Of a stretch of 64,000 nt of DNA, positions 1-64,000 are shown one piece after another. The stretch is taken from NCBI GenBank assembly GCA_001599295.1, contig BCGN01000001.1, positions 372,001-436,000 on the forward strand, read 5' to 3'. The translations under genes and the position numbers were made by a program. Below the pieces are notes generated by a model that did not search any database, was not told where the DNA came from, and worked only from the letters and a program-made list of their open reading frames with translations. The stretch is from Sporopachydermia quercuum. Its lineage: Eukaryota. Position 1 is the stretch's first letter. Every line of letters starts with the position of its first letter.

Positions 1-416
1 CACCAATTATAACTTGAAGAAGGATCATATCTGTGAATGGATTCATTATCTCCTGGAGCGTTAACGTCTAGGAAAACGTAGATGCCAGCATTATTAAGGA
101 TTGTCATACATGCATCGTGATTCAAATCAGGATTCACAGTATAAACACGGATGGTGTTTACACCAAGCTGCTGGAGAACAAAAACATCTCTCAAACAAAT
201 TTCTTCATCTGATAAAACATCAGATCCCGAATCAGAATCGTAGCCTGAGGATCCACCAGGTTGGTAATCAACTCCAATAATGGAGAATACTTCACCTTGA
301 TCATTAGCATCTAAAGCAGGTCTAATAAATCTATTTCCCTTGATTTCTAAGGGAATCAACGCGTTTGCTAATGAAAGCAAACTGGCGGCGCCAATAAGTA
401 AGCTTTTCTTGAACAT
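1..416 (-). CDS. GAS3: GH72 beta-1,3-glucanosyltransferase, Gas3-like (3' end runs off the window)
   Basis: Not in the ORF track. The minus strand from the ATG at 416 reads MFKKSLLIGAASLLSLANA (signal peptide) then LIPLEIKGNRFI...GVDYQPGGSSGYDSDSGSDVLSDEEICLRDVFVLQQLGVNTIRVYTVNPDLNHDACM. The VDYQPGGSSGYD and NPDLNHD motifs match Gas3. Confidence 0.88.
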   Translation of the reverse strand, partial: MFKKSLLIGAASLLSLANALIPLEIKGNRFIRPALDANDQGEVFSIIGVDYQPGGSSGYDSDSGSDVLSDEEICLRDVFVLQQLGVNTIRVYTVNPDLNHDACMTILNNAGIYVFLDVNAPGDNESIHRYDPSSSYNW

Positions 417-2109
417 CCTTTTGAGCAATCTTGCAGTATTGTTAAATAGCGAATTGCTTTTCCTGGATCCATCAAAAGGTACTAATGCAAAAAACGAACG
501 CGTAACAACTGATGATCAACATAAACTAGCAACACAGGAAAATAATCGAACCTCTAACTTCGGTTGTCTATACTGATTTGAATACAGCTATTTAAGAACC
601 ATACTTTAATCAAAACGTAGAATATAAACAATTATTAACGCACCATTACATAAAGAAGAGAGAAGGTATTTACCATTTGTTGTTGTTGAGAATAGAAAAG
701 AGAAAGTAAAATTGTATTGAGAATTAGGTTGGAATTAAGGTTCTGAGAAGGGAGACTAAACTCGCGTTTTGAAGTAAGTTATGCAGAGGAGTTGCTTTGA
801 ATGTTAAAGTTTATTAAAGAGACGAGAAATGTGACGATTGTTTATTGAAAGAGTTGGGTAAGGAAAGAATATTGACAAGATATTAGTATTGGTACAATAA
901 AGAAATAGAAATTTATTGCTTAGGTTCAACCAATGTCGAGTCTAGAAAAGAAACTAATTTGCTACCACTTTGAAAGAGTAATAATAGTGTATAACAAACG
1001 CACTGAATTATTGGTTAACAATCGCATAAGCGATATAGTGCTCTTTGGAATAAATTGATTTACACAAAAGAAAGCTTTTTGCTTCCAGCATGAGATGAAA
1101 CTACTACTCAATTATTTGCAATCAATGGAAAATCTACTATAAACTACTAGTTGATTGTTTGATTTCAAGTAACGGGTAAGGTAGGTTCATTACGTTCTTA
1201 CGATAGTCATTGATGATTTTAGTTAACCATTGCCCTGCATTTTTTTCTTACCTGCATTAGTTACTCACATATTTTTGTGTGAGGTAGATTTTCTGAGGGT
1301 GTGAGCAGAGACATCATATCACTTAGTCTGAAACTCCTAGAAGAAAATCATATCAGGGACCTATTTTTGGATCTGTTGTCAATCTTAGGAGCATTTTACT
1401 CTCTTGTAACTGAGAACCTATCGAATAACGTTCTCAGATTCGGGATAATGCAGAAATGTAATTTCTTCTATCTCCCAAAATGCGCTACCAAATTCCTTGC
1501 TATCAGATAATCATAAAGAACGTTATGAGATTATTCGAACAAAATGATTCAACTAGTATAAATTTCTTTTTAAATACTAAACCTCCGTTGGTACTCTTAG
1601 AGATGAAATATCAATAACAATGTGAATCCTACCTATCTCACATTGTTCAAAATGATTAAGATTCCAGAAGCACCAAAACGTACCTCAAGTTCAAAACCGT
1701 TAGCTTCTTCAAACTCATGCATACTCAATGCAAGAGAACTTTCTTACTTGCAAAGTTTCTTTAGATGACATAATCACTTTTATTTTTGATCTTCAGACTT
1801 ACTGCCTGTCTCTATATCTTACTTTTATTCCTACCTGCAGTAATTAGGCAGAAAAAAACATATATATATATATATTCTTTATGAATATCCTATCCTTTCT
1901 TTCTTCTTGCGCAGCTAGATAAATGGCAAAACATCCCAATTGTGCAAATATAGTCTACCAATAAGGAGCTAATAGCTCGAATCTTTTTGCATTATAGTAT
2001 TTTTGTTTCATTTTTTTTTTTTATTCTTTCAATCAGAAGAAAACAACTGATCAACTACGTCAAATGCTTCTATCGCAGAAATCTGTCTTTGTATTTAGGG
2101 TTAATCAAA

Positions 2110-3633
2110 ATGGGGTTCATTCAGCCTGGCTCTCCAATGGTGAAAGAACAGTTTTTGAAATACAAAAGGTACACCAGGTTTTCAAAAGCGCCAAGAGCTG
2201 TGGATCAATATTACTGTAGGACTACAAAAGGAGACGCTGCAAAAGTAGATGGATTGCTTGGGATTTCTCAATGTGAGAGATTAGCAATATTGAAGAATAG
2301 GCCTGATCTAGCTGACAAGTCCATGTCTCAGATCCTGAGAACGATTGATGAGCAAAACAAAAGAAAGAAATTATCTCCAAGGAGGCCAAATAAGAGGAAA
2401 AAGCTTGAAAGAAGAGGAAATGAGGCGGCTGTGATATCAGGTCCTGTTGAGCTATCACCTCCTTCATCATCAGAACTATCTCTGTCACCTTTAGCGTCAT
2501 CAGAACCGTTACTGTCACCAGCATCTTCAAAAGTCAGTATAGAAACTATACCACATGAGCTTCTGGAGTCTATATTCTTGTATTCAATGAATCTGAATCT
2601 TGGATATGTTTCTAAAGGGTTCAATCAATTGGTCTTTAGCCCTGACATTCTTCAAAAGTTTACGGAGAGATTGGTTTTTGAGATAGCTATCAACAAGTTT
2701 TTTTGCTATGAATGTAGAAAATTAAAATCATTAATGAAGAAAGGGGCAAATGAATATGTAAGAATACTTCCTTTCAACACTTTGAAGTACCCGTTTGTTC
2801 TAGAAAACATAGTGCCCTTAAAAATACACCGGGTGATCGATTTTTCATTAGATTATCATCCATATTCATTTGAAGAAATTGAATCATNTTTAGGAAGATC
2901 TTTACATAGATACACAAGACAGTCGACAAATTTGGAGATTTCAAAGAGTATATACGACAAGATTGCTATCACTTCAAGGCTTGATCAGTTACGCCATGCA
3001 CGGCAAGTTGGAGTATTTGTCGATCATTTAGATGAATTTATTACTAGTCTTTTACAAGAACTATATACATTTAAGGGCTCTAAAAGATCTGAGAACTACT
3101 TCAAATCAAAAATGAGATCAGCGTTAAAGCTGGGAAGACCAATTGATAGTGATAATTCTATGTTGGCAACTGATGGAAACATCTCTAGTGGCAACGAGAG
3201 CATGAGTGCTGAAACCAGTAGCAGCAATGGTCCTAGAAGATTAAGGGATGGTACACCTGCTGATGATAATATAAGTGATGACCCAGCAGAGGGTGACTCA
3301 GCGAACGAGATCAAAACTCCTTTGAAGATCCTACTCCAACATTTTATCGAGAAACCTACTATCTGCTTAAATGACACTTGTAGTAGAAGAACTCAAGCTC
3401 TCAGAAAAAACAAAAGGAATGCCTTACGAGGAGACAAAATTCATACATCATCAGCAATCATTTTGGCATTGTCTAGACACCATCTAGAGATAGCAGACCT
3501 TCTATTTGACAATGTAGCTGTTGAATCACAACCACATGTATGGAATGAAGTGTGTGAATACATAAAGCAAACAAAAGACACAGAACTATTACATTGGGTA
3601 AAAAATAAAGTTGAAATGCATATATTACTGTAG
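2110..3633 (+). CDS. Uncharacterised 507-aa protein with an F-box-like motif and a basic NLS-like region
   Basis: Long ORF; first ATG at 2110 in an aaaATG context. SIETIPHELLESIFLYSMNLNL resembles fungal F-box-like segments. KRKKLSPRRPNKRKKLERR is NLS-like. Confidence 0.6.
   Translation: MGFIQPGSPMVKEQFLKYKRYTRFSKAPRAVDQYYCRTTKGDAAKVDGLLGISQCERLAILKNRPDLADKSMSQILRTIDEQNKRKKLSPRRPNKRKKLERRGNEAAVISGPVELSPPSSSELSLSPLASSEPLLSPASSKVSIETIPHELLESIFLYSMNLNLGYVSKGFNQLVFSPDILQKFTERLVFEIAINKFFCYECRKLKSLMKKGANEYVRILPFNTLKYPFVLENIVPLKIHRVIDFSLDYHPYSFEEIESXLGRSLHRYTRQSTNLEISKSIYDKIAITSRLDQLRHARQVGVFVDHLDEFITSLLQELYTFKGSKRSENYFKSKMRSALKLGRPIDSDNSMLATDGNISSGNESMSAETSSSNGPRRLRDGTPADDNISDDPAEGDSANEIKTPLKILLQHFIEKPTICLNDTCSRRTQALRKNKRNALRGDKIHTSSAIILALSRHHLEIADLLFDNVAVESQPHVWNEVCEYIKQTKDTELLHWVKNKVEMHILL
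2467..2523 (+). repeat. Degenerate 30-bp tandem duplication in the CDS (SSELSLSPLA / SSEPLLSPA)
   Basis: tcatcagaac...ctgtcacc occurs at 2467 and again at 2497. Confidence 0.7.
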
Positions 3634-3984
3634 TATCTTACACTGTTGTTGCTATTGGTTTCATTCAGACAGTTAAGGATGAACTTTCCCCAATTGAATG
3701 TTTCTATTCTTGCATAGGTCAGCAGTAATTAAATACTTTAGAAAAATGTCAAGAAGATAGTTTCTACAATATTAGCATTAAGAGGGTTAGACAATAAGAA
3801 ATACTAATACATTTTTCTTCAACCTAAAAGTAAAGATATGCTTCGTAGAAATCTAGAGACATCATGTTAGAGGGAAATGAGAGAATATTATATAATAAAC
3901 AAAGTAAAGAAAAGCGGCCTTCAAGAGAAATAAACAAAACAAATGAGTGAGAAGAAAAAAAAATGATTGAAAAATGTTAAATAT

Positions 3985-5293
3985 CTAAAGACCATCGTTT
4001 CTTGTCTCATATTCATTCAATTGCTGTTGAATTTGAGTAGGCTGTTGAGACATTTGAGGTTGATTATGAAGAGGAAGGTTATATTCTGCAAACCATGGAT
4101 GGCTTAGAGCCTGGTGTGCCGATATCCTGACCTCTGGTCTCATTTGTAATAAAGATTGTAACAGATTCAGAGCTAATGAATCTATATTATGAATTATTGA
4201 TCGCAAATCTTGAGGAATGAACACTTGGAAGTTAGGTTTATAGTTAGGCAAGCTACTAACACCAGGCCATGTTCTTTCATTCGGTGTACCCATCAAACGG
4301 AAAATCTTCAGTAGTTGATCATCATTAGAAGAACCTGGGAATAATGGTCTGCCAGTAAACATTTCCGCTAAAATACAACCAGCTGACCAGATGTCAATAG
4401 ATGTTGAGTAGTTCCTAGATCCCATAAGAACATCAGGTGCTCTGTACCATAATGTCACCACTTCGTTTGAGAACGTATTAACAGGAATACCAAATGCCCT
4501 GGCTAAGCCAAAATCTCCTAATTTCAATTGACCTTTACTATTGATAAGTAAATTTTGTGGTTTCAAATCTCTGTGTAGTACTCTATTATCGTGACAGAAA
4601 GCAATACCACGAAGCAATTGAAACATAAAGCTTTTCACTAGCTTTGGGTCTAATGCACCTTGGTTTCCATGTGTATCCATATACTTCTTCAAATCTTTAT
4701 CCATATACTCAAAGACTAGAGTGAGCTTGTTTTCTGTATGAATTACATCATATAAAGTCATGATATTTTCATGCTTAAGCTCTTTCATCAATGATATTTC
4801 ACGAATAGCAGTTGATGGAGTACCTTCTTCTGAATCTAAGGAGATTTCCTTCAGAGCAACTAGTGCTCCTGTGGTTCTATTCCTTCCCTTATATACAGTG
4901 GCATATGTTCCTTCACCAAGCTTTTCCAGCCTAAAATGTGAAAAATAATTGTGTTAATAGCCTATCTATGAGATTCAACATAAATATTTATAATAGCAAG
5001 AAGTCAGAAAGCAGTGCGAATCAAAGTAGTGGTCCATCGGTTGTTGTACCGTCTGGTGCTTTGAATCATACATTGCCAGACATTGTGATAACTCACAACC
5101 ATTAGCTAATCTAAAAATAAAAATAAAAATAAAAAAAAGAATCAATCCTTACTGTTGAAATCTAGAGGAGAAAAAAATCAGTAGTTAGTATTTAAGATGT
5201 ATTTTAATTTTGTAGAACATATACAATTTCGCCGGTAATTAACCGTTGTNTCATTAGTTTTCGCTATACGTACTGTGATACAACTCCACTCAT
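3985..5293 (-). CDS. PHO85: Cyclin-dependent kinase Pho85; exons 5293-5274, 5161-5153, 4930-3985 (324 aa)
   Basis: The spliced N-terminus is [25 protein letters not shown], followed by [40 protein letters not shown]. Donors GTACGT and GTAAGG, branch points TACTAAC and TATTAAC, TAG acceptors; 975 nt in total, in frame. Confidence 0.95.
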
Positions 5294-6253
5294 TGTGATG
5301 GCTGATGAATAGTATTAATCTCTGCTAATCAAGTGTCCTTTCTTAGTAGATCTTTATTCATGAAAGCAGATGACTATACACTTAAATGTCTTTAAATGAA
5401 AGGTTTCTGAGAAGTTTATCAATTTGATTGGTGACTATATAAGATCCAGAGAAGAGATGGACTTCAATGAAGTTGAGTTGAATCTGGGTTAATAGCTGTC
5501 AATCACAATCGCACAATGAGGTGGTTGAGGCGTAATAGAATATTACATAAACATTAAGTTTGAAATGAAGCGAATATAGGCAATAATGATTAGAAGGTCC
5601 TAAGCCAGTACTGAGAATAAGAACATTGAAGATATATTAATTACCATTAGTAGAAAAATTTTTAACTACATTTTTAAAACTCTCTAGCTATTATTCAATA
5701 CCTTATAAAATAGAATAATAGATTTTAGCTTAGTGCAGGTTTTTAGGCTTTTTCCTATTGAATTGCAGATTATCTTTTCATATGATCTCCTACTTTTAAA
5801 TCAAGATTATCACATGACCTTGAATACCAATACCTCAAAAGGGATGATAAGTTCGATCTTATCTGCCAAAAAACTCACCTTCGTTCTCTAACTTATTTGC
5901 TGTACTCTGACATGTATTTCGATGCTATTCATCGCACGCTTATTTCTTATGTTGTAACAATATACCAGAATATTATCTCCAATCCAATCTTGGAATTGGT
6001 ACTTTGTCTTCTACATTATCTACGATGCTGATATATTAATATATCTATTATAAAGGAGCTAATTGTTATTACCAGTACTTACAATGTGATCTACAATGTA
6101 ATAAACTACATACTGTACTGTCAACATCAGNTCAGAAACATATAAACATCCACGACGAAAATTCGAACCTAACCAGAGATGAGAACCAATCAATCGTTCT
6201 CTAGGCTCTGTCTATAGCTGTTTTTTAGCTATGACTGCTCTTGCTCTTAATTA

Positions 6254-6874
6254 TTACAACTTGGGCTCTGACTCAGTCTTTACTTCAATTCTCTTCTTAG
6301 TCTTTGGTTCTGGCTCATTTGTCTTTGGAATTTCCAGTTGCAGAACACCATTGACATATCTAGCAACGATGGAATCTTCGTCGATTTTAACATTTCTTGG
6401 TAACTGGACTCTTCTTTCAAATTTACCTGTTCTTCTCTCAATGAACTTCCTGGAGTCTTTGTTGCTTTCATTAGTTGTCTCAGGAATTTCACCAGAAATT
6501 GTAAGCTCATTCTTGTCAGCGTCAAAATCAACATTAATGTCCTTTGAAAATGCTCCTGGAACTGAAGCATGAAGCTCGTAGTTTTTTTCATTTTCGATTA
6601 TATCGATTGGAGGTGCGAACAAGTCTCCATCGACTGGCCAGTCAAAATTGAAGGGCCTCCATGGTGACAATGTGCTGTTATCTGCTTGAGTTAAAGCCTT
6701 CGACTTTGATCCAGAGTCTTGCTTGGCAGATTCCCCTTCAGTTAATTTCTGTGTTTGCTTAGTTGGCTTGCTCACTCTGAATCCACTGTCATCTAACAGT
6801 TTGTTGAAGCTGTTGACTTCTTCATTGATGGAGTCAAAGAAATCCCAGAATGGTGAATAAGTGTATGTCGACAT
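6254..6874 (-). CDS. Small heat-shock protein (Hsp20/alpha-crystallin family, Hsp26-like)
   Basis: PPIDIIENEKNYELHASVPG...ERRTGKFERRVQLP...ARYVNGVLQLEIPK forms the alpha-crystallin domain. C-terminal IEV motif; N-terminal SPFWDFFD. Confidence 0.92.
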   Translation of the reverse strand: MSTYTYSPFWDFFDSINEEVNSFNKLLDDSGFRVSKPTKQTQKLTEGESAKQDSGSKSKALTQADNSTLSPWRPFNFDWPVDGDLFAPPIDIIENEKNYELHASVPGAFSKDINVDFDADKNELTISGEIPETTNESNKDSRKFIERRTGKFERRVQLPRNVKIDEDSIVARYVNGVLQLEIPKTNEPEPKTKKRIEVKTESEPKL

Positions 6875-7064
6875 GATGGATTTTTTTATTTTATCTCTTG
6901 AATGTAATATTTAAATAGGCGCTTGAAAATCGTTTGTATTGCTTAAGATCACTGTACTGCTCGTTTTTATAACTTGATCAATTGTTTGATTCTTGTTACT
7001 TTTCACTTCTCTAGTTTCTACACATCTAATAAATTTCCAGTTCCTACGAAGAGGATTTTCCTTG

Positions 7065-7072
7065 TTTATATA
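7065..7072 (-). promoter_or_regulatory. TATA box of the small HSP gene
   Basis: TATATAAA on the minus strand, about 190 nt upstream of the ATG. Confidence 0.6.
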
Positions 7073-7230
7073 CTTTTCATATCCTTCAGTCACTGACTAA
7101 TAAATTAAATTGTCTTTGTTACAATTAACGTAAGTTCATTAGCTTCATAATCTTTCCAATTCATTGTTAATCATCCTCCTTTTTTGTTCCTTATCACTTC
7201 ATCAAATGATCTTACCTATTATTTAGACCC

Positions 7231-7253
7231 TTCCTGAAAATTCTAGATCCTTC
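7231..7253. promoter_or_regulatory. Heat-shock element (Hsf1-type site)
   Basis: TTCctGAAaaTTCtaGATccTTC: alternating nTTCn/nGAAn units, three perfect in a row, upstream of the sHSP TATA box. Confidence 0.75.
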
Positions 7254-7854
7254 TTGATTTCATTTGACTTTCAAAAAAGGAGGATCTGGTGACTTCTGTT
7301 TCCAATAAGGCTAAGAAAGTGCTTTCTTATGCATATTTTTTCATACTTAATTATGCATAGTTATGTACTACTACCCAATCTTAACTTAATTTACCAGCTA
7401 TTCTAAAATGATCTTTGCATGTGACTATAGTAATATTTCATAAAAGTCACATTCCCTTCTACTAATTTCATAACACTTCTCTTATACGGCAGAACCCATT
7501 TCATAAATTGATACTAAATATTGGAGAGTTCTATTTCGTTCTATGTTTATTACTTGTCGATAGTCTAGTGAATGAGCACATTGAGTAAAGGGATTACTTG
7601 TATGAAATAGGGGTATCTCGCTAATTTTCTTATTCTATATGCTTCTATGAGTTGAGAGAAGATATTATTGGCACATTTGTCTCTCAGATACCTTAATTTT
7701 CATAGAATTATAGATATTTTGCATTGCGTAGAATTGAATATTATCGCACAATTAACTGCTACCTACCTACCAATGTTATTAGCTCATTAATAAAAGTTGC
7801 CCATAGTTTCAACATAAAGAAAGTTCTAGAGCTATTTCGTTGAGACTTACACTA

Positions 7855-9168
7855 ATGGCACCCTCAATCAAATTATCATATGTTGTTCCAGTAATAGCAA
7901 TTTACATCATTGGTGAGGCGTATCGGTATTATAGAAATAATAAACATAACAAGGATTATTTTGGGAAGAATACTGATGTCGTACCTAGTACTGGCGGTAT
8001 AGTCCTAAAAGATAACACAGCTGATGACAATTGCATCATTCCATTTCATCCTCCTGCTGCCACAGACAATGGAGTGGAATCGCTTATTGGTAATACCCCT
8101 ATGATCACCATTAAGTCNTTGTCAGAATATACTGGTTGTCATGTCTTAGGTAAACTTGAAATGATGAACCCTGGTGGGTCAGCAAAGGACCGCGTAGCAT
8201 ACTCAATTATTGCTACTGCAGAACAGAAAGGTCTTATTTCGCCAAATAGCGGATGTATTATCTTTGAAGGCACATCCGGGTCAACCGGTATTTCTTTTGC
8301 TACTTTAGCACCAGCATTAGGTTACACCGCACATATATGCCTTCCCGATGATACCTCCAAAGAGAAATTGCAACTTTTATATAATTTAGGGGCAGAGGTT
8401 GAACCTGTAAAGCCTGCAAGTATTGTTGATAGGAATCAGTACGTCAATGTTGCTAGAAGAAGAGCTAACGAGCTTTCGGATGACCCTACAACTCCAGCAA
8501 GGGGGTTATTTGCCGATCAGTTCGAGAACTGCGCTAACTGGAAGGTCCATTATCAATCTACTGGGCCAGAGATTTGGAAGCAGACTGAAGGTAAAATAAG
8601 TGCTTTTGTTACTGGTTCTGGTACAGGAGGAACTATTTCCGGTGTATCTAAGTTTCTGAAAGAACAGAATTCAGATATTTCTTGCATTCTAGCTGACCCA
8701 CAAGGATCTGGATTGTATAATAAGATTAAACATGGGGTGATGTATGATACAGTGGAACGAGAAGGAACTAGAAGGAGGCATCAGGTTGATACATTAATTG
8801 AAGGAATTGGATTGAATAGAGTTACCAAGAATTTTTCTGCTGGATTTGAGACTAGTTGTATTGATGATGCAGTCCGTGTAACAGATGCTGAAGCCATAAA
8901 AATGAGTAGATGGCTAGTCAGTAAAGATGGGTTATTTGTGGGTAGTTCATCTGCTATCAATTGTGTTGCTGTTGTAAGAGCAGCTAAAAAGCTCAAGGAA
9001 ATTTATGGCTCGAAGGATTTCAATGGAAACCAATGGACAATTGTTACTGTGATATGCGATTCTGGCGCAAGACATATGAGTAAATTTTGGAATGACGATG
9101 CTTGTATATCTTTTGATTCTGTGGCTAGTAAAGAAGAAATATACATAAAGTCATTGGACGAACTTTGA
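7855..9168 (+). CDS. MCY1: Cysteine synthase-like PLP enzyme with an N-terminal membrane anchor (Mcy1/YGR012W-like)
   Basis: LIGNTP, KLEMMNPGGSAKDR (PLP lysine), EGTSGSTGIS, GSGTGGT, EREGTRRRHQVDTLIEGIG, DSGARHMSKFW. First ATG at 7855. Confidence 0.85.
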   Translation: MAPSIKLSYVVPVIAIYIIGEAYRYYRNNKHNKDYFGKNTDVVPSTGGIVLKDNTADDNCIIPFHPPAATDNGVESLIGNTPMITIKXLSEYTGCHVLGKLEMMNPGGSAKDRVAYSIIATAEQKGLISPNSGCIIFEGTSGSTGISFATLAPALGYTAHICLPDDTSKEKLQLLYNLGAEVEPVKPASIVDRNQYVNVARRRANELSDDPTTPARGLFADQFENCANWKVHYQSTGPEIWKQTEGKISAFVTGSGTGGTISGVSKFLKEQNSDISCILADPQGSGLYNKIKHGVMYDTVEREGTRRRHQVDTLIEGIGLNRVTKNFSAGFETSCIDDAVRVTDAEAIKMSRWLVSKDGLFVGSSSAINCVAVVRAAKKLKEIYGSKDFNGNQWTIVTVICDSGARHMSKFWNDDACISFDSVASKEEIYIKSLDEL

Positions 9169-10462
9169 TGGTTTGACCCGGTTGTGGAAAGTGATTGGAG
9201 TTTTGTATGTATATTTTAGATATATTATTATTCTTTGAAGAAGTGCATACTGATGAGTAATAGAATAGTCTTACAGAGACACTTATGTGAGCATTCGATA
9301 GTAAATGTAATGTATAAGGCCCGTATTTGTACTGCAATTAAGCCAATCTATGTACACCTTTGATGTTTTGATTATCTTGAGATATAGCATCTAAAATAAA
9401 GAGGTAATAATACTAGATTTTATAATTAATTGATCACAATCGAATAGGATATACCATTGTTTTTCAAAGAGTCCAATTAATGGGAATCCTAAACGTTTCG
9501 CGAGAAGCAAGAAGAAATTAACGTTTAGGAAAACTGGACTTATTCCCAAAATTGGAAGGTGAAATATTTTCGGGCCTGAAACTATAAAGGAGTGATGATT
9601 TTATTTTGATTTAGTAAAGCAATATTTTGTCAAGAACTATTTACTANTACTAATAACGGTTGTATCTGTTAATAATANGTTTGAATCTTATCTATACTAG
9701 ATGGAAATAGAAAGTAACATACGACTTTCCCTTGCTAGTACAATGAATACAATATGCGTATATAGTATTTCTTTTTTTTACTTCTGCAAATAAACTTAAT
9801 TGATGTTTTGCGTTCCTCTCAAACAGATCATTAACATAAAGATAGAGATCAATACAGGATTGAATTTGAATATCCACTCTTTGAAAGTTTCCAATCAACA
9901 TAAAAAAGGATAAAATATAAAATAAAACTAAAATCTTTCTTTTATTTATCGATTTACTTCATATGGTTCGAACATTGATTTTAACACAGTGATTCAAATC
10001 TTTCCTACTCAAACGCACTCCAAGGGTTTATGCATGCAAGTACACATTGTTTTGCATAAACCTTAAGTACTCTAATTATTTTTCTTTTGATCTTTTTCAG
10101 ATTTCATTCCCTTTCACTAAAATTTTCTTAATCATTTGATATGTTTCATTTTCAAAAAAGATTTGATTTCAGTTTCAATAACTAGTATGTTGATTTCAGA
10201 AATCCAACTTAACAAACCATTTGATAGTGGATTTTTGTTTTGTGTTTATTTGTTACAATAGCGAATGGTTTTGATTGTGAAACTGTGTACCAGAAGTTAC
10301 GGCAATAAATGGCACCATAATATCACGCATCATCTACTATCGTCTATTATTCGTTATTTTGGAAAAGAATAGGTACTTTTCAGTTTCTTGGTTAGGTTTA
10401 GCAAGACTATATCAGTTTACAGCTGCTGCTGCTATTTTATTTGATTCCTGGACTCCAGCAGA

Positions 10463-12727
10463 ATGCCTGTCAAAAAGAAGTCAAAGCATTCCACATCAAT
10501 TTCTTCAGAAGTTGACGTGAGGAATGAACCATCAGAGTTGGGAGTAGAATGGATTAAAGTATTTCAATCAAACGGTGACTTTGATGCTTGCAATTTTGAA
10601 AAAGCGATGTTGAATGTCATTCATGAGCCTAATATCAACTCAACGATTATTTTAAGAGCTGATATATTATTGCATTATGTTTATCGACAGCAAGAGGATG
10701 ATAAGGATCACAATAATGACGGTACGGCATCAATAATAAGAGAAGAAGTAGTCAATAGTGTTAATGATTCGTCTAGACTGATCGACAGTATAAAGGAGAA
10801 AGAGGACAGTGACAGGAAGATAAAGCCTGATGATAGGGGCAGTTACACAGTGGATGACTATACGCACAGTAATGATGGCTCTGCTAATGCTCCTATTGCA
10901 AACGGTGAAAAATCTTCCAACACTAGCAATAATAGTGGTAAATCAGATAGAAAATCGACCCCTCGATTGATTTATCATTGTCTTGATGATATATCAATTA
11001 AACAAATTCCTATCAATGGTACCATCCACTTACAACCATATCATGAATTTGTTAGAAGAATCATTCCTAGGAATCCTTATAAAGACCCAATAGTCAACCA
11101 ATCATGCTTAGTATTTTCATCAAGTTTAGACAATAATGATCCAAATAGATCAATTGCTGTTATTTATGTTCCTCATATTGAATCTGCCGACCAATGCCCT
11201 TACTATTTACCTCCAGTGCATGCTGTGGCCATCTATTTCTCAAAAGGTGTACTATCAACACATTACCTACCTTTCAAATCAACAGCCGATATAAGATCTT
11301 TAGATTCAAGTAATAGAGTCATCAGAATTGCACTTAGATTACTTCAAACTGCCAAGAAACATTCTACTGGAATGAGAAACGGTTATATCAAGCGAGTGAA
11401 CCATGACCAAGTGCTTTCAAGGATTAATTTCCAAGATAGATACGTTGAGTTGAAACAAAAATATGGTAAATACTTAGTTGACAATTGGGTAGAGAGCACT
11501 GATGCTAGAAAACATGTTTTTGAAGATATAGGTATAGCTGCGTTTCTTATTGAGTTATGGAACTCAATAAGAATGAATCCCAGTGAATTTGAATTTAGAG
11601 ATCTAGGCTGTGGCAATGGTTTGCTGGTTTATTTGTTAATCATGGAAGGCTATAAAGGCAAAGGAATTGATGCAAGAGCAAGAAAAAGCTGGAAAATTTA
11701 CCCACAAGAAGTCCAAAGCTGTTTGAAGGAACAAATAGTTATTCCAAAGGTTTTACTGAGAGATGGAGGAAAATTCTTTAGAGTTAGCGAATCAAATTCA
11801 GGAAATGAATTGGATATTTTTGGGGGTGGCATTAAAAGTGGAAAGGAAAATGTGAAAGATGTTTCTAGCCTTGGCGACAATATTACAAATATCAATGATG
11901 AAACAATAATTGACAGAACGAATGATGGCGTTTGCGGAGATACGGAGAGTATTGCTATTGGTTCTGGTATCAGTGCTAATAATCATGATGAGACGTTAAA
12001 TAATGTTTATAGTAACAATATCGGTGTTAATGGTTCTACTAGGACGGATACTAATTGTTTGAATAATAGCAATGACAAACATACTGGTAACAGTATTAGT
12101 AAACTATCCGAGTCTGCCACCACGATAGCTTATGCCTCTACCGCTGTGAACTCTTCTTCTTCTTCTAACACCAAATATAAATATGTTGGCGCATGGAGTT
12201 TATTGAATAATCCAAGAGTCAATACGGCTGATTTTCCATCAAATACTTTCGTTATTGGAAACCATTCAGATGAATTAACCCTATGGATACCTTTATTGAA
12301 TTATCCTTTTGTTATTATCCCGTGTTGCAGTTATAATTTGTCTGGTAATAAAACTAGATTCTCTACCCAGAATTACTCTAAAGGGCGTTATGGTAACAAC
12401 GGCAATACTCCTACAACCAGTACCAGCAAGGCATCATCCACATCTGTAAATGGCAATAGCATTTCTCCTGAAAATAAACAGAAATCCATGTATGGATCAT
12501 TAATTGAGCATGTTAGTGATATAGCAAAAGCCGTTGGATGGCAAGTTCAAGAAGAAATGTTGAGAATTCCTAGTACTAGAAATGCAGCCATACTAGGTCT
12601 GAGGAAAGCAGATGTTTTATACAAGCCTGCAATGACTGTTAATCAAGTGATTAGTGCTGAAGGAGGCGCTAATGGCTTTGTTGAAGCAGGTTTACAACTA
12701 ATGAAGAATACACCAAGAGGTCATTAA
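10463..12727 (+). CDS. TRM44: tRNA(Ser) Um44 2'-O-methyltransferase, with N/S-rich insertions
   Basis: IHEPNINSTIILRADIL, KRVNHD, KHVFEDIGIAAFLIELW, DLGCGNGLLV, GIDARARKSW, IGNHSDELT, EMLRIPSTRN. Confidence 0.9.
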   Translation: MPVKKKSKHSTSISSEVDVRNEPSELGVEWIKVFQSNGDFDACNFEKAMLNVIHEPNINSTIILRADILLHYVYRQQEDDKDHNNDGTASIIREEVVNSVNDSSRLIDSIKEKEDSDRKIKPDDRGSYTVDDYTHSNDGSANAPIANGEKSSNTSNNSGKSDRKSTPRLIYHCLDDISIKQIPINGTIHLQPYHEFVRRIIPRNPYKDPIVNQSCLVFSSSLDNNDPNRSIAVIYVPHIESADQCPYYLPPVHAVAIYFSKGVLSTHYLPFKSTADIRSLDSSNRVIRIALRLLQTAKKHSTGMRNGYIKRVNHDQVLSRINFQDRYVELKQKYGKYLVDNWVESTDARKHVFEDIGIAAFLIELWNSIRMNPSEFEFRDLGCGNGLLVYLLIMEGYKGKGIDARARKSWKIYPQEVQSCLKEQIVIPKVLLRDGGKFFRVSESNSGNELDIFGGGIKSGKENVKDVSSLGDNITNINDETIIDRTNDGVCGDTESIAIGSGISANNHDETLNNVYSNNIGVNGSTRTDTNCLNNSNDKHTGNSISKLSESATTIAYASTAVNSSSSSNTKYKYVGAWSLLNNPRVNTADFPSNTFVIGNHSDELTLWIPLLNYPFVIIPCCSYNLSGNKTRFSTQNYSKGRYGNNGNTPTTSTSKASSTSVNGNSISPENKQKSMYGSLIEHVSDIAKAVGWQVQEEMLRIPSTRNAAILGLRKADVLYKPAMTVNQVISAEGGANGFVEAGLQLMKNTPRGH

Positions 12728-13457
12728 NATTTGAAAGAATCGAGGTAAGCAGAATGCATATCTAATGTATTATGAGTTGTAACAATTTGAAATAGTCGAA
12801 TTTGTCAAGCAAAGTTGTAAATAGGTAAGTGAATATGAATGTGAATAGGAATGATTTTGGATAGAANGAATGTTTAAGCAACTTGTAGATGATCGCAAAA
12901 CTGTTTGCCAAGTGCAGTCTTGATCACAAATATACTGTGGGAATAAAATGTTGTGCAAGATTCATTTTACGACCGGAAGCCTCAAGTTGCAAAGGGCATG
13001 ACACTTAAATCTTCTTCTATTAAATTGTATGATCGAGTACAGAGAATGGTATTATTTCTTAGTTCTACCTACCCCTTGTACCTTATCTCTTTTCAACTTG
13101 ATATTCATATACTCATTTTCTACATGCATTTTACAATTGATCATAATCTAGTACTTTATTCATTAAATAGATTGGAAACGTTTGTTCTGTTTCAACCAGG
13201 AAGCTTGACATAATAACGATCAGCAGTCGACAATTTAACACATAAAGTGCGTTGTGATACAAGTAAGATTGTTGATAACGTAGCTGGTATGAATGAACAG
13301 TAGCACCGAATTTCTTATCTAATTGGTACGATATAATTGGATCGGATTCCATCAAATTACGTGGTCAATTTGAATAGTAATTTAGATCTACAAATTATTT
13401 ATGAAAACCTACAAAGATGTCATAGAAGAATGAATATCAACGATACATTTGTATTTT

Positions 13458-15650
13458 CTATTTTCTTCCCTTTGATTTTCTCTTTCTCTTCATGCCGATA
13501 ATTTTCTTCACATCGTCTGACAAGCCGGATTTGTTCTTTTCTTGCAGTTTTTCCTTCTCTATTTCCTTTTCTTTTTCCAGCTCCTTTTCTTTCTCTTCTC
13601 CCTTTTGTTTTATCAATTTATCTCTTTTATTAATGGCTGCCATTTTCTCCCTTCTTCTCTTGAGAACGTTAGCATGCTCAATAGCAAACTCGACAATTAG
13701 TCTTCTCTTCTTGAANTTATCAAAATAACCATCAGGAGCATTAGCAAGCTCTTCCTCGGAGAAGCCAGCTTTAATTTCGTCAATCGTTACTTCATGACAA
13801 TTCAAAGATCTGAGACACATTAGTGCAGTTTTATGGTCTCTTAATTCAAGGAAACCGTAACCTTTGCTACGAACACTTGAACCAGTGGCTCCTTTGACTT
13901 CTAATTCAATTTTAGCTTGCTTCACTATTCCAACATTCTTCTTCTTTGTAGAGATATTTCCTTCCGTATTCTTGGTGGGATTCTGCTCTTCATTTGAGAA
14001 TATACCTAGTAAAAAATTCTTATGTCTCACAGATCTTGTTTGTTCTTCCTTACTTAAAGGCTGTCTCTTTTTCTGTCTTACTTCTGTAGCAAACTCAACA
14101 ACAGCTTTCCTTGCTAGAGCTTTCAAGGCTTTCGCATTCATTGACCTTGGAATATTCCTAATAGCTAATCGTGTTAACGATAAATGTAGACTTGGGTTTT
14201 TATTTAGTTGTTCCGTTCTTAGTTTATAGCTCTGTTGACGGATTTCCAAATCAGCGGGAGGCAGTATAGATGCTATTTTACTATTAGCAGTTATTCTACC
14301 TTCATTCAACAAGAACAAATTTCTCCTGTCTTTACCACCATCAGATTTACCTAGTGATTCTTTTCTTTTCTCTGCAGATTTCTCAGAAAGATATTCAGCA
14401 CGGTTTCTATCGACAACAGAAGTGATGCTTAATATTCTGCCTTCAAAGACGTATTCTGATGAAACATCATCAGAGATCAATAACGATGTTGAGCCTGTGG
14501 TGGGAGCATTCTCAAGGCAATTCTGTTGATCTGACTCTTTAACAAAGCAAACAAAAGCTGTACCTTTGGCTAGGCCTGTTGATTTGTCGATCACAGGTAA
14601 AGCATATTTCACTGGTCCAAAATGATCAGAGAAGTGTTCTTTTAATTGCTCAGCAGTAGAGTCATATGGAATATTTCTGATGAATACTGAAAATCCTGGG
14701 TTTGACTGTCTTTTGAGTGCCTGTGACTTGGTATTAGAAGAACCAGTAGTTTCGGCTTCTTCTTCTTCTTCTTCTTCTTCTTCTTCATCTTCATCTTCAT
14801 CATCTTCTTCCTCATCTTCTTCATCCTTATTTTCGTCGTCGTCTTCTTCTTCAATGTCGTTATCATCATCTTTTCCTTCTGCATCGCTGTCATCTTCATC
14901 CTCTATCTTAACGTCTACATCAACTTCATCTTTTACCTCTTTTTCACTATCTTCATTTCCTTTACTCTCTTGCTTGATCTCATTCAGCTTAACCCATTTC
15001 GACTTCTCAATGGCAAAATCAACAGCTACTTCTCTNCCGTTAATCTTCAAACCAATACTTTCTTCAATGGCTTTTAGTGCTTGATCTTGTCTTCTCATTG
15101 TAACAAATGCAAACCCCTTCATTCTACCGCCAGGTCCTCTTGGTATAACTACATCAACTACATTCCCATACTTATTAAAGACCTTCTTCAATTCCTCGGG
15201 ACTTCTAACTGACCATGGTAGATTTCTTATGATCAGTCTTGGTCTTCTTTTCTCAACTTCTTCAACAGTTATTTTACCACTTTCTACCTTAACTCCTTCA
15301 GAGACCTCATTTTTTCGTTCTCTTTCTCTTCTTTTAGCATACTCAACTCGTAAAAATCTTCCTTTAAACTTGGCCCTTTGACATTCTTCTAAAGCTTTAC
15401 CTGCATCTTCTGGTAGTGGGAAACTAGCAAACCCGAACCCTTTAGAGTTACCTTCGGCATCATTAACAATTACAGCATGCTTCAAAGGTGCAAATTGAGA
15501 CAAGAAATCAGATAGCTCTTCATTCGTTGCATCAAATGGGATTGATCTTATAAACAAGCTATGCTTTTCCAAATCATTGTTGTTGTTGGAGTGCTTCTCT
15601 TTCTTTAGTACCAATGTTGGTTCATTCTCTTCTTTTATTAGTTCTGACAT
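13458..15650 (-). CDS. NOP4: Nucleolar multi-RRM 60S biogenesis protein
   Basis: Four RRMs (LFIRSIP/KGFGF, LIIRNLP/KGFAFV, VFIRNIP/KGTAFV, LAIRNIP/KGYGF), a central acidic tract, [11 protein letters not shown] and LIVEFAIE. Confidence 0.92.
14757..14850. repeat. (TTC/TCA) trinucleotide low-complexity tract encoding poly-Glu/Asp in NOP4
   Basis: A run of ttc repeats is followed by tcatct-type variants. Confidence 0.8.
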
Positions 15651-16955
15651 GGTTAACTGCGTGTGAATTATGATCTCTATATATTATCCTTGTGCATAAT
15701 ATCATNTAGAGTCAGTTATATAATATACTTGAATGATTTTGACTAAGAATTGTTAACTTTGTTGCTATTGCCATATAAATGTTTCGGCAATCAATATAGA
15801 AAAGAAACATGAGAATGTATAAAAGGTTTTTCAATTAATATAAGAAACTTTAATCCTCATAGTAAAAATATTTTTCTGATCTAACAAAAAGCTTATGTGA
15901 ACAGAAGGCTGTCCTAAAATAGGTAGATCATACACGCTGGAAATAAGCTCTCAAGAACTACCCTTGAAGGAATAAGACGTCGAGAGAAAAGAGGAAGAAT
16001 AATGGANAAAGAAAAATGCTCTGCGCTGAGAAGTTTTGAAGAAGTATTCGCTGAAAATAAGTTGCTTACAAACATAAATTTGCCAGAGAAGCTATATACC
16101 AATAATACTGGTCAGTAAAAGAGATCATTTTTTGAAGATGGTACTGAAATGAGTTGCGAATCATTAGGTTAAGGTTTAGCTTCTGCTGCATAATCATACA
16201 TATCTCCATTCTCGAGTAATTTGAAAGCTGTTGTTTATAGTAAAGTATTATGGGTAAAGAAATGGACATTGGGCTGATTGTTTTGCATGCGTTTGATGTT
16301 TGAGGCAGGAATGCAATATTCTCAAATATCAGAGGGTGAGGCTGGACAACCAATAGGATAATAATCTAGTGAATCAGAGCTAGAGTTATGAAATTAAGCT
16401 ACTTCCTGACCTTTAATCGGACATAATTGATATATCTTTCCTAATTAGATATAGTACGAGATAAACTCGAAACCCAGCTAGTTCAACACTATCTATCCCA
16501 ATTCTCTCTATCTCTAACTCTTTTATTTTTTATAGCATTCAGGCCCCTTAATACTTAAACTTTTTATTCAAAGGTAATCAACTATCAGAAAAATCTCTAC
16601 CAACTTCTTACTTACTACCTGTTTATATGTCCTGCCACAAATAAAGTTATGGTTTCTCATAGTAATCCTCAAACCTAAACTCAATCATAATCAAAACAAT
16701 ATACCGTTCCTTACTTCTTTCCTCTCCTCAAATCCCAGCAATTTCTTCAACCATTTGTCTCTTAGAACACTCTTCTTGGTGCTAAACTAACATTTTGCCC
16801 GAAGGATTGATAAGACAGTTGAATAAACTAGTTCAACTCTTTAGAATCCAATTTTNGCTCGTCGTCCGTTAGGATCTAACACCCATGTTCTTTATCCTAA
16901 TCTCTGGTATTAAGCTGTCCTCTGATTCATTCGTTCTATCTTTTTTCACTGTACT

Positions 16956-18711
16956 ATGTCTAAAAATAAACTGAAGAACCAAGTATTAAATACTTACATA
17001 TCACCAGAATCTCACGACCAAGCCATTAAATCTTTATCAAAACTGTCAAAAGATTCGATCATAGGTCTAGTTCAATTATGGCTCAAGTTACCTCAAACAG
17101 CCCCCAGTAGCACTAGCTATGAGCAGGTCCAATTACTTTTAGAGAAAGTGCAAGAAATGAAAGCAAATACGGTCAAAGACTCGTCAAATGGATCAAATAA
17201 ATCGAAGAAAAGTATCAATCGTACCAACTACTCAAAACAAAGGATAATTGACATTTTGATCAATGAAGTATGGCGTGACGGGTTCAATTTACTACAATTA
17301 GCGCAAATTGATTGTCAATGTATGTATTGATCCTAACATGTGTTTTCCCAGATCCGGAATGAAAACAAAGGAGAAAGTGGATAGAACTGACCTGTTACTA
17401 ACCTGTTTAGCTCTCATTGATAAGCCATCAATGTCATCATGGAATTGGTCTACAGCTTATGATTTCAAAGGCAATGGTAAGTAATCGAATTTGCACTATA
17501 GGATATTATACTTTATGGCATACCATTGTTTCCTACAATTATACTATCAACTAGCAATTACTAACGAGTTAGAATATGTTATTGATGTTGATCCTCAAAA
17601 ATTTTTGAACGACATTCTTGCAAGCTTGAATTCCTTATATCGTTCTCATATATACATCTGTCGGCATCCACATTTGCAACTACTAATACTACGTATTCAA
17701 GCATTCGATATTGGCTTTGTTGACAATATTCCAACAACTTCTACATTTTCTTCTAGAACAAGTGGTAAATCAAAACAATCATTAGTACCTTCAAAGCCTT
17801 TCTTCTTGGTTATTCCACCATCAACACCTCATATCATACATACCCCTTTCTTACTAAAAAATCAGATATCATCCGCATCATTGGGCAAACACATCCTACA
17901 ATCAGCATCAAGATCAATATCAAAACCTAATAAAATAATCCAATTACAACCAAGTAATACTCGTCCTATGCGTGGATTAAATTCTATTGCTATTCTGAAA
18001 GGTGTTTCTAGGTTTTCTCAATCACTAGGCAGATGGCAAGTACTGGCTGCCGATGAATATGACATATCGCCATTGACAGTGNTAGATTCTTCAGCATTGG
18101 TGGATAGAAGTAACCGAAAGCAGTTGATAACTTGTGAGAAGAATAATGAGAATGATGGAGGAGGAAAAGAATCTGATGCTCAACTCGCAGCTTTAAAGTT
18201 CAACGGTAATAAAGATTTAGATAACAAGTCCTTTTTAAGAGGGAATCCACTAGAAGTTGAGTCAAGGAAAAGAGCACTTGATCGTATTGATAGATATACT
18301 ATCAGCAATGATTATGCTAATAGAAACAGCAACAATAATAAACATACATTAATCGAGGAAGATTATGAGCAAAGTATTGATAAATCAATAATCGATACTA
18401 ACAATAATATTGTCTCTACTACTACAAAATACTCGTCGCTAGTGCTTATCAATTATGTTGAGTTCACATTACGTACAAAAGCGTACAATCAGCATCATTC
18501 TTATGATAAAGGTTTTATTACTTATCAACCAAGTATGAAACTAAGATTAAATGGTGGAGATATTTATGGTGGGTTGCATGAGATTGTTGGTAATGGATAT
18601 GCAAATGTTAGGAAAGTACCTGATTGGTTGTGTGGTGAATGTGGCTGTAATGATGTGATAGTAAATGGCAATAAATATATTATAAAAGATGAATCAGAGG
18701 ATAGAATATGA
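16956..18711 (+). CDS. CHL4: Kinetochore protein Chl4/Mis15/CENP-N; exons 16956-17319, 17411-17476, 17573-18711 (522 aa)
   Basis: LSKLSKDSIIGLVQLW, WRDGFNLLQLAQIDCQ, PSMKLRLNGGDIYGGLHE, VPDWLCGE. GTATGT and GTAAGT donors with TACTAAC..TAG acceptors; 1569 nt in frame. Confidence 0.8.
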
Positions 18712-18993
18712 GAAGGAAACTGATTAAAAGATTTGTTGTATTTGTGAGACTCCTGATTGATTAATATTGTCCTTACTATTATCATGCACTAGAACAATGA
18801 ATGTTCTATGCAATATGTTATAATATGTGGTATGATTTCTATTAAGCTGTTTGTACATTACTCAGGAAAATGAAAATGACTATTTGAATTGAATCAATGA
18901 ACTTAATACGATCTTTCATGAATGTTCCTTTAGAAGCATTAAAGCCTAATAAGCTATATTTATGCACTCTATCATTAACCATTGATTTCTTTC

Positions 18994-21900
18994 TTACCTT
19001 GTTCTCTCTAACTGCTGAATATACCCTTTTATAATCTCACTATTCATTCCAACACATTTCCCTTCAATTTCCTTCAGTAATTGTAAATCCTTATTCTTAT
19101 ATGCTAATTCTATTGCTGGCTTTACCTCATCACAGGCCAGATACATCTCAACCAACTTCCCGTACTTCAAACTATTACTACATTTACTTATATACTTGCT
19201 AGCATTCCTTTTAGACCCATTGATCAAACACTCAGTATAAAAAGGCAAATAACCAATAGGTGATTTTTTTGTTGAAGCCCAGTTGAATAACTCATCGTAT
19301 TGGCCATTTTTAACTAACGCCCTAATTTTTAGGTAATAGTATCGTGAATCTGTTATTCTGAAATCGGTTTTCAGCTTTGATGCTTTGTTTTCCTGATTCA
19401 TTTCCAAAAGTGAAGAAATGGTATCATTGAGAGATAATCTATTGGTAAAAAAAGGTTGATGATATTCATTTTCCAGTTGGATTTGAACACTTGATAGTTT
19501 AATAGCTTCTTCTAGTAGTTTCGTATCGTAGTTGTATTCCTTAAACTCATTGTACGTTTTTATCACTGATTTCAAGGAGTTAATTATAGTACTTGGAGAA
19601 GTAATGTCAGTAATAGCATTATTAGTTCCCAGTGCTTCTCTTAAATCTAATCCCGCCAATTCGATCATTCTATCATCTTGGTAATAAAAATCTCTTAATA
19701 ATTTCATGCTATCACCGTTTCCTTCTACTATCAGCTCATTACAAATACTTTTGAAAATGCTTGCTGAAACTTGTTTGGTATTAAGTAGTTTGAAAAACTG
19801 ACCTAATTGTAGTTTCTTCCTTAATGTCAATAGAACATATATTATCAAATCAGAATCACCACTTTCTTCTGCTTTGATCATTGCTAAATCATCTTCCTCC
19901 ATTTCTAACAGTAAGGGAACTTGTCTATTAGGCCTGGGTTCGTGTTCTGTTAATAATGTAGCTAGTCTTGATCTACCTTCTTGATAAGCTACTTTAGCAA
20001 TAGGTTCATANCTAATTCCTCTTTTGCTTTTAAGCCTATTGACAATGATTTCGCATATGGATTCATCGTCAGTTGATAGTTTTTTCAGCTTCTCGCATGC
20101 CCAATGAATATAGATTGAATCATTAGGAATATGGATGAAGTCAGTTATTTTCAGAGCCAGGAAATGCATATTACGTTTCAGCAGTAAAAGAATCAATCCT
20201 TCGCCAGTGAGAGTTGTGTACTCTTTGAAAGTGAGGAAAATACCAACGTTTGATGTCCTTACAGCATTGAGAACTCGTAAAGCATTACAGGTAGCAACAA
20301 ATTCTTCTGAGTTGTATAAACGAACAGCAGATTTACCAAACGACGCAGCACGTAGTAGTTTCTTTTGTAAATAAACATCAAACTCTTCAGTAGAAACAGA
20401 AATGCATTCATCGATAGCTTCGGTTAGATTTTGCTCAATCAAGCGTAAGTTTTCATCAGCTTTTGGATTGTGACGATCAAGTTGTTCTATACAGTCAAGC
20501 AGAATGGCAGATGGAGACGTAGATCCTATTCTGAACGTCCTAACAGTATGTTTGCTGATTGTTGAGAGAAATTCGTGTGTTTTAGAGGAAATAATGCGAA
20601 CTCCATCTATTTCACTTGATATAACAACAGGATTATCATAATAAAACACAGCTGCATCTGGAAGCTTGACCTCCTGGAAAGATATATCGTTGGCTTGAAT
20701 AGTCACCGGTGGGACAACCAGTAGGTGCAATTCGTCCTGCCACGAAAGCACGACAGCCTCATTACCACACCAGAGAAGATTAGCAGCTACCTCTTTGGAA
20801 GAATTTAGGTTGTACTCAGTTACTTTCCTTTGGAAGTCTGATGTGATGATGTATAAGGTACCATTGTTGTTGCACATTGCAACTAGTTCACCGTTGGGTG
20901 AAATCGATACTAAGTTATAAGGACCAGAATCTATATATTGATTCTGAGCTGATGATGCATCAATTATAAACATTGCTTTACCGTACGAGGCNATAACTTC
21001 CACCCCGCGAGATAAACTAAATTCGGGGGGAATAATAGCCCAATCTGCAAAAAGCCAGTTGGATAACTGGCCACGGAGGCCACGATTAGAAGGATAAGTA
21101 GGTTGGGTATCATTACCATTAGCGGTCACATTGCCTNGCACAGGGTGTCCTCCACCATTAGACAGTCCTGTACCAGAAACTGATCCATGTCCTCTCCCGT
21201 TCCCTGTTAACCCTACATTGTCTCTATCGAATTGTTTNATAGCAGCAAGAGTTTTGGAATGAGGATCTTCTAAGTTCGAAACAGCTATGAAAACTCCATT
21301 GGACATCAATCCAACTAAACTAGAACCAGATATCCTATACTCTACTACCAAATGCACCTCAGAACCATGCCCTAAATGTATCTCTGTGAAGTTACCTTCA
21401 AAATCATTATACAATCTAACTGTCCCTGATTCCGTTGCTACAACTAAGTTTTCCTTATTTGCCCAGCCCAAGAAAATAATTCTACCATTGGTTTTTGTTT
21501 GCCAGGGTATAAATTGAATGTTTCTACCTGCACCAGAAAATATTTGAACACCACCAGGGATAAATCCTGAAGGACCATTTCCTTGGGGTCTTACTTCTCT
21601 GACTTTCAAATCACGTTTATATAAGGCAACCGCACTGCCATATGGNGCCACTGCAACTAAGTAAGTGCTCAAATCAACTTCAGGTACGTTTTCTTGTTTG
21701 CTGAATCGTGATGAGGATTTCTGTTTATTGTTGTTGGGATCATTATTCCATTCCAATGTGAAGCATTCTCTTATCCGATAATAATAATCGACCCTGTTTC
21801 GTTTATCTTTGATTCGCTCCCAACCTGTATAAAACGGTTAGTGAATAAAAATAGAAGGAAAAGAAGATAATCAAATAATGAAGATATTCTAATGTTGGTA

Positions 21901-22024
21901 TTCTAAGAGATAATCTAATGTTTGTATTCTAAAAGATAAGTAAACAATTGATAGTTCATATCTACTGTTGCTACTATAGAAGTGAAACTGACAGACACTC
22001 ACCTAAGGTTGGATTTAGAGCCAT
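18994..22024 (-). CDS. VPS16: HOPS/CORVET subunit Vps16; exons 22024-22003, 21824-18994 (950 aa)
   Basis: Starts MALNPTLG|WERI. Also AVxPYGSAVAL, FRIGSTSPSAILLD, LLRAASFGKS, QVPLLL, KKSPIGYLPF. GTGAGT donor and CACTAAC..CAG acceptor. Confidence 0.93.
21882..21939. repeat. 26-bp tandem duplication in the VPS16 intron
   Basis: agatattctaatgttggtattctaag / agataatctaatgtttgtattctaaa / agataa. Confidence 0.75.
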
Positions 22025-22613
22025 TGTTAAAAAATGTACACAGAAACGTATGTAATCCAAGAACCCACACTTTTAAGCTTTTCCCGTTCTTTGCTATTGA
22101 TTATATGGACTGATTAACACCCAAGCCAATAAATTCAATAGGAAGTTGATGCATTAACAGATAGTAAAATAAGTACAATTGAATTGCATGACTGAATCCC
22201 GATGGAGTTTGTTCCTTATCCAAAGGAAAATGACATTTATTTGGTACTTCTCATGAATAAATGGACTTCTGATGGGACGGTGCAGGTTCAAAAAAAACAT
22301 ATGATGACGTAATCCTAATTCCTTTGATACAAACGCGAAAGAACAAGATTGGTGAAATAATGAATGAATCATTGTAGTATGAAATGATTTACATAGATGG
22401 ATTGACTACCACGATAACAGTTGAGGTAGTTGATCGAACTACAGTGGTGAACAGGTAAAGGAGAAGAGGGATAAATATTCATACGTCACCGTTTGGTCGA
22501 TCGAGAAAACAGCACTTGATCTGTTCCTAATTCAGTGGTTAGTTACTATTGAAGTAGATTATTTTTCAATTTTTTGGTATACAGCCGATCAAAGACTCAG
22601 AAATAATTTTACC

Positions 22614-23026
22614 ATGCCACAAGAACCCGATGATACAAAGNAATCGAAGTACGTCACACTGGTGTCATCAGATAATCATGAGTTCNTTGTATCAAGAGAA
22701 GCAGCTATGACATCTGGAACTTTGAGAGGTATACTATCAGGACCAGCAGAGTTTCAAGAAAGCGTCCAAGGAAGAGTGGTGTTGAGAGAAATAGATTCAG
22801 CGTTACTGCAGAAGATTTGTGAATATTTTTACTACAATCTACGGTATAAGGATGAAGTTGATGTGCCAGAGTTCGATATTCAACCAGAAATGGCTCTGGA
22901 GCTACTGGTGGCGGCAGATTTCTTGGATGGTAAGTTCCTTATTATGAGTTTGATAATAGACCTTAGCGCACTGTTGACTGATGATCAACTTACCCAATGA
23001 CTAACGTGATAAATATTATAGCTTGA
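22614..23026 (+). CDS. ELC1: Elongin C; exons 22614-22929 and 23022-23026 (106 aa)
   Basis: YVTLVSSDNHEF, REAAMTSGTL, VPEFDIQPEMALELLVAADFLD. The intron GTAAGT..GACTAAC..TAG gives the ending FLDA-stop. Confidence 0.9.
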
Positions 23027-23444
23027 TGGTTAATTTATAAATCAAGTGGAATAAATGAAATGGATGTTTTCTTACTGTATTTGTTTACGGTTGGTTAGGT
23101 ATTCTATAATCTCAATACAGCATCTAGCAGCCCTCAGCTATAAAACCAAGTTCATGTTTCATTCAGCAAATAAAGCGATTCAAACAGTATGATATAAAAT
23201 AAAATCCCAAAACAAAGCCTACAGCCTTTTTCCTTTTTCCCATACTAAAATAAGCAAAATGAATGGAATAAAATAATTGCAACACAAAATGAAGAAAATC
23301 AAAGATCGAAATAAAAATCCTATATCAAAAGGAAACATATCCTAAGCCAATTCAAAGCAATTTTGACTCATTAAGTGCAGTATATCTTCCGGCTGACATC
23401 ATCTTTTACCAACAAAATGGATAAATTCATTAAGATTATGTCAA

Positions 23445-24626
23445 TCATGCCCCAAAGTATACTTCCTTAGCATCTTTAGACGTTGACATTCCAGGACAAT
23501 AAGGACACTTGAATTTCATAATAGAGCTTCCTTTTGATATCTCTTTTAAGGCATTCTTGCTAATAATATGGCCACATGGTAACTTCATGGGTGGGTTTTC
23601 TTCTGAGGTTTGTTCTTTGGTAATAGGACAGATGAAAATTGGATGGAAAATCAGTGAGGATGGAAGATCAACTTCAACTGGTAATTCATTTTCTGTGGTC
23701 CATTCAACACGTCGTGATTTCATCATGGAATAAAATTTAGTCAAATCAGGCAATGATAAGCCTCCAGCAAGGAACGCTAAATATAAAGGTGAATCTGCGG
23801 AGAGACCTAACAAGCCGCAGTACTCCTGAGATATTCTTGTAGCTANATCTTTATAAGATTCTTCTGAATGAACAAAAGCTCCTTTGTAAGGTGAAAACTC
23901 TTCCAATGACACTTTGGCCGANCCTCCAGCTTTATATACCGTAGCTGTTATAAGTTTTGATATGTCGTCTAAATGTGTAGTTCCATATTCAGGGAAATTA
24001 TCTCTGGCATAACTATAAGCCTCCAGTGGACTGTCTGTGTTATTATATATTTGGATGAATTTCAGCTTGTGTAGGACAAATTCAAGATCACTTCCTGTGC
24101 TATTCAGGACTTCTCGTTTGGATACAGCCCATGCAATAGCCTCATCAAGATTGTTGTCGGAGGTAATTTTCTNTACTATTCGATTGAGTGTAGAAAACTC
24201 TTGAATCAAATCTTCGTTTATTTGTATATTTGATTCTTCCATCAGAGCTTTTGCTGCATCAAAAATACCTTCTCTTATCAAATGCACTATAATTGCTCTG
24301 TTCACATACGGAGCGCTAGCTGGTGGGAAAACACTAGCATTGTACGATGCCATGATATCACTTGAATACACATTTTCCATGCACTTGTGGTATTTTGATA
24401 ATCCTGTATGTGTTGCTTTACATGAGGCATTTACTTTGTTGGTGTTCTCAGTAAGATTTATCTTCATAGCTTTAACATGGGATACGCAATTTGCTGGGTC
24501 ATTTTCTACCTTCTCACGAGCTTCTTTTAGATCTGCAATTAATCTATCAAGATTTTCCACTGTTGCATCAATGGCTCCTATTTCAAGCCTTTTAGACTCG
24601 TTGGATAAAAGTTTGATTGCCTCCAT
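23445..24626 (-). CDS. RMD5: GID/CTLH E3 ligase RING subunit Rmd5/Gid2
   Basis: LisH/CTLH region (IIVHLIREGIFD, DLEFVLHKLKF), then ELPVEVDLP, FHPIFICPITKEQ, PPMKLPCGH and FKCPYCP. Confidence 0.92.
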   Translation of the reverse strand: MEAIKLLSNESKRLEIGAIDATVENLDRLIADLKEAREKVENDPANCVSHVKAMKINLTENTNKVNASCKATHTGLSKYHKCMENVYSSDIMASYNASVFPPASAPYVNRAIIVHLIREGIFDAAKALMEESNIQINEDLIQEFSTLNRIVXKITSDNNLDEAIAWAVSKREVLNSTGSDLEFVLHKLKFIQIYNNTDSPLEAYSYARDNFPEYGTTHLDDISKLITATVYKAGXSAKVSLEEFSPYKGAFVHSEESYKDXATRISQEYCGLLGLSADSPLYLAFLAGGLSLPDLTKFYSMMKSRRVEWTTENELPVEVDLPSSLIFHPIFICPITKEQTSEENPPMKLPCGHIISKNALKEISKGSSIMKFKCPYCPGMSTSKDAKEVYFGA

Positions 24627-25748
24627 AGTCTCCTCAAACCTTTACTGGTTTCTCAAGTGTTTAGTGGCATGTACTATCTATCACCAGGATAGATAGGGAG
24701 ATGAGCTTATCAGATAGCTAACCCAGACCAAAGTGGAAAAAGTATAATTAATTGATATTTAGATTAACGTCAAGTTTCAGTAAATAAGACTACAATTGCA
24801 CATTTGAAGTTTATTGGTTTCCATTAATCATACAAATAGCTGCTAGCTGCGGAATAATGGCTTTTAATAATGACTGGAACGATGTCTTGTAATGTCTTGT
24901 TGGTTGTGATTGAAGGGAGAAAAATGTATGTCATGGTGTGATTGGAAGGGGTTTTGCTGACAAGTAACATGATGAGATGTGAAGTGAAGAAAAATGAAGA
25001 TGAAGTAAAAGCTGTTAGAACGAGACTTTTTACGATAGACTGAGAAGCACTGCTAGTACTACTTAATTTGACCTATAGTGTATTCTCATCCTACAATTGC
25101 AGATTCTTTTTTGTACACTGAATAACATGAACAAACACGAATCAATAAGTCACAATCATGACAATTTCTTTAATCAACATCTCTCATATGACATCTTCAG
25201 TATATCCCCCCTTGTTCTTACATTTTTCTATTACGTAATCTCTTTCATAATTAGACAGTTTTGTTATTGGTTCCCATTTCAGGTCAGCTACAAACATGAC
25301 ACTAACAAATAAAGGCAAATAATCGCAAAATTGCAAGTTTATCTTTATTAACACTCTAACCAATTGATGATTTTTGAACTTACTGGAAGATTAGACGATA
25401 ATGAATAGTATGAAATAGTTGAAAACAATTGAATGGTGTTACTTGATTCTGCACTGGTTGTATCAACTAACTTTTAAGCAAGATCATCGTACCATACCGT
25501 CCAGACATTAACACATCACTTGGTTTATCGATCATCAACCAAGTATCACTATAATTGGAAGAACGCACCTTCACGTTGTAATTAAGCTACTAAGACAATA
25601 TTTTTCCTATCATTACTGAAGTTATTGGTAGTTAAGTAATCTGGCATGTTTTGAATTGAATAGCAAGCTAAATCTTGTCATCTTTCACATTTTATCATTT
25701 CCAGACGTATATCATAAGTAATCACTTACTATTACCTATTTACCAAAC

Positions 25749-28478
25749 ATGACTCAAATTTACAACTCCAAGAAGTCAGAGGGTAAGACCAAAGATGAGA
25801 ATAGCGAGTCTCAGGAAGAATCTGCTTCACATGACGGAAACTCCTGCGATTTCAAAGACCAGGAAAGTAGTATAGTCGGTGGATCACAATCCTCTGGTTC
25901 TATCATATACATCCCTGATTATGGATTTGAAGGCACGAGTGCTACAGGATCTTCAAATCCTTTTGACGAAGCCCGGGAAACACCAAGTTTTCATCGAAGA
26001 ACTGTCAGTAGATCTTCTGATGGTTTTATGGGAGCTCAGCTACAACAAGACCAGTATAATAACTATAGAAGTATATTAAGCTCATCCATCAATGACACTT
26101 CTAATATACTTGTTGATATTCAAGAACAGAACAAGAAGAGGCCTTTTTTCTACCCCTCTAACTCAACTAAAGAGGATGATAAATTGAACTCCGCTAACTC
26201 TCAGATTGCCATAAAACGAACGAATTCTGCCAGACTAGAGAACGACGGGAATGGCAAGGGTAGTTCAAATGTCATTGACAGAAGGTTATCACCCTCACCT
26301 TCTACCTCACCAAGAATAATAAGCTCATCTCAAGAATCAACGTTTAATATCCTTCATTTAAACTTGAAGATGGGATCGGCCCATTCNGGAGGTATGGATA
26401 ATTTGGTGAACGTTCTTGAATCATCTGCTGTGGCCTCCTTACTTGACAGTAAGATCTCACANGCTCTTCGCCATTTACAACAATTGTCGGATAGAATCAA
26501 CAACACCTCTTCAAAAGTTCTTGTTACTGGCGATTTGAACTCTGGCAAGTCAACATTCTGCAATGCCTTGTTACGTCGGAAGCTATTGCCAGAAGATCAA
26601 CAGCCTTGTACCAATGTTTTTTGTGAAGTAATTGACTGTGTGAATAATGAAGGGGTTGAGGAAGTTCATGCTGTTGATATTGGTGCTGATTATAACAGAT
26701 TAGATCAAACAACATACCATAGATTCCGTCTTAAGGATTTAGAAGATTTAGTTTTTGAATCTGATAAATACTCGATTTTGAAAGTTTATGTCCATGACAT
26801 CAGAGATTCCAGTCGTTCTTTACTCAATAATGGTGTTATTGACATCACGCTTATAGATGCACCAGGACTTAACATGGATAGTTATCAAACTACGCAAGTG
26901 TTCTCAAGACAAGAGGAAATTGATCTGGTTGTATTTGTTGTGTCTGCGGAGAACCAGTTCACTTTATCTTCCAAGGAATTTATTGCTGCTGCTGCTAATG
27001 AGAAGGATGTCATTTTCATTGTGGTAAACAGGTTCGATAATATCAAAGATAAAGGGAAATGTATGAAGAGAGTATTAGATCAAGTTCAAAAACTGTCACC
27101 CGACACGCATAAAGATGCTCGTGATTTTGTTCATTTTGTCTCTTCAAGTAATGTTCTAGAAAACGGTGGTGATAGTGATGATCCTGATAGCCCTGATGAT
27201 GATGGGGGACCATCAGGCTCTAATGACCCAGATTTTGATAGACTGGAAGAGTCCTTGAGAAAATTTGTGCTAGAGAAAAGAGCGTTATCGAAGCTTTCTC
27301 CAGTGAAAACATATTTGACAAATATATTAAAGGATTTGGAATTATTAGCTAAGGTAAATCTTGACGCCTGTCAGAATGAGACTGTACAAACAGGCGATGA
27401 AATCAAAAAATTGGATCCTATTTATAACGAGGCTAAGAAGAAATCGAGTATTGCAAGTAAAGATCTTTCTGATGATATTTCTTATGCGGGTGCTGAAATA
27501 TATGATTTTGCTAGAGATAAGATCAATCAAGTAGTTGCCAATATTGGTGAGAATCCAATTGTTCCTTTTGATAGCATATTTACAGTTTTGGATTATGCTG
27601 AAATGACCTACGACGAAATGGTTTCCTCTGTTGTGAAGTCTGTAAAGGATGCTGAATCATTTGCCGAAAAGAAAACTGCTTCAACAATTACTCAGTTAAA
27701 TCAAATAGCCAAAAGTTTCAATGACGGCAATGATGTAATATCAAAGGAATTGAACTCGGGTTTGATGTTCTCAAGAAGAAAGGATACTACTGCAAGGCAA
27801 TTAGATATTTCTTTGAGATTTGATGATTTCTTTGATCCAAGTATTGAAGGCTTACTAAGCTTTCCTTATACATTTGTTTATGATTTCACCAGCTGGGCTA
27901 AATCTACGAGCCCTGCATTACCAATGACAACCCGAGATTTAATCCCTAGTAGCTCATATAATAGCTATTTTCCCAAAAGCTTGGTAAAGTCATCTACATT
28001 GACTGTGGTATCTCTTGTTGGAAGTCGATGGTTTGCCAGGGAAGTATTAGTTCGTCATGGATTACACCTGACTTCTTGGGTGTCTCCCGGAACCATCAAG
28101 AAAGTAGCACTGCCTCTTGTTCTTTTGGCATCAACGGCCACATTGGCATATCTGGTAATAGATATACCCAAAGCAATTCCTAGGAACATTGCTAGGAAAA
28201 TACGAAAACAACTCAATTCAATTGACTATGTTCATGCAAACTCACAAAGAATAGCTCAACAATGTGATAAAGTTATGAATTATGTTGCTGGTGAGATAAG
28301 AGTTGTTCTTGATAAGGAGGTTGAGAAGATGGCTGTTAAGAAGGATCAGTTGATCAAGAAGTATAACAATGCTGAATTTGGTGTTAGATATTTCAGAAAG
28401 TTGTTCCGTGAATGCGAGACCGTGAGATCAAAGGTTAGTGATGTTGATCTTGCTACTTTTGTTAATACTGTTGATTAG
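25749..28478 (+). CDS. FZO1: Mitofusin GTPase
   Basis: KVLVTGDLNSGKSTFCNALLRRKLLPEDQQPCT, LIDAPGLN, RQEEIDLVVFVV, FIVVNRFDNI, FVLEKR and a C-terminal TM region. Confidence 0.95.
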   Translation: MTQIYNSKKSEGKTKDENSESQEESASHDGNSCDFKDQESSIVGGSQSSGSIIYIPDYGFEGTSATGSSNPFDEARETPSFHRRTVSRSSDGFMGAQLQQDQYNNYRSILSSSINDTSNILVDIQEQNKKRPFFYPSNSTKEDDKLNSANSQIAIKRTNSARLENDGNGKGSSNVIDRRLSPSPSTSPRIISSSQESTFNILHLNLKMGSAHXGGMDNLVNVLESSAVASLLDSKISXALRHLQQLSDRINNTSSKVLVTGDLNSGKSTFCNALLRRKLLPEDQQPCTNVFCEVIDCVNNEGVEEVHAVDIGADYNRLDQTTYHRFRLKDLEDLVFESDKYSILKVYVHDIRDSSRSLLNNGVIDITLIDAPGLNMDSYQTTQVFSRQEEIDLVVFVVSAENQFTLSSKEFIAAAANEKDVIFIVVNRFDNIKDKGKCMKRVLDQVQKLSPDTHKDARDFVHFVSSSNVLENGGDSDDPDSPDDDGGPSGSNDPDFDRLEESLRKFVLEKRALSKLSPVKTYLTNILKDLELLAKVNLDACQNETVQTGDEIKKLDPIYNEAKKKSSIASKDLSDDISYAGAEIYDFARDKINQVVANIGENPIVPFDSIFTVLDYAEMTYDEMVSSVVKSVKDAESFAEKKTASTITQLNQIAKSFNDGNDVISKELNSGLMFSRRKDTTARQLDISLRFDDFFDPSIEGLLSFPYTFVYDFTSWAKSTSPALPMTTRDLIPSSSYNSYFPKSLVKSSTLTVVSLVGSRWFAREVLVRHGLHLTSWVSPGTIKKVALPLVLLASTATLAYLVIDIPKAIPRNIARKIRKQLNSIDYVHANSQRIAQQCDKVMNYVAGEIRVVLDKEVEKMAVKKDQLIKKYNNAEFGVRYFRKLFRECETVRSKVSDVDLATFVNTVD

Positions 28479-29307
28479 AGGATATGGATATGCATTTCTA
28501 TGTCTTATGGTTTAATTCTATGTATATATATTTATTTTTGTTGAATGAGTCACCTGTATATATTTTACGTTGTATTTAGTTGCTTCTTTTGATCGGTATT
28601 CAACGTAATTGAAAATATTTTGGACCCTATTTAAATTTATTGATAATTGAGAGTGTAGCCGGCATACTGCTGTTATTAATCGCTATTTGAAGGATATATA
28701 TCAATCTCATCATTTCTACAACAATAACTTGTACGTAATGAAAAGCGTCAATCAATTAATTTTTCATTGTTTCTACATTTTTCTTTCATTTTTTCTCATA
28801 ATCAGCTCAGTCGTCTTGGTTATGTAATCATAAATTATGTTTTATCTGGCAAGTAGATGTATCTTTCTGCAAACTGTCAATCTCATGCATTGTGTCCTCA
28901 CTAACGAAAGTTGTGATTTAATTAAGCACACACTTCATTATACATCTATAGTCGAATGAGCTTTTTCGACAAGATTCATTAATAAAATTATCAATGTTGT
29001 CAAAAGCATCGAGCAAATTACATCCACTGATTGAGGTCATAACATGAGAGCGCATTTGGTAAATTGAAGTTACTGTGGAGAAAAAACTGGTTATAAGGTA
29101 ACAGAATTCTGGTATTGATTGCATATGCAGACTAGTCATTTTATTTTCATTTTTCTTAAATTTTTATTAAATTTTTTTTTTTCTTCGAATTTCATTGCAT
29201 TTGAAGCGGCTACAACAGTAAAATTGTTCGCATATTATTCTTATTCAGTTCATGGGTCTTACATACGATTGGTGCAATAGCTTTTGAAAGGTAGACTACG
29301 TTGCACG

Positions 29308-30025
29308 ATGTTGAGATTGATAAGAACTATGAACGCCTGCCATGGTCGTGAGCTAGTATCTGGTCCTCTGCGAACCTTTTCTTGCACTTCATGGAAAGCC
29401 AGGAAAGGAAAAAAGAGCAAGAAGAAGGATAATACCAATCATACGAATAAAAAAACTGAACAGGCCGATCCATCGAAATTCCCTGAACCAAATTTGTCAT
29501 TTGCTAGTATTAAGAAAGATTTCGACAGATCCGATCCACTGTCAAGCGAAAAGGTATGTGGTAATGTCATTGAGAGTTTAATACCGAATGGTTCACTAAC
29601 ATGGATACTAAATACTGACCAATCATGTAGAAAACAATAAAACAGGCAGCACCAACTCTGAAAGATTTTAGATATCCCATCTCTGCATTTGTTATACTTG
29701 CATCATTTGTGTATGCACTTCACCACTGGGGCTGGTGGGTTTTAGAAAAGGAAGCAGTCGAAGCTGATTTGACAAGTATGTATTTTGTTATGGGAGTGAA
29801 GTTACTTGACTACGTTTGTTGTTGATGTTGTCGCTTAACCTTGATTCAATTCTAACTATTGTTGGTAATTTAGAGAAAATGGAGCAATTAGAAATGGAAC
29901 TAAATCAGTTAAATGAAAAGGTAAAAGAGGCTAAGAATAGCTTGGTTTTGAAATTGGACGAGGAAAATAGTCAATCTGGCAATTCATGGTTGAATTCAGC
30001 TAAAGGGTGGTTTTGGAAGAAGTAG
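29308..30025 (+). CDS. INA17: Mitochondrial inner-membrane assembly complex subunit Ina17 (Aim43)-like; exons 29308-29553, 29631-29775, 29874-30025 (180 aa)
   Basis: Basic presequence. Exon 2 (absent from the ORF track) gives LKDFRYPISAFVILASFVYALHHWGWWVLEKE, then a coiled coil and a terminal W..WFW, the same layout as Ina17. Both donors are GTATGT; 543 nt in frame. Confidence 0.72.
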
Positions 30026-31555
30026 TTAGTCATCAGATACCATATATTATACACTAGCAAGATCTACATATCGCCAAATTACATTTATGGTTTTATGAAC
30101 CTTCGAATAATATAAATACCGATATCCAGATGCATATACGGTTAGGAACGACTTATCATATGACCCTTCTGCATAGTATTATCGATTAACTTACGATGCT
30201 CAGACAATCATGCAAAATGTTGTACGATCATGTATTTATATGCATATATATTCATATGAATTAATGTGAAGTAGACAGATAGCTTCATAGTTTATCTGCT
30301 TGTGTTCTTTTTCTCATGTATAATTATATGTAGCGTAAAACTACTATACTTTACGCTCTTCAGTTCTGATGTAGAGATTGAATAATTCTTGAAAACTAAT
30401 TTGATTTCATGCTATTTACATTTTTGTATAATTTATTGTTGATAGCTTTTAATGTCGAGTTACCTAGCAATAACACCTGTTCCAAAACTGTTCCTATTGG
30501 TAGGAATGGTACCGAGGAATTGATCATCAGGTATGGAAACATCACCATAGGAGTTTTACTGACAGATTAACCTAGTCTGTCGTTCTACTAATGGTATGAG
30601 AAATGAAAGTTCAGGGAATTATAGAGATGAGCTTCCGGCAATCTCAGAAAAACTCGCTTTCATATCGTTTCAGAGCCAGATTTCTTATACTATCATTCAA
30701 TCAATCACTTCTAAATAGCAATCACTNGAAATACACATATATATATGTATATACAGATTAATACAGCATTTATTAATACCAGCATACTCACTCATGCATA
30801 AAACCACATATATCCACCTTCCCAATAAAATCATGCATAGAAATCGGTAGGTATCAACAGGATAATCTTGCATGCAAAAACCTTTATTATGCATATTGCT
30901 ACATATTTCTCTATCTCCGTATTCCCAAGCATTGCTAAACGTCGTAAAATCTCACTATTCTATACATATATGCTGGAGCTATTGTCCGCAGCAAGTGACT
31001 ATTTTTAACATAGAATCAAAGTCAGTGCATAGTATCTCACCAGCTATCCTATCAATGAAAACCTAGGGACTAATTGTTCAACTTACACCTATCGCACAAT
31101 ACAATAGGTGAACATTTCTTGCGACGTCTGCTCTTATCTGTTGAATCGTAACTGTAATCAGCTCAATACTGATTTAGGATCAACGGAATCATATTTTCAT
31201 AAAATTACTGTCCGTTGAACAGCCTTTTTAGACAGTTGGGGCCGTTTCAACTAGAGTGTTATACATCTAACTGCTTTGAATTTGCGTGAACTTTGTTCAG
31301 TTGCTCATCAAATTGCAAGTGGCAAGTGCTCAATCAGTGAAGTAAGCATATTATTAAATACTGAATTTTTGGGTCACTTCTGTGTAATAACACATACATA
31401 CTAAGTGAATGTTTAGATTTCGGTGTGATTAAGCAAATGACCTGCGCAATACTCAACAAATTAGAACTATAGAACAACAAACGGCAGGAGATAAGATACT
31501 ACCAACATATAAATCTGAGAAAATAGCATTCACCTCTTGATACTAGTTCATACTC

Positions 31556-33232
31556 ATGATGGACTCTGATGATGAGATAAACGATGCTGACCAAACGGAT
31601 GAAGATCACGATGATTTGATTCTTAATTCAACAGATAAAGAGGAACAAGACCTGAACGGGGAAGATGAATCATCAGAGAACGATTTCGATTATGAATACG
31701 ATTATGACGAAGATAACTATGGAGGTGATGATGACATGTATATAAATAATGGGGCAGCTGATAGTGAGGCAATGGCTGATGTTTCGTCCAAGTGGTTGTT
31801 TTATGGTCAAATATGTCCTAGCGATAGAAATATCAATCATTTAAACAGATATCTTAATTATAAACCGATTAAAATGGAAGATCTACATGCTAGCATCGAT
31901 AAGAAATGCAGTGATGCACGATCAATCTTCAATATACCTGAGTCGGTGATGAAATTTCTTTTATTAATCTTTCATTTCAAATCTGAACGTCTAATAGAAA
32001 AATATATGGAAAACTCTTCAGATTTACTGCTCAATAGTGGTATAATAGCAACTCCTGATGAAGATCTTGAAAAACGATTGAGTTTGGATATGATCCATAC
32101 TAAAGCACCAATTCCGTGTGATATATGTTGTGAAGATTCCAACCGATTTTTTTCTTTACAATGCAATCATCAGTACTGTTTGGACTGTTACTCGACGTAT
32201 ATAAAAGGTCGTATAAAAGATCATATGCTTGATATCAAATGTCCCATGGACAAATGTCGCTTGAAACTAACTTTTGATCTTATTCAGAAACTGGTAGATA
32301 AAGAAGTTTGTGNTTTATATACTTCTTACTACTACAGAGCATACGTTCAATCTCAGTCGAGAATCAGATGGTGTCCACATCCCAATTGTGATAATGCAGT
32401 TGAATGTACTATACTTGAATCTGATCTTAAGAACACTGTTCCAACTGTTGAATGTCCATCCCAGCATGTGTTTTGCTTTGGTTGTGCTAATGATGATCAT
32501 CAGCCATGCACTTGTGAAATAAGAGAAAAATGGTTGAAAAAATGCTCTGATGATTCGGAAACCGCTCATTGGATTACTGCTAATACTAGAGAGTGTCCTA
32601 AATGTGGTTCCTCCACTGAAAAAAGTGGTGGTTGTAATCATATGACTTGTAGAAACTGCAGGTATGAATATTGCTGGGTTTGTATGGGAAGTTGGGCTGC
32701 TCATGGCCAACAGTATTATAAATGCAACAGATATAATGAGAAAGAGTTGAAGAAATCGATGAGTGAAGTGGCAAAATCAAGACAGTATCTTGATAGGTAT
32801 ATGTTCTATTATACAAGATATAATAATCATGAGGTATCGGCTAAACAAGATGAGACTTTGTACAAAGAAATTGAAATTAAAATGAAGAAACTGCAAGCCA
32901 AATTTGGTATGTCGTGGATCGAAGTGCAATTTTTATCAACAGCGTCTAAAGTTCTCCAGCAGTGTCGTCATACGTTAATGTGGAGCTACGCGTTTGCTTT
33001 TTATTTGGCATCATCAAATCAACAGAAGATATTTGAGGATATTCAAGCCGGGTTTGAAATGGCTGTCGAGGGTCTTTCCAAGTTGTTTCTGGCGGACGTT
33101 TCTCAGCTTTCACAACATAAAGTGGCATTATTAGATAAATCAACGTATTGTAATAAACAAAGAATGGCACTGTTGAAATTTGCTTTGGAAGAGTTGAGAA
33201 ATGGCACTTGGGAATTCCAAGCTTATGGATGA
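31556..33232 (+). CDS. HEL1: Ariadne-family RBR E3 ubiquitin ligase (Hel1/ARI1-like)
   Basis: Acidic N-terminus, RING1 (CDICC...CNHQYCLDC), IBR (WCPHPNC...HVFCFGC), RING2 (CPKC...GGCNHMTC) and the Ariadne domain (SWIEVQFL, CRHTLMWSYAFAFYL). Confidence 0.85.
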   Translation: MMDSDDEINDADQTDEDHDDLILNSTDKEEQDLNGEDESSENDFDYEYDYDEDNYGGDDDMYINNGAADSEAMADVSSKWLFYGQICPSDRNINHLNRYLNYKPIKMEDLHASIDKKCSDARSIFNIPESVMKFLLLIFHFKSERLIEKYMENSSDLLLNSGIIATPDEDLEKRLSLDMIHTKAPIPCDICCEDSNRFFSLQCNHQYCLDCYSTYIKGRIKDHMLDIKCPMDKCRLKLTFDLIQKLVDKEVCXLYTSYYYRAYVQSQSRIRWCPHPNCDNAVECTILESDLKNTVPTVECPSQHVFCFGCANDDHQPCTCEIREKWLKKCSDDSETAHWITANTRECPKCGSSTEKSGGCNHMTCRNCRYEYCWVCMGSWAAHGQQYYKCNRYNEKELKKSMSEVAKSRQYLDRYMFYYTRYNNHEVSAKQDETLYKEIEIKMKKLQAKFGMSWIEVQFLSTASKVLQQCRHTLMWSYAFAFYLASSNQQKIFEDIQAGFEMAVEGLSKLFLADVSQLSQHKVALLDKSTYCNKQRMALLKFALEELRNGTWEFQAYG

Positions 33233-34506
33233 TTTCAGGAGTTTGATTTAAGGAAATGATGAAAAAGTAATAGCATTGAGAAATTCGAGAATGCCGCAAT
33301 GGTTAAAGAAAAGGGAAGGTTTCTGGTGAAAGAACACCCAGAATTGACTGCTTGCTGATCTCATTTGAGTTTGCATAAGGATAAGAAATAGTGCGAAAAT
33401 TTGCTAGAGTCGCCGTAATGGGTTGTATTACCATAATGTAGTTGACCTGTTGAAAACATGGAATATTTAGCTTGAAAGCCTAAGTGTTTTCTTTCTCCNG
33501 CGATTAAGAATCGATATGTAGGTTTCTTTTTTTTTATATTTTGCTTGGATTTATTGGCTCATTGTTCGCAGTTGATTCATGTTGTATTAGTTGATCGGTT
33601 TCTAATGACTTATCATATACCAAGATAGTTAGAGTTCCCTCTGTATAGTTGTATTATGTTATATTAGCTCTGGGCAATTAGTGATAAGGACATCTTTCCT
33701 GAACATTAAACAATCCTTATAATTCATACTTCGATTTATGGATTATACATTTGACCATCTGTATGAAAATATGCGATATGAAAATACATGACAGCTGATA
33801 TAGTAAATTAGAGAACTACTACTGTAATAATTACAATAATTTATGTTAGCTTAAGAATTCGGGAAAAAAATTGGATTTAATAAAGTTACATCGAATTTTA
33901 CATAATTACAATACACAAAATGAATTAAGTTCATTAATTGCATTGGTTGCAATAGCTGAATCAATCATATCAAGAAAGGGTATGATCGGAGTTAGTTATC
34001 GTATCGACAAGTAAACAAAAAAATTCTGGCAATCCCTTTAACATCTATACTGTGAGCTACTTCAATATAGATCCAATAAAGAAAATAAAAATACGAATAA
34101 GTGCACAGAGCAATTGGTTCAAATAATCAATTAATGAAGTAATGAGGTAAGAAGAGTGTCTCAATGGATAAATCTTGTATTCGGGCAAGCCAGCAAGATA
34201 ACTACACATAGTTACCTATTGCTAGCATTGTTGGCACTGGCTATTTCTGTCATCAGATACATTATCCTGAAAAATACATGCAATTGTGTATCCGTAAAAC
34301 AAATACATACACCTTCAATCCATTAGCAGATCCAATTCTGTTCTTATATTTTACTATTTAGACTACAAGTTAATATACTATCATCATCAACATATTAACT
34401 ACTTCAACAACAACAAGATCATCATCACCTTCTTCTTCTTCTTCAACTAGTTTGAACCATTCTAAGAAATTCTAACTTCATCCCATAAAACGCTACATTA
34501 CATAAT

Positions 34507-36615
34507 CTAACAAAATCTCATATCAATCAACTTCCCAGCTCCTACTTCTTGATACTCTTTCTTAGAAACCCATAACTGATGAAATGTTCCTAAACTTGCT
34601 AGTATACTTCCGCCGATCCAAGCACTATATTTCCTTTCAATAGTATTTCCTGGGGCATATATGCGCACTTTCAAGCCTGGTAAAGCAGAAGTCAGATCAT
34701 TATTCAGTCGATCGACTAAATGAGGAATCAATGAAGTACCACCGGTAACAACTATGTTATTGGCTAATTGAGCTCTTATATCAACGTCTACACTAGCAAG
34801 TGTTGATATAACTTGAGTGGACAAGCCTAAAGGACCTTCAGGAGTAGGAGGGAATACAACTTGATGAATAGGTAATGTTTGAGGTTGAGGAGTAGCAGCA
34901 GCGGTTGTAGTTGTCGATGTTTGATCATTATTCGCACTGGTGGTTGAAGAAACTTCACTCTTTTTATCACCATCAGTAGTACCGGAATCATTATTAGCAT
35001 CAGTTGTTTTAGTATTGCTGTTGTTATTACCATCTGCTGCTGGCTCGCTGGTTACAACAGGAGTTGGAGGTTCTGGCGGTTCTAATGAATTATCAGGTCT
35101 GAACAAGTACTCAGCTATTGTATATCTTTCGCCAGCAAATTCTTGATTATAACCTGTAGGAAACTCAAAGGCTCTTCCAACTGGTGAAACAACATTACCA
35201 TCTTTGATAGGCTTATCAGACACTTGTAGAACTTCTTCTTTGAACTGATCAATAATAAGATTCACGTGATAATCGTGGAAAGACGGAGTAAAACCCAAGG
35301 CTGCAAAGTCTTTATTGTCGATTACAGCATCAGAAATCCAAGGAAATCGCTTTTTTATGGAGAAAATAGGGACAGCCTTAGACGAAACAGGAGATTTGGA
35401 GGAAATAAGGTACCTTGGAGTTAGGTTTATATTAAGAGAATTGAACATTGATTTGATATGATCGTCGATATATTTTCCTGCAAATTCATTATGCACAGTA
35501 TCTGAAGATTGTTAGTACGAAGGTAACAGAATGATAATTGAGAAAACTAATGAAATAATAACAAACAAGCAACTGCAGTGATCAATAGCTAGAGTTTCTC
35601 AACAAATGCCCAAAATGCGTACTTTTTAATAGAGGTAAACCATCAATCACAGGTGTAATACAAGTGGTTCCGTATCCTAAATCTACCACTAAAGCACTTG
35701 ACTTCCCAGCAGCAAAAGACGTGCATGCAGCTCCATTGGCGATAAAGAACGCAGGTACTTCAAATGTTTCAAACATTGTTTCCATAGCTTTCTCTTTATT
35801 ACTTCGGGAGTTCCATGGAACATCTGTCATTAAAACAGGTTGCTCTTTTAAGTCTGCCATGAGAATAGAAAATGCTTGATCCCATATTTCAACAGTTGAA
35901 TCCCAGTCAGTTACTAAGTATTATGTTAGTTAGAAAACACCAAAACAGTTGAATGGTAAATCTCTACCTAATTTATTTCTCTTGTTACTAATTAGAGCAT
36001 CATCTCAATCAATTGTACTTACTGCATCCATCAGTCAATGTATTAACCAATTCAACGTCCTTTCTAGGTAATGCAAAGCTCTCCTCTCCAATATACAGCT
36101 CTTTTCTTCTGATTGCTCTTGGTTTATATAATCCGCTTGAGCTATATTGTACTTCTTCTGATACTACATCTTTATATCCTTTGGTATCTGTTTCTGATTG
36201 ATCTGCATCTTTCATTTCGACATCGCCATCTGAGCTTCTACTTTCCTTTTTGCTATCATCATTCACAGATGCTTGTTTGCTTATAAGTTCCAATGGTCCT
36301 AAGTCTTTTGCTTTACCAACAAAAGAAGAGATGATAACTTTAGGGGTATCTTCTCCAGCGTAACCAAAACGTGTTGTGTGATTACCTGGATCAATAACTA
36401 AGGCCGCAACTTCGTCTAAATTAACGAATATGTTAGAATATGCGAGTCGCAAATAGATATTATATAATCTAGTAATATGTGGTATTGTAGGGTAACAACT
36501 ATGAACTGTGGGCTATCAATGTTGATCATTACTGATACATCTATCCTTTATGTACCAATTTATGAAGTTGTAACTTACCACCGCCATAAACAGCGCTATT
36601 GTTTGAGCTGCTCAT
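34507..36615 (-). CDS. ARP4: Nuclear actin-related protein Arp4; exons 36615-36579, 36415-36023, 35913-35623, 35501-34507 (571 aa)
   Basis: Spliced N-terminus [23 protein letters not shown]...GYAGEDTPK. Also [13 protein letters not shown] and [23 protein letters not shown]. Three GT-AG introns; 1716 nt in frame. Confidence 0.93.
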
Positions 36616-37840
36616 TCTGAATAGAAACAGCTGGTTACTATTCTAGAAGAAACCTTGTATTTTAGTCTCGGCTGATATTCAGTAAAATGCTTTCGTGGTT
36701 GTTGTTGTAGTTATTCTACTATTCTGCTTCACCATGCTATTTGTCACGTCTAAGACCTGGTTTAGACTGTACTTGGTGTTACCTTAGAGTCATGGGCTAA
36801 GGAAAATGGCTCAAAAGAACAGACAAACTTTACAAAGGCAAAAGCTGTTCTTCTGTTACTTGCTATTGGAGATGGATAGATCTAACTATACAATTGATTT
36901 TGAGTAGTATCATTGGAATGCCGATGGTTTTTTTTCATGCTCATGCTCATGATGATAGTTCAAGCAATTTGCAATGGTTGATTGTCACTGTAATGATTTT
37001 CATTTCAGGTCTCGCGATATATCGTAGTGAGACGTGATGGTGGAGGTGAAAAATTGGAAACTGTGATGGGATTGTATTTGACTTAAGTGAGTTGAAATAT
37101 TTCTTCTTTGAGAAGTCTAAAAAACTATTTTGTACTTTAGGTTAAATTATTTGAATCATACTTTAAATATAATATAACAATAAGTAGAAGTAACGATACT
37201 TTTGTGAGTCATGTGGTTCATTGACAGTAGTTAACTGTGACGATGGATACGCTGTCTCATCTCCGCTATTGTTTTATCTTGCATATACCCCCGAAAAAAG
37301 CTAAGTATTGATTCGATTCCCTAGGAATTTCGAAATTATTTTTTACCAAATCTCGTCCAGAGACGACCTAAACAGAATATTTCTTTGCCAAGATATCTCA
37401 TGATAACACCATTTCAAAGCAGTTTATTTGTCTTCAAACATCATCTCCAACCTATCTCCCCGCTGTTCTGTAATATTCACTACAAATATCCTAGAGCACA
37501 GCACATCTCATCCCTAACTTCTCTCATCCCACTTCATCTCCGGGTAATAAATGTTGTAAAATCTTACTCCTTCCCCTCTTAGAGTCCTTTTTCTCCTAGA
37601 TTACATAATCGTTCAACTCACCAATTAAACGGACGAGACGACGGCATGTGACAAGACAATTGTGTGACTTACTTCGTCGAGCAATCAATGAATAGCAGGT
37701 TAATGAAAGGATGAATTATAGAAGAATAGTTGATCAATAGATTAGATTATTAAAAGCAGGACTTTTTTTTCTCTGTGTCGTCATATTTTTTTGATTTTGG
37801 GAATTTTGATTGTATCTTCATTGAGTTGATTAATTGAAAG

Positions 37841-37996
37841 GTAAGTGAAATTAATTGGTGATTGATGATTTGTGTTTGCTTTGCTGGATAGTAGATGCTA
37901 GACATGATGGATATCTAGCAATTCAAACCTTTTTCACGTGAAGTCTTACACTATATTATATAAAACTCATTTTGGTCAACACTAACATTTCTCCAG
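37841..37996 (+). other. 5'UTR intron of MIC60
   Basis: AAG|GTAAGT donor, CACTAAC branch point, ttctcCAG acceptor 4 nt before the ATG. The upstream exon has an in-frame TGA. Confidence 0.8.
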
Positions 37997-38000
37997 CACA

Positions 38001-39819
38001 ATGTTGAGACAAACAACCAAGCTTCAAAAGGCTGTTCTCTCCAAACAGCTGACCTCCCGTCAACTGCACTCTTCTGTATGTTGATTTCTTAATTCCGCAG
38101 TTTAACTGCATCTTGGTATTTGATGTCATCTTCTCTTCATCTTCCGACCATCTACTAACACTACTATAGGCTCTTAGATTAGCAGAAAGTGCTAAACCAG
38201 TTGTAGATGCAGCCAAAACCACTGTCAACAGTAGTAAATCTATTCCAAAGAAGAAGAGATCTTTTTTCTCAAGATTATTCTCCACCACTTTGATNGCAAG
38301 TATCATTGGTTACTCTGGTGGTGTGGCCATCTCATTATACAATGACGATTTCGGTGAATTGTTTGTTGAAAACGTTCCTTTTGCTGATCCATTGCTAAGA
38401 CTTGCCGAAGAGTTGCGCTTTAAAGCCAAGTTCCAAGATTTCAACTTTGATAGTATCAAGCCTTTGACTGAAGAAGAATTGAAGAATAAGTTACCAAAAG
38501 GTGACAAATGGAAAGACCTTGATGCAGTGCTAGATACACCAGGAGCCATTGATATCACTGAAAAGAAAGGGCCACATTTGTCATCAACTGCTCAATCATT
38601 GAAAGTTACTAGCGGCAAAGAGAGCGATGTGAAGAGTCAACCTGGTTCCAGTATCAAATCTGGTGGTAAATCAGCACCAGGAACCTCTAAACAAAAAACC
38701 AGCACATCTATTCCTTCAGTGCCAGTTATCAACATCAAAGACACTGATCCTGCAATTCTTGGCTCTCTACAAACGTTAAACAAGCTTATTGAATCCATCA
38801 ATTCTTCTAAGGTTACAGAAGAAACAGTTTCAAAGGTTTCTAATGAATTTGTTACGTTATCAAATACTTTGAAAACTCTTCGTAAGAAGTATGAGGACGA
38901 AACATCAAAGAAACTAGCAGAACAGCGAGCGAAGTTTGATTTGGCTACTCAGGAAAGAACAGCTGAAATCAAAGAAGCTTTGGATCTTCAAACTGCCAAA
39001 TGGCAGGAAGAATTTACTGCTGAAAAAGATAGATTGTTGAAAGCTTTCAACGAACAATTACTTGTTGAAATCGAAGCCACCAAGAAAGCAGTTCTTGCTG
39101 AAGCAAACAATCACGTTTCTCTTGCTCGTTTACAAGATAAGAAACAATTTGCTGAAGAAATTGAAGACCTGGTTTCTAAGGAAAGAAATGGTAAACTTTC
39201 AGGATTAAGAGAGTTGAATGAGCAATTGACTGAAGTTCAATCATTAGCATTAAAAGTCGATGATATTGTTGATGTTGCTAAGAAATCAGTTGGATTCCAA
39301 TTGGCTATTTCTAACTTGCATTCTGCCTTAAACGCTGGTTATCCTGTTTCTTTGAAGCCTTATGTCGATACTGTTTACGCTGCTATTGGTGAGAAAAGTA
39401 ACGATGAATTGATTGACGTTGTATTGAAATCATTACCACAAGATGCTTTGCAACAAGGAGTCTTATCTCCTGCTCAATTAGCTGCTAGATTTAGACTCAT
39501 CACTCCTACTCTCCGCTCATCATCATTATTACCCCCTGATGCCGGTATTCTTGGTCATTTCGGATCTTTGTTGTTCTCTAAGCTTATGTTTGCTAAGAAC
39601 GGTAATCCTAAGGGAAATGATTTTGAGAGTATTGTAGCAAGAACTACTACAGCACTGGAAGAAGGTCGTATTGCTGACGCTGTTGAGCAAGTGAATAGTC
39701 TAAAGGGAGAAACCAAGTTGTTAGCTCGTGATTGGTTAGTAGAGGGTCGTAAGCGTCTTGAGGTTGAGTTTTTGGTCGATGTATTAGAAGCTGATGCAAA
39801 GTTGTATGGTGTTAAATAA
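38001..39819 (+). CDS. MIC60: MICOS subunit Mic60/mitofilin; exons 38001-38075, 38170-39819 (574 aa)
   Basis: Presequence MLRQTTKLQKAVLSKQLTSRQLHSS, a TM segment YSGGVAISLYNDDFGELFVENVP, coiled coils, and the mitofilin domain (SLLPPDAGILGH, AVEQVNSLKG, LARDWL..GRKRLEV). Confidence 0.93.
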
Positions 39820-40809
39820 GGATGAGAGCTTGGAATGTATGATGTTTATATATACATATGCTTTAGTTATACGTGTATAGGCTGTGGTTGTTGCATTGAT
39901 GAGAAATACATGGTAAATCGTTGAATTGACTGTTAAGCCGTAGATGTATGTATATTGGATATGAAAAGAGTAAGAAGTAGAACAAAGTACATGAAAGGTT
40001 TGATCTATAACCAATCAGCAAAGTAAATGTTTATTGTTCTAAAGTCCACGAGAATAGGTAAAGTTTAACTCATGATCTTCTATGGATAGGAAAAGCTTGA
40101 GATGGATGAATAGATTACACTAACATTTTGAATGATTTGCGGATATCAATGACCCCATTGTATTTTAGAGAAAGCAAGTTCAGAACCCAGGTATTACTAT
40201 TTGACTTAGTTATGGCAACTACGTTCTCATTCTGGTCTGCTGATGATAATGAGAATAAATATACAAGCGATTATGAATTAGAAAGCATTTGTTTCTGTTG
40301 ATTATTTGTCCTCATTTGACCTAAAGTAAATAAAGATGGATTAACATAAGAGCAAACACAATTAAACAGACAGAGCTGCACTCTATGTAGCGATTGGTTA
40401 GTTGGCTAGTAGTTCATCATCAAATGAAAAATATAGGTCATATAGTTGATCAAGCTCCCCTTAGTCTGTCACTGCTTTCCTAACAAGATGATACGATATC
40501 AGCTTAAATATACAAACAGAAGAATTATCTAATTAGAAAAGCAGAATTAGCCAGACAGTATATAAATCGTTTTCATTAAGCAATTTGATCGGTTTAGCAA
40601 TTATATCTTCATGTATCCTCATGAAATAAAACCTGTTTGGCTTATTCATTTAAACAATTCTTTATCATGTTTATTTCCTTTTTCATCATGGTTTCACAAT
40701 ATTTTCTTTGAAACATACAAGCTATTTCTTTTCCATTATTTTTTGTCATTTAAAAACTAACATTAATTATCGTTGGTTCGGAACATTAATTGAGGTCTAA
40801 TAAATGCTG

Positions 40810-40817
40810 TGACGTCA
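40810..40817. promoter_or_regulatory. ATF/CRE-type palindrome upstream of RIC8
   Basis: Perfect TGACGTCA about 170 nt before the RIC8 ATG. Function is not shown. Confidence 0.35.
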
Positions 40818-40982
40818 AATAAGTTCAAATGTTTTTGTTCTATTTATGGTCTATTTACCTTCTTTTTCATTTATTCTCTTATCAACGACTGATTGATAGT
40901 TGTTTAACTGTTCAATCATAACGAACAAATGAAGAAACAAGGAAGTGAATATACCAAAATCAATATATAATGTATTAGAAAA

Positions 40983-43754
40983 ATGTCTGATTATCGGATC
41001 ACCTTATCGAATTTATCATCGGACGAGTATTTCTCATCTTCTAGTGGTATGTGGAAGGACGGGATTGGGGAAATTGTCGGCAATCAGATATCATGAACAA
41101 TAAACAAGAAATGTATTGCTTGATTCCATTACAAGTATTAACTACATTCATGAATAAACAATAGTTGATGATTTGATTCAACAGTTTAAAACTTTGAAAG
41201 TGTTTGGAAGATCACCAGATGTTTGCAAAGGTTATAATGAAGATGTAAGTAGCTGTTAGAATGATAGGATGAACATGGTTTTTTGTCATACAAAGACATA
41301 CTTCATTAAATCCTTCGCTTACATCAGTGAATTACTAACAACCACGATTCAGAAATTAACATCATTATTAACCACAACATACAATGGTATAACCAGATTT
41401 AATAGACAACAGCAAGATGAGATCAAATGTGAGTTGTATTCAATAATAGCAAATGGATTGCTATTGAATAATTCATTATTAAATAAGAACAATAGTAGCA
41501 GCCAGAAAATACCGTGGAAAGAGTTATTACTTATAGCTGGTGAAGAATTCACTCGGTCTTCTGAAGATGATTTGTTTGAATTTCCTCTTACTAGAGTGTT
41601 GTTTTTGTTAAGTTATGTGAAGAGAGAGAAAGAAAGTGATATAAAGGACACTAGGACAACTGACAATCCAAGGAGTAAAAATAGAGTTGAAAGCAAGGAT
41701 TATGGTAAGCAGAGTTATTATGAAAGTGATTCTGTTGATAGGACGTCTGTTGTTGAAGTAAGTGCAGAAGACCAGCTGGAAAGTCGTGACAGTAATGGTA
41801 ATCTTGCTATTAATGGTAGTCCATTCTCTTCTTTAATATCAGACACAGCTGCCGTTCTAAAAAACAAAATTATAAAGTTCAATGACCAGGAGGCGCAGAA
41901 AAACGTTCTTATCGAATATTTGAAACTCGTTGCGAATATGGCTCATGTTTATCCTGCTAGTAGTGAAATATTACAACTGTAAGTATTGAAAGGTATTGTC
42001 TGAGAAATTTGTAAGATGTGGATGTGAATGTGAATGTGAATGTGAATGTGATTGGAATGTAATATGCTTTAATGTAAAAGATAATGATGATTGGTGCTGG
42101 TAGAGTCTTACCATATTTGAGTAAGCTGATGATCTTCTTGAGCATTTGAGTCATCACCTTTTAATGAGCAGGCTTTTTTACATAATTGGTTTATACTAAA
42201 AAAGACGTTTGGGAAGTAGCACTCTCAAATGCAGATGTCAGAAATCAAATCAGAGCAATTGATGTTGTATTTTTCATTTGCAACACTGGAGTTACTGGAA
42301 TTATTGAAAGTATCAGGAGATTCTTTGGCTGGTTCTAACTAAAGACTGGATTATGATTTTGTGGGAGGATGATACCCCCAAAGGATTGTTTAATATTGAT
42401 CATTAGAAAACTTTTCAGAGAAAAGCCTAATGACTATCTAAATTCATTCTTAGTAGTTTTTAGGCTGTCCATGCATTATACTAGCCTCTGATGAATCAGG
42501 CAAGATATTCAAACGTTGATCGTCTTGCTTTTTTAAAAGACGGCTAGACGTGTTCTGAAACCGACTATTGATTGGAAGTCAGAATTACTGAAGAGTGCGC
42601 TGATGCTGATCAAACCCCATCTCATTATAGTAGCATATTATCAATAAAACGTTCTATTGGTAATGAATCGCCAAGTTTACTGATTGGATTCTATTCACTT
42701 ATCTCATGACATGTTGTAGTGTCACCAGTTGCCATTCACATGATATATCATATGCTCTAGTCCTATTAATTCTATTAATCAACCACCACATATTCTAACA
42801 TTCTAACATTTTGATAGCATTATACCAAGGATTATTCAACTATTTGAATCAACAAGCGATCAAAGTGTTAAGCAGTATATACTGAATGCGTTGATCATTC
42901 TACCATTAAGGACTGATCTTTTCTTCTACGATAACAAACAATCATCAGCCACAGAATCCAACATTGAGTATCTTCTATTGTTTATATCCGATCTATTAGA
43001 TGAACTAAATGTCTCTTTGAAGGAGACAGATTCTGCTGTTGTATCTAGGCCTAATTCTAGTGCTAGTGCTATACCTGGCTCCATAATTGAATCACTTGAT
43101 ATAAGAAGCTACTCTATCAAACAATATGATATTTCAATCCTGGCTTTCATACAAAACATTTTAAGATTTGTTAATAAAATCATCAGTTCTGAAGACATAA
43201 ATATCAAAGAAAACAGTCTACTGACTTTGAACACTNAGCCTATTCTGGAGCTAATCAAAACCAAATTCATTCCTAGTGATGATGATAGAAAAGAAGAATT
43301 GGGTATAGGTAATTCATTCCCTAACAGAGTACTGAGAATAGTAAGAATGAATGAGTTAGATGCAAGAGAACTGATTATGAATATATATTATATGCTCTGT
43401 GATAAGAATGGAGATAGGTTAGTTGATATGGTTGGATTTGGATTGAGTTCTTGGTTCATAATCAAGAATAATATTCACTTGGATAGTAAAGAAGGTTTAG
43501 TATATGGTGATCGACAGTCGGATAGTTCGAAAGATCCAAAAGGCTCTATAAACAAAATAACAGGTAAATTAGAAGCATCATCAACAACAGCAGAAAGAAA
43601 TGATGTGTCAAAGGCTTTTGAAGATATGACAGAAGAAGAAAAACAACTCGAAGCAGAACGACTGTTTGTTCTGTTTGAAAGGATTAGACACAATGGTGTG
43701 CTTAAGATAGAAAATCCTTTTGAAGTAGCTAAGAGGCAAGGGAAATTCGATTAA
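40983..43754 (+). CDS. RIC8: Ric8/synembryn G-alpha GEF/chaperone; exons 40983-41046, 41165-41244, 41353-41978, 42818-43754 (568 aa)
   Basis: N-terminal LKVFGRSP, SIIANGLLLN, LTRVLFLLSY, VGFGLSS, INKITG and the hallmark C-terminal MTEEEKQLEAERLFVLFERI..NGVLKIENP. 1707 nt in frame. Confidence 0.85.
42016..42051 (+). repeat. (ATGTGA)n microsatellite in RIC8 intron 3
   Basis: atgtgg followed by five atgtga units. Confidence 0.9.
42061..42639 (+). ncRNA. Candidate structured intronic RNA, family not recognised
   Basis: At least seven local hairpins plus terminal long-range helices inside the 839-nt RIC8 intron (see findings). Confidence 0.4.
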
Positions 43755-44839
43755 TGGTGAAAAGTCGATAGATTGATCTGTAAGGGAAATGGGTTGATTA
43801 ATTGCATTAGTATTAGTACAAGTATGATTTATTAGTAGTACCACTAATGAGTGTCATTTCATTGTTCATAGAGCAAACAATATTAACGCTAGTGCGACTA
43901 TTTTAGCGGATAATTATATTCGATCCGGATTTACTTCATAACAAGACTTGGAGTCAACAAATAAGTATCAGTACATTTTTGCTTGCTTGCTGAGCGATTG
44001 ATTTGATGGTATTCAATGGTACGTATAATTAGTTTTAATAACTGAGTCAATTAGTATTATCAAGCGGTTGTGGCTAGCAGTGTTGATTGTTATAGTTCTT
44101 TTATATTATTCATACTCCTTACATTATATACCGCAATTGAATAGACCATAGCGAATAAAAGTTCTTATAATGCAATTAAGTGTTTATCATCGAAAATGTT
44201 TTATTTTTTGTAGTTGATTCCGCGGTGTTTGAATAAATGAATAATGGAATAAAAGCGATGACTGTTTCCTACAGATGCTGCATTATTCATCAAGCTGTTA
44301 GTTCACCTTGCAAGGCTCATCTATTTCTACACTTCATATTCATGTATCTAAGTATTATACAGAGATTTTACTTGATAGGTTATTATGTGGTATCAAAATT
44401 GTTAGTTTTTATAGTGTCATTTCTAATGGAAAGATGTTGATTGTTATTGAACTTGTAGTGCCATGAATTCTGTGATTATGCCGAATTTTAATTGAAGACT
44501 TGTTGGTGTAGTTATGTTGTTGAAATGCAATAAGGTAGTAGTGACACACCCTATAATAAGCAATTCATCATTTAACGTATTAAACTAACCAGAGACTAAC
44601 CATTTACATATATATATATTAGGGTGAAATACTTTCAAATCATAGAGTTCATACAAATTACAAAGTTGTTAGATTAAAAACTATAGTATTCTATAACATA
44701 CCATTAGTACACTGTCAGCATAGTGGATATTCTAATAGAATGTGTCGCATGACAAATTCCAGTATTCTAACCATTACACATTTCCTATTATAAACATCGA
44801 ATTCAAAATCATCTACTTGCAACTCTACTACCCAGTCGA

Positions 44840-45475
44840 CTAACAGCTACATGAAGAAGTATTGTTCGTATTTCCCTTTGATAGATCAACCCCGTTAAAT
44901 GCAGCTCTTTGCCTTCCACTCTGAGATCCAACTTGTTCTATTGGCAGCTTCCTAGCTATAGCTGTAAACATCTCCGATATATTCTTATTCGTCTTGGCAG
45001 ATGTTTCGAAGAACAATAAGTTAGCCTCTTTAGCATATGCTTCAGCCACACTGTGTTCAATCTGACGTTGAGATTCATCTTCTTCAACAATATCCAATTT
45101 ATTACCCGCTAAAGCAATAACTATGTTTTCGTTTGCTTGTCTTTGTAGATCTTTCACCCAGGCCTTTGCTCTTTCCAATGATGAGCTTTGAGTGATATCG
45201 TAAACAACTACTGCACAATTGGCATTTCTATAATACATTGGCGCTAATGATCTATATCTTTCTTGACCTGCAGTATCCCAGATTTCAAATTTCACAGTTG
45301 TGTTTTCATCTAGAGCTATTGTTTGTGTTAGAAAAGCAGCACCAATGGTGGATTCTCTAAATTCATCAAACTGATCTTTGACAAATCGTTGCACGATGGA
45401 ACTTTTTCCTACTGCTGACTCTCCTAGTAAGACCAATTTGAATTGGGCAAATTTAGCGTTACTGGTAGGTTCCAT
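44840..45475 (-). CDS. YPT52: Rab5-family GTPase (Ypt52/Ypt5-like)
   Basis: [49 protein letters not shown] and a C-terminal CSC prenylation motif. Confidence 0.85.
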
Positions 45476-46411
45476 TGCTGATATTGAAATGCGGTGAGTA
45501 CACTGTGTGTTATTCTAGTTTGAANGTCATAAAATACTATGAAACCAGATAGAATGTGAGAAACTTGATTGTTATATGTTTGTTCGTTGATAAGCTGTGC
45601 AGTAATGATAGGCTTGTCAACAGGAGGATAAGGACGAAATGAACTATTTATAGTAGAACTGCAGTAGATAGTTTCCAGAATGTCAAGAATCCTTCCGAAG
45701 TAAATGGAAAACCCCAAAATACCCTACAATATTATATTTTGATGAGTGTTATAAAATAAAAGCTAATAAGGTCTTTGCTTATTGTCTCTCTAAGTAGTTC
45801 AAAGGTAGTTTTATGTAACAATAGATTCTTACTTGAATGAGGTTGTGTCACTTTTTTGTTTATGTGGTAGGTAGGTAAAGTGATAAGGTTGATCTCTAGG
45901 AATTGAAAGAGAATAACTGATATAGCTCTAGAGGCTAGCTGAAAAGGGTCTATAGAGAAATTACTTGAATCTTTGGGAATTGAATTGTTGATGAATTGAT
46001 GAAGGAAGGACAGCAAAAAGGTCTAGGGTAATATAGTAATAGAGTCTAGGGGGGTACTTCTGGAGATATAAAAGCCTAAAACCTAGAGGTGATCGATGGC
46101 TTGGAGTTAAGAAATTTAAAAGTCTTCAGTGAACCCCTTGTATGCATTCGGCGTCGGGATATGAGGCAAGAAAGAGATGATAAAGGATCAATCCAATATA
46201 AAAAACACAAAGGTTAAGAAGTACATTGATAAATGTTTTTTTTGAACCATTTGCAGTAAAGTAAATATATCTGTAAGCAATCCATATACATACTGAGCCA
46301 ACTACTGGCCTACATAATTTTCCTATATATGGCATGAAGTCTCGTTTCATGAAGACTTAGGATTGTTATTTAACATGTACACAGTAACAATTTTTTTGTA
46401 ACTTTTCAGTC

Positions 46412-46420
46412 AAAATTTTT
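46412..46420 (+). promoter_or_regulatory. RRPE-like element upstream of UTP10
   Basis: AAAATTTTT about 190 nt upstream of a ribosome-biogenesis gene. Weak evidence in AT-rich DNA. Confidence 0.4.
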
Positions 46421-46608
46421 ATCCGATGTTAAATTTGTGATTAAGTCCATCATCGTTTGCACTCAATTCTTATCATTACACAGAGAACTACCCTTTGTGT
46501 AACATACAAAGACTTAGGCTCGGTTGTTCTTATTTGCATTTTACATTATTATATTGCTGTTCTCCTTTTCTCCTATNAGCACACCATCATCAAATACGTT
46601 CTGTCTCT

Positions 46609-49600
46609 ATGTCTTCCCTTGCTGATCAACTGGCCTCTTTGCGCCAGTCATCTAAGGCTGAAGTTACAACAGTAGACAGAAAGAAAAGACAAAAGATTCA
46701 TCAGCTATCTCTTGTTTATGAAAAGAAAACTGCTGGTACTCAGGACTATGACACTATCTATTCTGTCTCTTGTGAAGCATTGACAGAGCTACAGTCAATA
46801 GATCCGCGCTTTGGTAAGTTTTGGAACAATCTATTCTCAGAAACTAGTATTAGCTACGATATTGCTATACAATCACCAGAACAAGTAAAAAATATAAATC
46901 ATGCTATTGCTTCCTTTTTAATGCTTGTTGCTCCAAGATTGCATCTAAACATCGCGCTCTATGCTTTAGAATGGCTTGTTAGAAGGTTCCAACTCAATGT
47001 TCAAAGCCCTGAACTATTACTTTTGTCGGTTTTGCCATATTGTCATGACTCTTCACTCTTCTTGCGTTTTCTCACTGTTATTCCTTATTCAAGCTATCCT
47101 GAGACTTTCCATTTTTTGCTCAACTGCAGAAAGAATCTCGCGGTGCCATCCAAAACACTCTTGATCAATGTATTCACCAACAATCACCAGTTTTATGAGC
47201 TATTCTCCAACCATTTGGTTACCACAGTTGAGTCAAATGCGGATTATGACACACAGTTAATATTTTGGAGTTCCTATAGTGTATGGTCTATTGTTGCTAT
47301 GAGGCATTCTTCAAGTAGCTCTCGGAATAATGACAATGAATTCATTCTTGGCAAATATCTTCCAGTGATTACTAAGCTGTTGAATCCAAGTACTTCAGCT
47401 AAAGCAAAAACAGCTGCTTATATGGTTGCTGCTGTTTTGTTCCATGAGTGCAATCCATCCACTAGTGTTATTGCTGCAACCGTTCGAACCATTGTGCAGA
47501 ATTGGGATGCTGATTGCTATCAAAGTGGACTTGGAGGTATTTCTAAAATCCTTTGCAGCAGTGGGTCGCTGTTGAACAGTGAATTAATTGACAGTCTTTT
47601 CACAGAGAACCTCTGGCAAGCGTTCCAAGGTAGCATTGGAATATTTTCCATTGGTACTGATAATACTGATTTTGATCCAGAGACTGTACAAAGGAAGTAT
47701 CTTTCACTTGTTGATGATTACGATCGCGAAAAATGTATGGTTTTTCTTTGGTTATATTATTCATTGAAATACTCTTTGAAACATGAAAATTCAGTCAAAA
47801 GAATAGAAACTCTGATTGATTCTATCGTTGGTAGTTCTACTAGCTCTATTTCTAAAAGTCTATCTAAACAACTTCACAAGACATTCACTCAACTTTTGCT
47901 GAACCTTGATGGCGAATTTTATGCTGAATACAATTACCAGCTTGCGAGTTTGTTCCATAAACTTCTTGCAGACAAATCAACTCGTGATTTGTTCTCTGCC
48001 GCTTTAACGGAGCAAAATCTTACTGTAGAGACCGTTGAGTTAAAACTTGGTGCTTCTATTGCCGTAGAAGAATCCATTAGCGAAGCCAATAGCAATGATA
48101 TCATTATCAGCATTGAAAACATACCAGAACAACAGCATGACGACGAATATCTTATTGCTTACCAAAACTCTTTACCACCTATGAACACGATCGACTCATT
48201 CTTGGCTGTCCAAAGTGATTCTATGTTCTTCAAGCTGCTCAAACTTTTCTCTCTATATGTTGCAGGAAAGTCAAGTAGTCAGTTATATGAACAATTTCTT
48301 TCGAACGACAAATTTTTCAGCAAAGAACTTTCAGTGGTGTCTTTCCTTGCAAGAGTATCAACTGACGCCTATACTGCCTCGCTACTTAAGNGTATAGCTT
48401 TGCTACAGCTGAAAACAGTTTTGGACACCACATCGAAGACAACTCCAATGAACTTCACAAGTTTGTTGCCAAGTCTACTTGTTGCCTTGAACGACCCTTC
48501 AGAAAAAGTTCGTATATGCTGCACTGAAGTATTGAAATCACTTGTCAATGCTTTGGAATCAGCTTTCAAGCTTAGGAAAACAAGTTCTGTGTGGGGCAAT
48601 GAATATATCTATGGAACTAAGAATACTACTGAGCATACTGCCATGTGGCTTGGTTTAAATGATACTATGAAATTATTGAAAACAAATATTATCCCCAATA
48701 ATTACGACTTCGTCAACAACAAAGACCATTTGTTTCAATTGTTTGGTAATATATTTAGCTCTAAGGACAAGAAAGTGTCATTATATCTTACATTTCTTGC
48801 TAGTCAAGCACTCTCTGTTGAAATTCCTAGTATCAAGCTTGTTTTGTTGAAAATAGTGAACCAAATCAACCATTTCAACCATAAAAATAAGAAAACCAAT
48901 TTTGCTAAAGTTCAATTTTTCAGTCCTCTTATAGAAAGCTATTTAGCAACGCGTAATGAAAAATGGTATGTTCTATGCAAGGCTCATCATGTTGAATTCC
49001 GAAAATTTGAACAGGAGATTGTGAATTTGGTCTCGTATAATGAACGTGGTATGGGGATCAAGTTTCTTGAAGGTTGTTTGGCTGGGGGGAGTGTTGTTAG
49101 ATCTGTTAATGACTCTCAGAGTATTTCAATGATCGCTGAAGGCAAAGAAGATTCCAATGATGAAGCTATTTCAGATGCTGACGACGATTCTGGCGATGGA
49201 GAAGTAGATCTGGTGGCCGAAAGAGAACCCATTGTAGAAGCCGAGACGGTAAGCTACCAACAGCTATGGGATATCGTCAGTACGAAGATCAGTCAAATCT
49301 GGTCAAGTTTGAAACCTGACATGAAATATTCCATCCTCAGATTTATCATTGATGATAATATATCTCCGGAGTTTGATGCTACTGAATTAACGTACACTCT
49401 CGACATAGATTTAGATCTTTTTGCTAAGTTACTAAGAGATTGTCGATTGGATACTTCGTTAAACGGTGGCACTAACAATGGCGTTTCATCCACCCCAGGA
49501 GCAAATATTCATGATTCAAACAATGTTGCTTCTGCTGCTGCTGTTGCTGCTAAAAGAAGAAGAAGAAGCAGTACATCTTCGAGACAGTTATTCAAACAAG

Positions 49601-52600
49601 GCGGGGAAATTGCAATCATTGCAGAAACACACTTACGTAAAGTTAGCGTGGTTCTAGAACTTCTTCAAAAAAGATCAAATGCTTCTCTCTATAAAGCGAA
49701 CGTAGAAAGGAGCAATTTGATTCTCAATGAACTGTTCACTATTCTCAGTGAATCTTTATCACTTGCAGATTCAAACATGCCTGCAGATTTTGTTCAAGAA
49801 ACAGTTATTGCTGCTATGCTATGTATTGTTGAAAATATTGAAGAAAGCACCAATAACTCCTCTTCTGGTACTACTACTGCTCCTCATGTTGATCTATCTA
49901 CAATCAGGATCGATACATTAGTGAGCTTTTTGCGAAGTACTAAAAGCCCTCAGATTCAAAATAGGATTTTATTATTGATATCCAATCTTGCTACATTATC
50001 ACCGTTGATTGTTTTACACAGCGTAATGCCAATTTTCACATTTATGGGCTCCAATACTGTTCGACAAGACGATGAATACTCATTCCATGCTATTGAGCAG
50101 ACTTTATTGAAGGTGATTCCTGCATTAGCACATAGTACCAAGAATGAGAGGGAACAGAATGATGAAATTGAATTCCTATTGTCTAGCTTTACTTCGGCAT
50201 TCGTTCATATTCCTCGTCATAGAAGAGTTCATTTGTTCACTACTCTAGTTAGATCACTAAGTGGTGCTGGTAGTGTAGATGATCCCAATGCTAGTGCTAA
50301 TTTCATTATCAGTAAAGCATTGTTTTTGGTTAGTCAGAAATATTCAGAAGCTTCCCTTAGACATAAACAAATGGAAGTTAGAATGATCATAGACTTTGCA
50401 CAAGCTTTTTTTATTAATTTTTCAATCAAAGACCAATTAGAATCAATTATCAACTATATTGAGTTATGGAAACGATTACCATTTATTACTGGCAACAACG
50501 GCAGCGGTAGTTCCAGCAAATCATCTAATTCTGATTCTGAAGACACTAATAAGTTCCTTCAACGAAGTATTGTTTCTACTAGTGTTATTGGCATGGACTC
50601 GAACAGTTTAATCAACCTCAAGTGCTACATGCTGCAATTTCTGAACCAAATCATCTCTGGCACTCCTGACGATCCTTCCTATGCCTCGGTTTCATCTGCA
50701 GTCGGTACCAACACTTCTTTCAATAGCTATAAATCTCTCCGATTCAGAATAGCAAAGGTATTTGCTGAAGACAACGGAATCGAAAGTGCAACTGTCATAG
50801 AACAATTTCAAAATGTATTCAACTCGCTGTTGTCTCTGATTAATGATGAGCCGTTGGAGGATAAGCAAATGCAAAAGGATTACCAGAAATACCTCTTTGA
50901 CTTATTCGCCACAGTACTCAACTTATTGCCATTTGCAGAGTTTGTCGAATCCATTAAAGGCCTGATCTCAGTCGAAAACCAAGAAACAAGCCAAGTACTT
51001 AGAAGGCAAGCAATCCTGTTGTTGAAGAATAAAATCTCCTTGGAGTTGGTGGATAGTGCTAATGGATTGGCTTCCGCTGTTGAAGCTGTAAGCGTTTTAC
51101 TGAGCATAGTAGAAAAAAGTGTTGATGCCAACATTGAGAACACTCCGGATAACGAATCCATGGACGTCATAGTTGTACAAGTATCGATAGAGACATTAGA
51201 TCTTATTGTGAACAAGTTCAGTCATAACTTAAATGATAAATTAGTTATTAAGATACTCAATTTACTTACAAGAGACGTTGGCCTTAAAAATCAACATCCA
51301 GAAATCATTATTGCTTCTATTTCATGTATTACAACAGTTATACAACTTATGGGTGTCAAAATCATCGCATTTTTCCCCAAGATCGTACCTATTGGTTTCC
51401 AAATCTTTAACCGTGTTATTAACTCAGAAAAATCATCCGAAGCTATTCAGTTGTCTTTATTTGCTTTGATTGGTTGTTGCATCAAACGTATTCCACAATT
51501 TTTGGTCTCCTCTTTGAGCGAAATCTTGTTCATGGTGTATAAAGGAACCTGTTTCAAAGCTGTGAAAATTCAAATTCTTAACGAATTGGTAGAACATAGT
51601 GAACTCAAGAGTTTATACAGTGCAGGAAGTAAATCATGGGATTATATTGTCGCTAGAATGAATGAAGCTAGAGAAAAAGGATTGAGTAGTGTAGATGTCA
51701 ANCAAGTGTCGAACATCATTGAGTTGAACCATTACGTTATGAGTCAATGTGTTGAAAAGAGTGATAAACGACTTGTGATTGAACAGTCTTCATTGTTGAT
51801 GAGATATTTACTTCGCACATTTGAAATCCGAAGCATTGGAATATTCAATTTCAATATCACCAATAGTTTGGAATCTGAGTTCATTAAATTGGGTATTGCT
51901 ATAGTGTTGAAATTGAACGACAAGACTTTTAGACCTTTGTTTGCAGGAATTGTCAGATGGGCTATTGAAGAAGGCAGCTCAGACAAGAAGAAGTTGATTT
52001 CATTTTTCAAATTCCTGACAAAACTACAAGACAGATTAAAGAGTATTATCACGAACTATTATACTTATTTGTTTGATTTTGTAGTAGATCAGTTGAACAA
52101 ATATGAGGAGCAAGAAAAAGAACTAGAAGGTGATGAATTATTGCTCAAGAAACTAATTTATACATCCCTTAAGCTTGGATTTACCTATGATCAAGAACAA
52201 TACTGGCAGTCAGCGACAAGATTCGATGCCATAAGCGTTGCATTGCTTAATCAATTGCCAACCGTTGAAATGGTTATTGGCAAGCAGTTGATCAAAGCAG
52301 TTGTATCTCTCATTGAAATCATCGCCAATAATGATGATCAACAGAATATCAAAAAGATTGACCAAATATTACTTTCACATTTGAAATACACTTGTGGAAG
52401 CACTGAGATCTTATTGACAGTGAAGATCTTCAAGGTTGTTTACAAGACATTTGCTGATCATTGGTTGAATTTGTTGCCTCAATTGATTCCAGTATTAACA
52501 GAATTGTTGGAAACCGATAATGAAATCATCGAGCTTGAGTTGAAGAATGGGCTGATTCCTGTCATTGAGAAGAATTTGGGCGAGTCTATTGAGAAATACA

Positions 52601-52611
52601 TGATTATCTGA
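46609..52611 (+). CDS. UTP10: SSU processome HEAT-repeat protein Utp10 (2000 aa)
   Basis: MSSLADQL, QDYDTIY, ALEWLVRRFQ, KRRRRSS, LHSVMPIFTFMG..RQDDEYS, HIPRHRR and VLKLNDKTFRPLF (BP28CT). First ATG at 46609. Confidence 0.95.
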   Translation: MSSLADQLASLRQSSKAEVTTVDRKKRQKIHQLSLVYEKKTAGTQDYDTIYSVSCEALTELQSIDPRFGKFWNNLFSETSISYDIAIQSPEQVKNINHAIASFLMLVAPRLHLNIALYALEWLVRRFQLNVQSPELLLLSVLPYCHDSSLFLRFLTVIPYSSYPETFHFLLNCRKNLAVPSKTLLINVFTNNHQFYELFSNHLVTTVESNADYDTQLIFWSSYSVWSIVAMRHSSSSSRNNDNEFILGKYLPVITKLLNPSTSAKAKTAAYMVAAVLFHECNPSTSVIAATVRTIVQNWDADCYQSGLGGISKILCSSGSLLNSELIDSLFTENLWQAFQGSIGIFSIGTDNTDFDPETVQRKYLSLVDDYDREKCMVFLWLYYSLKYSLKHENSVKRIETLIDSIVGSSTSSISKSLSKQLHKTFTQLLLNLDGEFYAEYNYQLASLFHKLLADKSTRDLFSAALTEQNLTVETVELKLGASIAVEESISEANSNDIIISIENIPEQQHDDEYLIAYQNSLPPMNTIDSFLAVQSDSMFFKLLKLFSLYVAGKSSSQLYEQFLSNDKFFSKELSVVSFLARVSTDAYTASLLKXIALLQLKTVLDTTSKTTPMNFTSLLPSLLVALNDPSEKVRICCTEVLKSLVNALESAFKLRKTSSVWGNEYIYGTKNTTEHTAMWLGLNDTMKLLKTNIIPNNYDFVNNKDHLFQLFGNIFSSKDKKVSLYLTFLASQALSVEIPSIKLVLLKIVNQINHFNHKNKKTNFAKVQFFSPLIESYLATRNEKWYVLCKAHHVEFRKFEQEIVNLVSYNERGMGIKFLEGCLAGGSVVRSVNDSQSISMIAEGKEDSNDEAISDADDDSGDGEVDLVAEREPIVEAETVSYQQLWDIVSTKISQIWSSLKPDMKYSILRFIIDDNISPEFDATELTYTLDIDLDLFAKLLRDCRLDTSLNGGTNNGVSSTPGANIHDSNNVASAAAVAAKRRRRSSTSSRQLFKQGGEIAIIAETHLRKVSVVLELLQKRSNASLYKANVERSNLILNELFTILSESLSLADSNMPADFVQETVIAAMLCIVENIEESTNNSSSGTTTAPHVDLSTIRIDTLVSFLRSTKSPQIQNRILLLISNLATLSPLIVLHSVMPIFTFMGSNTVRQDDEYSFHAIEQTLLKVIPALAHSTKNEREQNDEIEFLLSSFTSAFVHIPRHRRVHLFTTLVRSLSGAGSVDDPNASANFIISKALFLVSQKYSEASLRHKQMEVRMIIDFAQAFFINFSIKDQLESIINYIELWKRLPFITGNNGSGSSSKSSNSDSEDTNKFLQRSIVSTSVIGMDSNSLINLKCYMLQFLNQIISGTPDDPSYASVSSAVGTNTSFNSYKSLRFRIAKVFAEDNGIESATVIEQFQNVFNSLLSLINDEPLEDKQMQKDYQKYLFDLFATVLNLLPFAEFVESIKGLISVENQETSQVLRRQAILLLKNKISLELVDSANGLASAVEAVSVLLSIVEKSVDANIENTPDNESMDVIVVQVSIETLDLIVNKFSHNLNDKLVIKILNLLTRDVGLKNQHPEIIIASISCITTVIQLMGVKIIAFFPKIVPIGFQIFNRVINSEKSSEAIQLSLFALIGCCIKRIPQFLVSSLSEILFMVYKGTCFKAVKIQILNELVEHSELKSLYSAGSKSWDYIVARMNEAREKGLSSVDVXQVSNIIELNHYVMSQCVEKSDKRLVIEQSSLLMRYLLRTFEIRSIGIFNFNITNSLESEFIKLGIAIVLKLNDKTFRPLFAGIVRWAIEEGSSDKKKLISFFKFLTKLQDRLKSIITNYYTYLFDFVVDQLNKYEEQEKELEGDELLLKKLIYTSLKLGFTYDQEQYWQSATRFDAISVALLNQLPTVEMVIGKQLIKAVVSLIEIIANNDDQQNIKKIDQILLSHLKYTCGSTEILLTVKIFKVVYKTFADHWLNLLPQLIPVLTELLETDNEIIELELKNGLIPVIEKNLGESIEKYMII

Positions 52612-53123
52612 TGTGTTTATTTGATGCGTTTGTTTGAGTATTGCTGTTGATAGCATTGTTAATAGTGAAAAATAAGTTGTACTTGATATATTATGACTGA
52701 TAACTTAGTAGGATAAGCTTACTGGGATAATTAGAAGCATATGTTGTGAGATATTAGATTTATGAGCTAGTGGTTATATGGTGTTTGAAAATCAAAGGCT
52801 CAACCTAAGATGGTTGCCCACAAGTTAGGGAGTTGATTTGAATACGAAGAAGCAATTAGAATTCTGTTAATTATAATACTAATAAAACGTAAACAATATT
52901 TTTTTTTTTTTAATTTTTATAGAACTATTAATCAAATGAGAATTTAACCTATGACAGCCTGAAGAACTTCGTTTTTGCTCGTCAGCTTGATAGTATTAAG
53001 GTTTGAAACCTAATTTAGCTCAACATGATTTCACTCTAACACTATTGCCATCATTGAACGTAGTACCCCAAATAGTGCAACAGCTAAGCAATCTATCTGC
53101 TTACAAGGATTGAGTTATTCTCT

Positions 53124-53132
53124 TGAAAATTT
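53124..53132 (+). promoter_or_regulatory. RRPE-like element upstream of DHR2
   Basis: TGAAAATTT followed by a PAC-like ATGAGC. Confidence 0.35.
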
Positions 53133-53415
53133 ATCTATGAGCAGATTCTCAATTGGGTATGCATTCTTTGTCATTACTTAAATCATAACGACTTAGGATA
53201 TCCAGAATCACCCCTTGCCATGCATGGATATGTAGTGGACCAAACGTTAATTTAGAATGTTTTCACCTTAAACAAAAGATTTCCAAAACATTTTCATTGT
53301 TGGTAGATACTTTTTTCAACATTTCATTAACAGAATATTCATACTAAATTCAATTTCAAAGTATTCATCTGTATAGTAAATAGTAGCTAGCGGTTTACTG
53401 TAACTATTTTTTAAT

Positions 53416-56102
53416 ATGGCTAAGAAGATCGTATTTGAAGATATTACTGTTAGTAATGAACCTTCGAATGGTAACACTTCCGAAGACCCAGAAAATGATA
53501 GATCAAATGACGGGAAACCCGCCAGAAAAAGAAGGAGAAAGAAGCAGAAAAGCAAGAAGGATGTCGAAAATGATTCTCAAACTGACAATGGGGTAAAATC
53601 CCGATCTTTCCAGTTTGATGAGCCTCAAAATGGTGAACCATTTCCAAGCCAATCAAACACAGACTTAAAGCAAGTAAAGCATTCAATAGACGAATCAATA
53701 GATAGAATAGCGAATTCTCCTAGACAGCTTAATCCACCGATGGAGACCTTTTTTAAGAATTCAAATCGCAAAACAGTTGATTTTCATTCTGATGACGAAG
53801 ACAAAACTCTGGGAGGTGACTTTGTCCTTGGCACTACTTTTGATAAACCATTTGACCACTATGCCAAAACACTACAATTGAAAGACAACGCAAAACGCTT
53901 ACTGGAATCAAGAAAGAACTTACCTATACATAAAAGCAAAAATACTATTATTTCATATATTCTAAGCAACCAAGTGACTATTATCATCGGCGAAACAGGT
54001 TCAGGAAAATCAACACAATTGCCTCAGTTCATAATAGAAGAACTAGAGAGAGCGGAGAGAAAAGAGGAGGAAAGCTCTAACATTAACAGAAACAATAACA
54101 AAGGAACTAAAAACTTCAACAATAACTTAGCTATTGGAATAACACAACCGCGAAGAGTTGCTGCTATGAATTTGGCCAAGCGTGTAGCTGAAGAAGATGG
54201 GTCACAACTAGGAACCAAAGTAGGCTTTTCAGTGAGATTTCAGAACATCACAAGCAGAAATACAAGCATAAAATATCTAACGGACGGTATGCTATTAAGA
54301 GAAATTATCCATGATCCTCTATTACAGCGCTATAGCTATATAATACTAGACGAAGCTCACGAAAGAAGTATCCTCACTGATATGCTTATGGGATTCCTCA
54401 AACAAATCATGGAGAAAAGAAAGCAAGAACCTGATATTCCGCCACTGAAACTGGTGATCATGTCCGCAACTTTACAAGCTGATATTTTTAGTAAATTCTT
54501 CAATAACGCTCCAATTCTCTACGTTGCAGGTAAAATGTACTTTGTGGAAAGGAAATACCTGGTGGAGCCTATCGATGATTTGCTCAATGCTACTGTCAGA
54601 ACCATAATCCAAGTAAATACTACTGAACCAACAGGTGATATTCTCGTTTTTCTCCCTGGTCAAGAAGAAATCGACGAGTGTGTTACAATGCTCAACCATT
54701 TCGCTCCCCTACTGCCAAAAGATGCTCCATTGATAGTAGCTCTGCCCTTATATGCTGCTTTATCTCCAGCCAACCAGNTTCAAGTGTTCTCTACGCTTCC
54801 GAAAGGAAGACGCAAAGTTATCTTAGCCACAAATATAGCTGAGACATCTGTCACCATTCCAGGTATCAGATATGTGATTGATTCTGGATTGCGGAAGATA
54901 AAGATATGGAAACCTGAATTGGGATTAGCTACACTATTTACTACTACTATATCTCAATCTTCAGCTAAACAACGCATGGGAAGAGCTGGAAGAGAAGCAC
55001 CAGGTAAATGCTTTCGATTATACACAGAAGAAACATATAATTCATTACCAGCTCAAAGCGAGCCTGAAATTCTTCGGAATGATGTTATCACTCCAGTGCT
55101 GATGTTGAAGGCAATGAATGTTGATGACGTAATCAATTGGCCCTGGCTGGAGAAACCTGGTAAAGGAAGCATAGTTTCAGCTTTAACTATGTTATTTGCT
55201 TTGGGAGCGTTGAACGATTCTGGTGTTATAACTGATTTTGGTAGAAAAATGTCTGTACTACCATTATCGCCAAATTTATCTGCTATATTGTTGAAAGCAA
55301 AAGAAATGAATGTCCTAAAACCGGTTGTTGATATAGTTTCATGTCTTACGGTGGACAATTTATTGATTACACCATCAAATAATGATCGAGACGCAATCAA
55401 TGATGCTAGAAAGAAAAGATTTCCGCTGGGGGCAAAGTTTGGAGATTTGGCGATGCTATGGGAAGTCTATAAAGGATATCGGGAGATGAAGCCTGAAGAA
55501 CGAAGATCGTGGTGTAAAGAAGTTGGAGTTAATGTTCGGGGATTGCGGAATGTTGAGATGGTTCGGGATCAGATTTTGGGGTATGTGAATGAATCATATG
55601 GTCGTTCGAGAGAGAGGAGTCGAGGAGATGATTTTGATATTGAGACTAATACTGGATCTGGTGAGGAAGCTTATTCTGATGCCGGAGGTGATTCAGATTG
55701 TGAGCTGAATTCAATTGACATCGAATCTGTACTGAAATGCTTCCTAATTGGGTTCATCAATAATGCTGCTATTGGATTACCCGATAGAAGTTACCGAACC
55801 TTAGCGAACAACCGGTTGATTTCAATCCATCCTTCTTCAATGATTTTCGGATTGAAATCAGAAGCTATAATGTATACCGAATACGTAAGTAAAGTTTGGG
55901 TTTTGATGTTTCTGTACTTGATTGATATTGCATGACAGAAGCATGGAGAGAAGGTCGAAAATTGCTTCAAGTACTAACATAATAACAGGTGTTTACAAGT
56001 AAAGGATACGCAAGAAATGTATCTGCTATCAAGCTCAGTTGGTTACAAGAAGTTTCGCCTCATTTTCTTGCCCGAGGACAAAGATTAGAGGAGACTCAAT
56101 GA
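53416..56102 (+). CDS. DHR2: DEAH-box RNA helicase Dhr2; exons 53416-55884, 55989-56102 (860 aa)
   Basis: GETGSGKSTQLPQF, TQPRRVAA, DEAHER, SAT, QRMGRAGRE. PLIVALPLYAAL and IHPSS..FG..EAIMYTEY|VFTSKGYARNVS match Dhr2. Intron GTAAGT..TACTAAC..CAG. Confidence 0.85.
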
Positions 56103-57315
56103 GGAAGTTTGGTCGTAATAGGGCTACAGTAGCGGGATATGGTCATGATAGCTCTGATACCAGAAATAATAGCGATGAGGGACACTTTTACGGGACACAA
56201 AATCAGGATGATTTCAGATGGTAATATCTGAATTTAAGTCAAGGTACAAAGCAATGACTAAACAAACTATGGTAAAGAAGTATCGGATCACATTTCGTCC
56301 CTACCGTAGACATTGCTTGGAATCGCAGTGTAGCAGTTGTGTAATTGGGACACTGTTCCGAATATGACATATTATGAACTATCTCAATCTACTTTACAGT
56401 TTACTTCTTGCTTACTGTTGTACTGGATCACTAAATATTTGATCAACCACCACTACCTTATAATTGGAGCGTTGTTTCACAGTAAATGAATACTAAGGAT
56501 TTCAGTTGAAGAGAAGAAACTCAGTTAAGGCTAAACTCTCGCTTAATAAGAGGAAAGTCTTTATATTGAGCGATGTATTGAATCAATCTTAAAGTTCAAA
56601 TGAATCCTAACTTTACTTCCTTATACTTAAGCTAATACATAAAAATAACACTTTTATAATGTTATGTTTATATAGAGTATCGTGTACTAAAGCTATTCAC
56701 TTTAAAAAAGCTTGGACCCCAGCAATACATTACATAAAAGTTTCAAAATGCTATAGAATTATAGCCCTTTGCAGGAATTATAGTACTCTTTCTCTTCCAG
56801 TATCGCCTCCAACGCCTATATTTGATCTACTTTTGATCACATGACAATATTTTTAAACCCTTGAGAATCTTATTCATTCTAAAAGGTCTTTACTAACTTC
56901 GCCGTTAGATTTTTGAGGGATATAAAGTGACCGAAAGGGTGACTTGCCAATGAGGACAATGTTTATAAAGGATAAGGTAATACGATGCTACATTTAGTAG
57001 AGGTTATCACAAGATATTATCAAATCATCAGTGATGAAACAGGTTAATAATTTTCAAATTTCGTCGGCAAAATTGCTACTTTACATCTTCTTAATCCCCC
57101 TCGGCTCTCGGCATCGTTTCCGAAATTTGATCTATTAGAAAAGCACACACAATTCCATTTTTCTTAAACACAAAATGATCTCACCGCTATATATAAGAAG
57201 AATATCGGATTAAATTGTACGAAATTTCAGAAAATGTTTAGTAGAATCGGCAAAGTTGCAAAACGGCATCCGACTGCGCCACTCGTATCTGCAGCATTAG
57301 ATTAGTTTGCTCAGC

Positions 57316-59775
57316 ATGATGACTATGGCTATTAGACGTATCCCCACAGCTGGTGCTAGTGGTAGAAGTTGTATTAAGAACAGATGTGGATTGTGGCTCA
57401 ACCCCTCAAAGAGCTTTTTGGTTCCTATTAGGAAAGTGTGGCTAAGATCACTAGTGACAAGTCCCGCCCCTATTCAATCTGGCACCATTTCTAGCGGGAT
57501 AATTTCCTATTTGAAGAAAAGAGGGCTGGTATCTATGGTGACAAGGTATGTTTATTGTTCTTGCTTGTGGGTTGGAATTGCTTTTTAAGATCTATTTGTT
57601 TACACTTGTTGACTTATTTCAGTAACTGCTAAACCAAATAACGTTTGTTTTCATTTTTTCAGCCAGCTTTTCACTCGAAACTGACCAGTTTAGCCCATCA
57701 CTTGAATCGGAATTAGGTAAAAAGCCCTTGACTATTTATTGTGGCGCAGACCCTACGGCGAAATCCTTACATGTGGGAAACTTATTACCTCTCCTTGTGC
57801 TTTTGCATTTATACATCCGAGGCCACAATATCGTCGGCTTGGTTGGCGGGGCAACGGGCGAAGTCGGAGATCCTTCGGGGCGTTCCACGGAACGTGATCC
57901 GATGAATGTTTCCACAAAGGATACAAATGTGACTAGAATCGAAGCCCAAATGAAGAAATTTTTCACCAATGGGGTAGCTTATGCCAAAAGTAGAAATTAT
58001 CCAATATCAGAAAATGAGATTATTCCCGGAAAGTTCCAAACTAAGAACAACTATGATTGGTGGAAGAACGTCGGAATGCTATCATTTCTTGCTAAATATG
58101 GAAGGTTTATCAGAATAGGGCAAATGCTAGCTCGCGATTCTGTAAAAGGAAGGCTAGAATCCGAATCAGGATTAGGATTTAACGAATTCACTTATCAAAT
58201 ACTTCAAGCATACGATTTTTATCACATGTATCTCCATGACGAAGTTCGGGTGCAAGTGGGAGGTAGTGATCAATGGGGTAATATCACTGCCGGGATCGAC
58301 TTCATTGCTAAATTATTGGAAGCCTCTAAGGTTAGCGGTAATGAAGAAAGCGGGGTATTTTCAAAGACTTCGAAAGATGCGGAAGCCTTTGGATTGACCG
58401 TTCCATTATTGGTCAATTCCAATGGAGAGAAGTTTGGCAAAAGTATGGGAAATGCAGTATTTATTGATCCCGAGGTTACTCCTCCTTTTAGTTTGTATCA
58501 AGTATGTTCGCTTTTGGATCGTAATAAGCGGAGATGATGACTAATGGAGTAATGAGGTTAGGACTTGATTGAGAATGGGAACTTTTCGGACTTTGCTCAA
58601 TAAGGAAATCTGAATCGGGGAAGGATAATAACAAAAAAAGACCAGATTCCCTTCTGGGTCAAGCCATCTCGGNTACTCATTTCACGAACCTCGGATTATT
58701 GTAATTTCGGGAGTTTCGTTAATTACAATCTAGAATCCAACATCGATTAACTCATTTATTTTGGGTTTTTAGCCTCTCTTTCCGTTATTGCATCTTTTGT
58801 ATTTATTTAAACTTTTTATCATTCTCTTACTAACGTTATTGTTTATCTTAAGTTTTTTATTCGATCATCCGATGCCGATGTCGGAAAATACCTCAAAATC
58901 TTCACATTTCTCCCATTAGAGGAAATAAATAGAATTTTGGAAAACCACAAAAAGAACCCCGAAGCTCGGATTGCACAAAAGGTATTGGCCAATGAGTTCT
59001 GTGACCTACTTTATGGCTTAGGAGTTGGTAATAATTTGTCTATCGTTTCCGAAGTTTTATACGGAAATTATAACGGAACCTCTTCTGTTACTAGCGATCA
59101 GATTATTGAGGCTTTTCGGAAAGAGAATTTATTGAAAGAGATAAAACTTAACAGCCTAAACGGGAAAAAATGGAGTGATGTTTTAGTTAAGGTCTTGGGT
59201 GTGTCAAGATGTATGTATTTGTCTTTTGTGGATTGTAGCAGAGTTTGCCGAGATGCCTGGGGTGGTAATTCAGAAGGAATAAGAAAATATCGGAAGTGAT
59301 TTGTTTAGGTATGAGAGTAAAAGAATAGCTTCGGGGATTATTCAAGAAGAGGCCTAGTCTCGAATAATGACTGATTGCAGTAGACTAATTGGGTGTTCTG
59401 CCTAAACGGAGAATTGAAAGTTGTGAGGCCTATTCCTTCCTTATTATTATCTTTACCGATGTTCCTCCGAAGCTCCTCCGAAGCTCCTCAATATGTTAAT
59501 TCCCNTTCTTATCATTTCCGTTATCATTCTTTGTTCTGACATCTTTTCCACTATTGTGAAATCCTCATTATTTATCATTTGGGTTACTAACAGTAATCCA
59601 AATAGCGGAAGCCAAGAGATTATTAAAAGCTGGCTCAATTTATTCCGGCTTGCAGAGGAATAAGATTATCGACACTTCCGATTCCCTGATTTTCGAAAAT
59701 GATTACCTAGTCGACGATAGATTATTATTACTGAGAGTTGGTAAGAAGAGGTATGAAATTGTTTCCGTTCTATAA
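57316..59775 (+). CDS. MSY1: Mitochondrial tyrosyl-tRNA synthetase; exons 57316-57545, 57667-58501, 58853-59210, 59606-59775 (530 aa)
   Basis: Presequence, YCGADPTAKSLHVGN (HIGH motif), FNEFTYQILQAYDF, QVGGSDQWGNITAG, GEKFGKS (KMSKS motif) and a terminal LLLRVGK. 1593 nt in frame. Confidence 0.9.
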
Positions 59776-60661
59776 GCTGTAGAAAAAGGCATATAAGTTC
59801 TGTATATAAATTGAAAACAAAAGAAATGATAGAATTATATTGGGTATATATATGTGTAAGAGTATTACGTCCAGAATGAAATCTGGAAAGGTTACCGTTA
59901 TATTACATACTTCCTACTTCTACCTTATTGTGGTTTATCGGATTAAATATAATCGCACCAATAATAAAATAAGTACAAAACTATAGGATAGTAGTCATTC
60001 AGAGCCACAACTTTTTGCCCCATAATATAACTATGACCATAGCAAATTGTTGTCCATCTATAGTAGCCAATTGAATACCGAGTTTCTTCTCAATCCTTTC
60101 ATATAGAGTTAATTCTTTCTAGTAGACTGAAAATTTGTAATTTTAACTCCGAAAATGTATAACCAGAGTTCTGATTGATAAATAAAATTTAGGCTTTATT
60201 TTCCTGAGCCACATCTTTCTATCATTTAGCGCGCAAGCAAGTATCTGGTACATCTTATAATCTGAACTGAACCAAGACACATAGGAGCAGCTTTCGATTT
60301 GCCAACATAATTAACATAATCAAAAAGAAACAATCTTGAAACCGTAGAGTATTATGCTACACTCGCAACCACAACATTAAGTACTTTGGCTTGATTCTCA
60401 AATTGGTAAAGGCCAAAGTAAACAAAACACACCGGCGTGTTCATGTGTGGGCCGCGCAGTTCGTAATAAAGCCTAATAGGTATAAAAAGCTACCAAACTA
60501 ACCTGTTTGGCATCTTCTTCCCTTTCGGGCAATTTTCGGGCCACAATTACACCTACTATGTGTAATTCTCGCTTCATTAGTGCACATTAAATGCGTGCCA
60601 ANGACGTATGACCCTCTAACTCCACCCAAATCCCCTTCGGTTCCGCCTAGAATTACCCAAA

Positions 60662-61162
60662 TCAGCTCGGACCTTTTGCATGTCGGAAAAACTTCATCCC
60701 CATCCACGAACAAATACACCAGACCCAAGCCACAACTGCAGTAAGACATACTAAACAAGGATAATAATTTCTCATTGGGAAGTCTCCTTGATTGTTTAGG
60801 AAATCTGCACTTCTTAAAACAGCAGAGATAGTATTAGCCAGCCAAGCTAGTCCTATCGAACGAAAAATAACAATACTTTCTTCGGCTAAAGGTGCCCATA
60901 AGCCAAAAATGAAGCCTATTCCGGTAATGAAAGTAGTCCAGGTCAAAAATAGAATCACTAATCCAAGTCGTTTCACGTGCTGTGGCGTGTAATCGGGTAG
61001 AAACTCTTCTTTTGGCCTTAATATAGGTCTGAAAAGAGGATTTGTGACTGAGGGTGACGAGTTTCTCGGGAGGCGCAGCGGCATTAACACTTCATCCATT
61101 TCTATGGCTTGGACAAGTATCGAGTCCATAGACAGCGGGGTCTCCGAGCGCTCATGATCCAT
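60662..61162 (-). CDS. Two-TM protein resembling the fungal PIG-Y family (GPI-GlcNAc transferase subunit-like)
   Basis: ATG at 61162 in an aaaATG context. TM1 is LGLVILFLTWTTFITGIGFIFGLW; the C-terminus YYPCLVCLTAVVAWVWCICSWMGMKFFRHAK fits the W.G.K.FRH ending of PIG-Y-like proteins. Confidence 0.6.
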   Translation of the reverse strand: MDHERSETPLSMDSILVQAIEMDEVLMPLRLPRNSSPSVTNPLFRPILRPKEEFLPDYTPQHVKRLGLVILFLTWTTFITGIGFIFGLWAPLAEESIVIFRSIGLAWLANTISAVLRSADFLNNQGDFPMRNYYPCLVCLTAVVAWVWCICSWMGMKFFRHAKGPS

Positions 61163-61826
61163 TTTGGAGTGTATATTTGTGGCACATAGATGGCTATATG
61201 AATTGGTGGCAGACAACCTGCATCCGGTATTGGAAACAGCAGTTGGGAAACGGTTGCATAAAAAATAATATTCCAAGAGGTGCGATGTACTCGATGAAAG
61301 AAGATGTTACAATGACAATAACCACAACTTATGTGGCTTGAACGCGTGTTTTTGGCCGTATCAAAATAGTAAAAGGTTGCATAGAATCGCTTTCAACGTT
61401 TTGGTTATTCCAGAATAATCAAAAAGACACAGAATAGTAGCGTAGTACAGAAACGAGTGAGAAGTTAAGGAATTCTTAGTAGCTATCGTTTTCTGAAAGC
61501 AGATAACGAACGTACTTGTCTGGGGATTAAACATGTTGTCGACATTCATGTTTGTGATATTCATAGATGAGTTGTATTTATTTGTCATGTGTCTGCGTTC
61601 TTGACATTTAGTCCAATTATTTGTCCCATTACCAAAGAAATAACTTCATGACATACATACGATGTGCATAATAATACAACTCATATCTATATATAAAGTA
61701 GTTATCAATCACTTCATACTTAATCCTGGCTTTGCCTCTTGTATTCTTTTTGTTAATCACCGCAATTTTCAGACACCAAGTATAATTAGAGAAAGAACCT
61801 GCTCTACTCCACAATATGTTTCCAAA

Positions 61827-63345
61827 ATGAGTAGTGAAATAGATATAGCTTTACTGACTTCTCAAATAAGTCAACTGCTTACTAAATCGAGCAAACTTCA
61901 AAAAGTATTTAAACCCTGGTTACACCCCGAATATAACATTGATTCCGCTCTAGATTCCGCTCTAGATTCCACTTCCTTCCTCCCGATCTCCACGGTGTCC
62001 AGTCATCATCCACCTCCAAGAATCCCTCCAAGAATCCCTCCAAGGACCTCTGCGGTTTCTTATCCCCCACGCGATGTGTTGTTCAAATCGGCATTTGCTC
62101 GGAAACTAGAGTCTCTTTCTAGATTGCCGTTCCAGTATGAAGACGGAGAGTTACTTGATTCGGCATTGGAAGTAATTGATTTGGCAAAAATATATGAGAG
62201 TGCAGAGATAAGGTTTGGAAAAGAGGAAGAGAAAAGGCGGGACAATATCGGAAAGGAAATAGAAACGTGGGGTTACCAAGATTGTGTAATGCAAGAGTTA
62301 TTGAAATGGTTTAAAAATGACTTTTTTGTATGGGTTGATAGCTTGAAATGCGAAAATTGTGAGGTATGTTTGTGCTTTGTATTGTAAAGTGGGAGATTTA
62401 CAGTGGAGCAGATCTAACTATGTATTTGTGGCTGGAAAATCGGAAGGTTTAATGTGTGTTATCAGGTAATATGGAGTTTGAGTTTGTCTTATCCGTCGGT
62501 GCCTCTTCAATCTTTTAATATAAATGAACTTACCCCCCTGAGAAAGATATACCGAAGTAGGTGATTTACTTTCATGAAAGTGATGAGCCAAATTTGAGTC
62601 ACATTTGCCCCACTTTTTACTTGTTCCTCCTTTCTTTTTTCCTACCAACTCTGACTTCCACTAACATTTATCTTAGATCCCCACTAAAATCCTATCAGCT
62701 ACTCCTCCAACCCAACAGGAATCTCAATATGGGACCACAAACACAGAGCTACACAAATGTCCCTCTTGTTCCCGCATTTACAGATTCCCAAGGTACAACT
62801 CACCTCGTATCCTGCTCCAAACAAGGAAGGGAAGATGCGGGGAGTGGGCCAATTGCTTTGCCCTCCTAGCTAGAGCATTAGGCGCTCGTATCCGCTATGT
62901 TTGGAATGCGGAAGATCACGTGTGGACAGAAATATTCTCCTATTATAAAAATAAATGGGTACACGTTGATAGCTGTGAGGAAGCGTGGGATCATCCGAGA
63001 TTATATACCAATGGGTGGGGTAAAAAGATGTCATATGTCGTTGGTTTTGGGGTAGATGGATGTGTAGATGTTACAAGACGGTATGTTGATATGCGTGGTA
63101 GCAACTTATTACCGAGAAAGCAAATTGATGAGATACAATTGAAATTGGTGTTAGGTTTTTTAACGGAAGAGATGCGGAACAGATTTACATTGGCGGAAAA
63201 GGAAAAACTAAGGTTAGAAGATGAAGCGGAAGAAGCAGAGTTAAGACGGTTACAAGGAGACATTGTGGAGCGAGAAGAACGGATGCTGCCAAGGCAAACT
63301 GGAAGTTTGGATTGGAAGAAAAGCCGAGGGGAAGATGGAAGCTGA
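61827..63345 (+). CDS. PNG1: Peptide:N-glycanase; exons 61827-62363, 62677-63345 (401 aa)
   Basis: LLKWFKNDFFVWVD, Zn CxxC pairs (CENC, CPSC), RFPRYN, GRCGEWANCF, EDHVWTE, WVHVDSCE, GWGKKMSY and RQTGSLDWKKSRGEDG. Confidence 0.95.
61941..62044 (+). repeat. Two perfect 12-bp tandem duplications in PNG1 exon 1
   Basis: (gattccgctcta)x2.5 at 61941-61970 encodes DSALDSALDS. (cctccaagaatc)x2.7 at 62013-62044 encodes PPRIPPRIPPR. Confidence 0.85.
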
Positions 63346-64000
63346 GTGACTTGGATATATGCTGTTGACGTGTGGAGTATGTTGCTCTTAGAAAGTTGTA
63401 TGTGAAATTTTACGCCATTTTAACCCTTATCTGGCTACCTGTTCGAATATCGCCAAGGACTCGCAATTCATAGCTGGTTGTTTCCGTACTGGTCCAGTGA
63501 TCCGCATTCGAGAAATTGCAACCGCTATTACTTCCCTTCAGACTATTATCATAGGGGTGTACTAGCAAAGTGGTGTAGCTATAATTGAATGGAGGTCGTA
63601 GAGCCATTATTTTAGTCTATTGAGAATATCGGAAAATATTATATGATGAGCTTATAAAGTCACATTTAAATAATGTTTGGATAGATAAATAGAGCTAAAC
63701 TTTATTTTGACCGCCGTTTGAAAGTTTAATTGTTTTTATTGATTATTCTGATTATTTGATTGATCCTCTAAATATAAAACGAAATCACTTAAAGGTAATA
63801 GTCTCTATGAATTCAAAAGATTATCTGTATTCCAGAAGTATTTTCATCAAAATCATATAAATTCCTATCCTGTTTCTCATAATACCTAGGATGGAAATAG
63901 AATTTTATTATCAAACTTAAGAATTAGCTAAGATTTTGAATTTACATAAAGTTCCTTGAAATCTGGGGTACAACTTTTTTTATTTTTTATTTTAGAAGGG

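What the first reader, a model, noticed from the sequence alone, without database searches (positions are those of the whole stretch)
42061..42639. ~580-nt multi-hairpin element hidden in the oversized RIC8 intron: candidate unrecognised intronic ncRNA
Seen: intron 3 (41979-42817) is 839 nt, while most introns here are about 75-220 nt. Its ends pair: aatatgct (42061) with agcatatt (42632), and ataatga (42081) with tcattat (42622). Inside is a row of hairpins: gcatttgag 42142/ctcaaatgc 42224 enclosing cttttttA/Taaaaaag; tgttgta/tgcaaca (42263-42285); tctttgg/ctaaaga (42322-42345); a tggga-gg/cc-ccca stem near 42362-42380; agcctaa-acta-ctaa/ttag-tagt-ttaggct (42424-42466); ctagcc-tct..gcaaga/tcttgc..aga-ggctag (42481-42547); and ttctga/tcagaa (42553-42584). 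G-U pairs favour the sense strand. There is a C-box-like ATGATGA at 42084, D-box-like CTGA at 42600 and 42606, and an Sm-like ATTTTGTGG near 42356. Established: yeast introns can host snoRNAs. I found no hallmark motifs of U1/U2/U5/U6, snR30, RNase P/MRP or SRP RNA. Inference: a large atypical snoRNA, a new structured RNA, or a cis-regulator of RIC8 splicing.
Basis: partly seen in the sequence, partly recalled or inferred. Interest (0 to 1): 0.75.

Follow-up and report, generated by a model that had tools for sequence, protein, structure and literature searches.

The report
Probable uncatalogued snoRNA in yeast intron
An unusually long intron of a budding-yeast RIC8 gene probably carries an ordinary-sized but uncatalogued guide RNA (box C/D snoRNA), followed by a very stable 220-base RNA fold of unknown role; no related genomes or RNA reads were available to prove either.

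Summary
The element is not one evenly folded 580-nt RNA. Only 42396-42613 folds beyond chance: a four-way junction with z -6.9 on the sense strand; the window over it ranks first of 3190. The 5' half folds no better than shuffles (z +0.7). Instead it holds four snoRNA boxes in canonical order (C 42084, D' 42117, C' 42126, D-like AUGA 42164), a 10-bp flanking stem and a guide matching fungal 25S rRNA at a site not in the Neurospora list; 4 of 20000 shuffles match this (thresholds set afterwards). Best reading (about 0.42): a ~90-nt intronic box C/D snoRNA plus a separate downstream fold. Rivals: splicing-aid structure only (0.27); one ~535-nt C/D RNA ending at CUGA 42606 (0.18). Rfam has no match. 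U1-U6, MRP, RNase P, SRP, snR30, snR190 and U14 lie elsewhere in the genome, and there is no telomerase template. No relatives, RNA reads or own rRNA were available, so conservation, expression and target are unproven. The scan had not noted this on other DNA.

The parts
41353..41978 (+). RIC8 exon 3 (upstream of the long intron)
   Evidence: open frame ending at the GTAAGT donor; no Ric8 Pfam match on this exon alone
41979..42817 (+). RIC8 intron 3, 839 nt; branch motifs TCTAAC at 42794 and 42802
   Evidence: splice motifs and frame continuity
42020..42055 (+). 5' arm of zipper-like stems (TGTGAA repeat) pairing with 42725-42763
   Evidence: helices p 0.38-0.97 in the whole-intron fold
42059..42068 (+). 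5' arm of outer 10-bp stem (partner 42632-42641)
   Evidence: p 0.95 when 42050-42650 is folded; absent from the whole-intron fold
42072..42081 (+). 5' arm of the candidate snoRNA terminal stem (partner 42174-42183)
   Evidence: 10 bp, -8.6 kcal/mol; competes with a local hairpin
42084..42090 (+). box C (ATGATGA, perfect)
   Evidence: sequence
42092..42106 (+). candidate extra base-pairing element to 25S rRNA just upstream of the guide site
   Evidence: -17.9, -18.4 and -13.2 kcal/mol with three fungal LSU rRNAs; 38 of 3000 random 26-mers and 111 of 3000 shuffles as good
42117..42120 (+). candidate box D' (TTGA)
   Evidence: motif order and spacing
42126..42132 (+). candidate box C' (CTGATGA)
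   Evidence: same C' sequence and similar spacing as this genome's snR190
42148..42162 (+). candidate methylation guide: 8 Watson-Crick pairs, one U-U, then up to 6 more pairs with LSU rRNA (L078/L079 positions 1196-1210)
   Evidence: anchored score 13.5, 13 and 12 of 15 in three of four fungal LSU sets, none in the fourth
42164..42167 (+). candidate terminal box D (ATGA variant)
   Evidence: position after the guide; A-for-C variant reported in about 4% of fungal D boxes (PMC5824354)
42290..42340 (+). imperfect hairpin capped by an AGGA tetraloop (42315-18), possible Rnt1 site between the two units
   Evidence: fold (helix p 0.5-0.7); Rnt1 role inferred
   Evidence: p 0.81-0.95
42396..42613 (+). 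four-way-junction domain: closing helices 42396-406/42600-613 and 42410-18/42588-96 around hairpins 42424-66, 42481-547 and 42552-85
   Evidence: z -6.9 against 200 shuffles; the window starting at 42376 ranks first of 3190
42600..42609 (+). two CUGA motifs (42600, 42606), terminal D box in the long-RNA reading
   Evidence: sequence; paired in the junction's closing helices at p 0.74-0.92
42818..43751 (+). RIC8 exon 4
   Evidence: Pfam Ric8 E 1.6e-38

Best explanation
The intron hosts an ordinary-sized (about 42079-42172, ~90 nt) box C/D snoRNA that no Rfam family covers. Shown: the four box-like motifs in order, a possible 10-bp flanking stem, and complementarity to fungal 25S rRNA next to the last box. 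Inferred: after RIC8 splicing the lariat is debranched and trimmed to the protein-bound C/D motif. The guide 42148-62, helped by a second element at 42092-42106, would position Nop1 on an adenosine at LSU position 1199 of the surrogate rRNAs. That base is 72 nt 3' of the A I recall as the snR61 site. The downstream 220-nt four-way junction is a separate RNA-level structure under selection. It is either a second intron passenger released at the AGGA-capped hairpin, or a fold that compacts the intron together with the zipper-like stems. Its role is not explained by any test here.
For: The 5' half is unstructured (z +0.7), as guide regions usually are. C-D'-C' spacing is 26 and 5 nt, like this genome's snR190 (23 and 7 nt, same C' sequence); this strict motif occurs in 147 of 20000 intron shuffles. 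C plus a D-like box 55-135 nt on, an inner D'/C' pair, a flanking stem of -8.6 or better and a guide score of 12 or more occur together in 4 of 20000 shuffles. The guide score is reached by 78, 336 and 1811 of 126721 window 16-mers for the three rRNA sets that match. The extra pairing lies directly beside the guide site, as described for yeast C/D snoRNAs with short guides (PMC3116282 passages). Of 19 genomic matches to the guide-plus-box pattern, only this one has a C box upstream. Length fits the fungal median of 93 nt (PMC5824354 section). 8 of 12 sub-threshold Rfam matches on 42065-42190 are C/D snoRNA models, 7 of them on the + strand.
Against: No homologue, covariation or RNA evidence exists here. 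The organism's own rDNA is not assembled, so the target was tested on rRNA of other fungi; one of four sets (L072) breaks the guide. The contiguous core is only 8 bp followed by a U-U mismatch. Ten candidate boxes were scored and all thresholds were set after seeing the data. The terminal box is AUGA, not CUGA, so the usual G-C pair with box C is missing. In the folding model the C box pairs with the guide region (p about 0.7). Freeing boxes C, C', D and the guide costs 10.8 kcal/mol, and the proposed terminal stem loses to a local hairpin. The positive controls (snR190, U14) found no target because the surrogate rRNA set is incomplete. The Neurospora table lists no 26S site between 1114 and 1418 (PMC2780460), so the site has no precedent there.
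Confidence: 0.42

Rival explanations
1. No small RNA gene. [quoted passage not shown] The boxes are chance products of a TGA-rich sequence.
For: The whole-intron fold gives long-range helices of p 0.95-0.97 and a shortest path of 27 steps from donor to branch point. Including the weak outermost helix (p 0.38), the linker totals about 76 nt, inside the 42-85 nt zipper definition. Zipper stems were found in 32 of 88 S. cerevisiae introns, and multiway junctions occur there (PMC12350175 passages). A C box with a CUGA downstream arises in 1071 of 3000 shuffles.
Against: It does not explain four ordered boxes plus a guide next to the last one (4 of 20000). The z -6.9 domain lies far inside the loop and does not itself shorten the donor-branch distance. 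The whole intron has only z -2.2 (15 shuffles).
Confidence: 0.27
2. One ~535-nt box C/D RNA (42079-42612) closed by box C 42084 and CUGA 42606 under the outer stem, with the junction as a giant insertion. It could be a tandem C/D RNA like vertebrate SCARNA9, whose 3' CUGA (42600) follows a 9-bp match to U2 stem-loop IV.
For: Canonical CUGA. The outer duplex is 10+5+4 bp, -14.4 kcal/mol, and runs to one base before box C. Strict C-D'-C' plus this stem occurs in 11 of 20000 shuffles. U2 match at 42591-99. Leaving C and D unpaired costs 7.4 kcal/mol.
Against: The stem alone is weak evidence (117 of 2000 shuffles by energy; 35 of 3000 by length) and it vanishes in the whole-intron fold. Both CUGA motifs and the U2-matching bases are paired in the junction's closing helices (p 0.74-0.92). 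The longest fungal C/D family in the survey is 200-300 nt (PMC5824354). The U2 match ranks only mid-table among chance duplexes.
Confidence: 0.18
3. The 3' domain (about 42345-42615) is an independent RNA of another or unknown class (for example a large H/ACA RNA), and the 5' boxes are chance.
For: It is more stable against shuffles than all ten known RNAs of this genome tested (z -3.1 to +1.0) and is strand-asymmetric. An AGNN-capped hairpin lies just upstream, where Rnt1 cuts 12-18 nt from such loops (PMC5934358 passages).
Against: No convincing H or ACA box by inspection, and no strong pseudouridylation pocket among 12 scanned. No hammerhead geometry, no telomere template, no Rfam match, no paralogue by BLAST. 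The domain's ends were chosen after seeing the fold, which inflates z.
Confidence: 0.1

Closest known systems
Intron-encoded fungal box C/D methylation-guide snoRNAs (N. crassa set, PMC2780460; fungal snoRNAome, PMC5824354)
   Same: Intronic location, four boxes in order, about 90 nt, antisense element before the last box.
   Different: No Rfam family match; AUGA terminal box; only 8 contiguous pairs; predicted LSU site not in the N. crassa table; a large structured domain follows in the same intron.
Yeast C/D snoRNAs with short guides and extra base-pairing (snR70, snR13, snR87, snR61; PMC3116282)
   Same: Short guide with a second element complementary to rRNA next to the target.
   Different: Different target; conservation of the extra element, which is what defines it in that paper, could not be tested.
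snR190 of the same genome (G000:C12, locus L091)
   Same: C, D' and C' spacing and C' sequence CTGATGA; long segment between C' and D.
   Different: snR190 is about 136 nt with a canonical CUGA and is a separate locus.
Vertebrate tandem C/D scaRNA SCARNA9 (labelled tandem C/D in PMC6938241; size and U2 targets recalled)
   Same: Model for the long reading: two C/D units in one intronic RNA, possible U2 target.
   Different: No second good C box free of structure; U2 match weak and buried; not reported from yeasts in the papers read.
Zipper-stem and structured long introns of S. cerevisiae (PMC12350175; PMC4937481)
   Same: Long-range stems near both splice signals; multiway junction inside.
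   Different: Host is not a ribosomal-protein gene; box motifs and a guide are present as well.
snR4 / snR45 acetylation guides (PMC5464676)
   Same: Atypical C/D RNAs with large variable helical regions; an 8-nt GS2-like word occurs at 42151.
   Different: No GS1 upstream of box C; the GS2-like word is expected by chance; the variable region lies between D' and C' there, not after C'.

Membership tests
Box C/D methylation-guide snoRNA (short reading) | Box C RUGAUGA near the 5' end | tested here: met
   ATGATGA at 42084
Box C/D methylation-guide snoRNA (short reading) | Box D CUGA near the 3' end | tested here: inconclusive
   ATGA at 42164, a minority variant (PMC5824354); nearest CUGA after C' is at 42488
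Box C/D methylation-guide snoRNA (short reading) | Internal D'/C' motif | tested here: met
   TTGA 42117, CTGATGA 42126; 147 of 20000 shuffles
Box C/D methylation-guide snoRNA (short reading) | 10-21 nt antisense element ending next to D or D' | tested here: inconclusive
   8 contiguous pairs, a mismatch, then up to 6 more, in 3 of 4 surrogate rRNA sets; own rRNA absent
Box C/D methylation-guide snoRNA (short reading) | Terminal or external stem | tested here: inconclusive
   10 bp possible but not in the minimum-energy fold
Box C/D methylation-guide snoRNA (short reading) | Stable RNA bound by Nop1/Nop56/Nop58/Snu13; target methylated | not testable with these tools
   needs RNA data and experiments
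Any Rfam 15 family | Score at or above gathering threshold | tested here: not met
   0 matches in the window; best 21.3 bits against a cut-off of 37
U1, U2, U3, U4, U5, U6, RNase MRP, RNase P, SRP, snR30, snR190, U14 | This locus is the genome's copy | tested here: not met
   each found elsewhere in G000; U1, snR30 and snR190 scored below Rfam cut-off but show their hallmark motifs by inspection; U14 recognised by inspection only
Telomerase RNA | Template of more than one repeat complementary to the telomere G strand | tested here: not met
   repeat is 11 nt; longest exact match in the intron is 7 nt, on the G strand; one 10-of-11 match on the minus strand at 42219
snR4 / snR45 (U13-type) | GS1 upstream of box C and GS2 in a loop after C' | tested here: not met
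   no GS1 upstream of 42084; no snR45 GS1 or GS2; only a degenerate snR4 GS2-like 8-mer. Neither RNA was located elsewhere: Rfam snR45 best E 0.69; 50 of 69 GS1-pattern matches examined, none convincing
Box H/ACA snoRNA | Hairpin-H-hairpin-ACA with a bipartite pocket | tested here: not met
   no ACA after the domain (sequence); 12 pockets scanned, none with a convincing target
SNORD97-type tRNA-Met guide | Anticodon-arm antisense element directly before a D box | tested here: not met
   a 14-bp match to tRNA-Met lies in the T/acceptor arm inside a hairpin; random 36-mers do better; definition from PMC6601510 passages
Hammerhead ribozyme | CUGANGA, stem II, GAAA, with stems I and III | tested here: not met
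   three cores on the + strand; at most a 3-bp stem II to a distant GAAA; stems I and III checked by eye only
Zipper stem (PMC12350175 definition) | [quoted passage not shown] | tested here: inconclusive
   strong helices give a linker of about 94-118 nt; about 76 nt only with the 4-bp outermost helix of p 0.38

The most novel reading that the evidence does not exclude
The intron encodes a single ~535-nt tandem box C/D RNA, about twice the longest fungal C/D family surveyed. Its 5' unit guides a new 25S methylation, a 220-nt four-way junction serves as a protein platform, and a 3' CUGA unit targets U2 stem-loop IV. That would be a yeast counterpart of the long vertebrate tandem scaRNAs, possibly cut into two RNAs at an internal AGNN hairpin.
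Probability: 0.17. Interest if true: 0.75.

Novelty: new member of a known kind. Interest (0 to 1): 0.45.

Why it matters
If the short reading holds, it adds an uncatalogued, lineage-specific guide and a predicted new rRNA methylation site in an early-branching budding yeast: useful but modest. The 220-nt junction is the stranger part. It is more stable against shuffles than any housekeeping RNA tested from this genome, favours the transcribed strand and matches no family. If it is part of the snoRNA or a second intron-borne RNA, it would be a new architecture for yeast non-coding RNAs and is cheap to test by northern blot.

Tried and rejected
Expression: no RNA holder was listed, so no reads were laid; this is no evidence either way. 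Relatives: none held for this genome. Ric8 homologues reach only 24-43% identity, and the closest named Arp4 homologues are about 41% (Sugiyamaella, Nadsonia), so no orthologous intron could be aligned. One metagenome scan with a 21-nt piece of the 3' end gave 1 match, a GC-rich contig with no further similarity. A covariance model of the domain was built from the single sequence but never searched, so remote paralogues are untested. rRNA from viral contigs gave only short or divergent pieces; plasmids gave none. The surrogate set therefore lacks most of 18S 80-566 and has only divergent or degenerate cover of the 3' third of 25S. Rejected targets: 18S 13-bp match at 42121-33 (overlaps box C', not next to a D box); tRNA-Met bipartite match (wrong order, not better than random); U3 hinge and U6 matches (short). 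The SNORD94 resemblance after box C (E 0.045) gives no usable U6 guide by inspection. Three short collinear matches to the degenerate rRNA region on C2 are chance (score 48, shuffles 39 +/- 4, maximum 53). Coding: longest stop-free frame 60 codons. RF01274 was searched by mistake for snR4; it is an archaeal family. Literature: a search for RIC8 + intron + snoRNA + fungi listed 1 paper, unrelated by title and abstract start; 'ric8' has 0 occurrences in PMC8216456; searches listed nothing on this element. The supplement of PMC5824354, which lists fungal snoRNA families and targets, could not be read and may hold a family with this guide.
Full report
Setting. The window lies on contig C1 of a 16.4-Mb, 15-contig eukaryotic assembly. 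Its closest named Arp4 homologues are from early-branching budding yeasts at about 41% identity. The host gene is RIC8: the last exon matches Pfam Ric8 at E 1.6e-38, and donor, branch and acceptor motifs with frame continuity define intron 3 as 41979-42817. The element is single-copy by BLAST. No Rfam family reaches threshold in the window; sub-threshold matches are mostly C/D snoRNA models. Earlier notes of this scan hold nothing similar or nearby.

Observation. All 15 quoted strings checked are at the stated places. The 579-nt element folds at z -2.76 on the sense strand and -1.66 on the antisense strand. Sliding 120-nt windows put the signal at 42350-42620 (z -1.9 to -4.9), with nothing below -1.4 on the sense strand upstream. 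By halves, 42079-42345 gives z +0.70 and 42345-42620 gives z -6.5 (0 of 60 shuffles as stable). The core 42396-42613 is a four-way junction: three hairpins closed by helices of 9, 4 and 6-7 bp. It scores z -6.9 sense and -2.6 antisense, with 8 G-U pairs on the sense strand and 2 on the other, which points to selection on RNA rather than a DNA palindrome. The window starting at 42376 is the best of 3190 220-nt windows in a regression-based scan. Ten known RNAs of this genome score -3.1 to +1.0. The domain's ends were chosen after seeing the fold, so its z is somewhat inflated.

What it is not. U6, U2, U3, MRP, RNase P, U1, snR30, SRP, U4, snR190 with U14, and U5 were each found at other places in the genome (with 71, 74). 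The telomere unit is 11 nt. The intron has no exact match longer than 7 nt and one 10-of-11 match on the minus strand, so it is not telomerase RNA. snR4/snR45 guide 1 is missing, though I could not locate those RNAs elsewhere (50 of 69 pattern matches examined). H/ACA pockets (12 scanned), hammerhead geometry and a tRNA-Met guide were tested and not met.

The four-box unit. The unstructured 5' half carries box C (42084), a D' candidate (TTGA, 42117) and a C' (CTGATGA, 42126) spaced 26 and 5 nt. This genome's snR190 has the same C' and spacings of 23 and 7 nt. The strict motif appears in 147 of 20000 intron shuffles, twice in the 64-kb window (the other inside an open frame) and 12 times, with redundancy, in 379 kb of fetched loci. 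An ATGA at 42164 closes a unit of about 90 nt, the median length of fungal C/D snoRNAs, and an A at the first position is the usual D-box variant (4.2% substituted; PMC5824354, sections read). A 10-bp stem can form 2 nt before C and 6 nt after this box. The genome's rDNA is not assembled, so I used fungal rRNA found as contaminant contigs in prokaryote assemblies. Of ten candidate boxes, 42164 had the best anchored guide: 8 Watson-Crick pairs, a U-U, then up to 6 more pairs. It scored 13.5, 13 and 12 of 15 in three rRNA sets, reached by 78, 336 and 1811 of 126721 window 16-mers; the fourth set has a substitution in the core and gives no match. Bases 42092-42106 pair with the rRNA just upstream of that site (-17.9 kcal/mol; 38 of 3000 random segments, 111 of 3000 shuffles, and 22 of 661 rRNA sites as good). 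This resembles the extra base-pairing described for short-guide yeast snoRNAs (PMC3116282, passages). Boxes, inner motif, stem and guide together occur in 4 of 20000 shuffles. Only 1 of 19 genomic matches to the guide pattern has a C box upstream, this one. By the D+5 rule the target is LSU position 1199 of the surrogates, 72 nt 3' of the A that I recall as the snR61 site. The Neurospora table has no site between 1114 and 1418 (PMC2780460, section 3 part 1).

Against this reading. Thresholds were set after the fact and many targets were tried. The core is short and the terminal box non-canonical. The folding model pairs box C with the guide region; opening boxes and guide costs 10.8 kcal/mol, and the terminal stem loses to a local hairpin. 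The controls snR190 and U14 found no target in the incomplete rRNA set. There is no homologue and no expression evidence.

Long reading. Box C with CUGA 42606 and the outer duplex (-14.4 kcal/mol) gives a ~535-nt RNA. With the strict inner motif this occurs in 11 of 20000 shuffles, but the stem alone in 117 of 2000. CUGA 42600 follows a 9-bp match to U2 stem-loop IV, which is weak and buried in the junction's closing helix. The longest C/D family in the fungal survey is 200-300 nt. SCARNA9 is labelled tandem C/D in PMC6938241 (passages); its size and targets are recalled. The two readings share most evidence and differ in where the 3' end lies.

Cis reading. Zipper stems were found in 32 of 88 S. 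cerevisiae introns, and multiway junctions occur (PMC12350175, passages); intronic structures act in cis at GLC7 (PMC4937481, passages). The stems here meet the zipper definition only marginally. Notes by earlier agents on this genome report other long self-pairing introns and intron-hosted snoRNAs (unchecked), which fits both readings.

Mechanism, shown versus inferred. Shown: intron, motifs, predicted folds, complementarity to surrogate rRNA. Inferred from established pathways: release by splicing, debranching and trimming; C/D protein assembly; Nop1 methylation; possible Rnt1 cutting 12-18 nt from the AGGA loop at 42315-18 (rule from PMC5934358, passages). The function of the junction is unexplained; a compaction or protein-binding role in the pre-mRNA and a second passenger RNA are about equally open.

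Other papers seen. Passages only: PMC8216456, PMC5464676 (plus figure text of supplements 2 and 3, whose alignments were images), PMC10484740, PMC6601510, PMC12848939, PMC9226516. Searches listed no paper on an RNA in a RIC8 intron; the library lacks most subscription journals, and the supplement of PMC5824354 was unavailable.

Verdict. A real and partly mis-drawn feature: most likely a new member of a known class beside an unexplained, very stable fold. Interest 0.45; the long tandem reading has probability about 0.17 and would merit 0.75.

Noticed in passing
window 42121, 42334, 42404-42406: Internal splice-like signals: GTAAGC, a TCTAAC branch motif identical to the real one, and a TAG 65 nt later behind the 42353-89 hairpin. 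A nested intron or alternative acceptor is possible, but such motifs are expected by chance in 800 nt.
   Followed up: partly
G000:C2 about 51,400-52,100 (L081, L002): Degenerate fragment of large-subunit rRNA in a nuclear contig; no intact rDNA was found in the assembly.
   Followed up: partly
L091 (G000:C12 about 140,400-140,850): snR190 and U14 homologues in tandem, separated by branch, acceptor and donor motifs, so apparently in separate introns; both below Rfam thresholds.
   Followed up: partly
L194 (G000:C4 about 1,327,925-1,327,996, minus strand): Compact box C ... CUGA ... CUGA arrangement that looks like another short C/D snoRNA.
   Followed up: no
L098, L104, L099, L106, L062 (C5:239,691; C6:1,259,820; C5:1,145,053; C7:695,409; C3:207,387): Interstitial telomere-repeat matches of 24, 20, 19, 18 and 17 nt; candidates for the telomerase template or for repeat-binding-protein sites.
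   Followed up: no
window 7096-7395 (+) and 9336-9595 (-): Other strongly folding stretches in the window scans.
   Followed up: no
window 58257-58267: Exact 11-nt telomere repeat inside an open frame.
   Followed up: no
L067-L079: Thirteen contigs in bacterial genome assemblies carry a fungal rRNA primer site; nine were scanned and all nine are eukaryotic rDNA, i.e. contamination.
   Followed up: partly
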